Assembly (NCBI GenBank): GCA_036559745.1
Contig: DATBSO010000050.1
Span: forward strand, 35,972 to 99,971
DNA: 64,000 bases
DNA from: Gemmatimonadales bacterium
GTDB taxonomy: Bacteria > Gemmatimonadota > Gemmatimonadetes > Gemmatimonadales > GWC2-71-9
Direction of reading: 5' to 3'
This document shows, piece by piece, positions 1 to 64,000 of the stretch. Every line of letters starts with the position of its first letter. Position 1 is the stretch's first letter. The notes below the pieces were generated by a model. The model did no database searches. It saw nothing but the letters and a program-made list of their open reading frames with translations, and was not told the origin of the DNA. The position numbers were made by a program, and so were the translations under genes.

Positions 1-121
1 GCGCCCCCGATCTCCGACGCACGATACACGGCCTGTTCCGGACTGTACGCGACGCCCCCACGGGGGATCGCGACTCCGAAGCCGGCGAGCAGCTCCTTCG
101 CTTGGTACTCGTGGATGTCCA
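1..121 (-). CDS. Succinate--CoA / malate--CoA ligase beta subunit (SucC/MtkA family), N-terminal fragment running off the window
   Basis: Not in the ORF track because it is truncated. The reverse complement from 121 reads [40 protein letters not shown], the canonical ATP-grasp N-terminus of SucC/MtkA. GGAG lies about 12 nt upstream. It sits downstream of sgaA-mcl on the same strand. Confidence 0.55.
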
Positions 122-141
122 TTGGGTAACGCTCCGTTGAT

Positions 142-228
142 GGCTGAAGGCTAAAGGCTGAAGGCTGGAAGCTTCCAGTCTTCGGGCTTAGCCTTTAGCC
201 TTTGGCCTTCAGCCTCTAGCCTCCAGCT
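142..228. repeat. Inverted heptamer-array hairpin element, copy 1 (GGCTRAA x4 / YYYAGCC x6 around the CTGGAAG|CTTCCAG core)
   Basis: 142-172 reads GGCTGAA GGCTAAA GGCTGAA GGCTGGA AGC. 187-228 reads CTTAGCC TTTAGCC TTTGGCC TTCAGCC TCTAGCC TCCAGCT. There is a perfect central palindrome CTGGAAGCTTCCAG. The arms are imperfect reverse complements. Confidence 0.8.
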
Positions 229-1150
229 TCGCCGCCATCTGGACGACGTTCTGCGCCATCCGCGCCGACGCCGCATCGATCATGCGGCCATCGAGCTGAG
301 CCGCGCCGCGGCCCTCGCGCGCGGCGTGGTCCAGCGCGACCAAGATCCGTTTGGCCTTTTCGACCTCGGCGGGCAACGGGGTGAAGATCTCGTTGGCCAG
401 CTCGATCTGCGAGGGGTGGATCGCCCACTTTCCTTCTATACCCAGTGCGGCGCCCCGTCGCCCGGCCGCCCGGTATCCCTCGGGATCCTTGAAATCCCCG
501 AACGGCCCGTCGATCGGCCGCAGCCCATACGCCCGGCAGGCGACCACCATCCGCGAGATTGCGGCATGCCATTGGTCGCCGGGGTAGTCGGGATTGAGTC
601 CCCCGATACTCACGGTGCGCGCCCGGCAGCTCGCCGCATAGTCGGCCACGCCGAAGTGCATCGCCTCGAGCCGGCGGCTCGACTGCGCGATCGCCTCGAC
701 GTTGGCCATCCCCAGCGCGGTCTCGATGAGGACGTCGATCCCGATCCGGTGCGGGATCGCTTTCGCCTCCTCGATCTGGGTGAGCAGCGCGTCGACCAGA
801 TAGACATCCGAAGCTACGCCGACCTTGGGAATCAGAACGGTGTCGAGACGATGGCCGGCCTGCTCCACGACGTCCACCACGTCGCGGTACATGTAGTGGG
901 TGTCGATACCATTGATGCGGACGCAGATGGTCTTGCCGCGACCACGCCAGTCATGCTCCAGCAGTCCCGCAATCGTGTTGCTGCGGGCGCGCTCCTTGTC
1001 GCCGGGAGCGACCGCGTCCTCGAGGTCGAGAAATACGTAGTCCGCACCGCTCTCCAGTGCCTTGGCGAACATCCCCGGCTGGGACCCGGGAACGGCCAGC
1101 TCACTCCGCTGCAGCCGAGCGCGCGCCGGCTCGTGGCGCGTATGACTCAT
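209..1150 (-). CDS. mcl: L-malyl-CoA / beta-methylmalyl-CoA lyase (HpcH/HpaI-CitE aldolase family)
   Basis: Internal ATG of ORF 209..1540 (MSHTRHEP...). Contains FLDLEDAVAP, VRINGIDT..YRDVVDVVEQAG, IPKVG, DGPFGDF and GKWAIHPSQIELANEIF, which I recall as closely resembling characterised Mcl. The ATGA overlap with the sgaA stop is at 1147-1150. Confidence 0.85.
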   Translation of the reverse strand: MSHTRHEPARARLQRSELAVPGSQPGMFAKALESGADYVFLDLEDAVAPGDKERARSNTIAGLLEHDWRGRGKTICVRINGIDTHYMYRDVVDVVEQAGHRLDTVLIPKVGVASDVYLVDALLTQIEEAKAIPHRIGIDVLIETALGMANVEAIAQSSRRLEAMHFGVADYAASCRARTVSIGGLNPDYPGDQWHAAISRMVVACRAYGLRPIDGPFGDFKDPEGYRAAGRRGAALGIEGKWAIHPSQIELANEIFTPLPAEVEKAKRILVALDHAAREGRGAAQLDGRMIDAASARMAQNVVQMAAKLEARG

Positions 1151-2409
1151 CGGCCGGCGCCGGCGGTGGCCTTCTCCTTGGCGGGCGTCGCGGCCGATTG
1201 CGCATCGGGGGCGCGCGGCGGCAGGTCGCGCTTGGCCAGCGGAGCGGCGGTGCTCCGCCAATATTCCTGGGCCGCCGCCACACCGCTGCCCGGGGTCAAT
1301 TTGATACCGACATCCCGCATGGCCATCTCCGCGCCCGCGATGCCACCGAGCAGCATGAGCTCGTTCAGATCGCCGAGGTGGCCGATCCGGAAGAGGCGGC
1401 CGGCCATCCGGGCGAGCCCCGCCCCGAGGGCGAGGTTGTAGCGACGGAAGGCGACGTCGATCACTTCGGCGGCATTGATGCCCGCCGGGACCATGATCGC
1501 CGTGACGGTGTCGGAGTTCCACTTGGGCGCGCGGGCGCACAGCTCGAGGCCCCAGGCTTTCACCGCCTGCCGGGTGCCTTCGGCCAGACGGTGGTGGCGG
1601 GCGAACACGTTCTCGAGCCCCTCCTCGAACAGCATCGCGATCGACTCGCGGAGCCCGTAGAGCATCGGGAGCGACGGGGTGTAGGGGAAGTATCCCGTTG
1701 CGTTGGCCTTCCGCATGTCGCCGAAGTCGAAGAAGACCCGTGGCAGCTTGGCCTGCTCATAGAGTGCGAGCGCCTTCTGGCTCGCGCAGACAATGCCAAG
1801 ACCGGCCGGCAGCATGAGGCCCTTCTGGGAGCCCGTCACCGCGAGGTCGACGCCCCACTCGTCCATCCGGAAGTCGATGCTCGCGATCGAGCTGACCCCG
1901 TCCACCATGAGGAGGGCGGGATGCTTGGTATTATTGATCGCCTTGCGGATCCCCGCGACGTCGCTGGTGACGCCAGTCGCAGTCTCGTTGTGGGTGAAGA
2001 GCACCGCCTTGATCTGATGCTGCTTGTCGGCGGCGAGCGCCTCCTGATACCGTTCGACCGGCGCGCCTTCGCCCCACTCGGTGTCGAGCACGTCGACCTG
2101 GAGCCCGAGCCGTTGGGCCATGTCGATCCACAGATGGCTGAACATGCCGAACCGCGCAGCGAGGACGCGATCGCCCGGGGACAGCGTATTGGCGAGCGAG
2201 GCCTCCCAGGCTCCGGTGCCGCTGGCCGGAAAGATGAAGGCCTGGCCGGAGGAGGTCTTGAAGACCTTCTTGAGCTCTTCGAGACACGTGGCGGCAAGCG
2301 CCGGAAATGTGGAGGAGCGGTGGTCCTCCATCGCCACGTGCATGGCGCGCAGGACCCGGTCGGGCACATTGGTAGGGCCCGGGACGAAGAGGAAGTTGCG
2401 GCCGGCCAT
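1147..2409 (-). CDS. sgaA: Serine--glyoxylate (serine-pyruvate) aminotransferase, class V PLP enzyme
   Basis: MAGRNFLFVPGPTNVPDRVLRAM..., with the SQKGLMLPAGLG PLP-lysine region. I chose the ATG at 2409 because it is preceded by GAGAGG. Coupled to mcl. Confidence 0.8.
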   Translation of the reverse strand: MAGRNFLFVPGPTNVPDRVLRAMHVAMEDHRSSTFPALAATCLEELKKVFKTSSGQAFIFPASGTGAWEASLANTLSPGDRVLAARFGMFSHLWIDMAQRLGLQVDVLDTEWGEGAPVERYQEALAADKQHQIKAVLFTHNETATGVTSDVAGIRKAINNTKHPALLMVDGVSSIASIDFRMDEWGVDLAVTGSQKGLMLPAGLGIVCASQKALALYEQAKLPRVFFDFGDMRKANATGYFPYTPSLPMLYGLRESIAMLFEEGLENVFARHHRLAEGTRQAVKAWGLELCARAPKWNSDTVTAIMVPAGINAAEVIDVAFRRYNLALGAGLARMAGRLFRIGHLGDLNELMLLGGIAGAEMAMRDVGIKLTPGSGVAAAQEYWRSTAAPLAKRDLPPRAPDAQSAATPAKEKATAGAGR

Positions 2410-2508
2410 CGCGGAGCCTCTCTGTGAAAGATGAATCACCGGCGAGGCGGTACGCCGTCGCCGTTGCGGGCGGAGGTATTCGCCTCCGAATATTTATGCG
2501 TCATCCCT

Positions 2509-2537
2509 GATATATCACTTTGTGCTTTTTTTCACAA
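2509..2537 (-). promoter_or_regulatory. Candidate sigma70-type promoter for sgaA-mcl (TTGTGA-N17-TATATC), overlapped by a TGTGC-N6-TCACA palindrome at 2521-2536
   Basis: This is the only AT-rich patch in the sgaA / glycerate kinase divergent region. The hexamers were read directly. The palindrome resembles the CRP/FNR-family consensus TGTGA-N6-TCACA. Confidence 0.35.
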
Positions 2538-2547
2538 GGTTCCACTC

Positions 2548-3900
2548 GTGCCCCTGCCCGGCTCCGATTCCGCCACCGCTTCCCCGACCCACCACCTGCT
2601 GCGCGATCTCTATCGTGTTGCCACCGAGGCGGTTGATCCCGGACCAGCGCTCGCCGGGCGGCTGAGATCCCTGGCCTTGCCAACAGGCACCGAGCCTTGG
2701 ATCATCGCCCTCGGCAAGGCCGCGACGCCGATGGCGGAGGCCGCGGTCGCTGTGCTGCGCGAGCGAGGCGCCTCACCGGCCGGCGGCCTCATCGTCGCGC
2801 CTCGCGCCGGGGCCGTCCCCGACCCGCGTCTCACCGCGGTCGCGGGTGATCATCCCGAGCCCGGGCCTGGCTCCTTTGCGGCCGCCGAGGCGCTGGGATC
2901 ACTGGTCGCCCGGACCGTATCGGGCAGCGAAGTGTGGGTGCTGCTCTCCGGCGGCACGACCAGCCTCCTCGGGGCCCCGGAACCGGGGATCACCCCCGAC
3001 GAACTCACCGCGCTCTACGCCCTCCTGCTCGGTTCCGGCCTCGACATCACGGCGATGAACCGAATCCGGAAGCGGTTCTCCCGCTGGGGCGGCGGCAAGC
3101 TCGCTCGGGCCCTCCAGGGTTCCAGCGTCCGGGTCTACGTCGTCTCCGATGTCATCGGCGACGATCTCGCCTCGATCGGATCCGGGCCCTGCGTCCCGGA
3201 TCCTGCGACAGCCACGGAGGTGCGACAACTCTTGGAGACCGCCGGGCTCTGGACTCGCATTCCCGCCGCCGCGCGAGCCCTCGTCGCCGCCACCGAAGCC
3301 GGGAAAACACCGGAAACGCCAAAGCCCGGTGATCGAGCCTTCGCGCGGGTGTCCCACGAATTGATCGCCAGCAACAGGCTGGCCCTGGAGGCCGCTGCTC
3401 GTCACGCGGCGGCGGTGGGCCTCGCCCCGGAGGTGGCCGTGGAACCGCTGGCCGGGGAGGCGGCGGCGGCCGGGACGCGTCTGGCCGCCTTTCTCCTACA
3501 ACATTGCGGTCCCCCGGACATCCCGCAACCAGAGTCGGGAGGGACGCCGCGACGGTGCTTCATCTGGGGAGGGGAGACCACCGTGACCCTCGGCTCGGCG
3601 GCACCGGGTATGGGCGGTCGGTGCCAGGAGCTGGCGCTTGCCGCTGCCCGCACCCTCGACGGTGCGCCGGCCGGCGTGGCCCTGCTCGCGGCCGGCACCG
3701 ATGGGCGGGATGGACCCACCGATGCGGCCGGCGCCATCGTGGACCCTCGGACCTGGTCCGCGGCCATCGCCGGGGGCCGCGATCCCGAGCGGGATCTGCT
3801 CGGCCACGACGCGTACCGCTCGCTGGATGCGGCGCGCGCCCTGCTCCGCCCCGGCCTCACCGGTACCAACGTGATGGACATCGTCGTCGGCCTCTGCTGA
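2548..3900 (+). CDS. Glycerate 2-kinase / hydroxypyruvate reductase family protein (DUF4147 + MOFRL, TtuD/GckA type)
   Basis: Contains GKAA.PMA, GDHPEPG, LLSGGTTSL, NRIRKRFSRWGGGKLA, VSDVIGDDLASIGSGP, GGETTVT, GGRCQE, AAGTDGRDGPTDAAGA and TGTNVMD. I placed the start at the in-frame GTG 2548, downstream of the AT-rich promoter patch. The ATG at 2431 is the alternative. Confidence 0.75.
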   Translation: MPLPGSDSATASPTHHLLRDLYRVATEAVDPGPALAGRLRSLALPTGTEPWIIALGKAATPMAEAAVAVLRERGASPAGGLIVAPRAGAVPDPRLTAVAGDHPEPGPGSFAAAEALGSLVARTVSGSEVWVLLSGGTTSLLGAPEPGITPDELTALYALLLGSGLDITAMNRIRKRFSRWGGGKLARALQGSSVRVYVVSDVIGDDLASIGSGPCVPDPATATEVRQLLETAGLWTRIPAAARALVAATEAGKTPETPKPGDRAFARVSHELIASNRLALEAAARHAAAVGLAPEVAVEPLAGEAAAAGTRLAAFLLQHCGPPDIPQPESGGTPRRCFIWGGETTVTLGSAAPGMGGRCQELALAAARTLDGAPAGVALLAAGTDGRDGPTDAAGAIVDPRTWSAAIAGGRDPERDLLGHDAYRSLDAARALLRPGLTGTNVMDIVVGLC

Positions 3901-3942
3901 GCCTGCTCGACGACGGGTCTCCGGCTCACCCCCGATCGACGC

Positions 3943-4404
3943 TCACGGATGGAGCGAGAGCCTGGGCCGGTAGTCCTCTCCGAGAATCACCGTCGCGTCG
4001 ACCCGGCGCAGCGTGTCCGGCTCGATGCGCATGCGTCCCGCGCCGAGCGCTTCGACGATGTCCTTGCCCCGTCCAGGATCGCCGCGGCGGACGAGCACCC
4101 GAGTCGAATCCGACGCGCTGTCCGCGTTGCCGAAAAACACCACGTCCACGCCCCGCTCCCGCAGTACACGGGTAGCCACGCGGGCGAGCCCCTGGCGTCG
4201 CGTCCCGTTCAGCACTTCGACGGTGACCCGCCGAGCCGGAGAGGGGACGGCGTACGCATGACCCTGGACATGCTCGCGGGGCGACGGCGAGAACCGCCAC
4301 ACCGCGAGGATCGCCAGGAGCACCACGGCCCCGCTCAGCGCGATGCGGAGTGCGAGGCGACGAGGCTGTTCCAGAATCGGACCGTAGGTTCGGGCAGCGT
4401 CCAT
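3943..4404 (-). CDS. Single-pass membrane protein with a LytR_C-like (LytR cell-envelope C-terminal) domain
   Basis: Internal ATG (MDAARTYGP...). TM helix LALRIALSGAVVLLAILAVW, then VEVLNGTRRQGLARVATRVLRERGVDVVFFGNA...TRVLVR, which is typical of LytR_C. Confidence 0.6.
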   Translation of the reverse strand: MDAARTYGPILEQPRRLALRIALSGAVVLLAILAVWRFSPSPREHVQGHAYAVPSPARRVTVEVLNGTRRQGLARVATRVLRERGVDVVFFGNADSASDSTRVLVRRGDPGRGKDIVEALGAGRMRIEPDTLRRVDATVILGEDYRPRLSLHP

Positions 4405-4916
4405 CCCGATTGCACCAGTCGAGTGACTCGTTCGCGGGCGACCTCCCGGAGCACGCCACCCGGGTCGGACGGAAACCGGACCGCCAGCTCCGCGCGTCGT
4501 TCCCGGTCGCGGCTGCGGCCCGGCTCGAGGTAGTCGCCACAGTAGAGACTTCTGCCCACCATATCCCACTCCGCCAGCCCGAGGGAATGGTATCGCACGG
4601 CATCGAGGACGCCGCGATCGATCTCCCCCTCGGCCTTGGCCCGCGCCGCGCTCGCCGGACCGTGCCGGAGACTCGGCGGCCCGAGCGAGGTGGACGCCCA
4701 CTTCTCCAGCTCCTCGGCAGGCGCATCACGGAGCGCGTCGTGGAGCCACACGGCACGAAGCCAGCGGTTGCGCTCGTTGGCGGGGATGCCCATGTGCTCG
4801 GCCCACGATGACACCAGCTCGGCCACGCGCTCGATGTGCGCCAGCCGCTCGATGGAGACGATCGCCCAGGCCGGGAGCGTCGGACGTAGTCCCGGCGCCG
4901 ACGGCGTGCCGCTCAT
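4335..4916 (-). CDS. HD-domain phosphohydrolase (YqeK-like)
   Basis: Internal ATG (MSGTPSAP...). Contains HIERVAELV..WAEHMG, AVWLHDALRD and RYHSLG. ATGA overlap with the panC stop at 4913-4916. The 3' end overlaps the next gene by 70 nt. Confidence 0.55.
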   Translation of the reverse strand: MSGTPSAPGLRPTLPAWAIVSIERLAHIERVAELVSSWAEHMGIPANERNRWLRAVWLHDALRDAPAEELEKWASTSLGPPSLRHGPASAARAKAEGEIDRGVLDAVRYHSLGLAEWDMVGRSLYCGDYLEPGRSRDRERRAELAVRFPSDPGGVLREVARERVTRLVQSGWTLPEPTVRFWNSLVASHSASR

Positions 4917-5770
4917 CGATCGAGTCCATCGCCCAGGACGATGTTGTCGATCAGCCGTGTGCGACCGAGGCAGGCTGCGAGCGCCACGACGCTGTCGGCG
5001 TCCGCGGTGGCGACCGGCGCGAGGGCGCGGGGCTCCGCGATGGCGACGTATTCGACCTTCACGCCCGGAAACCTCGCCAGATGCGCGCGGATCGCCGCCT
5101 CGAGCGCGGCGGCCCTCGTCTCGCCGGCTCGCCACGCCTCGTGCGCCACACGCAACGCTCCACTCAGCGCGACGGCCTCACGGCGCTCGCCGGCGTCGAG
5201 GTATGCGTTCCGGCTGCTGAGCGCGAGGCCGTCGGGCTCGCGCACCGTCGGCACGATCACGATCTCGAGCGGCCAGTCGAGGTCCCGCACCATCTGCTGG
5301 ATGAGCACGGCCTGCTGCACGTCCTTGCGCCCGAAGCACGCGACGTCCGGCTCCACGAGATGGAGGAGCTTGGCCACCACCGTCAATACGCCGGCGAAAT
5401 GTCCCGGTCTGGCCGCGCCTTCCCATCGATCGGCGGTGGCGCCAGGCACCACCCGGATTTCCGCACCGGATGGATACATCGTCTCGGTCGACGGAACGAA
5501 GAGCGCTGTTACGTCCCTGCCCTTGGCCAGCGCGCGATCGCGCGCGAGGTCTCGCGGGTAGCGGGAGAAATCCTCGTTGGGGCCGAACTGGAGGGGATTG
5601 ACGAAGACGCTCATGATCACGACGTCGGTCCGACGGCGCGCCTCGTCCACGAGACGCAGATGCCCCTCGTGAAGAAAGCCCATGGTCGGCACGAAGCCGA
5701 TGCGCCGCCCCGCCGACCGCTGGCCCCGGATCCAGCGGCGCAGATCGGGAATCGTCTCGAGCTCGACCAT
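4913..5770 (-). CDS. panC: Pantoate--beta-alanine ligase
   Basis: GFVPTMGFLHEGHLRLV, MSVFVNPLQFGPNEDF, GHFAGVLTVVAKL, FGRKDVQQ. Confidence 0.92.
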   Translation of the reverse strand: MVELETIPDLRRWIRGQRSAGRRIGFVPTMGFLHEGHLRLVDEARRRTDVVIMSVFVNPLQFGPNEDFSRYPRDLARDRALAKGRDVTALFVPSTETMYPSGAEIRVVPGATADRWEGAARPGHFAGVLTVVAKLLHLVEPDVACFGRKDVQQAVLIQQMVRDLDWPLEIVIVPTVREPDGLALSSRNAYLDAGERREAVALSGALRVAHEAWRAGETRAAALEAAIRAHLARFPGVKVEYVAIAEPRALAPVATADADSVVALAACLGRTRLIDNIVLGDGLDR

Positions 5771-5777
5771 CGACGAA

Positions 5778-6587
5778 CTAGAAGCTGTGCTCGGAGCCTG
5801 GATAGCGACCGTCCCGCACCTCGGTGGCGTAGGCCCGCACGGCCGACCGCACGGCCTCGCCGAGCTCGGCGAAGCGCTTCAGGAACTTGGGATTGAACGT
5901 CTCGTTGAGACCGAGCATGTCGTGGAGCACGAGAACCTGGCCATCGCAGCCCGCACCGGCACCGATACCGATGGTGGGAATGGTCAGCGCCCGGGAGATA
6001 CGGGTGGCGAGATCCGCGGGGAGGAGTTCGAGCACGACCGCGCAGGCCCCTGCCTCCTCCAGCGCCTTGGCGTCGGCGAGAAGTCGATCGGCGGTCGGGG
6101 CGTCGCGTCCCTGAACCCGGTAGCCCCCGAGTGCGTGAACCGACTGGGGCGTGAGACCGAGATGTCCCATCACGGGAATTCCGCGGTCTACCAGCGCGCG
6201 CACCGTGTCGGCCATGGGGCGTCCTCCCTCGAGCTTCACCCCATGGGCGCCGGTTTCCTGAAGGATTCGGCCCGCGTTCCTGATGGCGTCGGATATCGAG
6301 ACTTGATAGGTGAGGAACGGAAGATCGACGAACACCAGTGCCCGGGTTGTGCCTCGGCGGACCGACGCCGCGTGGTAGATCATCTGATCCAGCGTGGCGC
6401 TCAGCGTCGTGTCGTGGCCGGCGAGCACCTGGTTGACCGAGTCGCCCACGAGCAGCACGTCCACGTCGGACGCGTCGAGCAGCCTGGCGAACGCCGCGTC
6501 ATAGCACGTGAGCACCACCACGCGGCGACCGGCGGCCTTCATGGCCGTGAGATCGGGCACGGTCAGGGGACGGCTCTCAGCGGTCAT
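5778..6587 (-). CDS. panB: 3-methyl-2-oxobutanoate hydroxymethyltransferase
   Basis: VVLTCYDAAFARLLD, LLVGDSVNQVLAGHDTTL, GAHGVKLEGG, VMGHLGLTPQS. Confidence 0.92.
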   Translation of the reverse strand: MTAESRPLTVPDLTAMKAAGRRVVVLTCYDAAFARLLDASDVDVLLVGDSVNQVLAGHDTTLSATLDQMIYHAASVRRGTTRALVFVDLPFLTYQVSISDAIRNAGRILQETGAHGVKLEGGRPMADTVRALVDRGIPVMGHLGLTPQSVHALGGYRVQGRDAPTADRLLADAKALEEAGACAVVLELLPADLATRISRALTIPTIGIGAGAGCDGQVLVLHDMLGLNETFNPKFLKRFAELGEAVRSAVRAYATEVRDGRYPGSEHSF

Positions 6588-7009
6588 CGGGAGTCATGGG
6601 TTTGAAGTTCCGCCAGCTCTCGGAGCCAGAAGTCGCGGTTGGGCAACTCGGGATGGGGAATGATAAGGTCGGGCTCGGCGACGCGCTGCTCACCGTACCG
6701 CACGATGTCGAGGTCGAGGGGCCGGGGTGCCCAGTGCGACGTCCGCACCCGACCGGCTCGATGCTCGATGTCGTGGAGCGCGTCCAGCAGCGCCCGCGGC
6801 GAGAGCTCGGTATCGATGGCGACCATCTGATTGAGGTACGGGGGCTGCGCCATCCCACCGAGGGGCGCGGTCTCCTCGATCGCGGATGCGGCCACGAGCT
6901 CGGTATCCGGGAGGCGGGCCAGGGCCGCGCGAGCCGCGCGCAGGTGTGCATGGCGATCGCCCAGATTGCTGCCGAGCGCCACGTACGCGCGCTGGCGCGA
7001 ACCGGTCAC
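6584..7009 (-). CDS. folK: 2-amino-4-hydroxy-6-hydroxymethyldihydropteridine diphosphokinase
   Basis: This is the C-terminal 141 codons of the artefactual 841-aa ORF. GTG start at 7009. Sequence: AYVALGSNLGDR...PPYLNQMVAIDT...HWAPRPLDLDIV...IPHPELPNRDFWLREL. ATGA overlap with the panB start at 6584-6587. Confidence 0.85.
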   Translation of the reverse strand: MTGSRQRAYVALGSNLGDRHAHLRAARAALARLPDTELVAASAIEETAPLGGMAQPPYLNQMVAIDTELSPRALLDALHDIEHRAGRVRTSHWAPRPLDLDIVRYGEQRVAEPDLIIPHPELPNRDFWLRELAELQTHDSR

Positions 7010-7011
7010 GC

Positions 7012-9093
7012 TCAGGTCTCGACCGCGAAGTGGCGGGCAATCCGTTGAAGGTCGGACGCGACGTCGCCGAGCTCGCGGATGGCGCGCTCCAGGTCGGACT
7101 GACCCGAGGCCGCTTCCGCCGCGCGGCGAGCCAGCGCGTCGGTGTCGCTGCGGGTCCGGGTCGAGCCGGCAGCAACCCGCTCGATTTGGCCCGTCAGTCC
7201 GCTCACGGCGTCCAGCTGCTCCGCGGCCGTGGCGGCGATGGCTTCGGCGTGTCGGCCCGCCTCGCTGGTGGTCCCCACGATCGCCTCGAGTGCCTGCGCG
7301 GCGTCGGCGCTCAACTCTTCCACACCGGCAACGGCGTCCCTCCCCCGGTCCATCGTCACCGAGACCCGCGTCACCTGCGTTCCGATCTCCTCGAGCAGCG
7401 TTCGCGCCTCGCCCGCGGCGTGGAGGCTCTGCGCCGCCAGATCGCGCACTTCGTCCGCCACCACGGCGAAGCCGCGTCCCTCGGCTCCCGCACGTGCCGC
7501 CTCGATCGCGGCGTTGAGCGCGATGAGATTCGTGAGATCGGCGATCTCGCGGATCGTCCCGATGAAGCCCGTGATGCGCGCGGTGAGCGCGCCAAGGGCC
7601 GCGACCTGATCGGCGCTGGTGGAAACGAATCCCTTGAGACCCACGAGCCGGTCGATCGCCTGGCCGATCACCACCCGGTTCCGTCCCGCGACGGCGGCCG
7701 CGGTGCCGCTGGCCTGGGCGGCCTGAGCCCCCTGCGAGGCCATCGCCCGCGTAGCTGACGAGAGGAGGTCGGTGGCGCGGAGGCCTCCGGTCACGAAACT
7801 CTCGAGCTCGCTGGCCCCCTGGCGCATTCCCTGGGACGCGTCCGCGAGGGCGAGGGCGGACGCACGCAGCGACTCGGTGACGCGGGCGAGCGCGGTCACC
7901 TGCAGGCCGATCTGGTCCACGGTGCTGAGCAGCGGGCGCCGCAGCTCCGCGATGTGGATCGCCGTGGCGATCTGATTGGCGAGCGTGCTGAGCGCCATCA
8001 GATCCTTGTTCGTGTAGGCGTGGCGTTTGGGGTGGTCGACCTCCACCGTGCCGAGCAGCTCGTCGCCGAACCGGATGGGGTGGATCACGAGGCTGCCGAT
8101 GCCCGGCATCGGCGGAATGACGCGCGGCTCCCGGCGGACGTCCTTGACCACGACCACCGCGCCTCGCTCGAGCGCCTCCGTCCTGAATGGCCCGGCGCCG
8201 GCAGGCGGATCGTCGCTCATCGGACGCGCGAGGGTACCGCGGTAGGCCAGGGTCGGCCCCGACGGTCCCACGCGATAGACCCGGAAGTCCGCCCAGTCGA
8301 GAAGCCGGTAGGCGAGCCGTTCGATCTGCCCGAACGATCCCTGAAGCGTCGCATTGCTGGCGATCGACGCCTCCATGAGGTGCACCTTGTTCAGATCCTC
8401 CGCGCCGATGGCCTCCTCGAGAATTCTCCGGGTGAGCACGCCGAGGACGCCGAGCGCGAGGCTGACGGCGATCCAGCCGACGGGCGCGAGCGTGCGTACC
8501 GCCGCCACGATGACGACCGTGGCGATCAGGGTCAGCAGATAGGAGATGATCTCCCAGCGGAGAATCAGGATCTTCTCGACGTACTCGAGCTTGTCGCGAA
8601 CCAGCAGCGTGAAGTAGAAGAGCGCCCGCCCGATGAAGAAATAGAGGCAGATGAGGATGGCGGCCGCGGGCAACGCATCGAGCGAGAGCCCCGGATTCCC
8701 GCTCATCGCGAGCACTGCCGCATAGGGTCCGAACGCGGCGACGAAGGCCAGCACTTCCCGGCCCGCGTTCACCAGGCCGGCGCGCGGCAGCTTCCGGAGC
8801 CAGAGGACGTCGGACACGAACGTTCCGGCCCAGAGCGCCGCGACGACCGCCGCCGGTCCGATGCAGACCGCGCCGACGAGGGCCGGAATGGTGGACTGCG
8901 TGAGGTAGGAGTACTTGCTCAGGCGGACAGGGGCCGCGCGGAGGGCGATCACCGCCGTGGCCAGAATCACCGTGGTCACGGGCTGGAGGAGCCACCGGAG
9001 GTCGAGGGTCATTGCCGCGACAGCCGTCACCAGTCCGCCGATCCACAGCAGCTTGGCGTACCGCTCGATCAGCTTCGGCAGGTCCATGGTCAT
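7012..9093 (-). CDS. Multi-pass membrane GAF-domain methyl-accepting chemotaxis (MCP signalling domain) protein
   Basis: The N-terminal ~230 aa carries several hydrophobic helices. A GAF-like core follows (FRVYRV...[12 protein letters not shown]...[21 protein letters not shown]). The MCP hairpin tip reads [40 protein letters not shown]. No HAMP is evident. Confidence 0.8.
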
Positions 9094-9884
9094 CGCAGGG
9101 CGGCCTCACGATCGAGTGCCTCGCGGAGCGACTGAAGAAAGGCGCGAACGCCCGTCACCCCGTCGCGTCCCAGCACGTCCACCAGCGCGCTCCCCACCAC
9201 CACGCCATCCGCCAGTTTCCCGACGTCCGCCGCTTGCGCCGGAGTGCTGATCCCGAACCCGACCGCGATCGGCAGCGACGTCGCATGGCGAAGCCGGGCG
9301 ATCGAGTCTCCCAGGCCCCGGGCGAGCGAGGATGTCGCTCCAGTGACACCCAGGCGGGCCACAAGATAGACGAACCCCTGGGCCCCGGTCACGGCTGCGA
9401 CCAGTCGGTCGGATCGCGTCGTCGGTGCCACCAGCCGGATGAGATCCAACGGGCTCGCCTGCACCGCGCGCTCGACTGTGGGATCGCTCCCGGCGGGGAG
9501 GTCGGTCAGCAGGAGGCCGGCCACTCCTATCGCGTCCGCTTCGCGGAGGAACCGGTCGACGCCGTACCGCAGAATCGGATTGAGGTAACTGAAGATCACC
9601 ACCGGCCGAGTGAGCCGGGCTCGGCTCACGAGCTCGAGCGTGCCCGCGAGCGTCATCCCCCGCTGAAGCGCCTCGAACGTGGAACGCTGGATGGTGGGTC
9701 CGTCGGCGAGCGGATCGCTGAACGGAACACCCACTTCGATGATGTCGGCCAGCTCGTCGGCGGCACGGAGTGCGTCGAGACTGACCTGGGGCGAGGGATA
9801 GCCGGCGGTCAGATAGGGAATCAAGGCGGTGCGCCGGTCCGTCCCGAGCGTCGCCCAGGCGGCCGAAAGCCGAGACTCAGACAA
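9090..9884 (-). CDS. trpA: Tryptophan synthase alpha chain
   Basis: [45 protein letters not shown] start as called by the ORF track. ATGA overlap with the MCP start at 9090-9093. Confidence 0.9.
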
Positions 9885-11331
9885 AGTAGTCGCCGACGGT
9901 GATGCCGTATCGTTCGGGGTTGGTGACCTTGACGATCGAACGGCGGAAGGCGCCCGATTCGTCTCTCTCGGTGAGGCTGACCAGGGTTCCCGGCGGCGGG
10001 ACAGCGCCGCCGTTGACGTCGACGACGAGACGGACGAGCGGACGGTTGAGCTGTTGTCCCTCGGGATCGGGGCCGGCGACGACCCCGATCTCGAACGTAT
10101 CGAGAATGACGCAGGTGCCCACCGGATAGACGCCGATCAGGTTCACGAGGCCCTTCACCAGCAGCGTGTCGTACCCTCGCCGCGGATTCTCCAGCATCTC
10201 GCGCAGCACCTGGTCAGGCTCGATCGGCACCGTCTGGTAGGTTCGCCGGGTCGTGGCCGCATCGAACCCGTCGGCCACCGCGACGATGCGGGAGAAGATG
10301 TGCAGCTTCCGCGGGCGAATAGCCCTGGGGTACCCCGTCAAATCGGTCTTCATGTGGTGTTCGTGGGCCACCAGAATCGTCCGGAACGGCATCTCGTCGT
10401 GCGTCTTGAGATGGAAGAGCGTGAGCGTCCCGAGCCAGGGATGCCCCTGCATCACCCGCCATTCCTGCTCGTCGAGACCGGTCGTTTTGTGCAGGATCGT
10501 GAGGGGAACCCTCGCCTTGCCGACGTCGTGCAGGAGCGCGGTCATGCCGAGGTCGTACAGCTGGAGCCGGGACAGTCCGAGCTTCTTCCCGAGCGCGACG
10601 GAAAAGATGCACACGTTGACCGAGTGGGTGAACGTGTACTCGTCGTAGTCGCGGATCGTGGTGAGTCCGACGAGCGATGTCTCGTTGTTGAGCACCTGGT
10701 CCACGATGAGCTGCACGGCGCGCTTCACGCGCTTGACGCTGCTCGTGCGGCCGAGGCGGACGCCGGTCATGACGTCCTTGGTCACGGCGACGCCCTGGGA
10801 GTACACCCGCTTGGCTGCCTGACGCTGCTCCTCCGACTCGACGTCGCGGTCCTGGTGCGTCGCCCGTTCGACGAGCAATCCCTCTACGTTGCCGGCTGCG
10901 AGGCGTTGATCGAGCTCGTCGAACCGGCTTTCGGGATCCACCCGTTCGGACAGGCTGAGCAGGACGCTCAGGAAGATCTGCCACTCCCGACGGTTGGCGG
11001 ATGGCAGGACGCGAAGCGCGCCGATCTCGAAGGCACGCAGCATCGTGAGGATGTGACTGAATGACGCGTAGTTGTCGAGCTCGAGCCGGAGCCGCGTCGC
11101 ATTCACGAAGATGAAGTCACCGGCCAGCCGCAGCTCGAGCTCGGACTCGACGGCGAGCAGTGACTGCGCAGACGCCTCGAGATCGTAGAGCGCCTTTTGG
11201 ACGGTGGCGTTCTCGACGGGATAGAGCTTGAGGCTCCGGAGAGCGGCGTACAGCGCGAGGAGCAGGCCGCGGCCGCCCTGGCGGAGCTGGCCATCGGCGG
11301 CCCGGGAGGAAACTTCCCCGGCGTGACTCAC
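9877..11331 (-). CDS. HD-GYP domain c-di-GMP phosphodiesterase with an uncharacterised N-terminal domain
   Basis: THSVNV...LLHDVGK...QGHPWLG...HEHHMKTDLTGYPR...IVAVADGFDAATTRRTYQ. GTG start at 11331 forms a GTGA overlap with the upstream stop. The stop overlaps the trpA start by 8 nt. Confidence 0.8.
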   Translation of the reverse strand: MSHAGEVSSRAADGQLRQGGRGLLLALYAALRSLKLYPVENATVQKALYDLEASAQSLLAVESELELRLAGDFIFVNATRLRLELDNYASFSHILTMLRAFEIGALRVLPSANRREWQIFLSVLLSLSERVDPESRFDELDQRLAAGNVEGLLVERATHQDRDVESEEQRQAAKRVYSQGVAVTKDVMTGVRLGRTSSVKRVKRAVQLIVDQVLNNETSLVGLTTIRDYDEYTFTHSVNVCIFSVALGKKLGLSRLQLYDLGMTALLHDVGKARVPLTILHKTTGLDEQEWRVMQGHPWLGTLTLFHLKTHDEMPFRTILVAHEHHMKTDLTGYPRAIRPRKLHIFSRIVAVADGFDAATTRRTYQTVPIEPDQVLREMLENPRRGYDTLLVKGLVNLIGVYPVGTCVILDTFEIGVVAGPDPEGQQLNRPLVRLVVDVNGGAVPPPGTLVSLTERDESGAFRRSIVKVTNPERYGITVGDYFV

Positions 11332-13025
11332 GATGCGCTCTCGCGGAGGGACCGGCTCACCGCGTTGCGGACGACCAGATCCTTGTCCTCCGCGGCGCGC
11401 TGGAGGACATCCCGCGCCTCGGGCGTCCGGATCTTCCCGATCGCGATCGCGGCACACGCGCGCGTCTCGGACGCTTCCTTCATGCGGAGCAATCCCTTGG
11501 GGAGCAGGATGGCGCTCATCGCCTTGAGCCCGCCCGCGCCCGCAATGGCTCCGTACGCCTCGAAGAAGGCCATCTTCTCGGTGAGGTCCATCTCCTTGAC
11601 CGCCTTCCCGAGCACCACGGCCTCCACCCGTCGTTGCGCCCCCTTATACCCTCGCGCCGACACCACGCGGACGGCCGCGAGCCGCACACTGCGATCGGCG
11701 TCTTCGAGCGCCTTGTCCACGAGCGCCAGCGCCGCGGGCGTCCCGAGCAACGCGAGGGCCTGCACCGACGCCAGCCGGATGGCCGGGTCCCGGTGATTGG
11801 CGGTGTCGCCGAGGCCCGGCACGGTCTGATGCAGGTTCAGACGGCCACACACCGCCACCACGGCGAGCAGCGCCGGCGATTCGGGGTCGCGGAGGATCCG
11901 CAGGACCTCGGCGGTATGGGCCTCGGCCAGCCGGTCGGCGACACCTTCGAGCAGCGTGCGGAGCGGCGCCGACGACAGGTTCGGAAGCCAGGCCAGCACC
12001 GGCTCGAGCGCCGAGGCTCGGAGCTCGTTCAGTACCTCGGCCACCGACGCCTCGGTCGCCATGCCCGCGGCCTCGTCGAGCGATTGGATGAGCTGGCTGA
12101 CGATGGCGGGCTCGCTGAGACGGTCGACGAACCCCTCGAGGCGCGTCGCGTGCGCGGGCAGCACCTCGGTGCCCCGCTTGGCCAGCACGCGGCACTCCCG
12201 GATGATCGTCGCGGCAGCACGGAAATCCCGGGCATTCAGAAGATTGGGAAAGACCTGCTCCAGAATGCCGAGGATCTCCTCGCGGATCTCCTGCGGCTCC
12301 TCGAGCTCGAACAGGTCGAATACGGCGCTCAATGCGGCGCCGCGCACGTCGCGCCGGTATTCCTCTTCCAGCTCGGTGGCGATGGTGTTGATCTCGCGCT
12401 CGTCGAGGAAGTAGAGCGTCGAATCGAAGTCCTCGACGTCCACCACGCCCTTGGGGCGCGGCGGCGCTTCCTCGGCGGCCTGGGCGCGCCGCTGGTCGGC
12501 TTCCGTCGCCGCCTCCGGGCCACCCGTGTTGTAGCTCCCCGTCGCCTCGGGGAGTGAGCCGGACCCCTCGCCGAAAAATTCTATGAACTTGTACTGGATG
12601 AACTGGTACTCCTGCTCCCACAGGAGGGTGAGCAGGTCATCGCCGGCGTCGGCGGCCAGGAACCGGGCCTGATTGATCAGCTCCAGGAACCGCGTCAACT
12701 CGTCGCTTTCGGCGCCACGGTGGATCGAGAGCGACCGCATCCCATCCTTGAACAGCCCCCAGGCGATGCTCTCGCTCTTGCTGGGCTGGTGATAGACGAC
12801 CTGCTCCTCCCAGATGAAGTCGGTTTCGCCCACCGTGAGCTGCAGGTCGTCGGTGAACTCCCAGACCGGCGCGAAGGCGGCCCGCAGGTTATCGGTAGCC
12901 CGCTGGTGAATCGGATTGTTCGGCAGGTACATGTGATAGGCGCGCAGCGCCTTCACCAGGCTGTTCATCAGCTCGGTGATGTGCGCCGCGGGGAGCGCTT
13001 CGGCGGCCTGGACCTGCCGGGTCAC
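11328..13025 (-). CDS. HEAT-repeat protein (C-terminal PBS-lyase/HEAT_2-like repeats) with an N-terminal domain paralogous to that of the adjacent HD-GYP protein
   Basis: C-terminal repeats: [33 protein letters not shown]...[19 protein letters not shown] start at 13025 forms a GTGA overlap with the trpB stop. Confidence 0.65.
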
Positions 13026-14224
13026 ACTGCCTTCCCCAGGAGCGCGGCGACGTGAGCCACATCCTTGTCGCCACGACCGCTCAGACACAGCAGCACGAGC
13101 GCGTCCGATGGCCACCGGCGGCCGGTCCGACGAACCCATGCGAAGGCGTGCGCGGTTTCCAGCGCGGGGATGATCCCTTCCAAACCGCAGACCTCCTGGA
13201 ACGCGTCGAGCGCCTCGGCGTCGGTGGCCGACTCATAGACGACGCGACCACTGTCGTGCAGAAAGCTGTGCTCCGGTCCGACACCTGGGTAGTCGAGGCC
13301 GGCGGAGATCGAGTGGGCCGGTGCCACCTGGCCGTCAGCGTCCTGCAGGAGGTAGCTCAGGCTTCCGTGCAGCACACCGGGCGAGCCGGCGCCAAGCGTG
13401 GCGCTGTGATGGCCCGACGCAATGCCCTCCCCTGCGGCCTCAACCCCCACCAGCCTGACATCCGGGTCGTCGAGAAAGCCGGAGAAGATACCCATGGCAT
13501 TCGACCCGCCTCCGACACAGGCGACCACGGTATGAGGAAGCCGACCGTATCGCGACAGGACCTGCGCGCGGGCCTCGCGTCCGATCACCGACTGAAAGTC
13601 ACGCACCATGCGTGGGTAGGGATCGGGTCCCACCACTGAGCCGATGATGTAGTGCGTGGTGGGGACATTCGTGACCCAGTCGCGCAGTGCTTCGTTGGTC
13701 GCGTCCTTGAGCGTTCGCGTGCCGGACTCGACCGGCACCACCCTGGCACCCAGCAGCTCCATGCGATAGACGTTCAGCCGCTGCCGGGCGACGTCCTCCG
13801 CACCCATGTAAACCACGCAATCGAGCCCGAATCGCGCGCACACCGTCGCGGTCGCGACGCCGTGCTGGCCCGCCCCGGTCTCGGCGATGATCCGCCGCTT
13901 CCCCATCCGCAGGGCCAGGAGCGCCTGCCCGATCGTGTTGTTGATCTTGTGGGCGCCGGTGTGGTTCAAATCTTCCCGCTTCAACACCAGTGTCGCGCCC
14001 ATCTCCCGACCGAGGCGGGGCGCCTCGGAGATCGGCGACGGACGGCCGACGAATTCCGCGAGCAGACCTTCGTACTCCGCCCAGAACGCCGGGTCCGCGC
14101 GCACGGCGTCATACAGCGCGGTCAGATCGTCCAACGCCGCGACGAGCGTCTCGGGAACGTAGCGGCCACCGTAGGGGCCGAACCGTCCTCCGACCGCTCG
14201 CTCAGGAGATAGCGCTATGGGCAA
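13022..14224 (-). CDS. trpB: Tryptophan synthase beta chain
   Basis: [49 protein letters not shown]. The start is uncertain: TTG 14224 gives the usual length, and ATG 14284 is the track's call. Confidence 0.9.
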
Positions 14225-14846
14225 ACACCGCCTCCATGAATCGCGCGATTTTTTCTGGATCCTTCTCCCCGGGCAGGCCTTCAACCCCGGAACTTACATC
14301 CACCACCTCGGGTCGAACGAGTGCCGCGGCCCCGACCACCGAGACAGGGGTCAGACCGCCGGCGAGGACCATCATGTGGCCGGCGAGTCGAGTTCGCGCC
14401 TCGCGCGCCAGCGACAGGTCGAGCGGGACACCGGCGCCGCCTCTGGCGTGCGCGACCATCGGCTCGACATGCACGGCGTCGGAATCGTGGATGGCTTCCT
14501 CGAGGAGATCCATGTGTTCCCGGCCGGCGATTCGGACGACGCGCCACACCCGGAGCCCATGGGCTCGAAGCGTCGTTGCGACATCGCGTCCGTAGGTACC
14601 GTGGAGTTGCGCGCCGGCCAGTCCCGCACGGTCGCTGATCCGGAGAATCTCTTCGACGGTCTGATCACCGTAAACGCCGAAGGTGGGAGTCGATCCCCCG
14701 GCGGTAGCGATCCGGGCCGCCTGGTCGACCGTGACGTGCCTCGGTCCACCAGCAAAAACGACGCCCAGGTACGAAGCGCCCGTTGCCGCGGCTCGGGCGG
14801 CGTCCTCGGGCCTGGTGAGCCCGCAGATCTTGACCTTAACGGGCAC
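14202..14846 (-). CDS. trpF: Phosphoribosylanthranilate isomerase
   Basis: [12 protein letters not shown]...YLGVVF...VQLHG...LAGGL. GTG start, with an 11-nt overlap onto the trpC stop. Confidence 0.85.
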
Positions 14847-15624
14847 GGCGCGGGACCCGGATCAGGTCGCTCAGGAGCCTGCCGGGGTCGGTCGCCGCGG
14901 ACAGGGCCGTCCCGATCAGGACGGCATCGGCGCCGACGTCCGCCGCCGCCGCCACATCCCCGACGGAGGCCATGCCGCTTTCCGCCACCGCCGTGACTTC
15001 CGCCGGCAGGGTTCGAACGAGCTTCCACGCGCCGACGGTGTCGATCGTGAACGTATCGAGGTCCCGGCTGTTCACTCCCACGATGTCGGCTCCGGCTCCG
15101 AGCGCGATGTCCAGCTCGGCGGCGGTGTGAATCTCGACCAGAGACTCGAGACCCACATCGACCACGAACCGCAGCAGGTCACGGAGGCGCGACGGCTCGA
15201 GGGCGCGAACGATGAGCAGCACCGCCGAGCCGCCCGCGGCTCGTGCCTCGAGCACCTGGAGCTCGTCGAGGATGAAGTCCTTTCTCAGCACCGGCACATC
15301 GACCCGTTCGGCCACCGCGTGCAGGTCGCCGAGCGAGCCACCGAAGAAGGGACCGTCGGTGAGCACGGAGATGGCGGCCGCGCCGGCATCCGCATAGGCG
15401 GCGGCGTGCCTAGCCGGATCGAGGTCTTCCCGGATCGTGCCCGCGCTGGGGGAGCGCCGCTTCACCTCGGCGATCACGGCAACGGTCGACCCCCGCAGCG
15501 CCTGACGCAACGACAACGGAGGCGGGGCCGCCGCCGCCGCCCGCTCCAGCGCACCCCGCCGCGACCGAAGGGATGGGAGCTGCTCGCGGGTCGAGGCGAG
15601 GATCTGGTTCAGGGAAACAGGCAT
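14836..15624 (-). CDS. trpC: Indole-3-glycerol phosphate synthase
   Basis: Internal ATG (MPVSLNQIL...). Contains AVIAEVKRRSPSAG, ISVLTDGPFFGGS, PVLRKDFI, VGVNSRDL. AAGGA lies upstream. Confidence 0.9.
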   Translation of the reverse strand: MPVSLNQILASTREQLPSLRSRRGALERAAAAAPPPLSLRQALRGSTVAVIAEVKRRSPSAGTIREDLDPARHAAAYADAGAAAISVLTDGPFFGGSLGDLHAVAERVDVPVLRKDFILDELQVLEARAAGGSAVLLIVRALEPSRLRDLLRFVVDVGLESLVEIHTAAELDIALGAGADIVGVNSRDLDTFTIDTVGAWKLVRTLPAEVTAVAESGMASVGDVAAAADVGADAVLIGTALSAATDPGRLLSDLIRVPRRAR

Positions 15625-15640
15625 CTTGTCCTTCGGCCGG

Positions 15641-15672
15641 TATTCGGGTACTGTTATTCGGCCTCTATTCGG
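15641..15672. promoter_or_regulatory. Triple direct repeat TATTCGG (15641, 15655, 15666) in the trpC/lexA divergent region; candidate operator
   Basis: Read directly: ggTATTCGGgtactgtTATTCGGcctcTATTCGGtcg. Copies 2 and 3 form ATTC-N7-ATTC. Confidence 0.3.
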
Positions 15673-15703
15673 TCGCCGTCCCGCGCACTGTGGAGATCGT
15701 CCC

Positions 15704-16312
15704 ATGCCCCTGACCAAGCGCCAGAGTGAGATTCTTGGATATTTGCACGGACACATCCAGCAGCAGGGATACGCCCCGAGCTTCGAGGAGATCGCCGAGA
15801 AGTTCGGGTTTCAGTCCCTCGCCACCGTGCACGAACATCTCACCAATCTCGAGCGCAAGGGCTACATCAAGCGCGCGTATAACGAGAGCCGATCCATCGA
15901 GGTCCTGCCGCCGCGCGGCACGTCGGCCGCGAGCGAAATCCCGCTGCTGGGAAAGGTCGCGGCAGGTACTCCGATCGAGTCGCTCATGCACCAGGAGACG
16001 ATCGCCGTCCCAGACCAGATGCTCCCCCGCCGCGGTCCCAACTACGCACTTCGGGTTCAGGGCACATCGATGGTCGAGGAGCACATCCTCGACGGAGACG
16101 TAGTCGTGGTCCACGGGAAGCAAACGGCTGAGAATGGCGAAATGGTGATCGCCCTGGTCAACGGCTCCGAAGCAACGGTCAAGAAATTTTACCGCGAACC
16201 GGGTGGCTGGATCCGGCTTCAGCCGGCGAACGCCACGATGCAGCCAATGCGATTTCAGGAGCGCGACGTGCTCATTCAGGGCGTCGTCGTCGGCGTCATC
16301 CGGAAGTACTAG
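15704..16312 (+). CDS. lexA: LexA repressor (S24 peptidase)
   Basis: Internal ATG (MPLTKRQSEILGYL...). Winged-helix SFEEIAEKFGF.S..TVHEHLTNLERKGYI, cleavage site VAAG, and catalytic SM...K (VQGTSMVEEHI ... TVKKF). GGAG lies upstream. Confidence 0.92.
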   Translation: MPLTKRQSEILGYLHGHIQQQGYAPSFEEIAEKFGFQSLATVHEHLTNLERKGYIKRAYNESRSIEVLPPRGTSAASEIPLLGKVAAGTPIESLMHQETIAVPDQMLPRRGPNYALRVQGTSMVEEHILDGDVVVVHGKQTAENGEMVIALVNGSEATVKKFYREPGGWIRLQPANATMQPMRFQERDVLIQGVVVGVIRKY

Positions 16313-16313
16313 A

Positions 16314-17336
16314 TCACGCCCGCCGCAGGCGAGCCAGCGCCTCGGCGCCCGCACCTCCCTCGAGGGCATCCTGCGCCCGTTGCAGAGCCTGCTCGAGGGT
16401 CCATCCCCGCCCCGAGACGTAGAGCGCCGCTCCGGCATTGAGCAGCACTGCACACCGCTCCACCGCTTTCCCCCGCCCCGCCAGCACCGCTTCGATACGC
16501 GCCGCGTTCTCTGCCGGCTCTCCTCCCGCCAGTTCGGCCAGATCATGGCACTCGAGTCCGAGACTCGCCGGATCGATTTCCCTGCATCGCACCGCACCGT
16601 GTTCAACCTCCCACACAGCCGTGGAGCCCGAAGGACTCACCTCGTCCATCCCGACGGCGGCGTGAACCACCAGCGCATGGGTGGCCCCCAGTCTCGCGAG
16701 CGCGTGCGCCACGAGTGGCGCCCGTGCGGGATCGGCTACCCCGATCACCTGCCGGCCCGCCCCAGCGGGATTCGCCAACGGGCCGAGCAGATTCATGATG
16801 GTCGGGACACCGAGCTCCTTGCGGACTGGAGCCACGTGTCGCATTGCGGGGTGGTACGTTGGCGCGAAGAGAAAGACGATCCTGGTCTGACGCAGCACGG
16901 CCGCGGCACGATCGGGACCCATCGAGATATCGACACCGAGCGCCTCGAGCACATCCGCCGAGCCCGATCGCGAGGTGTAGCTGCGATTGCCGTGCTTGGC
17001 GACGGGGACACCGGCGCCCGCCACGACGAAAGCTGCGGCAGTCGAGAGATTGACCGTGCCGACTCGTCCGCCGCCAGTGCCGCACGTGTCCACGAGGAGG
17101 GCTGGCTCGTCGGACAGGACCCGGAGCATCGCGCCACGCAGTGCCGACGCGGCGCCCGCGACTTCCTCGGCGGTTTCTCCCTTGGCACGGAGACCCATCA
17201 GCAATGCGGCCGTCTGGGCCGCTGTCGCTTCCCCGCGCATCAGGACGCCGAACGCGTCCGCCGTCGCCTCCTCGGACAGCGAGGCCCCGCGGGCGAGTTC
17301 CTGGAGGGCCGAGCGGAGGGCTGCGTCCTGAGTCAC
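16314..17336 (-). CDS. trpD: Anthranilate phosphoribosyltransferase
   Basis: GLRAKGET.EE, VDTCGTGGG...NLSTAAAFV, AKHGNRS.TS.SGSADVLEALG. GTG 17336 gives about 340 aa and lies downstream of a TTGACA promoter. The stop is 1 nt from the lexA stop (convergent). Confidence 0.85.
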   Translation of the reverse strand: MTQDAALRSALQELARGASLSEEATADAFGVLMRGEATAAQTAALLMGLRAKGETAEEVAGAASALRGAMLRVLSDEPALLVDTCGTGGGRVGTVNLSTAAAFVVAGAGVPVAKHGNRSYTSRSGSADVLEALGVDISMGPDRAAAVLRQTRIVFLFAPTYHPAMRHVAPVRKELGVPTIMNLLGPLANPAGAGRQVIGVADPARAPLVAHALARLGATHALVVHAAVGMDEVSPSGSTAVWEVEHGAVRCREIDPASLGLECHDLAELAGGEPAENAARIEAVLAGRGKAVERCAVLLNAGAALYVSGRGWTLEQALQRAQDALEGGAGAEALARLRRA

Positions 17337-17380
17337 GGTGGTTCGCGGTTGTGGCAAGGGTGGCGGCGGAAGCGTCGGAA

Positions 17381-17419
17381 AGAGTACCCGAGAAGTGGCT
17401 CTTTTGTCAATCGTGACAA
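17381..17419. promoter_or_regulatory. trpD promoter candidate (minus strand: TTGACA 17410-17405, N18, TACTCT 17386-17381) embedded in the palindrome TTGTCA-ATCG-TGACAA (17404-17419)
   Basis: Hexamers and 6-bp inverted arms were read directly in the AT-richer trpD/truA divergent region. Confidence 0.35.
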
Positions 17420-17432
17420 GCATTTGCGTAGC

Positions 17433-17461
17433 TTGCTCGGGGGGTAGGTCAAGACTAGATT
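17433..17461 (+). promoter_or_regulatory. truA promoter candidate TTGCTC-N17-TAGATT; predicts a near-leaderless truA mRNA
   Basis: The -10 hexamer ends 8 nt before the truA ATG at 17470, and there is no Shine-Dalgarno sequence in between. Confidence 0.3.
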
Positions 17462-17469
17462 TCGCCCCG

Positions 17470-18276
17470 ATGAGCCGGACCTTCCTCGCCACCCTCCACT
17501 ACGACGGTACCGGGTTTGTCGGGTGGCAGCGCCAACCGGCAGGCCGGTCGGTTCAGGTCGAGTTCGAACGCGTGCTGGAGCGATTGTTCGAGCGCCGAAC
17601 CGTCGCCCACGCTTCGGGCCGGACCGACGCCGGCGTCCACGCGCTCGGCATCGGCGTGAGCTTCGAAGCACCGGCTCAGTGGGACGCACCCGACCTCCGC
17701 CGCTCCGTCAATGCATTGCTTCCGCGCGAGTGCTGGGTCGAGTCGGTCCACGTCATGCGTCCCGGTTTCCACGCCAGGAAGAGCGCGCTGTCTCGGCGCT
17801 ATCGCTACGACGTCGGACTCGACGACGGTGCTGCCTCGCCTTTCCGGCGCCCATTCGAATGGGCGCTGTGCCGGCCGCTCGACGTGGCCGCGCTGGACGA
17901 TGCCGCCACGCGACTGCTGGGAGCACACGACTTCTCCGCCTTTGCCGCCAAGGGCACTCCCCGGCCTCACTACCGCTGCACTCTGACACGCTCGGAGTGG
18001 ACTGTGCGCCCGGAGGGCCGCGGCGTCAGCTTCCATGTCGAGGCCGACCGGTTCCTGCACCACATGGTCCGCTTCATGGTGGGCACGATGGTGGACATCG
18101 GCGCCGGACGGCGCCCCGTCGATGATATCGAGCGGCTGCTCGCCAGCGGCGACAATCAGGAGACGAGTCCGCCTGCCCCGCCCCAGGGACTCTATTTCGT
18201 CGCCGCATCGTACCCTGCTGACCTGTACGCCGAATCGTCCGACGAGGAGGCGCATGCGCTGGCGCCCGGCCGGTAG
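17470..18276 (+). CDS. truA: tRNA pseudouridine(38-40) synthase
   Basis: Internal ATG (MSRTFLATLHYDGTGFVGWQRQ...). Contains ASGRTDAGVHA, RRYRY, FLHHMVR.MVG. Confidence 0.9.
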   Translation: MSRTFLATLHYDGTGFVGWQRQPAGRSVQVEFERVLERLFERRTVAHASGRTDAGVHALGIGVSFEAPAQWDAPDLRRSVNALLPRECWVESVHVMRPGFHARKSALSRRYRYDVGLDDGAASPFRRPFEWALCRPLDVAALDDAATRLLGAHDFSAFAAKGTPRPHYRCTLTRSEWTVRPEGRGVSFHVEADRFLHHMVRFMVGTMVDIGAGRRPVDDIERLLASGDNQETSPPAPPQGLYFVAASYPADLYAESSDEEAHALAPGR

Positions 18277-19714
18277 CGCCCTCCTGATCGCCGGCGTCGC
18301 GGTCGCCGGCTGCCGCGACTCCGAGCCTCGCGAGAGCGCGATGGCGGTAGCTCGGGCGGAAGCACAGGGGACGGCTACGACGTCCACCCGACCAGCCGCC
18401 GCCCCACGCAACACACCGGGGGATGTGCAGCGATCCGTCGGAGACTCCCGACGCACAGCCCTCGTTGCCGCGGCCGAGCGCGCCTCCGCGGCAGTCGTCT
18501 CCATCAACGTGACGTCGCGCCGGGAAGCCCCGGCGAGGTCACCGTGGGATTTCTTCTTCGTCCCCGAGGGTGCGCGCCTGGTTCAGGGGTACGGCACCGG
18601 ATTCGCCGTCCGGGCCAACGGCATCATCCTCACCAACCAGCACGTGGTCGCCAACGCCGAAAAGGTCGTGGTCACCCTGTCGGACGGCAGCGACCTCCCC
18701 GCGCGGGTGCTGGGAGAGGATCCGCTCACCGACATCGCGGTCCTCAAGGTCGATCGCCAGGGCCTCAGCACCATCGTGCCGGGCCGGAGCACGGACCTCA
18801 TGATCGGGGAATGGGTGGTGGCGCTCGGCAATCCCTACGCCTACCTCCTCGGCAACGCGGAGCCGACGGTCACGGTGGGGGTGGTGAGCGCCGCGGGACG
18901 CAACATCCTGCCGAGCGGTGAGCAAACGGGCCTCTACCTCGACATGATCCAGACCGATGCCGCGATCAATCCCGGCAACTCCGGCGGCCCGCTCACCAAC
19001 GCGCTCGGGGAAGTCGTCGGCGTGAACTCCTCGATCTTCAGCAACAGCGGCGGGTCCGTCGGGCTCGGGTTCGCCATCCCGATCGAGCGAGCGCTGCGCG
19101 TCGCCGACGAGATCATCAAGACCGGAACGGTCCGACGTGCGTGGGTCGGCCTCGAGGTCGAGGGCGCGGCGGCCATGCGAAACTGGAAGAGCCAGGGCGG
19201 CGTGGTGGTCGCGTCAGTGGCGCCGGATGGGCCCGCCGCGCGAGCCGGCGTGCGGCAGGGCGATGTCATGGAGCAGGCCAACGGGCGCCGGCTGCGAAAC
19301 TATCTCGATTGGGAAGCGGTCAAGCTCGATCTGCACGTGGGCGACGGCGTGGACCTCACGCTCAAGAGCGGCGGGCGCGCCGGCGCGCGACGGATCGTCA
19401 CCGGCGATCTCCCGACGGTGACCGCGGAGAAGTACACCGTCCTCCAGGAGCTGCAGCTCGTCACCCTGACGCCGTCCATTCAGGCGGAGCGTGGAATTCG
19501 GAGCGAGCACGGCGCGCTCATCTTCAAGATCTCGGCGCAGGTCAGCCGGGCGACCGGACTCCAGGAGGGCGATGCGATCGTCGCCATCAACCGGAATCCC
19601 GTGCGCGCCGCCGATCAGGTCGAGGAGCTGATGAATGTCCGGGCCGGCCAACTCCTCCGGGTGTACTTCGAGCGAGGTGGGCAGATTTCCTTCACCGACC
19701 TCGCGTTCCGATGA
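18254..19714 (+). CDS. HtrA/DegP-family serine protease with two PDZ domains, probable lipoprotein
   Basis: Internal ATG preceded by GAGGAGG. Lipobox LIAGVAVAGC. Catalytic TNQHVV ... D ... GNSGGPL, followed by two PDZ-like segments. Overlaps the truA 3' end by 23 nt. Confidence 0.85.
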   Translation: MRWRPAGSALLIAGVAVAGCRDSEPRESAMAVARAEAQGTATTSTRPAAAPRNTPGDVQRSVGDSRRTALVAAAERASAAVVSINVTSRREAPARSPWDFFFVPEGARLVQGYGTGFAVRANGIILTNQHVVANAEKVVVTLSDGSDLPARVLGEDPLTDIAVLKVDRQGLSTIVPGRSTDLMIGEWVVALGNPYAYLLGNAEPTVTVGVVSAAGRNILPSGEQTGLYLDMIQTDAAINPGNSGGPLTNALGEVVGVNSSIFSNSGGSVGLGFAIPIERALRVADEIIKTGTVRRAWVGLEVEGAAAMRNWKSQGGVVVASVAPDGPAARAGVRQGDVMEQANGRRLRNYLDWEAVKLDLHVGDGVDLTLKSGGRAGARRIVTGDLPTVTAEKYTVLQELQLVTLTPSIQAERGIRSEHGALIFKISAQVSRATGLQEGDAIVAINRNPVRAADQVEELMNVRAGQLLRVYFERGGQISFTDLAFR

Positions 19715-21153
19715 CCGACGACGACCGCTGGCGCTCACCGCTCGGCACGCGGTATGCCTCCCCGGCGATGCAGAGTCTCTGGGGCGAGCAGCATCGCGTC
19801 GCGTTGTGGCGGCGATTGTGGCTGGCGCTCGCCGAGGCGGAGCGCGAGGTCGGGCTCGACATCCCGGAAGACGCGCTGGCGCAGATGCGGGCGCACCTCG
19901 ACGACGCAGACCTCGCCGCCGCGGCGCGGTTCGAGCGCCGTTTCCGCCACGATGTGATGGCCCACATCCACGCCTTCGGGGAGCAAACCCCGGCCGCGCG
20001 GCCGTATCTCCATCTCGGCGCCACCAGCGCGTTCGTCACCGACAACGCCGATCTTCTGGTGATGCGTGATGGCCTCCGCCTCCTGCTGGGCCGGATCATC
20101 GCTGTCCTCAGCGCCCTCGAGGGATTCGCGGTTCGGAACGCGGCCCTCCCCTGCCTCGCGTACACCCATTTCCAGCCTGCCCAGCTCACGACCGTCGGAA
20201 AACGGGCGACGCTGTGGATGCAGGACTTCGCGCTCGACGTCGAGGAGCTGTCCCACCGCCTCGAGACGCTTCGCTTCCGTGGTTGTCAGGGCACCACCGG
20301 GACCCAGGCCGCCTTTCTCGAGCTTCTCGGCGGCGACCACCGCAAGGTGCGCGACCTCGAGCGCCGGGTCACGGCCAAGATGGGTTTCGCGTCGCAGTTC
20401 GCGGTGACCGGGCAGACCTATCCCCGGAAGACCGACAGCATGGTGCTCGACGCGTTGAGCGGGATCGCGCAATCAGCCGCGAAGATGTCGGGTGATCTCC
20501 GGCTGCTGCAGCACGAGGGCGAGGTGCTCGAGCCATTCGAGTCCGAGCAGATCGGCTCCAGCGCGATGGCGTACAAGCGGAACCCGATGCGCGCCGAGCG
20601 AATTGCCGGCTTGGCCCGGTTCGTCATTTCCCTCCAGGCCAACGGCCCCCACACCGCCGCGGGCCAGTGGCTGGAGCGAACGCTCGATGACAGCGCCAAC
20701 CGGCGGCTCTCACTCCCCGAGGCGTTTCTCGGGACGGACGCAATCCTCGTCCTCGCGGCGAACATCGCCGCGGGGCTCGAAGTCCGCGAGGACGTGATCC
20801 GCCGGCACGTGGACGAGCAGATGCCCTTCATGGTGACCGAGCGTTGCCTCATGCTCGGCGTCGCGGCAGGCGGGGATCGACAGACTCTGCACGAGGTGAT
20901 CCGCCGACACAGCCTCGCGGTGGCGGAGGCGGTGAGCCGAGGAGCCGGGAACGACCTGCTCGCCCGGTTGAGCGGCGACCCGGCGTTCAGCGCCGTGGCC
21001 GTGGACGCCCTGCGCGCGGAGCTCGATCCCACTACGTACACCGGCCGAGCCGCGCAGCAGGTGGGAGAGTTCCTGACGGAGTATCTGCGTCCGCTGCTCG
21101 AGCGCGCGCGTCCGCTCGCGTCCGAAGCGTCGGCCGCCGAGGTGGGGGTATGA
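19711..21153 (+). CDS. purB: Adenylosuccinate lyase
   Basis: Internal ATG ([24 protein letters not shown]...). Contains [17 protein letters not shown] overlap with the htrA stop. Confidence 0.9.
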
Positions 21154-22070
21154 CGGCGCTGGCCGAGAGCCGACTGCCGCTTCCCCTGCTGAGGCGGGGA
21201 AAGGTGCGGGAGGTGTACGAGGTGGATGCCGACCACCTGCTCCTCGTGGCGAGTGACCGGGTGAGCGCGTTCGACGTCGTGATGCGCGAGCCGATCCCCC
21301 ACAAGGGAACGGTGCTTACCCAGATCAGCGCATTCTGGTTCCACCGGCTCGCGGGTGTGTTCCCTTCCCACTTCCTGACGGCCGATGGCGCCGACATCGT
21401 GGCGCGGATTCCCGCGCTGCGCGGTCGTGCAGGCGAGGTGGCGGGGAGAGCGATGCTGGTCCGTCGCACCGTGCCGGTGGCGTTCGAGTGTGTCGTACGG
21501 GGGTACCTCTCCGGATCCGCCTGGGCTGAATACCGAAAGTCCGGCACGCTCGCGGGCGAGCCGCTGCCGGCGGGTTTGCGTGAGAGCGATGTGCTCGAGC
21601 CGCCGCTCTTCTCTCCTGCCACCAAAGCGGAGACCGGACACGATGAGAACGTGACCTTCGAGCGCGTGGCCGCCGCGCTGGGGCATCCGTTCGCCGCCCG
21701 CCTCCGAGACGCCAGTTTTGCCGTGTATCGCGCGGGCCGCGATTACGCGATCGCGCATGGAATCATCATCGCGGATACCAAGTTCGAGTTCGGAAGCGAC
21801 CGCGAGGGGAACCTGCTGCTGATCGACGAGGTCATGACGCCCGACTCGTCCCGGTTCTGGCCGGCCGACCGTTACCAGCCCGGGCGGACCCAGCCAAGCT
21901 TCGACAAGCAACCGCTGCGAGATTACCTCGCCGGCCTGCGCACCGAGGGACGTTGGAATGGGGAGGCGCCCCCGCCGGAGCTTCCGCCCGAAGTGGTCGA
22001 GGCCACGAGCCTCCGCTACCTCGAGGCGTATCGCCGCCTGACGGGGCACGCGCTCGAGATCGGATCGTGA
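21150..22070 (+). CDS. purC: Phosphoribosylaminoimidazole-succinocarboxamide synthase
   Basis: GKVREVYEV...[40 protein letters not shown] overlap with the purB stop. Confidence 0.9.
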
Positions 22071-22717
22071 TTCGAACCGCGCCCGAAGGGCGCTGGTTCA
22101 TCATCGGTGCGTGGGCAGTCGCGGTGTTATTGCTCGTGGTCGCCGTGCGGTCCGGCGGACTGGGGTGGTGGATCGTTGCCGGGATCTGGACGGCGCTCGC
22201 GGTGTGGGTCGTCGCCTTCTTCCGCGACCCCGAGCGATCCTGGACTCGGGGACCGGGCTTGGTCGCCGCGCCCGCGGACGGCAAGGTCGTGAGCGTGGTC
22301 GAGACGGACGAGCCGGCCTTCTTCGGCGAGCGGACGGTCCGCATTTCGATCTTCATGAACGTGTTCGACTGTCACGTGAACCGGTATCCGGCCGATGGCA
22401 CCGTCCGGTACAGGCACTACAATCCCGGCGCGTTCGGCCATGCCGGCGCCGAAAAGGCGAGTCTCAGCAATGAGCAGTGCTCGATCGGGCTCGAGACCGG
22501 ACACGGGAAGATGCTGATCCGGCAGATCGCCGGGTTGATAGCGCGCCGGATCGTCACCGACCATCAGGTCGGAACGGCGGTGCGACAGGGCGAGCGGATG
22601 GGAATGATCCGCTTCGGCTCGCGGGTAGACCTCTTTCTCCCCGTGGGGACCCGGGTGCTCGTCAAATCCGGGGATACCACGCGGGTGGGAGTCACGGTGG
22701 TGGCTGAATGGAGCTGA
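22067..22717 (+). CDS. psd: Phosphatidylserine decarboxylase proenzyme (short, membrane-anchored type)
   Basis: GTG start in a GTGA overlap with the purC stop. Two TM helices, then ADGKVV...[15 protein letters not shown], and the self-cleavage-type motif FGSRVDL. Confidence 0.8.
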
Positions 22718-23592
22718 TTCCGCGACGGGACCGACTGCGCCGCCCGACGATGCGTCAGGTCGTGGTGGTGATGCCGAGCGCGTTCACCCTCGGCAACCTG
22801 TTCTTCGGGTTCTGGGCCATCGTCTCCGCGTTCAACGGGAACTTCAAGTGGGCGGGATGGTTCATCGTCTTCTCCGGCATCCTCGACATGTTGGACGGCC
22901 GGGTCGCCCGACTGTCGAACACCGGGTCCCGTTTCGGCGCGGAGCTCGATTCCCTCGTCGACGTCATCTCGTTCGGCGTGGCTCCAGCACTGCTGATCTA
23001 CTTTCTCGACTTTGCCAGCGCCGGGCGCTTCGCGTGGATCCTGTCGTACATCTACGTGACGGCGGTGGCGCTGCGTCTGGCGCGGTTCAACGTCCTCTCG
23101 GCGGGCAAGCCTTCCACCGGATGGTTTACCGGAATGCCGTCGCCCGCCGCGGGCATGACGCTCGCCGTGTACTACCCGTTCAGCCAGACCGAATGGTACC
23201 GCGCGTCGATCGCCTATCTCGACCTGCAGCACCAGGGGCTCGTCGTTCTGGTCCTGCTGCTGGCCCTGTTGATGGTGAGCAATGTCCGGTATCCCAAGTT
23301 CCCACCCATAGGCCTCCGGACCGCCAAGGGAATCTTCGGCTTGCTGGTGCATCTCACCATCCTGGTCGGCGGGATACTCTTCCCGTCGACGTTCCTGTTT
23401 CCGCTGGGGCTCTTCTACATGACGTTCGGCGTCTCCCGCGCTCTCGTGCTCGGTCTCATGGAACGGCCGGAGCCGGTCGCGGAGGGCCCTCCGGCCACCG
23501 AGGAGCCTCCCCCTCAAGCCGCCTCCGCGCCGCTCGGCCCCGAGCGCCGCACGGGGTGGATCGACCGGCGCCCGCCGCCGGAGGACCGATGA
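22708..23592 (+). CDS. pssA: CDP-diacylglycerol--serine O-phosphatidyltransferase
   Basis: CDP-alcohol phosphotransferase motif: DMLDGRVAR...[17 protein letters not shown]. Multiple TM helices. Confidence 0.85.
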
Positions 23593-23840
23593 GCTTCCGT
23601 GTACACGTCCGCGTCATGCCTCGGGGCGGTCTCCTGGATCCGCAGGGCCAGGCGGTGGAACACGCACTGTCGGCGCTGGGCTTCGCCGAGGCGGGTGACG
23701 TCCGCGTGGGCAGGGCCATCGAGCTGAACGTGCGTGCCCCAACCCGCGGTGACGCCGAGGCCCGGGTCCGGCAGATGTGCGACAAGCTGCTCGCCAATCC
23801 GGTGACGGAGGATTACCTCCTCACGGTCGAGGAGGCCTGA
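23589..23840 (+). CDS. purS: Phosphoribosylformylglycinamidine synthase subunit PurS
   Basis: 83 aa: [26 protein letters not shown]...[14 protein letters not shown] overlap with the pssA stop. Confidence 0.85.
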
Positions 23841-24562
23841 TGGTTCGGGTCGCGGTGGTCCGCTTCCCCGGCAGCAACTGCGATGTCGACGCGTTGCGCG
23901 CGGTCGAGCAGCAGGGCGCGGAGGCCTACTTCGTCTGGCACCGCGACACCCAGCTCCACGGGGCCGACGTCGTGATTCTCCCAGGCGGATTCAGCTACGG
24001 GGATTACCTCCGCTCCGGTGCGATCGCCCGCTTCAGTCCCGTCATGCAGGCTGTGCAGCGCCACGCGGCCGCGGGGGGACCGGTGCTCGGCATCTGTAAC
24101 GGGTTCCAGATTCTCTGCGAGGCGCATCTCCTTCCCGGTGCGCTGCTGCGAAACGCGGGGCTCACGTTTGTCTCCAAGCCGGTGGATGTGACCGTCGAGC
24201 GAACCTCCACGGCCTTCACTTCGGCGTACGCCCGCGGGAGTGTGCTCCGGCTGCCCGTGGCCCACGGCGACGGCCGCTTCGTGGCGTCGGAGGACACGCT
24301 GCGCATGCTCGAGGCGGAAGGCCGCGTCGTGCTGCGGTATGTCGAGGCCAGCGAAGGGTCGCCGCTGCAGCCCAATCCAAATGGGTCCGCCAACCACATC
24401 GCCGGCATCTGCAACCCTTCCGGAACGGTCGTCGGTATCATGCCCCACCCCGAGCGCGCCGCTGGTTCGCTCGTGGGATGCCTGGATGGAGCCGGTTTCT
24501 TCGCGTCCCTGGCTGCACTGCAGCCCCTGACTTCCCCCACGTCCACCACGCCCGAGCGATGA
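23840..24562 (+). CDS. purQ: Phosphoribosylformylglycinamidine synthase glutaminase subunit PurQ
   Basis: VAVVRFPGSNCD, LPGGFSYGDYLR, GICNGFQIL, MPHPER. TGATG junction with purS. Confidence 0.9.
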   Translation: MVRVAVVRFPGSNCDVDALRAVEQQGAEAYFVWHRDTQLHGADVVILPGGFSYGDYLRSGAIARFSPVMQAVQRHAAAGGPVLGICNGFQILCEAHLLPGALLRNAGLTFVSKPVDVTVERTSTAFTSAYARGSVLRLPVAHGDGRFVASEDTLRMLEAEGRVVLRYVEASEGSPLQPNPNGSANHIAGICNPSGTVVGIMPHPERAAGSLVGCLDGAGFFASLAALQPLTSPTSTTPER

Positions 24563-24885
24563 GCACCGACAAGCCAAGCCACAACGAGGACGAGTACTTC
24601 GTCAAGCAGGACGCCGAGCTGATCAAGCGCCAGCGCCAGCTCGCCGAGAGCGCCGCCATCGAGAGCGAGCGCAAGACGCATTACATGAAGTGTCCCAAGG
24701 ACGGCTACGATCTGGCGACCAGCACCTACCACGGCGTCCAAATCGAGACCTGTCCCCACTGCGGCGGCATGTGGCTCGATGCCGGCGAGATCGACGCCGT
24801 GGCCCATGAAGACCGGCCCGCCCTCTTCACCCGGGTGTTGTCGGACGCCTTCTCGAGCCTGCGCGGGACTCGGCGGCGTTCATGA
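24559..24885 (+). CDS. Small TFIIB-type zinc-ribbon protein (CPxx...CPHCGG)
   Basis: [18 protein letters not shown]...[10 protein letters not shown]...[24 protein letters not shown] overlaps at both ends, with the purQ stop and the purL start. Confidence 0.6.
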
Positions 24886-27194
24886 CCGGTTCTGCCCTCG
24901 CGGGAGCGACCGAGGCGTTCTCCTTCGCGGGAGAGCGCGCGGTTACGCCCGAGGTCGTTCGGGAGCACAACCTCAACGAGCTCGAGTACGGCCGCATCCT
25001 CGAGATGCTCGGCCGTGCGCCGACCCTGACGGAGCTCGGCGTTTTCTCCGCCCTATGGTCGGAGCATTGCAGCTATAAGCACTCGAGGCCCGTCCTCAAG
25101 ACCTTTCCGACGACCGGCGCCCACGTGGTCCAAGGCCCCGGAGAGAATGCCGGCGTATTGCGGCTGCCGGAGGGATGGGCCGTCGCCTTCAAGATCGAGT
25201 CGCACAATCACCCATCAGCGGTGGAGCCGTATCAGGGCGCAGCCACCGGCGTCGGGGGAATTCTCCGCGACGTCTTCACGATGGGCGCGCGTCCGGTCGC
25301 GGTGCTCAACAGTCTTCGGTTCGGGCCGCTGGACGTGCCGCGCAACCGCTACCTCCTGGCGGGGGTAGTCCGCGGCGTCGGCGATTACGGCAATTGCGTC
25401 GGCATCCCGACGCTGGGCGGCGAGGTCGGGTTCGCGGAGGGGTACACCGGGAACCCACTGGTCAATGCGATGTGCGTGGGACTGCTCAGGGAATCGGAGC
25501 TGATCCGTGCCGCGGCGCACGGTGTCGGGAATATTCTGCTCTGCGTGGGATCACGGACCGGACGCGATGGGATTCACGGCGCCAGCTTCGCATCGGAGGA
25601 GCTCTCCGCGAAGAGCGAGGCCCGGCGCCCGCAGGTACAGGTCGGCGACCCTTTCACCGAAAAGCTCCTCCTGGAAGCAAGCCTCGAGCTGATCACGGGT
25701 CGGCTCATCGTGGCCATTCAGGACATGGGCGCGGCCGGCCTCACGAGCTCGAGCGCCGAGATGGCCGCCCGGGGTGGCGTCGGTGTGGAGATCGACACGG
25801 CTCTCGTGCCGACGCGCGAAGCCGGGATGACGCCATACGAGATTCTGCTTTCGGAGTCGCAGGAGCGGATGCTGGTCGTCGCCGAGCCCGCGCGCGTCGC
25901 GGAGGTCCAGGCGGTGTGCGCCCGCTGGGAATTGTCCGCCACCCCCATCGGGCGCGTCACCGACGACGGAATTTTCCGGGTGCGGCACGAGGGTCTCGTC
26001 GTCGCCGCGATCCCGGGCCAGCGTCTTGTGGAAGATTGCCCGGTATACAACCCCGAGGCGCGCGAATCGAGCGCCGCCCGAGACCGCCGAAGCGCCGCTC
26101 CGTCGCTCCCTCCCTCGGCCGATCTGCGCGGGGCACTCGAGATTCTTCTCGACAGCCCGACCATCGCGAGCAAGCGGTGGATGTACGAACAGTTCGACTC
26201 GACGGTCCAGGCCTCGACCGTCCTGGGCCCGGGCGGCGACGCCGGCGTCATCGCGGTGCCGGGGACGGGGTTCGGGATCGCGGTCACGGTGGACTGCAAC
26301 AACCGACTCGTGGGGCTCGATCCATACGAGGGGGGCAAGGCGACGGTGGCGGAGGCCGCGCGCAACGTGGCCTGCACCGGCGCCCGCCCGCTCGGCATCA
26401 CCGACTGCCTCAACTTCGGGAACCCCGAGAAACCCGAGGTGTTTCATCAGTTCGTGGAAGCGTGTCGCGGCATCGCTGACGCCTGCCGGGCGTTCGACAC
26501 GCCGGTCACCGGCGGTAACGTGTCCTTCTACAACGAGAGCCCTACGGGTGCGGTCGATCCCACCCCGACGGTGGGCATGGTGGGCTTGCTGGAACAGTCC
26601 AAGGACCGCGTCGCCAGCCACTTCAAGTCGTCCGGCGATGAGATCTTCGTCCTGGGAGAGACCCGTGGCACGCTCGGCGGATCCGCCTACTGGGCGGAGA
26701 TCCGGGCGTTCATCGGCGGGAAGCCCGCGATAGTGGACCTCGACGCGGAGCTTCGACTCCAGCGGCTGCTCGTAGCGGCGGCGGGACAGCGCGTTCTCCG
26801 GTCAGCGCACGACTGCTCCGACGGCGGACTCCTCGTCGCACTGGCGGAGGCGGCCATCGGCGGACCCTACGCGCTCGAGGGACTGGGCGCGACCTGCGAC
26901 TTGAGCGATTACGCCGACGGCCTGGCGGCCGAGGGGCTACTGTACGGTGAGGACGGCGCCCGCGCGGTCGTCTCCTGCGCCGCCCATGATGTCGATCGGC
27001 TCGCGGCGCTCTGCCGTGAACACGGGGTGCCGGCCTTCCGGGCGGGGCGAGTCGGTCGTCCGTCAGAGGACCTTCGCGTAACCGCCGCTGGACAGTCGCT
27101 CACATGGAGCGTCGAGGCATTGCGGAAGATCTACTTCGAGGCCATTCCCCGTCGGATGCGACATCCCGACGTGGATCGGTCGGCGGGAGCATAA
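24882..27194 (+). CDS. purL: Phosphoribosylformylglycinamidine synthase subunit PurL
   Basis: [37 protein letters not shown]. Confidence 0.92.
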
Positions 27195-27197
27195 ACG

Positions 27198-28592
27198 ATG
27201 TGCGGCATCATCGGCGTTTCGGGCATTCCTGACGCGGCCAGATCGGCCTACCTGGGTCTCTACGCGCTTCAGCACCGGGGCCAGGAGAGCGCGGGTATCG
27301 TCACGGTGGATCGCGAGGGCGTGGCTCGCATGCATCGAGGCATGGGCCTCGTGAGCGAGACCTTCGACGAATCGTCGTTGGCGCTGCTGCCGGGCGATCT
27401 CGCGGTCGGCCACACCCGGTACAGCACGACCGGCAGTACCGTCATCGCCAATGCCCAGCCCTGCAGCGCGAACACCCGGTGCGGGCCGCTCGCCATCGCC
27501 CACAACGGCAACCTGGTGAACGCGGCCGAGATCCGGCGCGAGCTCGTGGCGCGAGGGGCGATCTTCACCAGCTCCTCCGACACCGAAGTCCTGGTCCATC
27601 TCATCGCCCGTTCCGAGGCGGAGACGGTCGAGGGCCAGATCCGCGACGCGCTCGAGCAGGTGGACGGGGCGTACAGCCTGGTGATCTCGGTCGGCCGCAC
27701 GCTGTACGCGGTGATCGACAGCCGCGGCTTCCGCCCGCTCGTGCTGGGCCGCCTCGGCAACGGGATGGTGGTCGCGTCGGAGAGCTGCGCCCTCGATCTC
27801 CTCGGTGCAACACCGGCCTGCGAGCTGCAACCAGGCGAGTTCATCCGGATCGACGACGGCAAGGTGACCGAGCTCCCACGCCTCCGCCCGCGACCGGTTA
27901 CGCGGTGCGTCTTCGAGCTCGTTTACTTCGCTCGCCCCGACAGCACCGTCTTCGGCGAGTCGGTGGATCGGGTTCGCCGCGAGCTGGGGCGACAGCTGGC
28001 GCGCGAGCAGCCCGCCCCGCGCGGCGAGGTCGTCTTCAGCGTCCCGGACAGCTCCAACGCGATGGCGCTCGGCTTTTCCGAGGCGTCGGGAGTCAAGCTG
28101 GAGTACGGTCTCATCCGGAATCACTACGTGGGCCGCACCTTCATCAACCCGACGCAGGATCACCGGGTCGCCAAGGTGAAGATCAAGTTCAATCCGGTGC
28201 GCGACGTGATCGAGGGAAAATCGGTGGTCGTGGTGGACGACAGCCTGGTGCGGGGAAACACGAGCAAGAGCCTGGTCCAGATGATCAGAGCCGCCGGCGC
28301 CCGCGAGGTGCACCTGCGGCTCGGCTCACCGCCGATCACAGGACCATGCCTCTACGGCATCGACACGCCGACCCCTGAGGAGCTGATCGCCTCGACCCAC
28401 AGCATCGAGGAGATTCGCGAGTTTCTCTGCGTGGACTCGCTCGGATATCTGTCCCTGCCCGGCATGCTGCGAGCCGCGGGGAACGTCAATGGATACTGTC
28501 ACGCCTGTTTCTCGGGGCAGTACCCGACGCCGATTCCCGAGGACCTCGTGCAGCTGCGGCACGCCTCGCCACTCGTCGCGACACCCGTATGA
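27198..28592 (+). CDS. purF: Amidophosphoribosyltransferase
   Basis: MCGIIGV N-terminal nucleophile, LQHRGQESAGI, HTRYSTTG, and VVVVDDSLVRGNT (PRPP loop). Confidence 0.92.
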   Translation: MCGIIGVSGIPDAARSAYLGLYALQHRGQESAGIVTVDREGVARMHRGMGLVSETFDESSLALLPGDLAVGHTRYSTTGSTVIANAQPCSANTRCGPLAIAHNGNLVNAAEIRRELVARGAIFTSSSDTEVLVHLIARSEAETVEGQIRDALEQVDGAYSLVISVGRTLYAVIDSRGFRPLVLGRLGNGMVVASESCALDLLGATPACELQPGEFIRIDDGKVTELPRLRPRPVTRCVFELVYFARPDSTVFGESVDRVRRELGRQLAREQPAPRGEVVFSVPDSSNAMALGFSEASGVKLEYGLIRNHYVGRTFINPTQDHRVAKVKIKFNPVRDVIEGKSVVVVDDSLVRGNTSKSLVQMIRAAGAREVHLRLGSPPITGPCLYGIDTPTPEELIASTHSIEEIREFLCVDSLGYLSLPGMLRAAGNVNGYCHACFSGQYPTPIPEDLVQLRHASPLVATPV

Positions 28593-31255
28593 GCGGCCCC
28601 TACACCCAGCCGCTCGTCTACTCCTTCGGCGGTGGCCGAGCCGAAGGCACCGCGGCGATGAAGGACGTACTCGGCGGCAAGGGCGCGGGTCTGGCCGAGA
28701 TGACGACCCTCGGCATCCCGGTTCCTCCCGGCTTCACCATCGCCAGCAGCCTCTGTCAGACCTACCTCGAGAGCGGGCAGTTCCCCAAGCGGCTGCAATC
28801 GCAGGTCGAGAGCGCGCTCCATCGCGTCGAGGCCGCCACCGGACGCTACTTCGGCGATGGGGACAATCCGCTTCTCGTGTCCGTGCGTTCCGGCGCCGCG
28901 GTGTCGATGCCGGGGATGATGGAGACGATTCTCAACCTCGGCCTGAACGACGCCACGGTCGAAGGGTTGACGCGACAGAGCGGCAACCCCGCGTTCGCCT
29001 GGGACTCCTACCGCCGGTTCGTGCAGATGTACGCGGTCGTCGTCTTCGATCTCCCCAAGCGGCCGTTCGAGCACATCCTCGAGGAGCACCGACAGAGCTG
29101 CCAGGTCGAGCGGGAGATCGATCTGCCGGTGACCGAGATGCAGGCCATCGTCCGGCGTTTCAAGGAAGTCGTGAAGAGCGAAGGCGGACGCGAGTTCCCT
29201 ACCCATCCATCGGATCAGCTCTGGGGCGCCATCGCCGCGGTCTTCGAGAGCTGGAACACCCGCCGCGCCATCGACTACCGGAAGCTGCACGACATCCCCG
29301 ATTCCATGGGCACCGCGATCAACGTCGTGGCGATGGTGTTCGGCAACCTCGGCGAGGACTCCGGTACCGGCGTCGCCTTCAGCCGGGATCCATCGACCGG
29401 CGAGCGGGTGATGTACGGCGAGTATCTGCTCAACGCCCAGGGCGAGGACGTGGTGTCGGGCGCGAGGACGCCACTCCCGATCACCACCTTGAAGGACAGT
29501 CTCCCGGCCTCCTTCCAGGAGCTCGAGCGGGTGGCGCGCACACTCGAGCGTCACTTCCGCGATCTCCAGGACATGGAGTTCACCATCGAGCGCGGCAAGC
29601 TCTACATGCTGCAGACCCGCCGGGGACAGCGCTCGGGTCACGCCGCGGTCCGGGTGGCCTGCGAGATGGTGGACGAGGAGATGATCTCCGAGGAAGAAGC
29701 GGTCGCGCGCATCCCGCCCAACGACCTCATTCAGCTGCTGCATCCCACGATCGATTCTCAGAGCCGTCTCGACCTTCTTACCACGGGTCTCCCGGCATCT
29801 CCGGGTGCCGCGTGCGGCACCGCGGTGTTCGATGCCGACCAGGCCGAGCGGCTCGGGCGGGCGGGCCAATCGGTCATCCTCGTGCGGCGGGAAACTTCGC
29901 CCGAGGACTTCCACGGGATGGTCATGGCGAAAGCGGTGCTCACGGCCCGCGGTGGGATGACCTCGCACGCCGCGGTGGTCGCGCGCGGCATGGGCAAGCC
30001 GTGCGTCGCCGGGGCCCAGGCCCTTCAGGTCGACGAGCGTGCGGGCCGCGTGGCAGTCAACGGGCGTCACATTTCCGAGGGCGACTGGATCACGGTGGAC
30101 GGCAGCACCGGCAAGGTGTTCGCCGGCCAGGCGGCGCTCGTGAGTCCGGAGTTGAGCGGCGACTTCCTTCGCCTGATGCAGTGGGCCGATCGCATTCGCC
30201 AGCTGCGCGTGCGGGTCAACGCCGATACCCCGGCCGACGCGCATCGGGGCCGTGACTTCGGCGCGGAGGGCATTGGTCTCTGCCGCACCGAGCACATGTT
30301 CTTCGACGGCGACCGGCTGACGGCCATGCGCGAGATGATCGTGGCGCAGGACACGGAGGGTCGTCAGCGAGCCCTGTCCAAGCTCCTGCCCATGCAGCGC
30401 TCGGACTTCGAGGCGATTTTCCGAGCGATGGAGGGCTACCCGGTCACGATTCGGCTCCTTGATCCGCCGCTGCACGAGTTCCTGCCGAAGGAACCGACGG
30501 AGATCGCCGCACTCGCGAGCGAGCTCAAGATCGGCATCGACGCGCTTCAGGCCGTCATCGATCGGCTGCACGAAGTGAATCCCATGCTCGGCCTGCGCGG
30601 GTGTCGCCTGGGGATCATCTACCCCGAGATCACGACGATGCAGGTGCGCGCCATCTTCGAGGCGGCATGCACCGTTGCGGCGCGAAAGGGCCGGGTCATG
30701 CCCGAGGTCATGATCCCGCTCACCGCGAGCGTCGTGGAGTTCCGGAAACAGGCGCTGATCGTCCGGCAGGTGGCCGAGGAGGTGTTCCGCGAACGGCAGA
30801 TCACGGTTCCGTTCCTCCTCGGGACCATGATCGAGCTTCCTCGCGCCGCCCTCACCGCCGACGAGCTTGCGCGGGAAGCCCAGTTCTTTTCGTTCGGCAC
30901 CAACGACCTGACCCAGACCACCTGGGGGCTGTCGCGCGACGACGCCGGGCATTTCCTCCCGTACTACCTCGAGCACGGCGTCATCGAGAATGATCCCTTC
31001 CAGGTCCTCGATCAGGCCGGCGTTGGCAAGCTGATCCAGATGGCTTGCGAGTTGGGCCGGCGCACCCGCCCCGATCTCAAGCTCGGCATTTGCGGCGAGC
31101 ACGGCGGCGAACCCGCGGCGGTGGGATTCTGCGACCGACTCGGCGTGAACTACGTCTCCTGCTCTCCCTTCCGCGTCCCGATCGCGCGTCTCGCCGCGGC
31201 GCAGGCGGCACTCGCGACCAGGGGCACGATGGACCGGACTCGCGCCACCGTCTAA
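28589..31255 (+). CDS. ppdK: Pyruvate, phosphate dikinase
   Basis: LGGKGAGLAEM, GGMTSHAAVVARGMGKPCV (phospho-His), GLCRTEHMF, FSFGTNDLTQ. ATGA overlap with the purF stop. Confidence 0.92.
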   Translation: MSGPYTQPLVYSFGGGRAEGTAAMKDVLGGKGAGLAEMTTLGIPVPPGFTIASSLCQTYLESGQFPKRLQSQVESALHRVEAATGRYFGDGDNPLLVSVRSGAAVSMPGMMETILNLGLNDATVEGLTRQSGNPAFAWDSYRRFVQMYAVVVFDLPKRPFEHILEEHRQSCQVEREIDLPVTEMQAIVRRFKEVVKSEGGREFPTHPSDQLWGAIAAVFESWNTRRAIDYRKLHDIPDSMGTAINVVAMVFGNLGEDSGTGVAFSRDPSTGERVMYGEYLLNAQGEDVVSGARTPLPITTLKDSLPASFQELERVARTLERHFRDLQDMEFTIERGKLYMLQTRRGQRSGHAAVRVACEMVDEEMISEEEAVARIPPNDLIQLLHPTIDSQSRLDLLTTGLPASPGAACGTAVFDADQAERLGRAGQSVILVRRETSPEDFHGMVMAKAVLTARGGMTSHAAVVARGMGKPCVAGAQALQVDERAGRVAVNGRHISEGDWITVDGSTGKVFAGQAALVSPELSGDFLRLMQWADRIRQLRVRVNADTPADAHRGRDFGAEGIGLCRTEHMFFDGDRLTAMREMIVAQDTEGRQRALSKLLPMQRSDFEAIFRAMEGYPVTIRLLDPPLHEFLPKEPTEIAALASELKIGIDALQAVIDRLHEVNPMLGLRGCRLGIIYPEITTMQVRAIFEAACTVAARKGRVMPEVMIPLTASVVEFRKQALIVRQVAEEVFRERQITVPFLLGTMIELPRAALTADELAREAQFFSFGTNDLTQTTWGLSRDDAGHFLPYYLEHGVIENDPFQVLDQAGVGKLIQMACELGRRTRPDLKLGICGEHGGEPAAVGFCDRLGVNYVSCSPFRVPIARLAAAQAALATRGTMDRTRATV

Positions 31256-31270
31256 CTACGCGGAGAGGTC

Positions 31271-31765
31271 ATGACGCAACCAGTCGTCGGCATCGTGATG
31301 GGGAGCGACTCCGACTGGGAGGTGATGCAGCACGCGGCCCGGCGTCTCGCGGAGTTCGGCGTCCCTCATGAGTGTCGGGTCGTCTCCGCCCATCGCACGC
31401 CGGATCTGCTCTTCGCCTATGCCACCGACGCGGCCGGTCGCGGACTCCGCTGTCTCATCGCCGGCGCCGGGGGCGCCGCGCATCTGCCGGGCATGCTGGC
31501 TTCCAAGACCACCGTCCCGGTGCTCGGCGTGCCGGTGCCCACCCGACATCTCCAGGGACTCGACTCGCTGCTGTCCATCGTGCAGATGCCCGCCGGAGTT
31601 CCCGTGGCGACGTTCGCCATCGGATCGTCGGGCGCGCAGAACGCCGCGCTCTACGCCGTTGCCATCCTCGCCCTGTCCGACCCCGCGCTTGGTGCGCGTC
31701 TCGCCGAGTTCCGCCGCTCGCAGACCGCTCGTGTCAGCGAGCTCAAGCTCCCCTCTCCCGGATGA
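31271..31765 (+). CDS. purE: N5-carboxyaminoimidazole ribonucleotide mutase
   Basis: [45 protein letters not shown] lies upstream. Confidence 0.92.
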
Positions 31766-32895
31766 TTCTGCCCGGCGCCACCCTCGGCGTGCTCGGGGGC
31801 GGCCAGCTCGGCCGGATGTTCACCTTGCGGGCCCGCACGATGGGCTATCGGACCTTCGTGCTCGACCCCGATCCTGACAGTCCGGCCGGACAGGTCGCCG
31901 ACCGGCACGTGCGCGCGGCCTACGACGACGAAGGGAGTCTGGACGCCTTCGGCGCGGAATGCGCCGCGATCACCACGGAGTTCGAAAACGTCCCGGCTGC
32001 GACGCTGGAGAGGCTCGCGCGATCGACGATCGTCCGGCCGAGTGCGAGCGCCGTCTCGATCGCGCAGGACCGCATCGCCGAAAAGACGTTTCTCGACCAA
32101 GCGGGCTTCGCCACTGCGCCATTCAGGGCTGTCCGCAACGCGGCCGAGCTCCGTGCCGCGGTGGCCGCCATCCGGCTGCCGGCGCTTCTCAAGACGAGCC
32201 GCCTCGGCTACGATGGCAAGGGACAGGCGACGATCCCAGACGCCACCGATGCGGAGGCGGCATTCGCGGGTATGGGCAGCGTCGCGTGCGTGCTCGAAGA
32301 GCGGCTCTCGCTCGAGCGCGAGTTGTCAGTGGTGCTCGCCAGGGGAGCCGACGGGCAGGTGGCGGCGTTTCCCGTCGGCGAGAACCGGCATCGCGACGGG
32401 ATCCTCGAGACGACGGTGGTCCCAGCGCGCGTCCCTGGCGCCCTGAGTCGCGAGGCGAGCGCGCAGGCGGTGGAGGTGGCGAACGAGCTGGACTACGTCG
32501 GCGTGCTGGGAGTGGAGCTCTTCGTGGCCAACGGCGGGAAGCTATATGTGAACGAGATCGCGCCCCGTCCACACAACAGCGGGCACTACACACTCGACGC
32601 CTGCTCCGTCGATCAATTCGAGCAGCAGGTCCGCGCGCTCTGCGGCCTTCCGCTGCACGAGCCGAGGCTGCACTCACCCGTCGCCATGATCAACCTCCTC
32701 GGCGACCTCTGGCGAGACGGACCGCCACGCTGGATGGAAGTGTTCCGCCGGCCCGGCGTCCGGCTTCATCTCTACGGGAAACTGGAGCCGCGACCAGGTC
32801 GAAAGATGGGTCACCTCAATTGTGTCGCGCGGGATCCGGACCAGGCGCTCGCGCTGGCCCTCGAGGCGCACTCCGCCCTCCGCCCCGACGCATGA
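31762..32895 (+). CDS. purK: N5-carboxyaminoimidazole ribonucleotide synthase
   Basis: Internal ATG ([19 protein letters not shown]...). Contains [30 protein letters not shown] overlap with the purE stop. Confidence 0.9.
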
Positions 32896-32916
32896 GTCTC
32901 CCATCTAGCCACCCCG

Positions 32917-34194
32917 TCAGGCGCGCGCCGCGACCGGCGTGACGAGGCTCCGCACGCCGTCGAGAAGGCGATCGACCTCCTCCGGCGTCGTGTAGCAGGC
33001 GCAGCCCGCGCGCACCAGTCCTCCGGCCCTGAGACCCAGCCGCTCCACGACCGTCGTCGCGTAGAAATCCCCGTTTGAGACGAAGACCCCGCTTTCCGCG
33101 AGCGCCGAGGCGACGTCGTCGGAGCTCCGGCGCTCCACAGTGAATGCCACCGTCGGCGTGTGAGGCTCGGAGGGGGGCGGGCCGAACAGCCTGACCCCAC
33201 GGGTCCGGCTCAGCCCATCCCACAGCCGCTCGAGCAGCGCCTGTCCACGGTCGTGCAGCGTGGCGAAGGTCCTGACCAGACGCTCCCGCCTCGTCCCACC
33301 TGAGCTCAGCGAGGCCAGGAAGTCCACCGCGGCGCCCGCGCCCGCGATTCCCTCGTGATTGAGCGTGCCCGTCTCCATGCGCTCGGGTGCCGTGTCCGGC
33401 GCCGGCGCAAGCTTGGGCACGTCGAGCGCCTCCAGCCGCTCGCGACGGCCATAGAGAATTCCGAGGTGGGGACCGTAGAACTTGTAGGACGAGCAGGCGA
33501 GGAAGTCGCAATCGATCGTTCGCACGTCTACCGGGTGGTGCGGGGCGTAGTGAACCGCGTCCACGAACGTCAGCGCCCCTACGCGGCGCGCGAGCTGCAC
33601 CGCCCGGGTGACGTCGCTGATCGTGCCGAGCGCGTTGGACGCGGCGCCGATGGCGAGGAGCCGCGTCTTCGGTGAGAGGCTTTCCTCCAGCGCCGTCCAA
33701 TCGAGCTGCCCGGTCTCGACCAGCATCGGCACCCGTCGGATCGTGATCCCCCGCTCCCGCTCCAGCGCAGTCCATGGAGCCACGTTCGCGTGGTGGTCGA
33801 GCTCGGTGATCACGATCTCGTCCCCGGCTCCCCAGTGCCTCCCCAGGGCCCGCCCCAGGTGAAACGTCAGCGTCGTCATGTTGGCGCCGAAGACCACCTC
33901 GGCAGGGGTCGCGTTCAGGAAGTCCGCGGCCGCAGCTCTCGCCGACGCGATGATGGCATCGGTTTCCTGGCTCGATGGGTAGTGCCAGTGCGTGTTGGCG
34001 TTGTGGCGGTACAGATAGTCCGTCATCGCGTCGGCTACGGCAGTGGGTACCTGAGTCCCGCCAGGCCCGTCGAAATAGGCTACAGCGTGTCCGCCATGGC
34101 GGCGGAGGAGGGCCGGAAACTTGTCGCGAATCTCGGAGGTGGAAAGCGTCACAGAGGACCTCGGGATGGGCGGTATCAAGCCGTGAGACATCAC
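32917..34194 (-). CDS. Class-V aminotransferase-fold PLP enzyme, cysteine-desulfurase-like family
   Basis: YFDGPGGTQVP, ITELDHHANV, VDAVHYAPH, and SSYKFYGPHLG (PLP-Lys). I cannot assign a function beyond the family. Confidence 0.75.
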   Translation of the reverse strand: MMSHGLIPPIPRSSVTLSTSEIRDKFPALLRRHGGHAVAYFDGPGGTQVPTAVADAMTDYLYRHNANTHWHYPSSQETDAIIASARAAAADFLNATPAEVVFGANMTTLTFHLGRALGRHWGAGDEIVITELDHHANVAPWTALERERGITIRRVPMLVETGQLDWTALEESLSPKTRLLAIGAASNALGTISDVTRAVQLARRVGALTFVDAVHYAPHHPVDVRTIDCDFLACSSYKFYGPHLGILYGRRERLEALDVPKLAPAPDTAPERMETGTLNHEGIAGAGAAVDFLASLSSGGTRRERLVRTFATLHDRGQALLERLWDGLSRTRGVRLFGPPPSEPHTPTVAFTVERRSSDDVASALAESGVFVSNGDFYATTVVERLGLRAGGLVRAGCACYTTPEEVDRLLDGVRSLVTPVAARA

Positions 34195-34245
34195 CTGATG
34201 TGCAAGCGAGTAAGCATCAGCAGTTTATTGCTTTATAAGCCGATA

Positions 34246-34281
34246 TTGAACAAACCTTGAACAAAATTCACCGTTTGTTCA
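34246..34281. promoter_or_regulatory. Candidate operator: TTGAACAAA direct repeat (34246, 34257; equals GAAC-N7-GAAC) plus the inverted repeat TGAACAAA-N8-TTTGTTCA (34258-34281)
   Basis: Read directly in the AT-rich patch 52-87 nt upstream of the aminotransferase start. Confidence 0.35.
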
Positions 34282-34380
34282 CCCTTTCGGGGGCAGCGAA
34301 TCCGCGGGGGTAGCTTACCCCGTGATTCGACGCGACACCAGAGAACCCACCTGCCACCACGACGGAAGCGCTCGCAGGAG

Positions 34381-34423
34381 CAACAAAACACGAGCGGCGG
34401 GACTGCCGAAGCAATCCCGCCGC
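34381..34423 (-). terminator. Rho-independent terminator of ssrA
   Basis: On the minus strand: GCGGCGGGA-ttgcttcggcag-TCCCGCCGC, followed by tcgTGTTTTGTTG. It begins 7 nt after the tmRNA 3' end. Confidence 0.65.
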
Positions 34424-34429
34424 TGATGA

Positions 34430-34793
34430 TGGAGGCGCAGGGAATCGAACCCTGGTCCGAGTAAGCATCCAGAACAGCGTCTACGTGCGTAGGCCCGGCT
34501 TCTTACCGTGGCCGCGGGGTGGTGCCGAACCCACCTCCCCTTGGTCTAGCTCCGTGCTACTCTCACCGTCGGCGTCGGAGCGACGCGTCAGGCCAGTCCG
34601 GTTTTGCGATTCGACGAGCGGCGCCCCGGACGGGCTCCACCAGCCGAAGGCGCGTCAAGCGAGACTAGCTCAGCTTACGCGGCCAATGCCAGGTTAGAGT
34701 TGGCAGTTGAAGCATTCCAGATGGTTTTACCAGGATTCTGGACCTGGGCACGCTGCTATCCCTTCCACAAACCCGTCGAAGCCAGTCGCCCCC
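34430..34793 (-). ncRNA. ssrA: tmRNA (SsrA), standard one-piece form, about 364 nt
   Basis: The 5' end GGGGGCGACTGGCTTCGACGGG pairs with the 3' end ...GGTTCGATTCCCTGCGCCTCCA (7-bp acceptor stem with G3:U, T-arm present). Tag reading frame GCC AAC TCT AAC CTG GCA TTG GCC GCG TAA = ANSNLALAA (34704..34675). The 3' CCA is not encoded. Confidence 0.92.
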
Positions 34794-34804
34794 CGGGTGT
34801 CACA

Positions 34805-34834
34805 AATGTAGTCGGTCTCCCACCCCTGTTTCAA
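34805..34834 (-). promoter_or_regulatory. ssrA promoter candidate TTGAAA-N18-TACATT
   Basis: Hexamers read on the minus strand. The -10 hexamer ends about 11 nt upstream of the mature 5' end. The promoter lies in the 44-nt gap after the GGDEF gene stop. Confidence 0.45.
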
Positions 34835-34837
34835 GGC

Positions 34838-36283
34838 TCACGAGGCTCCGGCCCGCTCCACCCGGTTCCGGCCACTGTTCTTCGCGACATAAAGAGCCGC
34901 GTCTGCCTGCGCGGCCAGGTTCGCCAGGCTCTGGCTCGTCTCCGGGCAGCCCGCCACCCCGAATGACGCCGTGAGCGGCCAGGTCTTCCCCTGCCATGCC
35001 CACGACGTGGTGCTCAGTCGGATCCGTATCCGCTCGGCGATCCGCGACCCCGCGTCGAGCTCGGCCCCTGGGAGCCAGATGGCGAACTCCTCCCCGCCGA
35101 TGCGAGCAGCCGCGTCGACCGCGCGGATCTGACCCTTGATGATATCCGAGAAGTGCACCAGGGCCGCGTCGCCGGCGGGGTGACCGAGGGTGTCGTTCAG
35201 CGACTTGAAGCGATCCAGGTCGGCGTAGATGAGCGCTCCGGTCTTGCTGCCTCCCTGTCTCGCCATGACTTCATCCAACCCTCTGCGGTTGAGAAGCCCC
35301 GTGAGACGATCGGCCATGGCGCGGCTGCGCTGCTGATCGGCCTTGCGCGCACGATAGAGCCGAGGGCCGGCGCTCTCGAGCGCGGCGGTGAGCTCGGCCT
35401 CGGCGGCGCCGACCGGTGGCCTGCCGCCCGGGGGCCAGATCGCCACGGCGCCCACCGCTTCCCCGGCCGAGGTGATCTGTCGAAGCACGACGGAAATGGG
35501 ACGTTGTCGGCGGTCGGCGACGGCGGCCCCGAGCGGATCGCCCGAGAAACTCCCTTCGCCCAGGACGCCGAGCGCCACCTGGGCCAACGGACTCCCGTCC
35601 GGGAGCACGGTATCGAGGAGCCGGCGATCACCCTTCCCCGACACGCCGATGACCCGGACCCGGAGGGCCTGGTCCCGTGGATCGCGCACTGGCGTATCCG
35701 GCAGCTCGCAGGCCGCGACCACGATCTGTGCCTCGAGCGCGCGCTCCAACTGATACGCGAGGCGGAGTCCGACACTGCTCGCCGATTCGGGGGACGACTC
35801 ATCCGCTTGCGCCTGAGCCAGCTCGACGATTTGTGGGCGTCGCCTGACACCGTCGAGCAGCCGGCGCAGATCGTCTTCCGCGACGGCGAGCACGGCGGCA
35901 TCGGACACGTTCGGCATCAGCAGCCCGACCGCGGCACCTCCCGCGGCGTGGAAGACGAGGATCCCACCCTCCATCCGCTCGACCCCGCTCTGCTCCTGGT
36001 CTCGAGCACGCTCGAGCCGGCGATCCACCGCGACGATCTGCGCCACCTCGAGACGCTCCGCCTCCACGATGCGTTCGGCCCGAGGCCCCTCCTCGTGGGG
36101 GTCGAGCTCGGCCACCCACACACCCAGCGCCTGATGAGAACGCCGGAGCCATTCGAGGGCCGGATCGGGAAGAAGGTGCGGCCCAACGCCCGTCGCCATC
36201 GGCGCCGCTCCTCGCTTGCGGGCCAGCCACCGCCCGGCGGCGGCGCCCGCGATCAGGGCGAGGAGCAGCGCGAGCGCGCTCAT
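34838..36283 (-). CDS. Membrane-anchored diguanylate cyclase (GGDEF) with a degenerate N-terminal sensory region
   Basis: Internal ATG (MSALALLLALIAG...). The C-terminus reads DRLTGLLNRRG...YADLDRFKSLND..GH.AGD...RAVDAAARIGGEEFAIWL (GGEEF active site plus an RxxD I-site). ATGA overlap with the corA stop. Confidence 0.85.
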   Translation of the reverse strand: MSALALLLALIAGAAAGRWLARKRGAAPMATGVGPHLLPDPALEWLRRSHQALGVWVAELDPHEEGPRAERIVEAERLEVAQIVAVDRRLERARDQEQSGVERMEGGILVFHAAGGAAVGLLMPNVSDAAVLAVAEDDLRRLLDGVRRRPQIVELAQAQADESSPESASSVGLRLAYQLERALEAQIVVAACELPDTPVRDPRDQALRVRVIGVSGKGDRRLLDTVLPDGSPLAQVALGVLGEGSFSGDPLGAAVADRRQRPISVVLRQITSAGEAVGAVAIWPPGGRPPVGAAEAELTAALESAGPRLYRARKADQQRSRAMADRLTGLLNRRGLDEVMARQGGSKTGALIYADLDRFKSLNDTLGHPAGDAALVHFSDIIKGQIRAVDAAARIGGEEFAIWLPGAELDAGSRIAERIRIRLSTTSWAWQGKTWPLTASFGVAGCPETSQSLANLAAQADAALYVAKNSGRNRVERAGAS

Positions 36284-37230
36284 TCCCGTAACCACCCGCG
36301 ACGGCGGAACCAGAGGTAGATGGCGAGCGTGACGACACCCATCGCGGCGAGGATCGCCGGATAGCCCCACTTCTCCTGAAGCTCGGGCATGAAGCGGAAA
36401 TTCATCCCGTAGACGCCCACGATGAACGTGAGCGGCAGGAAGAAGACGCTGAACACCGTCAGCACCCGCATGACCTCGTTCGTGCGGTGGGTCGCGAGGG
36501 AGAGCTGAATGTTGAGGATGGTGTTGGCGTCGTCGAGCAGCTCATCAGCGTAGAAGTGGTAGCTCTCGACATTCTCCTGGACGTCCCGGAACAGGGTAGC
36601 CCCGCGGCCGGTTGCCGGCGTCATCCGCTGGACGACATCGAGGAATCGCCAGAGAAGCCGCTTGCTGAGGGTGACCTGTCGTTTGAGAAGATGAATCTCT
36701 TTGAGCGAAGTCGCGAGGGTGCCTCTACCCTGGTCGTTCTGCTCGAAGAGCGCCGACTCGAACGCATCGAGACGGGCTTCGAGCGCTTCGAGCGGCGAAG
36801 AGAAGGTGTCCGCACCGGCATTGAGAAGCTTGGTGAGCACGCGGGCCTGGAGGGTGTCCTTTCCCTGCCCCTCATGCTTCGGCGCCTCGGCGGCGATCCG
36901 CTCTTCGATTCGGGTCAGCCAGGGCTGTGCCGCACGATGAATCGTGATGAGAAAGGTGGGGGCGTAGAAGAGCGCGACTTTCCGGGTGAGCTCCTGCATC
37001 GTTTCGCAGAGTCTGTCGGCCTGCTCGTCGTAGACCCGGATGATGGCGAAGGCGTAGTTGTCGAACTGCTCGAACTTGGGCAAGTGCTCGGGATCCAGGC
37101 AATCCTGCACCGAGGTGGACTGCAGGTTGTATCGCTCGGCGATCTCGGCGAGCTCCTCGGGTGTCGGGGCCACGACATCGAGCCAGACGAATCCGGCTCG
37201 GTCCGCTTCGATGATGGTCCGCGCGGTCAC
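36280..37230 (-). CDS. corA: CorA-family divalent-cation (Mg2+/Co2+/Ni2+) channel
   Basis: C-terminal LTVFSVFFLPLTFIVGVYGMNF..MPE (GMN motif), with two TM helices. GTG start in a GTGA overlap with the larB stop. Confidence 0.9.
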   Translation of the reverse strand: MTARTIIEADRAGFVWLDVVAPTPEELAEIAERYNLQSTSVQDCLDPEHLPKFEQFDNYAFAIIRVYDEQADRLCETMQELTRKVALFYAPTFLITIHRAAQPWLTRIEERIAAEAPKHEGQGKDTLQARVLTKLLNAGADTFSSPLEALEARLDAFESALFEQNDQGRGTLATSLKEIHLLKRQVTLSKRLLWRFLDVVQRMTPATGRGATLFRDVQENVESYHFYADELLDDANTILNIQLSLATHRTNEVMRVLTVFSVFFLPLTFIVGVYGMNFRFMPELQEKWGYPAILAAMGVVTLAIYLWFRRRGWLRE

Positions 37231-37982
37231 GAGCGGCAGATCCGGCTCGCCGCTGCCGCCGCGCCGAAGCCATTGTCGATGTTGACGACCGTAATGCCCG
37301 CCGCACAGGAGTTCAGCATCGCGAGGAGCGCGGCCAATCCGCCGAACGACGCCCCGTAGCCCACGCTCGTGGGCACCGCGATCACCGGCACGGCAACGAG
37401 GCCACCGACCACGCTCGGAAGGGCGCCCTCCATGCCGGCCACCACGATGATCACGCTCGCCCGCGAGAGCTGCTCGGTCGCCGCGAGAAGACGATGCAGA
37501 CCCGCGACCCCGACGTCGTGCAATCGCTCGACGCCATGCCCGAATGCCTCCGCCACCACGGCCGCCTCCTCGGCGACGGGGAGGTCGCTCGTCCCCGCGG
37601 ACACCACCAGGATGGTGCCGGTGTCGGCGGCCTCGGCACGCGGCTCGGAAGTCGGGAGATAGACGACCCGCGCGAGCCTGTTCCAGACCATTCCCGGGAA
37701 GCGCGCCGCCAGCGCGCTGGCGGTTGCCTCCGGCACACGGGTGCCGAGGAACGAGCTGCTCGACGCCTCGAGCCGCTCGCAGATGGCCACGACCTGCTCG
37801 GCCGTCTTTCCCTCGCAGAAGACCACCTCCGCCTGCCCCTGGCGGAGCGCGCGGTGATGGTCGACCCTGGCGAACGTCAGATCTTCGAAGGGGAGATGCC
37901 GTAACCGCGTGATCGCGGCGTCGGGCGCGACGCGGCCGGCGGCCACGTCGGCCAATAGGGCCTCGAGTTGCGCGGTTCTCAC
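37227..37982 (-). CDS. larB: LarB-like NCAIR-mutase (PurE)-related protein; pyridinium-3,5-biscarboxylic acid mononucleotide synthase family
   Basis: VDHHRALRQGQAEVVFCEGKT...ILVVSAGTSDLPVAEEA...VGVAG.HRL...VIIVVAGMEGALPSVVGGL...PVIAVPTSVGYG...G.AALL.MLNSCA.G. GTGA overlap with the dusB stop. Confidence 0.7.
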   Translation of the reverse strand: MRTAQLEALLADVAAGRVAPDAAITRLRHLPFEDLTFARVDHHRALRQGQAEVVFCEGKTAEQVVAICERLEASSSSFLGTRVPEATASALAARFPGMVWNRLARVVYLPTSEPRAEAADTGTILVVSAGTSDLPVAEEAAVVAEAFGHGVERLHDVGVAGLHRLLAATEQLSRASVIIVVAGMEGALPSVVGGLVAVPVIAVPTSVGYGASFGGLAALLAMLNSCAAGITVVNIDNGFGAAAAASRICRS

Positions 37983-38962
37983 GCCACCGCGGCGACCGGC
38001 TCGAGGTAATTGAGGAAGATGGTCTCGGCTTCGGCGATGGATTCGATGGCGAAGAGGCGCTGCCTCAGCTCGCTGGCCCCGTGCAATCCCTTGGTGTACC
38101 AACCGAGATGCTTGCGGAACTCGAGCACGGTCTTGCGCGTGTCACCCTGGAGACGGATCGCGCGCCGGGCGTGTTCCAGCGCCACGCGAAAGCGTTCGGC
38201 GGCCGGTGGAGCATCGGGCGCACGCTGGCCCTCGAGGAGTGCCCGCCCATCGCGGAAAAGCCACGGATTGCCAAAGGCGCCCCGACCGACCATGGCGCCG
38301 GCGCATCCCGTGTGGTCACGCATGCGCACGATGTCCTCGGCCGTCATTAAGTCGCCGTTCCCGATTACGGGAATGTCCAGCGCTTCGACCACCCTGGCGA
38401 TCTCGTCCCACCGCGCCTTCCCGGAAAACATCTGGGTGCGGGTCCGGGCGTGCAGGGTGAAGGCTCGCGCACCGGCATCCTGCATTCGAAGCGCGATACC
38501 CACCGGGTCCCGCGTCTCGTCGCTCCACCCGCTGCGCGTCTTGACCGTCACCGGCAGGTGGGTCGCTCCGATGACCGCCCGGATGATCCGCTGCACCAGG
38601 TCGAGATCGCGGAGACACCCGGAGCCACCGTTACGATGCACGACCTTCTTGACCGGACAGCCGAAATTGATGTCGATGAACTCGGGCTCGTAGTGCTCCG
38701 TGATGAGGCCGGCGGCCTCCGCCATGGCCCCCGGGTCCGCGCCATAAATCTGGATCCCGATCGGTCGTTCAATCTCCTCGAACTCGGCGCCCTCGAGCGT
38801 GGTTCTGATGCGCCGCCGGATCGCCTCGGAGGACAGAAACTCCGACAGCACGACATCGGCCCCCATCGCGCGACAGATCTGGCGAAATGGTGCCTCCGAC
38901 ACTCCGGCCATCGGAGCGAGGATGAGCGGGAAAAGATGCGCGGAAGGATAGGGCAACTGCAT
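37979..38962 (-). CDS. dusB: tRNA-dihydrouridine synthase
   Basis: LILAPMAGVSEAPFR, IDINFGCP, GSGCL, VTVKTR.GW, HARTR.Q. Confidence 0.85.
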   Translation of the reverse strand: MQLPYPSAHLFPLILAPMAGVSEAPFRQICRAMGADVVLSEFLSSEAIRRRIRTTLEGAEFEEIERPIGIQIYGADPGAMAEAAGLITEHYEPEFIDINFGCPVKKVVHRNGGSGCLRDLDLVQRIIRAVIGATHLPVTVKTRSGWSDETRDPVGIALRMQDAGARAFTLHARTRTQMFSGKARWDEIARVVEALDIPVIGNGDLMTAEDIVRMRDHTGCAGAMVGRGAFGNPWLFRDGRALLEGQRAPDAPPAAERFRVALEHARRAIRLQGDTRKTVLEFRKHLGWYTKGLHGASELRQRLFAIESIAEAETIFLNYLEPVAAVA

Positions 38963-39077
38963 GGGGAGAAAATACTTGGCGGCACGATCAGGTGCAATGG
39001 AACGGGTCCCACGGCCAGTTGTAACCGCTTTTCTCCCGCGTTCGTCATATTAGGCATCCCCACGACCAGGAAACGCC

Positions 39078-40367
39078 GTGAGACTCAGGATTCTCCTGTC
39101 AGCAGCGCTATCGCTCAGTCAGGCGTCGCCCGGGTTCGCCCAGGCCGACCCTATTCTGGCCTCCCGTGCCGAGTACAGGGACGCGATGCAGGCATATAAG
39201 GAGAAGGACACCACGTCGTTCCTCCAGCACGCCCAGCGGGCGGCGGAGCTCCGGCCGGACCACGGCGGGGTCGTGTACGCCCTCGCGTCGGCGTACGCCT
39301 TGATGGGCGACATGCAAAAGGCCGTCGAGACGCTCGGACGGTTCGCGTCGATGGGATATTACGCCAATCTCGCGGCGGACTCCGATCTGACACGTCTGAG
39401 CGGAGCCGCGGGCTACGATCGGGTGCGTCAAGCGGTCGAGGCCAACCGGCGTCCGGTGGTGAAGAGCGAGGTCGCATTCACACTGCCCGAGCGCGACCTG
39501 CTGACCGAAGGCATCGCGTACGATCCCGCCATGCGACGGTTCTTCGTCGGCAGCGTGCATCACCGAAAGATCCTCCAGGTGGATCGCTCGGGCCGCGCTT
39601 CCGAATTCGTGCCCGCCGGACAGGACAGTCTGTGGGCACCGCTCGGCATGCGGGTCGATTCCGCGCGCCGCGTTCTCTGGGTCGCGGCGGCCACCGTCCC
39701 CCAGATGATCGGGTACGATTCGACCGAATCCGGACGCAGCGGCCTCTTCCGATACGATCTCGCCACCCAGCGCCTCACGGGAAGATTCCTCACGCCCGCC
39801 GACAGCGGCGGCCACCTGCTGGGCGACCTCACGATCGCCAAGAACGGCGACGTCTACACGAGCGACAGTCGCGCGCCCATCGTATGGCGCCTGCCAGCCG
39901 GCGGCGATTCGCTGGAAATCTTCGTCGAAACCCCACTCCTGCTATCTGCGCAGGGGCTGGCTCTCACGCCGGACGGGCGGACGCTCTACCAGGCGGACTA
40001 CTCGCGGGGAATTCTCAAGATCGACGTTGCGACCAGAACGGCGGCGGTCATTCCCTGCCGAACCGGTGTCGTCGCGATCGGCATCGATGGTCTGTATCTC
40101 GTCGGCAACAGGTTGATCGGAATCCAGAACGGCATGGAGCCCCATCGCGTCGTCGGTCTCACGCTCGCCCCACGAGGAGACAGCCTCGTCGCGCTGGACG
40201 TGCTCGAGCGTCGCCATCCCTCCCACGTGGAGCCGACCCTGGGAGTGGTCGTGGGACAGTATCTTTATTACATCGCCAACAGTCAGTGGGAGCGATTCGG
40301 CGACACCGGGGAAGTCGCGCGGCCGGACGAGCTCGTTCCGCCCGCGGTGCTCCGTCTCCGGCTTTGA
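39078..40367 (+). CDS. Secreted protein: N-terminal TPR-like helical region plus a beta-propeller (SMP-30/gluconolactonase/NHL-like) domain
   Basis: GTG start and signal peptide MRLRILLSAALSLSQASPGFAQA. Repeated blade-like segments: TEGIAYDP..RFFVGS, LGMRVDS, LGDLTIAKNGDVYTSD, QGLALTPDGRTLY. This is a fold-level call only. Confidence 0.5.
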   Translation: MRLRILLSAALSLSQASPGFAQADPILASRAEYRDAMQAYKEKDTTSFLQHAQRAAELRPDHGGVVYALASAYALMGDMQKAVETLGRFASMGYYANLAADSDLTRLSGAAGYDRVRQAVEANRRPVVKSEVAFTLPERDLLTEGIAYDPAMRRFFVGSVHHRKILQVDRSGRASEFVPAGQDSLWAPLGMRVDSARRVLWVAAATVPQMIGYDSTESGRSGLFRYDLATQRLTGRFLTPADSGGHLLGDLTIAKNGDVYTSDSRAPIVWRLPAGGDSLEIFVETPLLLSAQGLALTPDGRTLYQADYSRGILKIDVATRTAAVIPCRTGVVAIGIDGLYLVGNRLIGIQNGMEPHRVVGLTLAPRGDSLVALDVLERRHPSHVEPTLGVVVGQYLYYIANSQWERFGDTGEVARPDELVPPAVLRLRL

Positions 40368-40401
40368 CACTCCAGCCCGGCGGATGTAGGTTGCCGCCGC
40401 C

Positions 40402-40854
40402 ATGCAACTTGCCGACTTCTTCAGCCCCGATGCGGTCTCGCTCGATCTCCGTGCGACCAGCAAGGACGAGATCCTGGCTGAGCTCGTCGGCCTGCTCCGG
40501 CTCGACGAGCGCTCGGCCGAGACGCTGCTGCGCATGCTGCAGCGCCGCGAGACGCTCGGGTCCACCGGTGTCGGCCGTGGCATCGCCATTCCGCATTGCC
40601 GCTCGCTCGTCGTCAGCCATCTCCGTCTCGCCTTCGGCCGGAAGCGCGAGCCCGCGGACTTTCAGGCGATCGACGGACAGCCGGTCTCCAACTTCTTCCT
40701 CATCGTGGCGCCTCCGACCGAGGTTTCCAACCAGTACCTCCCGGTGCTCGGCAAGATCGCCCAGTTCGCCAAGGACGCAGACGTGCCGCATCGGCTCGCC
40801 GCGGTGTCGACGCCGGAGGAATTCTTCGGGCTGCTGCGGGAGAAGGGGGTGTAA
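40402..40854 (+). CDS. ptsN: PTS EIIA type-2 domain protein (PtsN / EIIA-Ntr-like)
   Basis: TSKDEILAELV...RETLGSTGVGRGIAIPH (phospho-His) ...NFFLIVAP. Confidence 0.75.
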   Translation: MQLADFFSPDAVSLDLRATSKDEILAELVGLLRLDERSAETLLRMLQRRETLGSTGVGRGIAIPHCRSLVVSHLRLAFGRKREPADFQAIDGQPVSNFFLIVAPPTEVSNQYLPVLGKIAQFAKDADVPHRLAAVSTPEEFFGLLREKGV

Positions 40855-40857
40855 CTG

Positions 40858-43041
40858 GTGATCCGGACCGGCCTCGCCGGTCTGCTGTTGCTGGCGCCTC
40901 TGGTGACCGCCGTCGGCCAGACGCCACGTGAACGTCTCGCGCTCGACCGCTTCCACGATTCGCTCGATAGCGCCTCCCCGAATGACACCGCCTCGCTTCG
41001 CAGGACCACGCGCGCCCTTCGACAGACCGCCACCCGGACTCGCGACCCACTCCTCACGCTTCGCGCGGGGCTCGCCGCCATGCGACTCGGCGTCCTCGGC
41101 GCCGATCCGGATTTCGGCGACGCCGTGCGTCTCCTTCGCGAAGCGACACGTCTCGCACCGGAGTGGCCCTACGCCTGGTATGGGCTGGGTCTCGCCGAGG
41201 AGCGGCGCGCCAGCTGGGAACAGGCGGACCGTCTGGCATTGGGAAACCGGGTAGGAGTCGAGACGCTGGAGCGCGCGACCGACTGTTACCAGCGGGCGAT
41301 TGCAGCCGATCCCGCCTTCACTCCCGCCGCGCTCTCTCTCGGCGAGCTCACGCTGTCGCTCCACGACACGGCGCTGTATGCGGGTGCTCGGGATGCCTTG
41401 CGGCGGGCTGCCACCGCGAGACGCTCGCCCGAAGTGCTCCTGGTCTGGGGCAGGATGGAGCGAGCCTCCGGCCTTTCGGACTCTGCCGTCGTGGCCTTCG
41501 AGGGCGCGGTGATGGCCGGCGGCCCCCGCTCGCTTGGCCTCCTCGAGATCGCACGGACGAGACTGGCAATGGGACAGCTCACCGGCGAGCCACCCTATTA
41601 CGACGGCGCCGTCGACGACGATTCGGTGTCCGTCGACGCCTATCGAGCCGATCTGGAGCCGATCGCCTCCGATTCGGAGCTGGCGGTGTTCGACGCCTCG
41701 CACGGGCCCGCGCGCGCCGATTTTCTCACCCGGTTCTGGTCCCGCCGTGACCGCGACGAGCTGCGCGCCGATGGCGAGCGGCTTCGCGAGCACTATCGCC
41801 GGCTCCTGTACGCCCGCCGCAACTTCGCGCTCACCATCAACCGTCGGTTCTACGGCGCGAACGACGCGTATCGTTCGGGCAGCACGGAGCTCGACGACCG
41901 CGGCGTCATCTACGTGCGACACGGTGAGCCCGCGGAGCGGCTCAGGCCGTTCGTGTTCGGGTTGATGCCGAGCGAATCGTGGCGCTACTCGAGGGCCGAC
42001 GGGGATCTGTTGTTTCACTTCTCGTCGGGCGCGGACGAGAACGGCGGGGGCGACCTCTACGACTATCGTCTCGTAGAAAGTGTCCTCGACCTCCATGGAG
42101 CCTCCGATGCCCCGATAGACCAGCTTCTCCTCTCCAGGGAGTCGCTGTCCCCACTCTATAGCCGGATGCTCAACTGGGGTCGGTATGGCTCGGCCCATGC
42201 GCGGGCGCGGGAGCGCGGAATCGGGCAGGCCAGCATCGAGTTCGGCACGACGACCGACAGTTACGAGCTGCAGTTCGCCCATCGGCTGCAGGTCATCGCC
42301 AATCTCGTCGCCGTCGGCCGGACGCCTGCGGGACCGATCGCCCACTTCGTCTTCGCGGTCGCCTCGCCCGACAGCGCCCCTGCCCTGAGAGCGGGCGAGC
42401 AGTATCCAGTGCGGGTGCGGCTCAGCGTGTTCGACGGTGCGGGGCGCGGCTTTGCGTCGGTGGACACGGTCGTCACCGTTCGCGCGCCGAGCACTCTCAA
42501 GCCGGGTCAGTCACTGCTGGGGCGTGCCGAGATCCGGTTGCCCGAAGGAAGCTGGGAGTGGAAGGCCGCGGTGCAGATCGGCGACCAAGCAGGCGTTGTC
42601 CTCCCACGCGATACCGTGCGCATGGCCCGGAGCGGCCAAGGTCTGGCCCTGAGTGACCTGGCGGTCGGGGTGGAAGGCGCCGCCGCAGTCTGGCAGCCGA
42701 CAGCCGTAGACAGCGCGTTTCTCACACCGTTCGGGATGGTGCCGGAAGGCAGCGAGGCGGAGCTGTACTACGAAGCGTCCGGGGCGCGATCCGGCGCCAC
42801 CTACTCGCACCAGATCGCCGTATACCGGCTCAAGGGTGATCCGGCTGGGCCGGAAAAGAAGCCCGTCGTACGACTCGCGTTCAACGAGGCGTCGACCGAT
42901 TCGCTCCTGCGGGCGCGGCGGACACTCCAGCTCCGTCGGCTCAAGCCTGGTCGCTACCTGCTCGAGGTTCGCGTGTCGGGGCCTGGGGAGGAGAGTGATG
43001 TCCGGCGGCGGGAGGTGAGGGTGTTGAAAGCGCGGAAATAG
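40858..43041 (+). CDS. Large secreted protein with N-terminal TPR-like repeats and a GWxTD-like domain
   Basis: GTG start and signal-like LAGLLLLAPLVTAVGQ. The central FLTRFWSRRDRD...LREHYRRLLYARRNF...DDRGVIYVRHGEPAERL resembles the GWxTD domain signature, with the GW positions degenerate. Confidence 0.5.
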   Translation: MIRTGLAGLLLLAPLVTAVGQTPRERLALDRFHDSLDSASPNDTASLRRTTRALRQTATRTRDPLLTLRAGLAAMRLGVLGADPDFGDAVRLLREATRLAPEWPYAWYGLGLAEERRASWEQADRLALGNRVGVETLERATDCYQRAIAADPAFTPAALSLGELTLSLHDTALYAGARDALRRAATARRSPEVLLVWGRMERASGLSDSAVVAFEGAVMAGGPRSLGLLEIARTRLAMGQLTGEPPYYDGAVDDDSVSVDAYRADLEPIASDSELAVFDASHGPARADFLTRFWSRRDRDELRADGERLREHYRRLLYARRNFALTINRRFYGANDAYRSGSTELDDRGVIYVRHGEPAERLRPFVFGLMPSESWRYSRADGDLLFHFSSGADENGGGDLYDYRLVESVLDLHGASDAPIDQLLLSRESLSPLYSRMLNWGRYGSAHARARERGIGQASIEFGTTTDSYELQFAHRLQVIANLVAVGRTPAGPIAHFVFAVASPDSAPALRAGEQYPVRVRLSVFDGAGRGFASVDTVVTVRAPSTLKPGQSLLGRAEIRLPEGSWEWKAAVQIGDQAGVVLPRDTVRMARSGQGLALSDLAVGVEGAAAVWQPTAVDSAFLTPFGMVPEGSEAELYYEASGARSGATYSHQIAVYRLKGDPAGPEKKPVVRLAFNEASTDSLLRARRTLQLRRLKPGRYLLEVRVSGPGEESDVRRREVRVLKARK

Positions 43042-43047
43042 CGGATG

Positions 43048-43548
43048 TCAGGCCCCCGACTGCTCCAGAAGCTCGAGCCGCGCTTCCATCTCGCTATCCA
43101 TCAACTTCCGAAGCTCGATGAGCCGCAGCGCATATTGCTGAAGCGCCAGGTCGGTGTCGGTCTTCGGGGTCCAGGCCGGCACCGGCTTGGGACGCCCCGC
43201 CTCGTTCAGCGCGACGAAGACGATGAGGCAGTGACAGCGCCGCGACTTCGTGGCTTCCTTCGGATCGCCGGCATAGATGTCGATGGCGATGTGCAGGCTG
43301 GTGCGCCCGGTGTGAATGACCAGGGCCCGAAGCTCGACGATCTCGCCGACATGAATCGGCTGGAGGAAATGGATTCCCCCGACGTAGAGTGTCACGCAGT
43401 ACTCGCCCGACCAGCCCGCGGCGCAGGTGTACCCCGCCTGGTCGATCCACTTCATCACCGCGCCACCGTGCACCTTCCCGCCGAAATTGACGTGACTGGG
43501 CTCCGCAAGGAACCGGAGGGTGACGGCGCGCGGTCCCGTCATTCCCAC
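43048..43548 (-). CDS. Acyl-CoA thioesterase (hotdog fold, YciA/BFIT type)
   Basis: [22 protein letters not shown]...H.GRTS.HI. Confidence 0.75.
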
Positions 43549-45143
43549 TCGATCGTGGCCGGCGGTTTGGAGCTGACGTCGTAGACTACCCGGTTCACGC
43601 CGTCCACCTCGTTGGCGATGCGGTTCGAGATTCTGGCCAGCACGTCCGGCGGGAACGGGAACCAGTCGGCGGTCATGCCGTCTCGGCTGGTGACGGCTCG
43701 CAGCCCTACCACCTGATCGTAACTCCGAAAATCGCCCTGCACGCCAACCGAACGGATCGGAAGCAGGACGGCGAACGCCTGCCAGATCTCGTCGTACAGC
43801 CCGGCCGCGCGAATTTCTTCGATGTAGATGTGATCCGCCCGGCGGAGAATGTCGAGCGCGGGTGCCGTGACGTCCCCCAGGATCCGGATAGCGAGACCGG
43901 GACCCGGAAACGGATGACGGCCCACCATCTCCTCCGGCAGCCCCAGCTCACGGCCCACCTGCCGCACTTCGTCCTTGAAGAGCTCGCGAAGCGGCTCCAG
44001 CAGCGCGAACGGAAGGCGCTCGGGGAGACCACCGACGTTGTGGTGGGTTTTGATCGTCACTGAGGGGCCGCCCCGGGGCGAGAGCGACTCGATGACGTCG
44101 GGATAGAGTGTTCCCTGCACCAGGAAGCGCACATCGTTGCCGACCGCGTGCGCCTCATTTTCGAACACCTCGATGAACGTATGGCCGATTCGCCTGCGCT
44201 TCTCCTCCGGATCGATTACGCCGGCGAGCTTGTCGAGGAAAAGCGAGGAGGCGTCCACCACCCGGAGATCGATGCCGAGGTGGCGGCGGAAGGTCGCCTC
44301 GACCTGCTCCCGCTCGTGGAGTCGGAGGAGTCCATGATCCACGAAGATGCAGGTGAGCCGATCGCCCAGGGCGCGGTGGACCAGGACCGCGGCAACCGAG
44401 GAGTCTACGCCGCCCGAGAGCCCGCAGATGACTCTACCCGTCGGACCGACCGTCTCGGCGATACGCCGCACCTCGGACTCTACGAAGTGTCCCGGCGTCC
44501 AGTCGGGAGTGCAGCCGCAGACCTCGAACAGGAAATTGCTGATGATTTCACCGCCGCGCGGCGTGTGCGCCACTTCGGGGTGAAACTGAACGCCGAACAG
44601 CGGCCGCTCCTGATGCTCGAAGGCGGCGACGGGAGAATTGTCGCTCGAAGCGGTCACCGTGTATCCCGGCGGCGCGACGTCCACGTGGTCCCCGTGGCTC
44701 ATCCACACCGGCGTCTCCTCGCCCTTGCCGAACCCCTGGAAGAGTCGGCCGCCTTCCACCGTCACGTTCGCGCGGCCGTATTCCCGCCGCGAAGCAGCCT
44801 GGACCCGACCACCCGAGAGCTGGGCGAGCACCTGCATTCCATAGCAGAGCCCGAGGACCGGCGTGCCCAACTCGAGCAACGAAGGGTCGGCGGTTGGGAC
44901 ACCCTCGTCGTAGACCGAGTTCGGTCCGCCGGACAGGATGATGCCCTTTGGCTTCCAGGCACGGATCCAGTCCACGGTCCGTGACGGCGGATGGATCTCG
45001 CAGTAGACGTGGGCTTCGCGCACCCGCCGGGCGATGAGCTGGGTATACTGGGAGCCGAAGTCGATGATGAGGATGCCGTCGTGATGCTGTGCCACTGGCT
45101 GTTGCGCTCCGTCGCGGGTAGGCGCGTGTAGGGTCGCGGTCAT
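43539..45143 (-). CDS. guaA: GMP synthase (glutamine-hydrolysing)
   Basis: Internal ATG (MTATLHAP...). Contains [44 protein letters not shown], and C-terminal PATIEWE. ATGA overlap with the lysA stop. Confidence 0.92.
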
Positions 45144-46435
45144 GGAGTCAATCGCTCGCCGGTGTAGAGGTCTTCGACGGTCTCGCGCGGCCGCGCGACC
45201 CACCACGCTCCGGCATCCACCACGACTTCCGCCGGCCGGGGCCGAGAGTTGTAGTTGGACGCCATGACGAAACCGTAGGCCCCGGCGCCAAGCACCGCCA
45301 GACGCTCACCAGAGTCCACTCCGGGCAGCATGCGGTCGAGCGCGAGAAAGTCCCCCGTTTCGCACACGGGCCCCACGACGTCCACCCGCAAGGCCGGCCG
45401 CCCGCGCTCCTCGAGCTCCACGATTTCGTGATAGGCCTGGTAGTGGCTCGGCCGCACCAGATCGTTCATCCCCGCGTCCACCACGACGAACTCCTTCCCG
45501 CCTGAATGTTTTCGGTAGAGCACCTCGGTGAGCAGCACCCCGGCGCTGCCGACCAGGAATCGGCCGGGCTCGAGGTACACCGTGCGGCCCGTCGGAGCCA
45601 ACATCGGAACTACCGCCTCGGCAAAGCGGTCGGGCTCCATCGATGGTTCGTCGGAGTACCGGATGCCGAGTCCCCCGCCGATGTCGAGCACCGTGAACGT
45701 GGCCGTTCCCACGGCACGCAGCCGCTCTGCCAGATCGAGCAGCCGAGCGATCCCCTGCCGGAACGGCTCCGTGTCCACGAGCTGGCTTCCCAGATGCATC
45801 GCCAGGGCGGTGAGCTCGAGAAACGGATGGGACTCGATGAACGTCGCGGTCCCGACGACCTGATCGACGGGGACGCCGAACTTGATGCCGCTCTTCCCCG
45901 TGGAGATGTAGGGATGGGTCTCGGTGGTGACGTCGGGATTGACCCGGATTCCGACCGACACCCGAGTCTTGGTCTTCATCGCGATATCGGCGAGACGCTC
46001 CAGCTCCTCACGCGACTCGATGTTGAGATGCCCGAGCCTCGCACCCACGGCGAGGCGCAATTCCTCCGACGACTTTCCGACGCCGCTGAAGACGACGCGC
46101 GACGGCTCGAACCCCGCGGCCAGCACCCGCGCCAGCTCCCCGCCGGAGACGATATCGGCGCCCGCGCCGAGATCGCGGAGCACCCGCAGAATGGCAAGGT
46201 TACTGTTGGCCTTGACCGCGAAGCAGATGCGATGCGGGACGCCGGCGAGCGCCTGATCCAGGGCGCGGTACCGGTCACGGATGGCGCCCGCGTTGTACAC
46301 GTAGGTGGGCGTCCCGACCTTCTGGGCGATCTCCGAGAGCGACACGCCGCCAAGCCTGAGCGTGCGCCCCTCGCGGCTCAGGCCTGCATCGGCGAAGAGC
46401 CCGGATACCGCCCCCGTCAGTACGCCTTGGCCCAC
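45140..46435 (-). CDS. lysA: Diaminopimelate decarboxylase
   Basis: [26 protein letters not shown]. The start is uncertain. GTG 46435 gives about 431 aa and overlaps the proS 3' end. The long upstream extension in the track is an artefact. Confidence 0.85.
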
Positions 46436-47871
46436 ACCGCCTCGGCAACGCTCGGCCCGCCGCACCACATGCAGGTCGTCGGGGTAACCGGCGAGCGGAA
46501 CTCCTCGTCCGGCAGAACCCGGATCGTCGCCTTGGTCTGCTCCTTGATCTCGGCCTCGCACGAGGGCCGGCCGCAGAATCCGGCGTAGACGAAGCCGCCG
46601 TCTCCCGCCAAGTGAGCGAGGAACTGCTCCTTGGTGGCGCCGCGAATGCTCGCTGCCTCCCGGCGCGCCCGGGATGCCTCGAGCAGGTCGGACTGCATGC
46701 GGTCCATCATGTCGCGCAGACTCGCCGCGATCCCGGCCATCGGTAGCGGCTCCTTCTTGCCCCCGGTGCGCCGCGCCAGCATGACCGAGCCCGAGGCGAG
46801 GTCGCGCGGGCCGACCTCGATCCGGAGCGGGACGCCTCGGCCTTCCCACTCGTAGTACTTCGCCCCGGGCTTCATGCCCTCCCGGGCGTCGAGATGGACG
46901 CGGATCCCGGCGGCAGCGATCTCCTGCTTGAGCTTGTCGGCGGCGGCAATCACCGCGGCGCGCTCGTCATCGGTGCGGTAGATGGGCACGATCACCACTT
47001 GATACTGCGCGAGCCGCGGCGGACACACGAGTCCGGCGTCGTCACCGTGCGTCATGATGAGCGCACCCACGAGGCGAGTCGAGACTCCCCAGGACGTGTT
47101 CCAGACGTGATCGAGCCCGCCCGCCGCGGTCTGGAACGTGACTTCGAACGCTCGGGCGAAGTTCTGGCCCAGGTTGTGGCTCGTTCCCGCCTGCAGCGCC
47201 TTGTTGTCCTGCATCAACGATTCGCAGCTGTAGGTGCGCAACGCGCCGGCGAATCGCTCGCTGTCGGTCTTCCGACCGGTGATCACCGGCATCGCCATCC
47301 ATTCTTCCATGAATGTCCGATAGACGCCGAGCATCCGCAGAGTCTCTTCCTCGGCCTCCGCTTCGGTGGCGTGCGCCGTGTGGCCTTCCTGCCAGAGAAA
47401 CTCGGTGGTCCGGAGGAACAGACGGGTCCGCATCTCCCAGCGCACGACGTTGGCCCACTGGTTGATGAGCAGCGGCAGATCGCGGTAGCTCTGGATCCAC
47501 TTGGCGTACATCGCGTAGATGATCGTCTCGGACGTGGGCCGGACCACGAGTGGCTCTTCCAGCTCCTTCCCACCCCCGTGCGTGACCACCGCGGTCTCCG
47601 GCGCGAAGCCCTCGACGTGCTGGGCCTCGCGGGCGAGGAAGCTCTGGGGAATGAAGAGCGGGAAATAGGCGTTCTGGTGTCCGGTGTCCTTGAACATCTG
47701 GTCGAGGGCCCGCTGCATCTGCTCCCAGATCGCGTAGCCGTTCGGCCGGATCACCATGCACCCACGCACCGGGCTGTAGTCGGCCAGCTCGGCCCTGGCA
47801 ATCAACTCATTGTACCAGGCACTGAAGTCCGTCGCCCGGGTAGTCAACGCCTTCACATCCGCCATCTGCAC
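46417..47871 (-). CDS. proS: Proline--tRNA ligase (archaeal/eukaryote-like short type)
   Basis: [52 protein letters not shown], and C-terminal zinc-binding CxxC... Confidence 0.9.
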
Positions 47872-47916
47872 ACCTCAGTTTGCAATCCGATCGTCAACTG
47901 CTTCACCACAGAGACG

Positions 47917-49200
47917 TCAATTCGCTCCCGCGAGCCTCGCGACGAGCTGATCGCGCGGCACCGCGACCTGCGATTTGTCCTCGAGATTTCGGAGCATGAC
48001 CTCGTTGCGAGCCCGTTCGTCCGGACCGATCAAGACAGCCCACCGCGCATGCCGGGCATTCGCCAGGTTGAGCTGCTTGCCGAGAGCGAGCACGTTCAGG
48101 GCGTACTCCACACGGAGGTTCGCGTCGCGGAGCTCGTGGGCCGTCGCGAGAATGTGAGGCAGGTCGTCACCCGTGATGCCCGCGATGAAGACGTCGATGG
48201 ACGGAGTTGCCTCGGGCGTGACGCCCCGATCCTTGAGCAGCTCTCCCAGCACGACGTCCCCCATGCCGAACCCCAGCGCGGGAAGATCCACGCCGCCCAG
48301 AGACTCGAGCAGGTTATCGTAGCGCCCGCCGCCGCAGATCGCCCGAAGCGACTGGTCGGCGTCGAAGAGCTCGAACACCGTCCCGGTGTAGTACGCGAGA
48401 CCGCGAACGATCGTGAGATCGAGATCGACGAAGCCGCCGAGCCCCATGGCATCGAGCGCCTCGAGCGTGGAGCGCAGCGGCTCGGCGGCTGAACCGGCGC
48501 CCGGATACTTGCGCACGATCTCGTCGAGGTCTACAAGACCCTTGAAGGACTCGAGCTCTCGAACAGCAGTCTCGGGCGCGCCGGTATCCAGCAAGGCCTG
48601 CTTTCGCGACGCATATTCCCGCCGTCCCATCTTATCCAGCACCTGATGGGCCAGCCTTTCCCTTTCTCCGCCGAACCCGAGAGATGAAAGGATCGCCCCG
48701 AGCAGACGACGATCTGAGATTCGTACTCGGACATCGTCCGGCCCGAGCTGAAAAGCCCGCATGACGTCGATCGCGAGGGCCACGATTTCGGCATCACCGA
48801 GCGGGCCCCGCTCGCCGATCAGATCGCAATTGAGCTGAAAGTGCTCTCGAAGCCGCCCCCGTTGCTGCCGCTCGTACCGGAAGAGCTGAGGGATCGAGAA
48901 CCACCGGATCGGTTTCTTGAGGCTCGTGGCGCTCGCGGCGACCATGCGCGCCAGCGTGGGCGTCATCTCGGGCCGCAGGGCCACGTCCCGTTCGCCCTTG
49001 TCCGTGAAGGCGTAGAGCTGGCCCACGATCTCGTCACCGCTCTTGGCGGTGTACAGCTCGAGCGGCTCGAGCGGCGGACCGTCGTACTCCTCGAAGCCGT
49101 AGCGGGCCGCCACCGTCCGCCAGGTGCGGAAGATGTAAGCGCGGAGCGCGAAGTCGCCCGGGTAGAAATCGCGAAAGCCCGGCAGGGCCTGGGTTTGCAT
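47917..49200 (-). CDS. hisS: Histidine--tRNA ligase
   Basis: Internal ATG (MQTQALPGFRDFYP...). Contains RPEMTPTLARM, F.IPQLFRYERPQ-like, and GGGRYD. The upstream 60 codons of the track ORF are the repeat element. Confidence 0.9.
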   Translation of the reverse strand: MQTQALPGFRDFYPGDFALRAYIFRTWRTVAARYGFEEYDGPPLEPLELYTAKSGDEIVGQLYAFTDKGERDVALRPEMTPTLARMVAASATSLKKPIRWFSIPQLFRYERQQRGRLREHFQLNCDLIGERGPLGDAEIVALAIDVMRAFQLGPDDVRVRISDRRLLGAILSSLGFGGERERLAHQVLDKMGRREYASRKQALLDTGAPETAVRELESFKGLVDLDEIVRKYPGAGSAAEPLRSTLEALDAMGLGGFVDLDLTIVRGLAYYTGTVFELFDADQSLRAICGGGRYDNLLESLGGVDLPALGFGMGDVVLGELLKDRGVTPEATPSIDVFIAGITGDDLPHILATAHELRDANLRVEYALNVLALGKQLNLANARHARWAVLIGPDERARNEVMLRNLEDKSQVAVPRDQLVARLAGAN

Positions 49201-49220
49201 GGGGGGAAAATAGACTGGGC

Positions 49221-49360
49221 AGGGGAGCGGGGAGAAGGGAGAGGGACAGGAGAAGGGAGAAGCGGGAAAGGGAGAACGGCTGTGCGTCATCCCTCTTCTC
49301 CAGTCTCCCTTCTCCCTTCTCCCTTCTTCCTTCTTCCCGCTCCCTGCTCCCTTCTCCTCA
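49221..49360. repeat. Inverted heptamer-array hairpin element, copy 2 (AAGGGAG-type array 49221-49277 / CTCCCTT x10 array 49291-49360)
   Basis: The right arm reads CCCTCTT CTCCAGT CTCCCTT CTCCCTT CTCCCTT CTTCCTT CTTCCCG CTCCCTG CTCCCTT CTCCTCA. The left arm is its purine-rich imperfect complement. The loop contains GCGTCAT. Confidence 0.8.
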
Positions 49361-50596
49361 CACCTCCATCCCCAACGCACTCATCACGTCGCCCACCGTG
49401 TGAAAGGAGCCGGTCACGAGGACCGTGGCCGCGCCCTGTGGCGCGATCTCGAGCGCTTCCCGGAAGTCCGGGACCAGGCTCCACACCGATCGCGCCGGAG
49501 GGCGGCCCCGGTCCCGGAGCCATCGGCGCAGCCATCGCGCGTCCCAACCCCGTCCCGCGGCGGTCGGAGCGATCGTCAGGATTCCCCGGTCGATCACCCG
49601 GTCGAGCTCAACCAGCATCTCGGGCCACTCCTTGTCGCCCAGGATGGAGACGAGCGCGTGGAGCGGCCGCGGCGGCTTGATCGCCTCGATCGCGGTGACG
49701 AGGGCCCGGATACCGTCCGGGTTGTGCGCCACGTCGAAGAGCCACTTGCCGCGCCGGTCGAGCCTCCCGGGAATCCTCGCTTGGGCGAACCCGCGCTCGA
49801 CCGCCTGGGCATCCGGACGATAGGGCGCCGGCAGCGCCATCAGGACGCCATGGGCGACTCCCGCGTTGCGCCGCTGGTGGGCGCCAGCCAGGCTGAGCGA
49901 GCCCTTCCATTCGTACTCCGGCGGAAGCACCCGGATATCGGGACGCGCCGCGTGATCCAGCCGCGCGATCGCCTTCCGCGCCTCTCGCCGCAACACCTCG
50001 ACCAACCCCGGGGCGCGCTCCCCGATGACGAACGGCGCACCGGGCTTGGCAATCCCGGCCTTCTCACAGGCGATGAGCTCGAGCGTGTGTCCCAGATACT
50101 TCATGTGGTCCCATGCGATCTTGGTGACCGCGCTGACGAGCGGCTGGATGACGTTGGTGCTGTCGAGCCGGCCTCCCAGCCCCACCTCGACGACCGCGAC
50201 CTCGACGCCACGCGCCGCAAAGTCGGCAAAGGCGATCGCCGTGCTGGCCTCGAAGAACGTGGCCTTGTGATTCAGGATCGGGTCGCGCAGCCGGCTGGTC
50301 CACATTGCCAAGGCGTCCTCCGAGATCGGCACGTCGTCTACCCGGATGCGCTCGCGGAACGACACGAGGTGGGGCGACGTGTACAGGCCAACCCGCCACC
50401 CCGCGCCCCGAAGAGCGGCCGCCACGAGGGTGGAGACGCTTCCCTTGCCGTTCGTCCCGCCGATGTGGACCATCGGCACCACGTCCTGAGGATTCCCCAC
50501 TGCCTCCAGGAGACGACGCGTGGTGCCCAGCCCAAACTTGATGGTCGTGGTCCGGGGGAAGAGAAAAGCGAGGGCGTCGTCGTAGGTCAGGCTCAT
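49358..50596 (-). CDS. folC: Bifunctional folylpolyglutamate synthase / dihydrofolate synthase
   Basis: HIGGTNGKGS, TSPHL, EVGLGGRLD.TN. ATG 50596 is preceded by AGGA. Confidence 0.85.
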   Translation of the reverse strand: MSLTYDDALAFLFPRTTTIKFGLGTTRRLLEAVGNPQDVVPMVHIGGTNGKGSVSTLVAAALRGAGWRVGLYTSPHLVSFRERIRVDDVPISEDALAMWTSRLRDPILNHKATFFEASTAIAFADFAARGVEVAVVEVGLGGRLDSTNVIQPLVSAVTKIAWDHMKYLGHTLELIACEKAGIAKPGAPFVIGERAPGLVEVLRREARKAIARLDHAARPDIRVLPPEYEWKGSLSLAGAHQRRNAGVAHGVLMALPAPYRPDAQAVERGFAQARIPGRLDRRGKWLFDVAHNPDGIRALVTAIEAIKPPRPLHALVSILGDKEWPEMLVELDRVIDRGILTIAPTAAGRGWDARWLRRWLRDRGRPPARSVWSLVPDFREALEIAPQGAATVLVTGSFHTVGDVMSALGMEV

Positions 50597-50609
50597 GCGT
50601 CCTGGTCTC

Positions 50610-50647
50610 AACGAAAACGCCCCACCCGAGCAGGCCGTGGTGGGGCG
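50610..50647 (-). terminator. Intrinsic-terminator-like hairpin between accD and folC
   Basis: On the minus strand: CGCCCCACC-acggcctgctcg-GGTGGGGCG, followed by TTTTCGTT. It ends about 14 nt before the folC ATG. Confidence 0.5.
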
Positions 50648-50672
50648 CGGTACGCGGTGGACGGTTCGGAAC

Positions 50673-51548
50673 TCAGCTCTGCTCGGCCATCTCCGCCTGG
50701 GGTCGCCGCCCCTGCATGTGCCGAAGGAGTCGGGCCGTAGTGTCGCGGAGCGAGGCCCGCGGGACTACGTCGTCGATCTGGCCATGCTCCAGCAGGAACT
50801 CCGCGGTCTGAAAGCCTTCGGGGAGATCCTGCCCGATCGTCTGCTTGATCACCCGCTGGCCCGCGAACCCGATCACCGCGCCGGGCTCGGCAAGGATGAC
50901 ATCCCCCTGCATGGCGAAGGAGGCGGAGACGCCCCCCGTCGTGGGATCCGTGAGGATGGAGATGTAAGGGATGGAATCACGGTGCAGTTGGGCGATCGCG
51001 GCCGAGGTCTTGGCCATCTGCATCAGGGAAAGGACGCCTTCCTGCATGCGGGCGCCGCCGGACGTCGAGACGATGACGAGGGGGACCTTCTTTTCGTGCG
51101 AGCGTCGTGCGAGCCGCGCGATTTTTTCTCCGACCACGGACCCCATCGAGCCGCCCATGAACCCGAAGTTCATCACGCCCAGACTGAACGGTTGCCCGTC
51201 CAGCTTGGCCGTTCCGGTCAGGATCGCGTCGGCGTCGCCGCCCTTCTTGCGCGCGGTGACGAGGCGATCCGCATAATGCTCGAAATTAAGGGGATCAACG
51301 GAGCGAAGATTACCGTAGAGCTCGCGCCACGATCCCTGGTCGGTCAGCAGCTCCACGTAGTCCTCGGCGCTGATGCGCCGGTGGCGGCCGCACTCCGGGC
51401 ACACGTTGAGTGCCTTCTCGAACTTCTCACGGATGTCGATGTGGCCGCAGCCGTCGCACTTCTCCCACGCGTCGGGCGGAATCTCGAGCCGTTCGCGCTG
51501 CGACTTCCGAGGCTTCCGTTCCTTCTTAAACCATGCCATCACGGCCAT
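50673..51548 (-). CDS. accD: Acetyl-CoA carboxylase carboxyltransferase beta subunit
   Basis: MAWFKKE...W.KC..C (zinc ribbon CDGCGH...CPECG), FGFMGGSMGSVVGEK, SGGARMQEG. The start is ATG 51548 or 51539. Confidence 0.9.
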   Translation of the reverse strand: MAVMAWFKKERKPRKSQRERLEIPPDAWEKCDGCGHIDIREKFEKALNVCPECGRHRRISAEDYVELLTDQGSWRELYGNLRSVDPLNFEHYADRLVTARKKGGDADAILTGTAKLDGQPFSLGVMNFGFMGGSMGSVVGEKIARLARRSHEKKVPLVIVSTSGGARMQEGVLSLMQMAKTSAAIAQLHRDSIPYISILTDPTTGGVSASFAMQGDVILAEPGAVIGFAGQRVIKQTIGQDLPEGFQTAEFLLEHGQIDDVVPRASLRDTTARLLRHMQGRRPQAEMAEQS

Positions 51549-51648
51549 AGGATGTGGGTACCACCAGAAGAGGGAAGCTGCTGCGACGGGACCCTGCAAT
51601 TTCGGGCATTCGCCCCCCTGGCGCTAGGCCCCTTCTCATAACTCATTG

Positions 51649-52890
51649 TCATACATCGGGATAGCCTGACTGCCTGGAGTCCCAGGCAACCCGGAGGGCC
51701 AGCCCCAGGCAGATCGAACAGATGATGAAAAAGGACCCCCCATACGAGAAAAACGGCAGGGGAATTCCCGTGATCGGCATCAAGTTCACGGTCATGCCGA
51801 CGTTCTCGAACACGTGGGTGAACAAGAGTCCCAGGATGCCGAATGTGACGAGACTGCTGAAGGGATCGGTCGCCCGCCGCGCGATCCGGAGCAGGGCGAG
51901 GAACAGCAGGAGGAAGAGGATCAGCGCGACCATGACTCCGACGAAGCCCAGCTCTTCACCCACGATCGGGAAAACGAAATCGGTATGCTGCTCGGGAAGA
52001 AAGGCGAGCCGTTTCTGCGGGCCCTCGGTATAGCCCGTGCCGAACCAGCCCCCGGAGCCGATCGCGACCCGCGACTGGATCGCGTGGTAGCCGGCCGCGC
52101 GCGGATCCGCCTCGGGGTTGAGAAACGTCAGCAGCCGGTTCTGCTGGTACGGCTCCAGCCGTCGCCACAAGGGCAGCGCGATAGTCCCCATGGCTACGTT
52201 GAGGAACCAGACGATGAGCGAGTCGTAGATGTAGGGCCGCCAGATCACGAGCAGGGCGGTGACGGCCACCATCCACGCCCCCCATGCCCAGTTGTTGAAT
52301 GCCAGGAGGAGGCTCAACCCCGGTGAGGCGATGAGAAAGAGGAGCCGGGGGCGAACACCGGACCAGAACAGCATGGCGAACGCGATGCCGATGAAGACGA
52401 TCGCGCTGCCGAGATCGGGCTGCTTGAGAACGAGGAGGAACGGCACGCCGACGATCGCCGCTGGAATGAGCAGGTCACCCAGGGATCGGGGCGGCTCCTT
52501 CCGGCTCGAGAGGTACCGAGCCAGCATCAGAACCGTCGCCACCTTGGCAAGCTCCGAGGGCTGGCCGATCTGATGGCCTCCGATGGAGAGCCAGCTGTGG
52601 CTGCTCTGGGCGGTGCCGGCTCCCGTTCCCACCACCAGCACGATGCCGAGCAGCGCCAGGCTCAGCCCGTAGAAGGCCGGTGCCAGCCATTCCAGCAGCC
52701 GCAGCGAGACGTGGAAGACGACCCATCCAGCGACAATGCCGATGCCGAACCAGAAGAACTGCCGATACCAGACTCCGGCTGCCCGGGTCGGCACGTCCGT
52801 CTGCCCGGCCGAGTACAGCGTGAGCAGGCCGAAGAACATCAGCAGGGCGGCAATGGTGATGAGCCGCCGGTCGAGCGAAGCGGCTCTCAC
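51649..52890 (-). CDS. rodA: Peptidoglycan glycosyltransferase RodA (SEDS family)
   Basis: About 10 TM helices. Contains QPSELAK, PDLG, TDFVF, GIPLPFFSYGGS. Adjacent to mrdA and mreBCD. Confidence 0.85.
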   Translation of the reverse strand: MRAASLDRRLITIAALLMFFGLLTLYSAGQTDVPTRAAGVWYRQFFWFGIGIVAGWVVFHVSLRLLEWLAPAFYGLSLALLGIVLVVGTGAGTAQSSHSWLSIGGHQIGQPSELAKVATVLMLARYLSSRKEPPRSLGDLLIPAAIVGVPFLLVLKQPDLGSAIVFIGIAFAMLFWSGVRPRLLFLIASPGLSLLLAFNNWAWGAWMVAVTALLVIWRPYIYDSLIVWFLNVAMGTIALPLWRRLEPYQQNRLLTFLNPEADPRAAGYHAIQSRVAIGSGGWFGTGYTEGPQKRLAFLPEQHTDFVFPIVGEELGFVGVMVALILFLLLFLALLRIARRATDPFSSLVTFGILGLLFTHVFENVGMTVNLMPITGIPLPFFSYGGSFFIICSICLGLALRVAWDSRQSGYPDV

Positions 52891-54770
52891 ATCCGCCTCC
52901 CGAGGCGGGCCGAGTCGGCGGCGGCCTTGGCGGCGGCGGAGTCGGGATCGAGCTCGACCGGCCGCGGTGCGCTGTCCTGGACGGTGGCGGCCTCATCCAT
53001 GAGGATCTTCACCTTGATCGTGCCGGCGGTGTCGGGCCCCAGGATATACCGCCTGAGCGCTCGCACCACATAGGGCGCCGCGACCGTTCCGTGCTCCGCG
53101 AACTCCATGATCGACCCGACGATGAGCTCGGGCTTCTCGGCCGGGGCGAACCCGATGAACCAGCCGTGATCCTTGCCGTGCGGGTTCTGGGCGGTTCCGG
53201 TCTTCCCCGCCACCGCGAGGTCCGCGCGCCGGCTCGCGGCGGCCGTGCCCCGCTCCACGACCGCAATGAGCGCGCGCCGGAGCCCGTCGAGCTGCTCGGC
53301 CGTGAGACCGAGCCGGCGGGGGTGCGCTGCCGCGGGATGAACCAGATAGGGCGAGGCCGCGTCGCCGGTGCCCGCAAGCCCCTCGTAGAAGCGCATCATG
53401 TTGATCAGCGTCTGGGTGTTCTCACCCTGGCCGATCGAGAAGTTGAGCGTCGTCGCGGGAGGGCTCCAGTTCCGGGAGCCGTACAGGCGGTCGAAGTAGG
53501 CCGTGGTCGAGGGGTAGATCGGGTCGATTTCGTTCTCGAGGTCGATCCCGCTCTTGTCCTTGAAGCCCATCAGCACGCCGTCCTGGATGATCGCGTTGAG
53601 GCCGAGACGCAGCCCCAGCTGGTAGAAGTAGACGTCGCAGCTTCCCGCGACCGCGCCCACCAGATCCAACGAACCGTGGCCTTCCTTCTTCCAGCACCGG
53701 AACACCCGGTTGCCCAGACGCATTCCGCCGCGGCACGGCTGCGGCATGTGAGTGTCCAGTCCCACCAGCCCGCGCTTCAGCGCCATCGCCGCGATGGCCA
53801 GCTTGAACGGTGATGCCGGCGGGTAGCGCGCCTGAATCACCCGGTTGAGCAGCGGCCGGGCCGAATCCGAGTTGAGTGCCCGCCACTCCTTGCTGGAAAT
53901 TCCGCCGACGAAGTCGTTCGGATCATAGGAAGGCGACGAGTAGAGCGCGCGGATCTCACCGGTCGGGGTCATTGCGACCAGCGCGCCGCGCACGCCCGCC
54001 GGCCAGATGCTGTCGACGAATCGCTGCAGATCGAGATCGATCGTCGTCTCGATCGGCTTGCCCGGCGTCGGCAACAGCGTGGCCGCTCCCGCCTCCTCGC
54101 GGACCAGGCGGCCCCTCGCATTGACCTCGATGTACCGCACTCCCTCGACGCCCCGGAGCGTGTCGTCGTATTCCCGCTCGAGTCCCGCCTTGCCCACGAT
54201 CGAGCCGAGCCCCGCGCCGGGAAACCGGTTCGCGGCGAGGTCCTGCTCGGTGACCTCGGAGACATACCCGACGAGGTGGGCGACGGCTTTGCCCGCCGGG
54301 TACAGACGCTTGGGCTCGGCCTGGATCACGAGTCCCGGCAGGACGTAGCGGTGTTCCTCGAGCCGGGCGACGACCTCGTAGCTCGCGTCACCGAACACGA
54401 TGGCGGGCTGGTAGCGCGCCTGGGTGAAACGGCGGACGATCTCCTCCGTCTGGCTGGTATCGAACGCTACGAACTGCCCGATCCGGGCGAGCACCGCCCG
54501 AAGCGAGTCCACCGAGGGGGCGAGGAGCTTGACCGAATAGCCGGGAACGTTCTCCGCGATGATCTCGCCCTTCCGGTCGAGAATCGAGCCCCTGGGCGAC
54601 GTGACGGAGATCGGGCGGAGCCGGTTGGTCTCCGCCTTGAGCTGGAACTTCTCGTGCTGGAGGACCTGGGTTCGGAAGAACGCGCCGGCCAGAACCAGGA
54701 AGGCGAGGACGAGCACGAACTGAGCGACGTCGGCACGCTCTCGCAGCCGGTAGGAGTCGAATCCGTTCAT
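52887..54770 (-). CDS. mrdA: Penicillin-binding protein 2 (elongasome transpeptidase)
   Basis: Internal ATG in an ATGA overlap with the mreD stop. Contains RG.I.DR.G, PPASPFK (SxxK), SCD.YF, and KTGTAQ. Confidence 0.85.
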   Translation of the reverse strand: MNGFDSYRLRERADVAQFVLVLAFLVLAGAFFRTQVLQHEKFQLKAETNRLRPISVTSPRGSILDRKGEIIAENVPGYSVKLLAPSVDSLRAVLARIGQFVAFDTSQTEEIVRRFTQARYQPAIVFGDASYEVVARLEEHRYVLPGLVIQAEPKRLYPAGKAVAHLVGYVSEVTEQDLAANRFPGAGLGSIVGKAGLEREYDDTLRGVEGVRYIEVNARGRLVREEAGAATLLPTPGKPIETTIDLDLQRFVDSIWPAGVRGALVAMTPTGEIRALYSSPSYDPNDFVGGISSKEWRALNSDSARPLLNRVIQARYPPASPFKLAIAAMALKRGLVGLDTHMPQPCRGGMRLGNRVFRCWKKEGHGSLDLVGAVAGSCDVYFYQLGLRLGLNAIIQDGVLMGFKDKSGIDLENEIDPIYPSTTAYFDRLYGSRNWSPPATTLNFSIGQGENTQTLINMMRFYEGLAGTGDAASPYLVHPAAAHPRRLGLTAEQLDGLRRALIAVVERGTAAASRRADLAVAGKTGTAQNPHGKDHGWFIGFAPAEKPELIVGSIMEFAEHGTVAAPYVVRALRRYILGPDTAGTIKVKILMDEAATVQDSAPRPVELDPDSAAAKAAADSARLGRRM

Positions 54771-55264
54771 GCGTCGAGCCGGACCGAGAACCATTGGCGG
54801 GACGCGAGCAATACCAGCAATGCGAAGGCCCCGGTCGCCAGCGCTTCGAGAGGACTGTACACGGTCAACTCGGCCAGGATCGGACGGTCACCGGCGCCGC
54901 TCAGCAGCAGCGTCAGGAGGTCCCGGACCCAGAGGCCGACGCCGACGAAGGCGGCGTTCACGAGGATGTTATCGGCGAAGAACACGGCCCGCCCCCACGA
55001 GGCGAGATAGCCGACGACGGTGTTCGCGAGCATGCCGGCGCCGAACCGCGCCGGCGTCAGGGCGTCGGCCGCCATCCCGAGCAGAAAGCCGGTCAGCGCG
55101 GCGATCCCGGGACTGCTGCGGAGCGCCACCAGCATCAGCCCGAGAAACAGAAAATCCGGACTGACACGCGGGCCCCAGAGCCGAGGCCGCACGTAGAACT
55201 GGAGGACCACCATCAGCACCAGTACCAGCACGAGTTGCACGCGATTCGCGCGTGTCGGCATCAT
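54767..55264 (-). CDS. mreD: Rod shape-determining protein MreD
   Basis: A 165-aa polytopic membrane protein positioned between mreC and mrdA. ATGA overlap with the mreC stop. Confidence 0.75.
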   Translation of the reverse strand: MMPTRANRVQLVLVLVLMVVLQFYVRPRLWGPRVSPDFLFLGLMLVALRSSPGIAALTGFLLGMAADALTPARFGAGMLANTVVGYLASWGRAVFFADNILVNAAFVGVGLWVRDLLTLLLSGAGDRPILAELTVYSPLEALATGAFALLVLLASRQWFSVRLDA

Positions 55265-56331
55265 CGCGCGGAATCTCCCCGAGCCGAATCGCGAGGCGGT
55301 GCGGCCGGTGCCGGGTTCGGCGCGGGCGCCGGCTTGGGCGCCGGTGCCGGCGCGCCGCTGTCGGGCCGCGTGACCCGGCGCTTCGCGCGGGCGACCGAAT
55401 CACGGCGTGCCGCCGCCGCATCGCGCGCCGCCTGCGCGAGAGAATCGGCCCGGCGCGCCCGCAGGAGCGAGTCGAGCTTGTGCGCCTGGAGCACCGAGTC
55501 GCTCGGGAATGCGGACGCGAGATCGGCCGACGGCGGCGCGACCAGGATGAGCACGTGCCCGACCGAGCCGGGATTTGCCGCCGGAAGGAGGCGGTAGACC
55601 CGCTCCCAGCCGGCCTGCTCCCGCACCAGGCCCGTGACCGTCCCGACCGGGATGCCCTTGGGATACACACCGCCCAGGCCGGACGAGAGGACCAGCGAGC
55701 CCGGGGGAACCGAATCACGATACGGCACGCCGCGGAACTCGAGGGCCCCTTCCCCGCTCACCGCCGAGAGCGATGGTGCCACCACGCCCGCGGCGTTGCC
55801 GGAGACGGTGAATGCGCTCACGCGAAACTCCGGATGGGCCCAGGTCATCGCGATGCTGGTGCGCTCGGCAGTGCTCAGCACGACACCGATCAGTCCCTCG
55901 GGCGATACCACCGGATCGAAAGGCGACACCCCCTGGGATGATCCCGCGCTGAGCAGCAGCGTCCGGGCATCGGTGGCCTGGGATTGGTGAAGCACTTCGG
56001 CCGCGACGTACGAGCTGGAGAGGCGTCGGCTCAGCGCGAGGAGCTGACGGAGGCGTTCGTTTTCGGCGAGAAGCGACGGGAGTCCCTGAGCGAGATATGC
56101 GGAGGAGTCACGCTGCGCCGTGACCTCCCGGAACCGCACCCGGCTGGTTCGACCCTCTTCCGCGCGAACCTGGAGCCACACCAGGGGCGCGAGCACGGTT
56201 TCCCGCAATGCATCGGCGACATCGAGGCCGATTTTCGTCGGGGCGACCAGGGCAACCACGGACACGCCCAGGCAGACGAAGAACAGGACGGTGTCGCGGC
56301 GCGTGTATGATCGATCCGACGCGCTGGCCAT
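55261..56331 (-). CDS. mreC: Rod shape-determining protein MreC, with a Pro/Ala-rich C-terminal tail
   Basis: N-terminal TM helix, a coiled coil (ENERLRQLL), then beta-barrel repeats GLIG.V, GGVYPKGIPVG.V. Confidence 0.8.
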   Translation of the reverse strand: MASASDRSYTRRDTVLFFVCLGVSVVALVAPTKIGLDVADALRETVLAPLVWLQVRAEEGRTSRVRFREVTAQRDSSAYLAQGLPSLLAENERLRQLLALSRRLSSSYVAAEVLHQSQATDARTLLLSAGSSQGVSPFDPVVSPEGLIGVVLSTAERTSIAMTWAHPEFRVSAFTVSGNAAGVVAPSLSAVSGEGALEFRGVPYRDSVPPGSLVLSSGLGGVYPKGIPVGTVTGLVREQAGWERVYRLLPAANPGSVGHVLILVAPPSADLASAFPSDSVLQAHKLDSLLRARRADSLAQAARDAAAARRDSVARAKRRVTRPDSGAPAPAPKPAPAPNPAPAAPPRDSARGDSAR

Positions 56332-56333
56332 GC

Positions 56334-57371
56334 TCAGACGGAGAGAACGCTGCGGTATTTCTCGTAATCGTCGAGAATGCGACCGGTGCCGCGCACCACG
56401 CAGGTGAGCGGGTCCTCATCCACGTGAATCGGGAGCCCCGTCTCCTGGGCGAGGAGGATGTCCAGGCCACGGATCAGCGCGCCGCCCCCGGTCATCACGA
56501 TGCCGCGATCGACGATGTCGCTCGCGAGCTCCGGCGGCGTGATCTCGAGGGCCCGCCGCACGGCATCGACGATCTGCTGGATCGGCTCCTGCACCGCCTC
56601 GCGGATCTCGGCCGAGTGGACCCGAACGGTCTTCGGGATGCCGGAGACGAGGTCGCGACCCTTGACCTCCATCTCCCGCTCGTCTCCCGTCGGGGCCGCC
56701 GACCCGATCTTGATCTTGATCGCCTCGGCGGTGGGCTCACCGACCAGCAGGTTGTAGTTCTTGCGCATGAACTGGACGATGGCCTGGTCCAGCTCGTCGC
56801 CACCGGTGCGAATGGAGGTGTCGGAGACGATGCCCGAGAGGGCGATGACCGCGATCTCGGTGGTGCCGCCGCCGATGTCGATGACCATGTTGCCGGTGGG
56901 AGTCTCGACCGGCAGCCCGACGCCGATCGCCGCGGCCATCGGCTCGGCGACCATCAGCACCTGCTTCGCGCCGGCCGTCTCAGCCGAGTCGCGCACGGCG
57001 CGGCGCTCCACTTCGGTGATGCCCGAGGGCACGCAGACGATCACCTTCGGTTTGACCCGGAACACGTGCTTGTCGATGATCGTCTTCAGAAAATACCGGA
57101 GCATCTTCTCGGTGACGTCGAAGTCGGCGATGACGCCGTCCTTCAGAGGACGGACCGCGAGGATTCCGTCGGGCGTGCGCCCGAGCATCCGCTTGGCCTC
57201 GAGCCCGATGCCTTTGATCTTGCCCGTGGCCTTCTCGATCGCCACCACCGAGGGCTCGTTCAGCACGATCCCTTCGCCCTTCACATAGACCAGGGTATTG
57301 GCGGTGCCGAGATCCACCGCGATTTCGTTCGCGGGGAGCCAGGACGTCAGATTCCATGTCGGAAGTTTCAT
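56334..57371 (-). CDS. mreB: Rod shape-determining actin homologue MreB
   Basis: Internal ATG (MKLPTW...). Contains [53 protein letters not shown]. Confidence 0.92.
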
Positions 57372-57432
57372 CAGGCGGCCGTGAGGCGCATGGGTCACAA
57401 GGTAAGTGGGGGCTGTGGTCTGTGGGAAGCCG

Positions 57433-57870
57433 TTACCGTCCCGTGCTGCCGAATCCGCCATCGCCGCGCGACGTCTCGGGCAGCCGATCGACCGGTGTGA
57501 AGGTCACGTGCTCGACCCGCGCGATGATCATCTGCGCGATCCGCATGCCGCGCGTGACCTCGAACGGCTCGGATCCGAGGTTCACCATGGGGATCATCAG
57601 CTCGCCGCGGTAATCACTGTCGATCGTGGCAGGTGCGTTGGGCAGCGTGATCCCGTGACGCAACGCGAGGCCCGACCGCGGGCGGATCTGGCACTCGAAA
57701 CCTTCGGGCACCGCGATGGCGAAGCCGGTGCGGAAGAGTCGTCGCTCCAGGGGACCGAGAATGCCGTCTTCGGCGCTCACGACGTCGTAACCGGCGGCAC
57801 CCGGCGTCGCCAGGGTCGGGAGCGGCAGGCCCTCGGCGTGCGGCAGGCGGGCCACCAGAATGTCGGTCAT
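57433..57870 (-). CDS. dut: dUTP diphosphatase
   Basis: Internal ATG ([10 protein letters not shown]...). Contains [32 protein letters not shown]. Confidence 0.9.
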
Positions 57871-57883
57871 GCCGGGCGCGGCG

Positions 57884-58996
57884 TCAGAGAACCGCGGCAA
57901 CGTCGGTGAGCGGCAGCCGGAATGCCTCGGCCACGCCCGGGTACACGACCTTCCCCTCCACCACGTTGAGCCCGAGCTTGAGCGCGGGATCGGCCTTGCA
58001 GGCGGCCCGCCATCCGTGGCGCGCGAGCTTGAGGGCGTACGGAAGCGTGGCGTTGGTGAGCGCGAGCGTCGAGGTGCGGGGCACGCCGCCTGGCATGTTC
58101 GCCACGGCGTAGTGAAGGATGCCGTCGACGAAATAGGTGGGGTTCTCGTGGGTCGTCGGCTTGATGGTCTCGACGCACCCGCCCTGGTCCACGGCGACGT
58201 CCACGATCACCGAGCCGGGCTTCATGGACTTGAGGTCGGCCCGCTTGACCAGGTGCGGTGCCTTGGCCCCGGGGAGCAGCACCGCGCCGATGACCAGATC
58301 GGCGCGCCGGATCGCGTCGAGAATGTTGTGGCGGTTGGAGTAGGCCGTGTCGACGTTCGCCGGGAGGACGTCGTCGAGGTAGCGGAGCCGGTCGAGGGAG
58401 ATGTCGAGGATGGTCACGTGCGCGCCGAGCCCCGCCGCCATCTTGGCCGCATTGATGCCCACGACGCCGCCGCCGATGATGACCACTTCACCGGGCGCCA
58501 CGCCGGGCACGCCGCCCAGCAGCACGCCGCTGCCGCCGAACACCTTCTCCAGATACTTGGCGCCTTCCTGCACGGCCATCCGCCCCGCCACCTCCGACAT
58601 CGGCGTCAGCAACGGCAGCTCGCCACTCGCCAGCTGCACGGTCTCGTACGCCACGGCGATGGCGCCGGAGGCGATGACCGCGCGGGTCAGGTCCTCCGCC
58701 GCTGCGAAATGGAAGTAGGTGTAGATGAGCTGCCCCTTCCGCATGCGAGGCCACTCCGCCGCGATCGGCTCCTTCACCTTCATAATCATCTCGGCGCGCT
58801 GCCAGACCTCGTCGGCGGTGCCGAGGATCGTGGCGCCCACGGCTTCGTAGGCCGAGTCGGCGAACCCGCTTCCGAGTCCCGCGCCCGATTCCAGCAACAC
58901 CGTGTGTCCCGCCGCCACGAGCGCCTCGGCGCCGGCCGGCACGAGGGCGATCCGATTCTCGTTGGTCTTGATCTCCTTCGGCACGCCGATCAGCAT
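57884..58996 (-). CDS. ald: Alanine dehydrogenase
   Basis: Internal ATG ([20 protein letters not shown]...). Contains [29 protein letters not shown]. Confidence 0.9.
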
Positions 58997-59033
58997 GGGT
59001 CCTCGAGTCATTGAGGGAAAGGAGAGGGACCTT

Positions 59034-60299
59034 TCACCCTTCTCCGTCGTGTGGTCCCAACCGCATGACGGTCTGCCGCGCCGCCGGAAAGAATTCCGCG
59101 GCGACCGCGCCGACATCGCCTGGAGTCACGGCATCGATCTCCGCAAGCATCGCGTCGAGCGGCCGGTAGGCGTCGTTGTGGAGCTCGAAGCCCGCCAGAC
59201 GGCTCATGCGGGCCGCGGGACTCTCCAGCGAGAGCATGATCTGCCCCTTGAGCTGCCGCTTTCCGTCGGCGAGCTCCGCGTCCGGCAGACCCTCGCGCGC
59301 TATCCGCTCGTATTCCGCGGCGATGGCATCGATGGCGGCATCGGCCGTTCCCGGCTGAGTGCCGACGTAGACGCCGAGTTGTCCCGAGCTCTGATAGAAC
59401 TGCTTGTAGGCGAAGATCGCGTAGGCCAGTCCCAGCTCCTCGCGGACCCGCTGGAACAGCCGGCTCGACATGCCTCCACCGAAGGCATTGGTAAGGATCG
59501 CCAGCGAAAAGCGCCGCTCGTCACGGAGCGGGAAGGTATCCGTCCCGAAGACGATATGGGTCTGCGTCGTATCCCGCTCCTCACGCCGCCGTTCACCGCG
59601 AAGCGCAGGCGCGAGTTCCACGGGAGGCCGCACCGACTCGCGCCCGTTGCCGTCCAACCACCCTTCCCGGCTCAGGGCCTCGAGCAGCGGGCCGTGCTCG
59701 AGGTTCCCCGCGGCCGCGATGACGCAGTTCCCACGGTGGTATCCGCCGTGGTGCAGCGCCTTCAGGTCCGTCGCGGAGATGCCCGCGAGGGTGTCGGGCG
59801 TTCCGAGGATGGAGTATCCGTATGGATGTCCGGGCCACAGCGCGGCCGCATGGAGCTCGAAGACCAGATCGTCCGGCGTGTCGGCGACGCCGTTGATCTC
59901 TTCGAGAATCACGTTCCGTTCGGGCTCGAGATCGGCGTCGCGCAGCAGTGGACGTCGCACGAGATCGGTGAGAATGTCCACCGCAAGCGCGACGTCCTCG
60001 TCGAGAACATGGGCCTGGTAGCTGGTGTAGTCGCGGCCGGTGAAGGCGTCCAGACTGCCGCCGCGGACCTCGAGCTCGAGGGCGAGCTGCCGTGCGGTCC
60101 GCCGCTCGGTGCCCTTGAACACCATGTGCTCGAGCAGGTGGGAAATTCCCATCTGACCGACCGGCTCGTGGGCGCTGGCCGTCCGTACGTAGACACCCAC
60201 GGCTGCCGAGCGCACGGCCGGGAGCCGTTCACTGAGGACGACGAGTCCGTTCGGCGCCGTGGTGCGGTACAGCCCTTCGTCGAGGCGAACCGTGTCCAC
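59034..60299 (-). CDS. M16-family zinc peptidase (insulinase/PqqL-like)
   Basis: GISHLLEHMVFKGT (HxxEH) ... the distal E region. Sits in the usual pnp-adjacent position. Confidence 0.8.
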   Translation of the reverse strand: MDTVRLDEGLYRTTAPNGLVVLSERLPAVRSAAVGVYVRTASAHEPVGQMGISHLLEHMVFKGTERRTARQLALELEVRGGSLDAFTGRDYTSYQAHVLDEDVALAVDILTDLVRRPLLRDADLEPERNVILEEINGVADTPDDLVFELHAAALWPGHPYGYSILGTPDTLAGISATDLKALHHGGYHRGNCVIAAAGNLEHGPLLEALSREGWLDGNGRESVRPPVELAPALRGERRREERDTTQTHIVFGTDTFPLRDERRFSLAILTNAFGGGMSSRLFQRVREELGLAYAIFAYKQFYQSSGQLGVYVGTQPGTADAAIDAIAAEYERIAREGLPDAELADGKRQLKGQIMLSLESPAARMSRLAGFELHNDAYRPLDAMLAEIDAVTPGDVGAVAAEFFPAARQTVMRLGPHDGEG

Positions 60300-60305
60300 G
60301 ACGGA

Positions 60306-62396
60306 CTACTCCTTCGGGATCAGCGCCTTCCGGGAGAGCTTCATCCGCCCGCGATCGTCGACCTCGAGCAGCTTGACCTGGACGATATCGCCCTTCTTCA
60401 CCACGTCCTCGGTCTTCTCCGTGCGGCCGTGCTGCAGCTCGCTGATGTGGAGGAGACCCTCGACGCCCGGGAGAATCTCCACGAACGCTCCGAACGCGGT
60501 GGTGCTCTTGACCGGTCCCTCGTAGGTACGGCCGACCTCGGGCTCGGTGGTGATGGCGGCGACCATGGCGCGAGCCTTCTCGCCCGCCTCACCGCCCACG
60601 GCCGAGATGGTCACCAATCCGCTGTCTTCGATGCTGATCTTGGCGCCTGTCGCGTCCTGGATGCCGCGAATGGTCTTGCCCTTCGGCCCGATCACATCGC
60701 CGATCTTGTCGGGCTTGATCTGCATCGTGAAGATCCGCGGCGCGAACTTGGAAAGCTCCGGGCGGGGGGTCGGCAAGGCCTTGGCCATCTCGCTCAGGAT
60801 GAAGAGCCGGCCCTTCTTGGCCCGCTCGAGCGCCTGCTCCATGATCTTGAGGTCCAGACCCTGGATCTTGATGTCCATCTGGATCGAGGTGATGCCCTTC
60901 TTCGTGCCGGCGACCTTGAAGTCCATGTCGCCCAGGTGATCCTCGGAGCCGAGGATATCGGTGAGCACCGCGACCTTGTCGCCTTCCTTGATGAGCCCCA
61001 TCGCGACACCGGCGCACGGCGCCTTCATCGGCACCCCGGCATCCATGAGCGCGAGTGAGCCGCCGCACACCGTGGCCATCGACGACGAGCCGTTCGACTC
61101 GAGGATCTCGGAAACGACGCGGAGCGTGTACGGAAAGTCCTCGTATTGCGGCAGCAGCGGCTGGAGCGCCCGCTCGGCCAGCGCGCCGTGGCCGATCTCG
61201 CGGCGGCTGGTGCCGCGGATCATCTTCACCTCGCCGGTGGAGAACGGCGGGAAGTTGTAGTGCAGCATGAACGACTTCGTGGTCTCGCCGGCGACATCGA
61301 TGCTGTCGATCCGCTGCTCGTCGTCGGTGGTGCCGAGCGTGACCGAGACGAGCGCCTGGGTCTGGCCGCGGGTGAAGACCGACGATCCGTGTGTCCGCGG
61401 GAGGGCGCCGGTTTCGATCGTGATGGGCCGGATGGTGTCGAGGTCCCGTCCGTCCACCCGTTCGCCCTTCTCCAGGACCTGCCGACGCATCACCCGATAC
61501 TCGATTTCCTCGAGCTCGTTGGCGATCTCCCGCGCCTTCTCGGGAAACTCCGCCAGTAGTGCCTGCACGGCCTGTTCCTTGACGCCCTTCACGCCCGTGA
61601 CCCGGCCGGCCTTGTCGGCGGCGTTGATCGCGGATGCCATGGATGATTCCGCGGCCGCGGCGACACGCCCCTGGAGGACCGGATCCACCTCGGCCTTGAC
61701 CCAGGCGATCTTGGTTGCCACGCCCGCCTTGTCCATCAGCTGCTTCTCGAGGCCGATCAGGTCGCGGATGCCCTTCTGCGCCACCTTCAAGGCCTCCAGC
61801 ACCTCGGCCTCGGAGATCTCGAGCGAGCCGCCCTCGACCATGACGATCGAGTCGACCGAGCCGCTCACGACCAGGTCGATGGTGGAGAACTCGAGCTGCT
61901 GGAACGTGGGATTGAGAATCCAGTTGTTCTCGACCCGGCCGACCCGGACCGCGGCGAGCGGGCCGTTCCACGGCACGGTGGACAGGCTGAGCGCGGTGGA
62001 GGCGGCGATCACGCCGAGGATGTCCGCGTCGTTTTCCTGATCGGCGGAGAGCACCGTCACGAAGACCTGGACCTCGTTCTTGAAGCCCTCGGGGAACAAC
62101 GGTCGGATCGAGCGGTCGATCAGACGACTCGCCAGGATCTCTTTGTCCGACGGCCGTCCCTCACGCTTGAGGAACCCGCCCGGAATCTTGCCGGCGGCGT
62201 AGGTCTTCTCGCGATACTCGACGGTGAGGGGAAAGAACGGAAGGGTCGAGATGTTGGGGGAGACGGTTATCGCTGCCAGAACCATGGTGTCGCCGAAGCG
62301 GAGCGCGGCGGAACCGGCCGCCTGCCTCGCCAACCGTCCGGTTTCGATCGTCAGGGGACGGCCGGCGAACTGTGTTTCGATCCGATGCACGGTCAC
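60306..62396 (-). CDS. pnp: Polyribonucleotide nucleotidyltransferase (PNPase)
   Basis: Two RNase PH domains, then KH (IGDVIGPKGKTIR) and S1 (GAFVEILPGVEGLLHISE). GTG start preceded by AGAGAGAAGG. Confidence 0.95.
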   Translation of the reverse strand: MTVHRIETQFAGRPLTIETGRLARQAAGSAALRFGDTMVLAAITVSPNISTLPFFPLTVEYREKTYAAGKIPGGFLKREGRPSDKEILASRLIDRSIRPLFPEGFKNEVQVFVTVLSADQENDADILGVIAASTALSLSTVPWNGPLAAVRVGRVENNWILNPTFQQLEFSTIDLVVSGSVDSIVMVEGGSLEISEAEVLEALKVAQKGIRDLIGLEKQLMDKAGVATKIAWVKAEVDPVLQGRVAAAAESSMASAINAADKAGRVTGVKGVKEQAVQALLAEFPEKAREIANELEEIEYRVMRRQVLEKGERVDGRDLDTIRPITIETGALPRTHGSSVFTRGQTQALVSVTLGTTDDEQRIDSIDVAGETTKSFMLHYNFPPFSTGEVKMIRGTSRREIGHGALAERALQPLLPQYEDFPYTLRVVSEILESNGSSSMATVCGGSLALMDAGVPMKAPCAGVAMGLIKEGDKVAVLTDILGSEDHLGDMDFKVAGTKKGITSIQMDIKIQGLDLKIMEQALERAKKGRLFILSEMAKALPTPRPELSKFAPRIFTMQIKPDKIGDVIGPKGKTIRGIQDATGAKISIEDSGLVTISAVGGEAGEKARAMVAAITTEPEVGRTYEGPVKSTTAFGAFVEILPGVEGLLHISELQHGRTEKTEDVVKKGDIVQVKLLEVDDRGRMKLSRKALIPKE

Positions 62397-62502
62397 TGCC
62401 TTCTCTCTGTGTACTCTCTGTGGGTGGGTGATAGTCCCTGGCCGCCGGTCACGGCCGGTCGCCGCATGGCAACCCGGCCGCTCGTGACTCCCGACACGCA
62501 GA

Positions 62503-62533
62503 GGGCGCCCCGACTGGTGAGATCAGGGCGCCC
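62503..62533 (-). promoter_or_regulatory. Stem-loop in the rpsO-pnp intergenic leader, formed by two copies of the self-complementary octamer GGGCGCCC
   Basis: GGGCGCCC occurs at 62503-62510 and 62526-62533, with a 15-nt loop and no U-tract. It sits where a processing or autoregulatory hairpin is known for enterobacterial pnp. Confidence 0.35.
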
Positions 62534-62549
62534 CTGCGGCGCGCGACGA

Positions 62550-62810
62550 CTAGTGACGGAGACCGAGCTGCTCGATCAGAGCCCGGTAGCTCTCGAGGTC
62601 ACTTCGCTTGAGATACGTGAGCAGTCTGCGGCGGGTGCCGACCATCTTCAGGAGGCCGCGGCGGCCGTGGTGGTCCTTCGGGTGGGTCCGGAAGTGATCG
62701 GTGAGCGAATTGATCCGCTCGGTGAGGAGCGCCACCTGCACCTTGGTGGATCCGGTGTCGTCCGGGTGGGCTTGATGCCGGGCGGTGACCGCCTGCTTGT
62801 CGAAGCTCAT
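62550..62810 (-). CDS. rpsO: 30S ribosomal protein S15
   Basis: Internal ATG (MSFDKQAV...). Contains DTGST.VQVALLT.RI..LT.HF..H.KDHH.RRGLL.MV..RR.LL.YL. AAGAGGA lies upstream. Confidence 0.9.
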
Positions 62811-62861
62811 GCTACCAGTGTCCTCTTGTCGAAATCGCGTCGTAATCCGTTGTAGCACGGC

Positions 62862-62890
62862 ATTATAACCAGCTTCGGGCTCATGGGCAA
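62862..62890 (-). promoter_or_regulatory. rpsO promoter candidate TTGCCC-N17-TATAAT
   Basis: A perfect -10 TATAAT (reverse complement of 62862-62867). The -35 TTGCCC is the reverse complement of 62885-62890. It sits immediately downstream of heptamer hairpin copy 3, about 45 nt upstream of the rpsO ATG. Confidence 0.55.
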
Positions 62891-62892
62891 GC

Positions 62893-63012
62893 GGAGGAGG
62901 CTAGAGGCTAAAGGCTCGAGGCTCTTTCCCGGGCATCGTCCTAAGTCCGCGTCATGAGCCCCTAGCCTTTAGCCTCCAGCCTTCAGCCTCTGGCCTTTAG
63001 CCTTTAGCCCCC
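62893..63012. repeat. Inverted heptamer-array hairpin element, copy 3 (GGCTNRA array 62899-62924 / YYYAGCC x7 array 62961-63009)
   Basis: The left arm reads GGCTAGA GGCTAAA GGCTCGA GGCTC. The right arm reads CCTAGCC TTTAGCC TCCAGCC TTCAGCC TCTGGCC TTTAGCC TTTAGCC. The spacer is about 31 nt and contains GCGTCAT. Same unit family as copy 1. Confidence 0.8.
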
Positions 63013-64000
63013 AAACAGCCGCCGGATGTCGTTCGAGAAGGCGAGTCCCATCAGCAGGACGATCAGGACCATCCCCAGCATGCTGAGCCGTTCCCGAAGC
63101 TTGATCGGCAACGGGCGGCGGGTGATTCCCTCGGCCAGGAGAAAGACGAACTGGCCCCCGTCGAGGATCGGGACTGGGAGGAGGTTCAGGATGGCGAGGT
63201 TGATCGAGATAAGGGCCATGAATGCCAGGAACGGGTCGAGCCCCATCCGGGCGCTCTCTCCCGCGAGCTGCCCGATCATGATCGGTCCGCCCACCTCGCG
63301 CTTCGAGATCCGGCCGCTGAAGAGTCCACGGATGGTCCGGATGATCTGGGTGGACGACGAGACCGTCGAGTTCCAGCCCTCCACGATCGAGGCCGGCAGG
63401 GACAGCGTCTCCGAGCGGAAGTTCGTTTCCACTGCCACACCGATACGGCCGACCGGGCGGCGAACGCCGTCCACGTCGGTGAGTGTATCCACCTTGGGCT
63501 GGACCGGCAGCGTCAGGTGCTCCGATCCCCGCGCAAGCTCGAACGCGAGAGGACGTCCGGGCTCACGCCGGAGAATTTCCAGCAGGTCGTACCACTGCTC
63601 GACCCGTTGTCCATCGACCGCCAGGATCGTGTCCCCCTTCGCCATCCCCGCGTGCGCCGCGGGGCGACCCGGGATCACCTCCCCGATGACTGCCATCCGG
63701 AACGGCTGAATCGCCTGGGAGGCCTTGAGGCGGCCTTCGAGTGCATCGGGGTGGAGCGGCACCTCGACGCTTTCACCATCGGAGAGCTCGATGCGGACTT
63801 GCCGCTCGGGCGCGCTGATCACCCCTTCCTCGATCTCATTCCACGAGGAGACCGGCCGGCCGTTGATGGCCACGATCCGCTGCCCCGGGCGCAGGTTCTT
63901 GAGCGCCTCGGCCCCGGCCGGCACCAGCTCGGGCACCACCCGCCCGACCGTCGTGGCGGGGTCGATTTGTCGCCCGTTCTTGGCCGCGAGAACCGTGAAC
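63004..64000 (-). CDS. rseP: RIP metalloprotease RseP (M50 site-2 protease), C-terminal part; the gene continues beyond the window
   Basis: PDZ segments (GRPAAHAGMAKGDTILAVDG), then the C-terminal ISINLAILNLLPVPILDGG (NxxPxxxLDG motif). The HExxH part lies upstream of the window. Confidence 0.8.
   Translation of the reverse strand, partial: FTVLAAKNGRQIDPATTVGRVVPELVPAGAEALKNLRPGQRIVAINGRPVSSWNEIEEGVISAPERQVRIELSDGESVEVPLHPDALEGRLKASQAIQPFRMAVIGEVIPGRPAAHAGMAKGDTILAVDGQRVEQWYDLLEILRREPGRPLAFELARGSEHLTLPVQPKVDTLTDVDGVRRPVGRIGVAVETNFRSETLSLPASIVEGWNSTVSSSTQIIRTIRGLFSGRISKREVGGPIMIGQLAGESARMGLDPFLAFMALISINLAILNLLPVPILDGGQFVFLLAEGITRRPLPIKLRERLSMLGMVLIVLLMGLAFSNDIRRLFGG

Follow-up and report, generated by a model that had tools for sequence, protein, structure and literature searches.

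REP and BIME elements of enterobacteria and pseudomonads are dispersed extragenic hairpins that stabilise the upstream mRNA, and REPs have in common an imperfect palindrome that is conserved over 20-40 nt, and are associated with RAYT transposases. Heptanucleotide repeats of Calothrix and Nostoc are called STRR. As cited in PMC4692102 and PMC4679880, Mrazek et al. (2007) described heptanucleotide repeats as an over-represented class of long simple sequence repeats (SSRs) in many prokaryotes and proposed that the 7-nt step arises when the polymerase slips over a contact some 7 nt long. Reports of heptanucleotide repeats in Calothrix are likewise cited in PMC4692102. In Xanthomonas (unit GGGAATC) and Nostoc (GGGGAYT), tandem 7-nt units form arrays of typically about four (Rehm et al. 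2015, PMC4692102). Each Xanthomonas genome contains 70-75 cases in which two arrays on opposite strands converge and have stem-loop potential, and these inverted pairs lie between aligned ORFs, at most 50 nt from a stop codon or overlapping it (PMC4692102). The Xanthomonas repeats are mostly transcribed, and their length differs from one related species to another with no change in whether they are single or paired (PMC4692102). The TAACTGA repeats of Beggiatoaceae and cyanobacteria are arrays of heptamers between genes that place a stop codon in every forward frame, and they have a scattered phylogenetic distribution for which no transfer mechanism is known (MacGregor 2015, PMC4679880). At dozens of sites, Geobacter metallireducens contains families of heptanucleotide repeats in tandem runs of four to five, and some of these sites are drawn as switching strands, i.e. 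paired (PMC2700814).

Inverted heptamer arrays in the mcl-mtkA spacer

The window, which denotes the whole 64-kb stretch of DNA that was analysed, contains an inverted pair of heptamer arrays (copy 1) between a malyl-CoA lyase gene (mcl) and an MtkA/SucC-type gene. The features of this spacer are the following.

1-122, minus strand: 5' part of an MtkA/SucC-type ATP-grasp ligase gene (succinyl-CoA-ligase type, MDIHEYQAK..., start at 122), which runs off the window
142-169, minus strand: four-unit array GGCTGAA GGCTAAA GGCTGAA GGCTGGA (plus-strand letters), the 3' arm of a hairpin in the minus-strand mRNA (direct reading, TRF)
165-178, no strand: perfect 14-bp palindrome CTGGAAGCTTCCAG, the head-to-head array junction with its dyad centre between 171 and 172 (direct reading)
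174-187, minus strand: two decayed units TCCAGTC TTCGGGC, which extend the right-hand array up to the dyad (direct reading)
187-228, minus strand: six-unit array CTTAGCC TTTAGCC TTTGGCC TTCAGCC TCTAGCC TCCAGCT (plus-strand letters), the 5' arm in the mRNA, of GGCTRRA type, which codes the final six mcl codons
209-211, minus strand: mcl stop codon TGA, within the unit TTCAGCC
209-1150, minus strand: mcl, malyl-CoA lyase of the HpcH/HpaI family, 313 aa, C-terminus KLEARG (ORF reading and protein comparison)

Direct reading agreed with the first-pass annotation, made from the letters of the window alone, in that four 7-mers face six complementary ones, and the tandem period-7 arrays bear out its proposal that the element was built up from amplified heptamers. 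The KLEARG tail and the position of the mcl stop inside a heptamer were likewise recovered from the ORF. The palindrome that it had described is indeed perfect and could be placed more precisely as the junction at which both arrays meet. As this palindrome is followed by two decayed units, copy 1 has almost no separate loop. The claim that the element forms a hairpin was upheld by folding of the minus-strand RNA 125-240, which yielded -56 kcal/mol (z = -4.55, with none of 200 shuffles as good) and a run of 23 consecutive pairs. The pattern GGCTNNAGGCT occurs 12 times in the 64-kb window against 0.39 expected, and all of these matches fall within the two GGCTRAA elements, i.e. copy 1 and the second copy described below. 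The proteins closest to the Mcl of the window belong to Gemmatimonadales, the order of the host bacterium itself. Public gene calls use another mcl start and report an Mcl of 287 aa instead of the 313 aa of the window ORF, and the P0003 contig ends 7 nt past the mcl stop.

Two further elements in the window

The first-pass annotation had also pointed to a recurrence of the GGCTRAA family at 62893-63012 and to an analogous element with a different unit at 49221-49360. Both were confirmed, with the arrays lying at 62899-63009 (copy 2) and, in a GGGAGAA version, at 49221-49357 (copy 3).

62862-62890, minus strand: promoter-like site TTGCCC-17-TATAAT, directly downstream of copy 2 and upstream of rpsO (62550-62810) or rpsO-pnp
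62899-62924, minus strand: mRNA 3' arm of copy 2, GGCTAGA GGCTAAA GGCTCGA GGCTC (plus-strand letters; direct reading, TRF)
62961-63009, minus strand: mRNA 5' arm of copy 2, seven YYYAGCC units, the last of which contains the stop of the rseP-like gene (direct reading, TRF)
63004-63006, minus strand: TAA of the rseP-like M50 protease gene, within a GGCTAAA unit of copy 2
49221-49276, minus strand: GGGAGAA-type array of copy 3 (plus-strand letters), the C-rich 3' arm in the mRNA
49295-49357, minus strand: nine CTTCTCC units of copy 3 (plus-strand letters), the G-rich 5' arm in the mRNA
49358-49360, minus strand: TGA of the folC-like gene, which abuts the copy 3 array; the hisS start lies at 49200

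Tandem Repeats Finder (TRF) reported a period of 7 for the arrays of the three elements, with 4.3, 5.0, 3.9, 6.7, 7.0 and 9.0 copies. All five tandem arrays with at least three copies in the 64 kb have this period, and all five lie inside the three elements. The inverted arms are 92% and 86% complementary, and the RNAs of copy 2 (z = -2.75) and copy 3 (z = -4.94) also fold better than shuffled sequences. When four copies were aligned, only the heptamer arrays matched; loops and flanks are unrelated and the numbers of units differ.

All three elements are flanked by co-directional genes, follow the stop codon of the upstream one as had been claimed, and occupy the spacer from there to the next start codon or promoter-like site. 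Copy 3 fills the spacer between the folC-like stop and the hisS start. An overlap with the upstream stop had been proposed for all three, which holds for copies 1 and 2, where the stop lies inside a unit, and fails for copy 3, where the TGA only abuts the array. Because the promoter-like site lies between copy 2 and rpsO, copy 2 is located at the end of a transcription unit and not inside an operon. At gathering thresholds, an Rfam search of the window yielded no match to any of the elements and detected only the tmRNA at 34427-34793.

Comparison with described repeat families

The first-pass annotation did not assign the element to a described repeat family. This cannot be maintained, since heptanucleotide SSRs and the inverted GGGAATC pairs of Xanthomonas have been described (PMC4692102). 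The elements of the window resemble the Xanthomonas type in that arrays of the same unit lie close together, converge on opposite strands, and are located between aligned ORFs at a stop codon or overlapping it. They differ in the phylum, which is Gemmatimonadota, in the unit sequence, which is not the same at orthologous sites, and in the frequency of pairing, with 17 of 20 arrays paired here against roughly 40% in Xanthomonas. The Xanthomonas unit (GGGNATC) is G-rich and capable of forming a G-quadruplex. By sequence reading alone, the copy 3 unit GGGAGAA shares this richness in G3 tracts, which are absent from the GGCTRAA units of copies 1 and 2. A G-quadruplex as the common basis of the elements was therefore rejected for these two copies and cannot be the common denominator.

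With the class of long heptanucleotide SSRs, as far as it is summarised in the citing papers, the elements share head-to-tail units of 7 nt that are over-represented compared with other periods, a mostly intergenic position, a frequent location inside operons and a genome-specific enrichment. They have at least three tandem units, lie at gene ends and vary in number and sequence between relatives. The same summaries concern direct arrays of other units, so that the inverted pairing and the placement at stop codons fall outside the class definition as given there. The TAACTGA repeats are similar as intergenic, stop-bearing heptamer arrays of scattered distribution, but they mostly lie directly upstream of start codons, are direct (1 of 170 is inverted), and one unit dominates the genome (PMC4679880). 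The Geobacter elements are distinguished by their units (GGACCGG, MTYCTGA), by their occurrence also inside genes and by their proposed role as regulator sites (PMC2700814).

REP and BIME elements are comparable in that they, too, are extragenic hairpins dispersed among the spacers of co-directional or convergent genes. In the strict sense, however, the earlier designation as REP-like was not supported, as the copies have only the 7-nt unit in common and no shared palindrome of 20-40 nt was found in the alignment of the four copies. The stem here consists of tandem arrays that can pair in several registers.

The mcl-mtkA spacer and the rseP-rpsO site in relatives

Copy 1 was found base for base in two separately assembled JGI metagenomes (L001, L002), and the three identical assemblies, including the window, show no polymorphism in unit number. 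A 3.7-Mb contig (L003) with an Mcl that is 93% identical, which represents the nearest relative that differs in sequence, also has an array in the mcl-mtkA spacer, in a different arrangement. It consists of about ten sense units (GGCTAGA GGCTAAA GGCTGAA AGCCGAA GGCCAAA AGCTGAA...) and a complementary arm of only 1.5 units, and the C-terminus of its Mcl reads KLEAKG. A second inverted GGCTRAA pair in the same genome (L064) supplies the stop of a pit-like gene ending in ...LLKAKG, which converges on a glycosyltransferase gene. With two copies in the window and two in the genome of this relative, the claim that the family is dispersed was corroborated.

The first-pass annotation had named an assembly artefact as one of the findings that would overturn its reading. 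It is true that contigs assembled from short reads frequently end at arrays of this type (L203, L209-L213). Errors of assembly or sequencing can nevertheless be practically discounted, because copy 1 is identical in two separately assembled metagenomes and comparable arrays are present in the same spacer of the 3.7-Mb contig and of more than 15 other metagenome contigs.

The comparison of orthologous spacers that had been suggested was extended to 80 further metagenomic mcl loci. Among the loci of the closer clade, inverted heptamer arrays with differing units recur in the mcl-mtkA spacer, as listed below by locus.

L127: GTCGTCA / CGACTGA
L128: GCTATCC / GGATAGC
L134: CAGCTAW (14 units) / TTAGCTG (5 units)
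L136: GGTCGTA / CTACGAC
L139 and L154: GGAGTCG / CGACTCC
L144: GGGTCTA / TAGACCC
L151: GGGAGTT / AACTCCC
L152: CAGCCGT / ACGGCTG
L153: AGCCATA / TATGGCT

Heptamer number thus varies between relatives (about 10 and 1.5 units in L003 against 6 and 4 in the window), and other loci have different units or none. At the orthologous loci the sense array overlaps the mcl stop and codes for variable Mcl tails. Despite the complete turnover of the units, the arms remain about 89% complementary. In 10 of 12 loci the best partner of the 5' arm is its own 3' arm, with a mean of -52 kcal/mol compared to -29 kcal/mol when foreign arms were used. The mcl-mtkA element is real and fast-evolving. The arms are often unequal in length, and the element is frequently missing: in 43 of 70 orthologous mcl-mtkA loci the spacer is shorter than 40 nt, often only 2-4 nt, and contains no element. 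Of 27 long spacers, 16 fold significantly better than shuffled sequences, some of them with unrelated REP-like hairpins; hairpins of this kind occupy the mcl-mtkA spacer of L130-L132. At the rseP-rpsO site, close relatives (L214-L216) have no array, and in L204-L208 an inverted pair of octamer arrays surrounds a REP-like palindrome. The REP-like motif of the relatives was not found in the window.

These data bear on whether a mobile REP- or MITE-like element was spread by a transposase of the RAYT or IS200/IS605 type. Such a spread would be consistent with the presence of the GGCTRAA family at two distant sites in the window and again at both mcl and pit in the relative, with the REP-like palindromes in the same spacers of relatives, and with searches in other phyla in which several contigs of one metagenome-assembled genome (MAG) were matched. 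It is still improbable, as the copies have nothing but the 7-nt unit in common and differ in loops, flanks and unit numbers. Inspection of copies 1 and 2 showed no flanking direct repeats that would represent MITE-type target-site duplications, and there is no conserved internal sequence. Within related families the unit changes gradually at one orthologous site (AGTCGCG, GGTCGCG, GGTCGTA, GGAGTCG), so that evolution in place fits better than replacement.

Distribution, period and pairing of heptamer arrays

Further arrays of this kind were sought across 185,579 species genomes with a GGCTNNA pattern of 3.5 units. The search returned at least 119 stretches, compared to about 4 expected according to our own estimate from the information content of the pattern. 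The matches listed fall into at least 15 phyla, including Acidobacteriota, Planctomycetota, Verrucomicrobiota, Desulfobacterota, Gammaproteobacteria (with Pseudomonas), Cyanobacteria, Bacteroidota, Nitrospirota, Chloroflexota, Actinomycetota, Patescibacteria and others, and many of the loci among them have neighbouring arrays of other heptamers. Other arrays of 7-9 nt usually accompany the GGCTNNA arrays in these genomes.

The preference for seven nucleotides was assessed in two sets of sequences. In the Gemmatimonadales mcl loci, which had been chosen independently of any repeat, 22 arrays of period 7 and one of period 21 were counted, and periods 6, 8 and 9 were represented by 3, 2 and 1 arrays. 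Direct period scans of IMG/VR gave raw counts that are not decisive (at least 120 for period 6, at least 120 for period 7 and 85 for period 8). Among the matches listed, the IMG/VR contigs that had been found via a period-7 array contained, as arrays of other units, 127 of period 7, 47 of period 8 and 28 of period 9, whereas no more than 6 had period 6. Where a period-6 array had led to the contig, mainly periods 6, 9, 12, 15 and 18 were present, as is typical of coding repeats, and only 6 arrays had period 7, again among the matches listed. Both censuses indicate that arrays of 7-9 nt are a genome-specific tendency which is distinct from coding repeats.

A search of the neighbouring 210 nt detected an inverted partner for all 4 window arrays, for 13 of 16 in Gemmatimonadales loci and for 35 of 153 in other phyla; direct partners numbered 11, and the reverse-only or complement-only controls gave 1-2. 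Arrays lay inside long open frames in 49% of cases, compared to 87% of random segments, but at 68% GC this measure cannot be relied on, since arrays that are known to lie in spacers were assigned to a frame as well. New in comparison with the described families are the phylum, a unit that is not G-rich, the near-universal pairing of arrays in Gemmatimonadales, and an orthologous site at which units differ and arms co-vary.

The specificity of the 7-nt period and the genome-specific unit families might be taken to suggest that the arrays are putative multivalent sites for a DNA- or RNA-binding protein in a 7-nt register (a cold-shock protein, an OB-fold protein or a global regulator), with the inverted pairing forming a symmetric site. 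Binding of this kind was proposed for the TAACTGA repeats, with one CspB protein per heptamer (PMC4679880), and the heptanucleotide elements of Geobacter were proposed to be sites of a global regulator (PMC2700814). We consider this quite improbable here. The unrelated units GGCTRAA and GGGAGAA coexist within 64 kb, about 59 distinct units were found among 62 non-seed arrays, and the units differ at one orthologous site, so that no single sequence-specific binder explains the arrays.

Probable origin of the arrays and possible effects at the RNA level

The explanation that we regard as probable, if only just, is that the element consists of two heptanucleotide SSR arrays in inverted orientation which originated by slippage and template switching at permissive gene ends, and that any effect of its RNA is a dispensable by-product. 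The element would be one of many such arrays, of 7 nt and in some cases of 8-9 nt, that are spread through the genomes of Gemmatimonadales and many other phyla. From the sequence comparisons we infer that replication slippage creates and alters such arrays in steps of 7 nt, and that template switching within a strand, or conversion between the two sides of the hairpin, may keep the arms complementary at the DNA level. They would persist where they are harmless, directly behind stop codons and in spacers between co-directional or convergent genes. The absence of copy-number polymorphism among the three identical assemblies was counted against such an origin.

The stop codons themselves follow from the sequence of the unit. 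Since 7 is not divisible by 3 and a TAA, TGA or TAG is present in GGCTRAA units, any frame entering an array terminates within about seven codons or three units. A gene whose 3' end runs into an array therefore acquires a short array-coded tail and a stop, as exemplified by KLEARG, KLEAKG and LLKAKG. That the array supplies the stop results directly from its sequence and is no evidence of function. Phase variation was considered and rejected, as the gain or loss of units would leave every gene switched on and affect Mcl only in a few residues at its C-terminus.

When transcribed, copy 1 is predicted to form a long stem of about 23 bp with several pairing registers between mcl and mtkA. In the manner of REP hairpins, this stem may block 3' exonucleases or serve as a weak terminator that lacks a U-tract, and such a role is plausible while being dispensable. 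The first-pass annotation saw a probable function in the hairpin, as an intercistronic mRNA stabiliser, processing site or partial terminator. In the rival reading that corresponds to this idea, an intercistronic or 3'-end stem-loop of the RNA would be selected because it guards the upstream mRNA against 3'-5' exonucleases, uncouples mcl from mtkA or causes partial termination without a U-tract. The great stability of the predicted stems, the start of all three elements at or next to the stop of a co-directional gene and the exact position of copy 2 between a gene end and the promoter-like site of rpsO are in line with it. The same applies to the co-variation of the arms across orthologues with different units and to the large share of long orthologous spacers that fold better than shuffles. 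In Xanthomonas, transcript starts and stops are commoner at G-quadruplex-capable heptamer repeats than at control repeats (PMC4692102).

Nevertheless, no T-run follows any of the three elements and there is accordingly no U-run after the stem. The terminator scan, which included 123-228 and 62893-63012, called no intrinsic terminator at the three sites; the sequence after the stem is AUCAACGGAGCG. The many orthologous operons without a spacer element, the often very unequal arms (6 and 4 units in the window, 14 and 5 in L134) and L003 with its nearly one-armed array also stand against a selected stem. Selection on the sense transcript should have left an excess of G-U pairs in that strand among the arm mismatches. 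No difference in folding energy was found between sense and antisense RNA (p = 0.40), and the 37 mismatches in 352 aligned arm positions comprise 9 sense G-U pairs, 14 antisense G-U pairs and 14 that are neither, a comparison of low power with 23 informative positions. This lack of strand bias in energies and mismatches argues, within that low power, against selection at the RNA level. We regard selection of the stem-loop as rather improbable, and the functional idea of the first-pass annotation is somewhat weakened.

In sum, dispensability, unequal arms, the one-armed state of L003 and the missing sense bias favour the DNA-level origin by slippage and template switching, and the complementarity of the arms despite unit turnover, together with the recurrence of unrelated hairpins in the spacer, keeps a selected RNA role alive. 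The arm complementarity of about 89%, the REP-like hairpins in the spacer of L130-L132 and the consistent position at the stop codon could equally reflect selection of the hairpin.

A more far-reaching proposal would see inverted heptamer arrays as a distinct, self-renewing class of hairpins instead of remnants of SSRs. The arrays would start from a short palindrome at the 3' end of a gene and extend symmetrically to both sides in steps of 7 (sometimes 8) nt, and their units would be replaced entirely over genus-level divergence while the architecture of sense array at the stop, dyad and complementary array is kept, in at least 15 phyla. We regard this as doubtful; if true, it would imply a dedicated lineage-specific mechanism, or selection for terminators without a U-tract or for hairpins at mRNA ends.

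Implications

In practical terms, the arrays break short-read assemblies, and they lead to gene calls in which C-terminal tails vary and stop codons are shifted. For the biology of the group, the mcl-mtkA spacer of Gemmatimonadales provides a natural series, in which one orthologous site can be followed through dozens of genomes with one architecture and differing units, and in which the element may be absent, one-armed or fully paired. With this series it becomes testable whether the arms co-evolve via conversion at the DNA level or via selection of the RNA, and whether hairpins without a U-tract act as terminators in high-GC bacteria.

Array-encoded Mcl tails and the surrounding gene cluster

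The mcl gene is part of a serine-cycle-type gene cluster that is kept in Gemmatimonadales (window positions 1-3900; L001, a metagenome contig with an identical element; L003, a 3.7-Mb contig of a relative). The cluster contains genes for a glycerate-kinase-like DUF4147/MOFRL protein, serine-glyoxylate aminotransferase, malyl-CoA lyase (mcl), an mtkAB-like CoA ligase, a 2-hydroxyacid dehydrogenase and PEP carboxylase. In relatives, the heptamer arrays are translated into variable C-terminal tails of Mcl, e.g. ...DGRTGGQADGRTAG, and such array-encoded tails were identified in the proteins P0002, P0006, P0051, P0052, P0064 and P0112 and at mcl loci in the range L127-L154. In gene-caller annotations the length of these Mcl proteins ranges from 312 to 331 aa, and the enzyme is otherwise the same.

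Repeats in the spacers of the window and of relatives

Further features of the window are the following:
34427-34793, minus strand: tmRNA gene, full length (132.7 bits against Rfam RF00023)
55304-55351: tandem 18-mer GCCGGCGCCGGCTTCGGC, 2.7 copies, overlapping a CGGCGC hexamer run
about 62400-62545, minus strand: hairpin GGGGCGCCC ... GGGGCGCCC in the rpsO-pnp spacer
62862-62890, minus strand: promoter-like TTGCCC-17-TATAAT directly upstream of rpsO

The tandem 18-mer is probably coding. The rpsO-pnp spacer hairpin, which recurs in four loci of relatives (L204, L205, L214 and L215), probably represents the usual rpsO terminator or pnp leader structure. Another inverted heptamer pair (GAGTCTC... 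/ GAGACTT GAGACCT GAGACGT) was detected in this spacer in L214 and L215 (about 1820-1975), and this pair is absent from the window.

The mcl-mtkA spacer that holds copy 1 in the window contains a REP-like palindrome (gtcatcccgagcgNagcgagggatc ... gatccctcgctccgctcgggatgac) in relatives L123 and L129-L132, and the same palindrome is found in the rseP-rpsO spacer, the site of copy 2, in L205-L213. L205 and L208 carry it nested at the centre of an inverted octamer-array pair (GGAAGGAC / CCTTCCGT). A motif search across the 64 kb of the window revealed no copy of this palindrome.

Arrays in metagenome and viral-classed contigs

Contig ends often coincide with these arrays in short-read metagenomes; L203 ends 7 nt past the mcl stop and L209-L213 start within the rseP-rpsO element. 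Elements of this sort are therefore probably under-represented in assemblies.

Heptamer arrays are also numerous in viral-classed contigs (IMG/VR, L223-L342; for example L273 and L234 from IMGVR_UViG_3300011438_000025). One 37-kb contig of this class contained 11 matches to the unit pattern GGCTNNA, and the period-7-seeded IMG/VR contigs carried, among the matches listed, further arrays of other units at 127 (period 7), 47 (period 8) and 28 (period 9) per 1.09 Mb. This abundance hints that array formation tracks the host or lineage and not the replicon.

Follow-up and report, generated by a model that had tools for sequence, protein, structure and literature searches.

A hairpin of stacked heptamers fills the folC-hisS spacer

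What generates an intergenic hairpin whose two arms are both stacks of 7-nt units, and does such a hairpin do anything for the genes on either side of it? The question is raised by the 140-nt folC-hisS spacer (49221-49360) of the window, meaning the whole 64,000-nt stretch of Gemmatimonadales DNA analysed here. In the sense of the mRNA, this element consists of about ten GGAGAAG units, a 14-nt loop, and about eight CTTCTCC units (Table 1). The 5' arm reads TGAGGAG, AAGGGAG, CAGGGAG, CGGGAAG, AAGGAAG, AAGGGAG (three times), ACTGGAG and AAGAGGG. Its first heptamer consists of the folC stop codon and 4 further nt, seen on the plus strand as CTCCTCA, the last unit of 49291-49360, in which tca is TGA on the minus strand. 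The folC gene itself (49358-50596 in the JGI gene call) carries Mur_ligase_M/C domains. The 3' arm is the imperfect complement of the 5' arm, and its last units occupy the place expected for the -35 region of a hisS promoter.

Table 1. Features of the folC-hisS element (copy 2), its neighbors, and the other heptamer-array hairpins of the window
Feature	Position	Strand	Description	Basis
5' arm (mRNA sense)	49291..49360	(-)	ten heptamers	sequence read; Tandem Repeats Finder, period 7; parse from stop codon
Loop, 14 nt	49277..49290	(-)	ATGACGCACAGCCG in mRNA sense	
3' arm (mRNA sense)	49221..49276	(-)	~8 pyrimidine-rich heptamers, TTCTCCC-type	Tandem Repeats Finder; inverted repeats; folds
folC stop codon TGA	49358..49360	(-)	first 3 nt of first heptamer	ORF list; JGI gene call
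hisS CDS, 427 aa	47917..49200	(-)	start ATG 49200-49198	JGI gene call
-10-like box TATTTT	49207..49212	(-)	6 nt before hisS ATG; putative leaderless promoter	
Copy 1, heptamer-array hairpin	136..229	(-)	unit AAGGCTA	repeat finding; heptamer parse
Copy 3, heptamer-array hairpin	62895..63013	(-)	unit AAGGCTA	orthologous elements in relatives
rpsO promoter TTGCCC-17-TATAAT	62862..62890	(-)	directly after copy 3	consensus scan, 10/12 matches

The first-pass annotation had parsed 49291-49360 into ten 7-mers with the folC TGA at their end, and an exact reading of the sequence agrees. Tandem Repeats Finder assigns a period of 7 to two arrays: 49295-49357, with a score of 77 and 9 copies matching at 82%, and 49221-49276, with about 7 copies at 70%. 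The description of 49221-49277 as an imperfect complement is borne out by 17 inverted-repeat registers between the two arrays, with complementarity of 75-93%, and by the predicted fold of the minus-strand RNA from 49190 to 49390, which reaches -106.2 kcal/mol vs. -79.4 +/- 4.4 for dinucleotide shuffles (z = -6.05; n = 200, with 0/200 as good as the native sequence). The DNA fold of the element gives z = -4.0. The predicted stem has about 53 base pairs, at -85 kcal/mol for a 144-nt element. With up to 2 mismatches allowed, GGAGAAGGGAGAAG occurs 11 times in the window vs. 0.54 expected, and 9 of the 11 lie inside the element. The sequence is the same in three independent assemblies of the strain. 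The element occupies the entire gap from the folC stop codon to the -10 box of a putatively leaderless hisS.

The loop is not conserved, and a relative with the same unit (L164) has GGGCCC alone in its place. The 7-mer GCGTCAT, which had been singled out as a loop motif shared with copy 3, is rejected as such: it is common in the window (24 occurrences vs. 14 expected), and neither copy 1 nor the L164 element has it.

hisS is very probably leaderless

The hisS ATG at 49200-49198 lies 20 nt from the element and has no Shine-Dalgarno sequence, as the annotation had it. The annotation also took the element to be non-coding, a reading that would fail if translation began at an upstream in-frame ATG, with part of the element encoding an N-terminal extension of HisS (MTHSRSPF...). 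A frame does stay open from 49380 into the hisS body. Against this, the JGI call is 427 aa long, an identical 427-aa protein is present at NCBI, the HisS proteins of relatives all align from residue 1 (tblastn) with upstream sequence that is unrelated or missing, and the -10 box sits between the upstream ATG and the real start. The extension is ruled out on these grounds, its probability being negligible, and the start at 49200 rather than at the upstream ATG supports a non-coding element.

A TANNNT box ends 5-8 nt before the ATG in 145/149 Gemmatimonadales hisS loci (at 6 nt in 104 of them), a Shine-Dalgarno-like tetramer precedes hisS in 0/149, and the upstream spacers are alignable among relatives around the -10 box. 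Given this conserved box and the lack of Shine-Dalgarno sequences in the 149 loci, hisS is most likely leaderless in the window strain and very probably so across the order. The result should help gene annotation in a phylum, Gemmatimonadota, in which a Shine-Dalgarno sequence is used by about 22% of genes (PMC10783764).

Control of hisS translation by the hairpin is unlikely if hisS is leaderless, its -10 box lying 6 nt ahead of the start codon, and a hairpin role in hisS control is unlikely altogether. As a cis-regulator, the element would serve to couple or occlude translation, or as a leader of the attenuator kind, with a GGAG-rich arm and a CUCC-rich arm that mimic Shine-Dalgarno and anti-Shine-Dalgarno sequences. 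It does end 20 nt before the hisS ATG, its units do contain GGAG, and an extended predicted fold would pair the end of folC with the hisS start region. But the -10 box and the 0/149 count mean that the hisS mRNA would begin downstream of the element, relatives with the same promoter have other units or no element, and the same architecture is found after unrelated genes and between convergent genes. No Rfam match stands above noise: a scan of the window at gathering thresholds finds the tmRNA only and nothing at the element, while a scan by E-value returns only sub-threshold generic microRNA-hairpin models, with no T-box or known RNA family. We therefore regard the cis-regulatory reading as very improbable.

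Two further heptamer-array hairpins in the window

Copies 1 and 3 share the architecture of copy 2 and differ from it in unit, in agreement with the annotation. Both are built from AAGGCTA, so that one genome carries two units (GGAGAAG in copy 2, AAGGCTA in copies 1 and 3); their loops and flanks are unrelated. In copy 1 the array runs over the stop codon of its upstream gene (209-211), and the final codons of that gene (..LEARG*) are therefore made of repeat units. Copy 3 begins at the rseP stop codon TAA (63004-63006) and ends 4 nt before the -35 box of rpsO, whose -35 and -10 boxes are both kept in the relatives L171, L172 and L174. A promoter follows immediately after the hairpin in copy 2 (the hisS -10 box) as in copy 3 (the rpsO TTGCCC-17-TATAAT).

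Arrays change by whole units between relatives

Genome and metagenome scans yield a best HisS identity of 69%; closer relatives were obtained through protein search with exact look-ups, and through an identical S15 protein. At the folC-hisS junction of these relatives, L164 (81% HisS identity) shares the GGAGAAR unit but carries 5+4 copies of it vs. 10+8 in the window, L163 (84%) has the pyrimidine arm alone, L166 (79%) has a different unit, and L167 (79%) has no element and a spacer of 17 nt. Relatives that are free of the element have spacers of 9-17 nt, so the element is dispensable. Across the hisS loci, 59/114 upstream spacers are 12 nt or shorter, and among those longer than 12 nt only 12/36 are structured. 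These counts rule out a conserved requirement for a hairpin before hisS, and since most relatives have none there, any function it has must be optional. The same spacers in some relatives hold an unrelated inverted-repeat element, GTCATCCCGAGCGAAGCGAGGGAT.

The copy 3 junction gives a closer view of the process. L171 and L172 are 99.9% identical here (1/900 nt differences in rseP, 0/261 in rpsO), and their rseP-rpsO hairpins differ by a 14-nt indel that is exactly two units. With relatives this close, the indel is direct evidence of slippage. At greater distance, 46% of third codon positions differ between the window and L171, the hairpin is kept in both, and the unit GGCTAAA in one corresponds to GGCTACA in the other, with the change mirrored in both arms. 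Junctions with, without, or with differently sized arrays, together with the two-unit indel and the compensated unit changes, amount to a set of natural experiments on the element.

The class across Gemmatimonadales

A survey of 1.9 Mb of Gemmatimonadales loci finds period 7 to be the commonest tandem period, with 124 arrays vs. 74 for period 6, 38 for period 8 and 30 for period 9. An inverted partner lies within 150 nt for 49/124 heptamer arrays, compared with 0 and 7 in reversed and complement controls. Strongly 7-periodic arms occur in 19/154 hairpin clusters; period 8 accounts for 4, period 9 for 1 and period 10 for 4. About 28 heptamer hairpins were found, each with its own unit, complementary arms, and about 5 units per arm; arm complementarity is 6.1/7 within elements vs. 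4.2/7 between elements. In some 26 of the 28, a stop codon coincides with the outer edge of an arm or lies no more than about 12 nt from it, and some arrays start with the stop codon itself (TAATGCG followed by three GAATGCG; TGAGAAG followed by three AGAGAAG). Where genes converge, stop codons stand on both sides of the hairpin, as at L014 (15825/15939) and L021 (7904/8004). None of the 28 curated elements is confirmed between divergent gene starts, on crude gene calls. Gene calls in the relatives come from a crude GC3-based ORF filter curated by hand, and automatic orientation of flanking genes is prone to error from antisense ORFs, so the context counts rest on the hand curation and are approximate. 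The folC-hisS element is thus one member of a fast-changing, dispensable class of hairpins that stand just after stop codons across the order. The proposal that one mechanism had acted on a different seed in copy 2 is upheld by these order-wide hairpins of the same build with unrelated units, and by the L171/L172 indel.

The arms of copy 2 are 93% purine or 93% pyrimidine, and the annotation had suggested that they could form a triplex. H-DNA is physically possible at this site: an unbroken pyrimidine run of 35 nt (49304-49338) provides a homopurine/homopyrimidine tract with mirror symmetry, its 14-nt mirror arms being set 4 nt apart with no more than 1 mismatch. G3N1-7 x4 motifs are also present in the left arm, on the plus strand, and the related GGGAATC arrays of Xanthomonas form G-quadruplexes in vitro (PMC4692102). 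H-DNA or G-quadruplex formation at the folC-hisS element is possible. That such structures act there, by affecting replication, supercoiling or the hisS promoter, is improbable. A long Watson-Crick hairpin or cruciform competes with them, the Xanthomonas arrays are likewise without a function found (PMC4692102), and homopurine units and G-runs are missing from most of the class (e.g. AAGGCTA, ATTGCGG, AGATTGA, TGAGCGG), so neither H-DNA nor G-quadruplexes can explain the class. The interpretation offered at first pass is thus partly supported: a single mechanism and a non-coding element stand, GCGTCAT as a shared motif does not, and H-DNA does not extend to the class.

Recurrence of units within genomes would suit a small mobile element, MITE- or REP-like, that inserts after stop codons. 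A unit recurs at distant sites in 6/30 within-genome pairs vs. 5.6% between genomes (the pairs are non-independent), AAGGCTA appears in both copies 1 and 3, and the occupation of the same spacers by an unrelated inverted-repeat element in some relatives also points in this direction. Intergenic imperfect palindromes after genes are familiar as REP/BIME sequences and MITEs, which can stabilise upstream mRNA, and the present elements resemble them in form and position. REPs, however, are high-copy copies of one 20-40-nt sequence and are linked to RAYT transposases, while here each site has its own unit, with a 7-nt internal period and no full-length consensus in common. Copies 1 and 3 have nothing but the unit in common, their loops and flanks being unrelated, and copy 2 has another unit. 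Variation comes in whole 7-nt units, the unit changes from site to site, there is no sign of terminal inverted repeats, of target-site duplications or of a link to a transposase, and a search of a plasmid DNA collection with the element finds no homology. Mobility is accordingly a very doubtful explanation.

Origin and possible role of the hairpins

We conclude that these are probably slippage-driven inverted heptanucleotide repeats, dispensable to their hosts and serving at most as terminator or insulator hairpins without a U-tract. Arrays lengthen and shorten by 7-nt steps, as expected for slipped-strand mispairing, and they do so far faster than point substitution; at a given junction the element is gained, lost or swapped between relatives. 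The complementarity of the arms may be due to arm-to-arm templated repair or template switching in an extruded hairpin, or to selection on pairing. The position at stop codons may reflect the lack of other room: gene spacers of this lineage frequently span no more than about 9-17 nt, and an array could therefore start only beside the stop codon, from which it would expand up to the promoter or ribosome-binding site of the next gene. Sense and antisense folding energies are evenly divided among 22 co-directional elements (10 vs. 12, p = 0.83), and arm lengths are weakly correlated across elements (r = 0.21). The absence of folding asymmetry and the weak correlation fit an origin at the DNA level, and the absence of a G-U strand bias argues against strong selection at the RNA level. 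Balanced arms had been considered as a sign of selection, an idea rejected on the same weak correlation.

On this slippage origin, transcription of folC would produce, from the stop codon on, a hairpin of about 53 base pairs. Its likeliest effect, and the least certain part of the scheme, would be to block read-through or to protect the 3' end ahead of the hisS promoter. It would then act as a terminator or insulator without a U-tract, placed in front of that promoter. Two facts stand against the explanation: no U-tract follows the stem, and canonical U-run terminators are present elsewhere in the genome (for example after the tmRNA gene).

The role might instead be the reason that the hairpins exist. 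Selected as terminators or insulators without a U-tract, they would end the accD-folC transcript and shield the hisS promoter, and the many pairing registers could let the stem form while the terminating ribosome covers the first units. Hairpins without a U-tract have been proposed as Rho-independent terminators for high-GC bacteria. Like such terminators, the elements place a G+C-rich stem-loop after a stop codon and also between the two stops of convergent genes, with a promoter next, right after the hairpin in copies 2 and 3; nearly every element has its hairpin start at the stop codon, and no element is verifiable between divergent gene starts. The rseP-rpsO hairpin with its promoter persists over 46% third-position divergence, with compensated unit changes. 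Unlike such terminators, however, the folC-hisS element has no U run directly after its stem, the only T-run nearby being the hisS -10 box, 9 nt away. The stem has about 53 base pairs rather than 5-14, its arms are periodic, and it is dispensable, most relatives having no element at this junction. A consensus terminator scan of 48900-49700 returns no terminator-like site, which rules out a canonical terminator at the element, and canonical sites are not enriched in the window (6 vs. 5.5, 7 vs. 7.4, and 14 vs. 7.9 expected). The missing G-U bias of the sense strand and the unbalanced arm lengths also weigh against selection for termination, as do elements of the L019 type, directly followed by a Shine-Dalgarno sequence without a visible promoter, where termination would cut off the downstream gene. 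Selection for this function is a tenable reading, though we consider it unlikely.

Slippage alone does not explain the creation of inverted arms, the preference for 7 nt, or the recurrence of units at distant sites. It may be, although we give this rather little weight, that the hairpins are, rather than debris of slippage, actively generated and maintained gene-end elements, common in principle to Gemmatimonadales, Xanthomonas and cyanobacteria. Arrays would then be seeded, by some specific process, on the heptamer of stop codon plus 4 nt. Synthesis by a particular polymerase on the hairpin as template is one candidate for that process, the binding of a factor with 7-nt periodicity another, and the complementary arms would be maintained to give a terminator or translation-insulating stem that is free of a U-tract and tolerant of register shifts. 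This reading is pointed to by the stop triplets found in 15/28 sense-arm units (an eye count), often in phase with the real stop, by the recurrence of units at distant sites, and by the compensated changes over 46% divergence.

Relation to known heptamer repeats

The closest precedent for the folC-hisS element is the inverted GGGAATC arrays of Xanthomonas campestris and X. axonopodis, most of which stand in closely spaced convergent pairs, 70-75 per genome (Rehm et al. 2015, PMC4692102). Those arrays sit on average 28 nt from the upstream ORF's 3' end, seldom occur between divergent genes, differ in length and sequence between close species, and have no accepted function (PMC4692102). The likeness extends to intergenic tandem 7-nt units, inverted pairs, proximity to the 3' end of the upstream gene, and length variation; the folC-hisS element has ten head-to-tail units facing a nearby inverted array of about eight, in an intergenic position near the upstream 3' end, and its unit, written as GGGAGAA, has the GGGA core and G-quadruplex potential in common with GGGAATC. 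Xanthomonas, however, has one unit family genome-wide, read by its authors as G-quadruplex-forming (PMC4692102), while Gemmatimonadales units are specific to their sites, vary among them, and are mostly not G-rich. A further difference is that Gemmatimonadales arrays start at the stop codon (0-12 nt) and fill the spacer to the next promoter.

In many prokaryotic genomes, long simple sequence repeats (SSRs) have a 7-nt unit more often than any other and lie mostly in non-coding DNA, and polymerase slippage has been proposed as the origin (Mrazek et al. 2007, as cited in PMC4679880 and PMC4692102). The dominance of period 7 in Gemmatimonadales and the two-unit indel conform to that survey, which, as cited, describes direct arrays; inverted pairing, covariation of arms and position at stop codons fall outside the description. 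Neither the excess of heptameric SSRs (2007, as cited in PMC4692102) nor the Xanthomonas inverted arrays (2015) has an accepted function or an accepted explanation for the 7-nt period, as far as these sources report. The Gemmatimonadales elements separate architecture from sequence, with one build and many unrelated units, and this rules out as the general logic those explanations that depend on one unit, a G-quadruplex or a single binding site among them. They also make two questions testable, namely whether a hairpin free of a U-tract acts as a terminator or insulator, and how the complementarity of the arms is kept up.

Marine Beggiatoaceae, cyanobacteria and Bacteroidetes have intergenic tandem heptamers with the unit TAACTGA (MacGregor 2015, PMC4679880). 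The Gemmatimonadales arrays resemble them, and the cyanobacterial STRR heptamers, in being intergenic tandem heptamers whose units often contain stop triplets, so that three units give stops in all three frames. TAACTGA repeats, however, are almost always direct (one inverted case in 170), lie just upstream of start codons, and have a single fixed unit (PMC4679880), in contrast to the inverted pairs with variable units, anchored at stop codons, that are described here. The 3' arm of the folC-hisS hairpin of one relative, L023, consists of TAACTGA units, the same heptamer.

Structure and setting of the folC-hisS element

Copy 2, the heptamer-array hairpin between folC and hisS, consists of two heptanucleotide SSR arrays in inverted orientation. 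A reading of 48900-49700 recovers exactly the ten 7-mers that the first-pass annotation described at 49291-49360, with the folC stop codon (49358-49360) in the last of them (CTCCTCA contains TGA on the minus strand); in mRNA sense the array opens with TGAGGAG and continues with AAGGGAG and so on. The facing array, described as an imperfect complement, is equally real, as 17 pairing registers show 75-93% complementarity between the two arrays. The minus-strand RNA of 49190-49390 has a folding energy of -106.2 kcal/mol, where dinucleotide shuffles give -79.4 +/- 4.4 (z = -6.05; folded as DNA, z = -4.0). On the folC transcript, copy 2 is predicted to form a stem of about 53 base pairs whose base is the stop codon. 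With up to 2 mismatches, the double unit GGAGAAGGGAGAAG is present 11 times in the window where 0.54 are expected, and 9 of the 11 lie inside copy 2. The folC-hisS spacer is identical in the window and two JGI metagenome contigs, so copy 2 is no assembly artefact.

Features of the window discussed in the text
Feature	Position	Strand	Remarks
Copy 1	136-229		Upstream gene's stop at 209-211; array reaches two units into that gene
tmRNA gene	34393-34793	minus	Tag peptide ANSNLALAA
Terminator after tmRNA gene	34393-34424		Canonical; 14-bp stem and T-run
dus-like gene, start region	38960-38974	minus	GTATTTTCTCCCCATG: TATTTT, 6 nt, ATG
hisS	47917-49200	minus	JGI gene call, 427 aa; identical 427-aa protein at NCBI
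hisS -10-like hexamer	49212-49207	minus	TATTTT, then CCCCCC, then ATG
Copy 2, period-7 array	49221-49276		Tandem Repeats Finder
Copy 2, period-7 array	49295-49357		Tandem Repeats Finder: 9 copies, 82% matches, score 77
folC	49358-50596	minus	Mur_ligase domains
M16 peptidase stop region	59013-59045	minus	GGAGAAGGG TGA AAGG TCCCTCTCCTTTCCCTC
rpsO promoter	62862-62890	minus	TTGCCC-17-TATAAT, near-consensus sigma-70; directly after copy 3
Copy 3	62895-63013		Ends 4 nt before rpsO promoter

The genes around copy 2, in an organism of 67.7% G+C, all lie on the minus strand. The first-pass annotation had considered a hisS start at an upstream in-frame ATG (MTHSRSPF...), which would make part of the element coding. 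The gene call and the NCBI protein rule this out, as do relatives' HisS proteins, which align from residue 1 of the 427-aa product; the start is therefore at 49200, and copy 2 is non-coding. In 145 of 149 Gemmatimonadales loci (from the L003-L167 set), the hisS ATG follows the end of a TANNNT hexamer by 5-8 nt (the gap is exactly 6 nt in 104), and a Shine-Dalgarno-like tetramer precedes hisS in none of the 149. Judged from these sequences, hisS looks leaderless across the order, with a putative -10 box directly before its start codon; a survey gives a figure of 22 for Gemmatimonadetes, taken here to mean that 22% of genes have a Shine-Dalgarno sequence (PMC10783764). In a clade with 9-nt spacers the hisS box, TAAATT or TAGATT, overlaps the stop codon of the upstream gene. 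Copy 2 fills the entire space from the folC stop to the window's hisS box. A dus-like gene has the same arrangement and may be a second leaderless gene of the window; its TATTTT-type box is absent in one relative (L165).

A class of elements across Gemmatimonadales

Copy 2 is a member of a lineage-wide class. In a 1.9-Mb sample, made up of hisS loci from 160 relatives and up to 10 kb of flank on either side, tandem arrays of at least 3 copies most commonly have period 7 (124 arrays, against 74, 38 and 30 for periods 6, 8 and 9). A complementary array lies within 150 nt of 49 of the 124 heptamer arrays (controls: 0 with the reversed unit, 7 with the complement unit), while such a partner is seen for none of the 74 arrays of period 6 and for 2 of the 30 of period 9. 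An independent scan that started from inverted repeats, in the first 81 relatives' loci and the window, found strongly 7-periodic arms in 19 of 154 hairpin clusters (4, 1 and 4 for periods 8, 9 and 10). Merging yields 30 candidate elements around hisS and, at a few loci, around rpsO. About 28 of these are convincing; the medians are 5 units per arm and a 27-nt loop, and copy 2 is among the largest. The unit varies from element to element, but within an element the arms correspond: their consensus sequences are complementary at 6.1/7 positions, against 4.2/7 for arms of different elements taken at their best rotation and orientation. The build is not strictly bound to 7 nt, since 8 of the 14 arrays of period 10 are paired with an inverted one, and hairpins of 10-nt units (L025 16326-16466, L027 1393-1470, L090 434-579, and L035 19798-19884, the same as L106 10368-10454) are otherwise alike, e.g. 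GCGTTCATCT x3 facing CAGATGAACG x3, or GGCGGTAnnn facing TACCGCCCAT x4-8.

By a crude GC3-based ORF filter curated by eye, a flanking gene's stop codon lies within about 12 nt of the outer arm edge in about 26 of the 28 elements, and the first unit usually opens with it (TAATGCG GAATGCG x3; TGAGAAG AGAGAAG x3; TGATTGC GGATTGC..). A hairpin between convergent genes has a stop codon on each side (L014 15825/15939, L021 7904/8004), and no element between divergent gene starts could be verified among these hand-curated ORFs of the relatives. Downstream, the array ends just short of the next gene's -10/-35 box or Shine-Dalgarno sequence, so the element is essentially the whole spacer. A stop triplet is present in about half of the sense-arm units, counted by eye, and often shares the phase of the actual stop codon, which fits seeding from a heptamer made of the stop codon and 4 nt.

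That copies 1 and 3 share this build, as first proposed, is confirmed, and both have the unit AAGGCTA. Copy 3 runs from the rseP stop (first units TAAAGGC TAAAGGC..) and is followed by the rpsO promoter, which is kept in relatives (-10 TATATT in L171 and L174), and a 5' UTR of about 50 nt before the S15 start at 62810. In copy 1, as in L166, the array enters the last codons of the upstream gene, so that in copy 1 the final residues ..KLEARG* are encoded by repeat units; by eye, the product of copy 1's upstream gene resembles HpcH/citrate lyase beta subunit. Other recurring units are AGATTGA in L014 (9857-9888, 11308-11340, 15827-15939) and GTGAGAA in L027 (187-249, 9885-9956). One unit recurs at distant sites of a genome in 6 of 30 pairs, against 5.6% between genomes (the pairs are not independent), a sequence pattern that hints at genome-specific unit families, as in Xanthomonas.

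A small relative of copy 2's unit surrounds the stop codon at the window's M16 peptidase-alanine dehydrogenase junction. Seven relatives have full heptamer hairpins there, each with its own unit (L013, L019, L027, L029, L038, L165, L166), and in L166 (97-140) three CGGAGAA units encode the peptidase's C-terminus. In one clade a heptamer-like AAGCGGG repeat of 3-5 copies lies about 610 nt into the hisS coding region (L053 9182-9209, L062 10614-10641, L050 679-709, L109 1907-1933, L116 6771-6805); period-7 arrays within an essential gene are unexpected.

Lability of the arrays

Whole units are added and lost at a far higher rate than single bases are substituted, and the arrays come and go at a given junction. 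The copy 3 junction was retrieved from relatives via the exact S15 protein. Two of these loci, L171 and L172, have a single difference over 900 nt of rseP and none over 261 nt of rpsO, and their hairpins (2816-3001 and 2026-2225) differ by a 14-nt indel of exactly two units (GCAAGCT ACAGGCT, 5' arm), a natural unit-number polymorphism. Between the window and L171, 46% of third codon positions differ and the loops are unrelated, yet both keep the rseP-rpsO hairpin and the rpsO -35 and -10 boxes after it; the unit is GGCTAAA in the window and GGCTACA in L171, the A/C change being mirrored as T/G in the opposite arm. Compensated differences recur at another junction (AATGCGG in L036 and L129, GATTGCG in L070, TCGGTCA in L127).

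The folC-hisS junction itself shows the turnover. Copy 2's unit family, GGAGAAR, is found in L164 (HisS 81% identical), with 5+4 units and a 6-nt loop; L163 (84%) has a pyrimidine array only, L166 (79%) a different unit, CGTTCAC, L165 almost no element, and L167 (79%) a 17-nt spacer with a -10 box as in the window. Copy 2 is dispensable for hisS, and a role in controlling it is unlikely. A different inverted-repeat element, GTCATCCCGAGCGAAGCGAGGGAT ... ATCCCTCG..CTCGGGATGAC, occupies this spacer in three relatives (L024 5529-5679, L089 382-567, L091 290-522) and looks, by its sequence, like a MITE-type insertion. At the same site the L023 hairpin (2289-2433) has a 3' arm of TAACTGA units (TGACTGA TAGCTGA TAACTGA x3 CACCTGA x2), and L005 has TAGCTGA x2.

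Comparison with known repeats

Among the long SSRs of many prokaryotes, heptanucleotides are the most abundant kind, and slippage has been suggested to produce them (Mrazek 2007, as cited in PMC4679880 and PMC4692102). The closest precedent is the GGGAATC arrays of Xanthomonas: about 185 per genome with 70-75 inverted pairs, on average 28 nt past the end of the upstream ORF, rare between divergent genes, different between close species, and assigned no function (PMC4692102). The architecture is common to both, but in Gemmatimonadales no one unit is fixed, G-quadruplex formation is not possible for most units, and the array starts at the stop codon itself. The TAACTGA repeats that abound in Beggiatoaceae, cyanobacteria and Bacteroidetes (PMC4679880) consist of direct arrays, as do cyanobacterial STRR, and both lie mostly ahead of start codons. 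Unlike REP or MITE elements, copy 2 has no shared consensus, and mobility is unlikely. A search of the accessible literature found no description of inverted heptamer-array hairpins in Gemmatimonadota.

Origin and possible function

The reading we favour, and hold to be somewhat probable, is of a labile heptamer SSR pair that fills spacers at stop codons, with complementary arms and an effect on read-through or the 3' end. An array would begin beside a stop codon, because spacers of this lineage are often only about 9-17 nt (at most 12 nt in 59 of 114 co-directional loci across the order), and would then expand up to the next promoter or ribosome-binding site. The arms could be kept complementary by template switching or hairpin-templated repair, or else by selection for pairing; arm lengths correlate only weakly (r = 0.21). 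Most plausibly, the long stem on the folC transcript would hinder read-through into the hisS promoter or protect the 3' end.

The terminator or insulator role is the weakest step of this package, and the main rival, a terminator or insulator maintained by selection, seems rather doubtful. A strong stem directly after the stop codon would suit it, but copy 2 differs from intrinsic terminators in having no U-tract after its stem, and a consensus terminator scan gives no match there. Order-wide, significant structure occurs in only 12 of the 36 spacers that reach 35 nt. Among 22 co-directional elements, RNA folding favours neither the sense nor the antisense strand (10 against 12, p = 0.83), and there is thus no G-U signature of transcript-level selection. 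An Rfam scan gives no match above noise, and canonical terminators are not enriched in the window; the one after the tmRNA gene indicates that classical terminators are used at some genes of this genome.

The suggestion of H-DNA agrees with features of copy 2 itself, which has a 35-nt pyrimidine run with 14-nt mirror arms, but does not extend to the class, most of whose units have no such features. G4 motifs are likewise present in copy 2 and missing from most class units. A function through non-B DNA is unlikely, as is a coding one.
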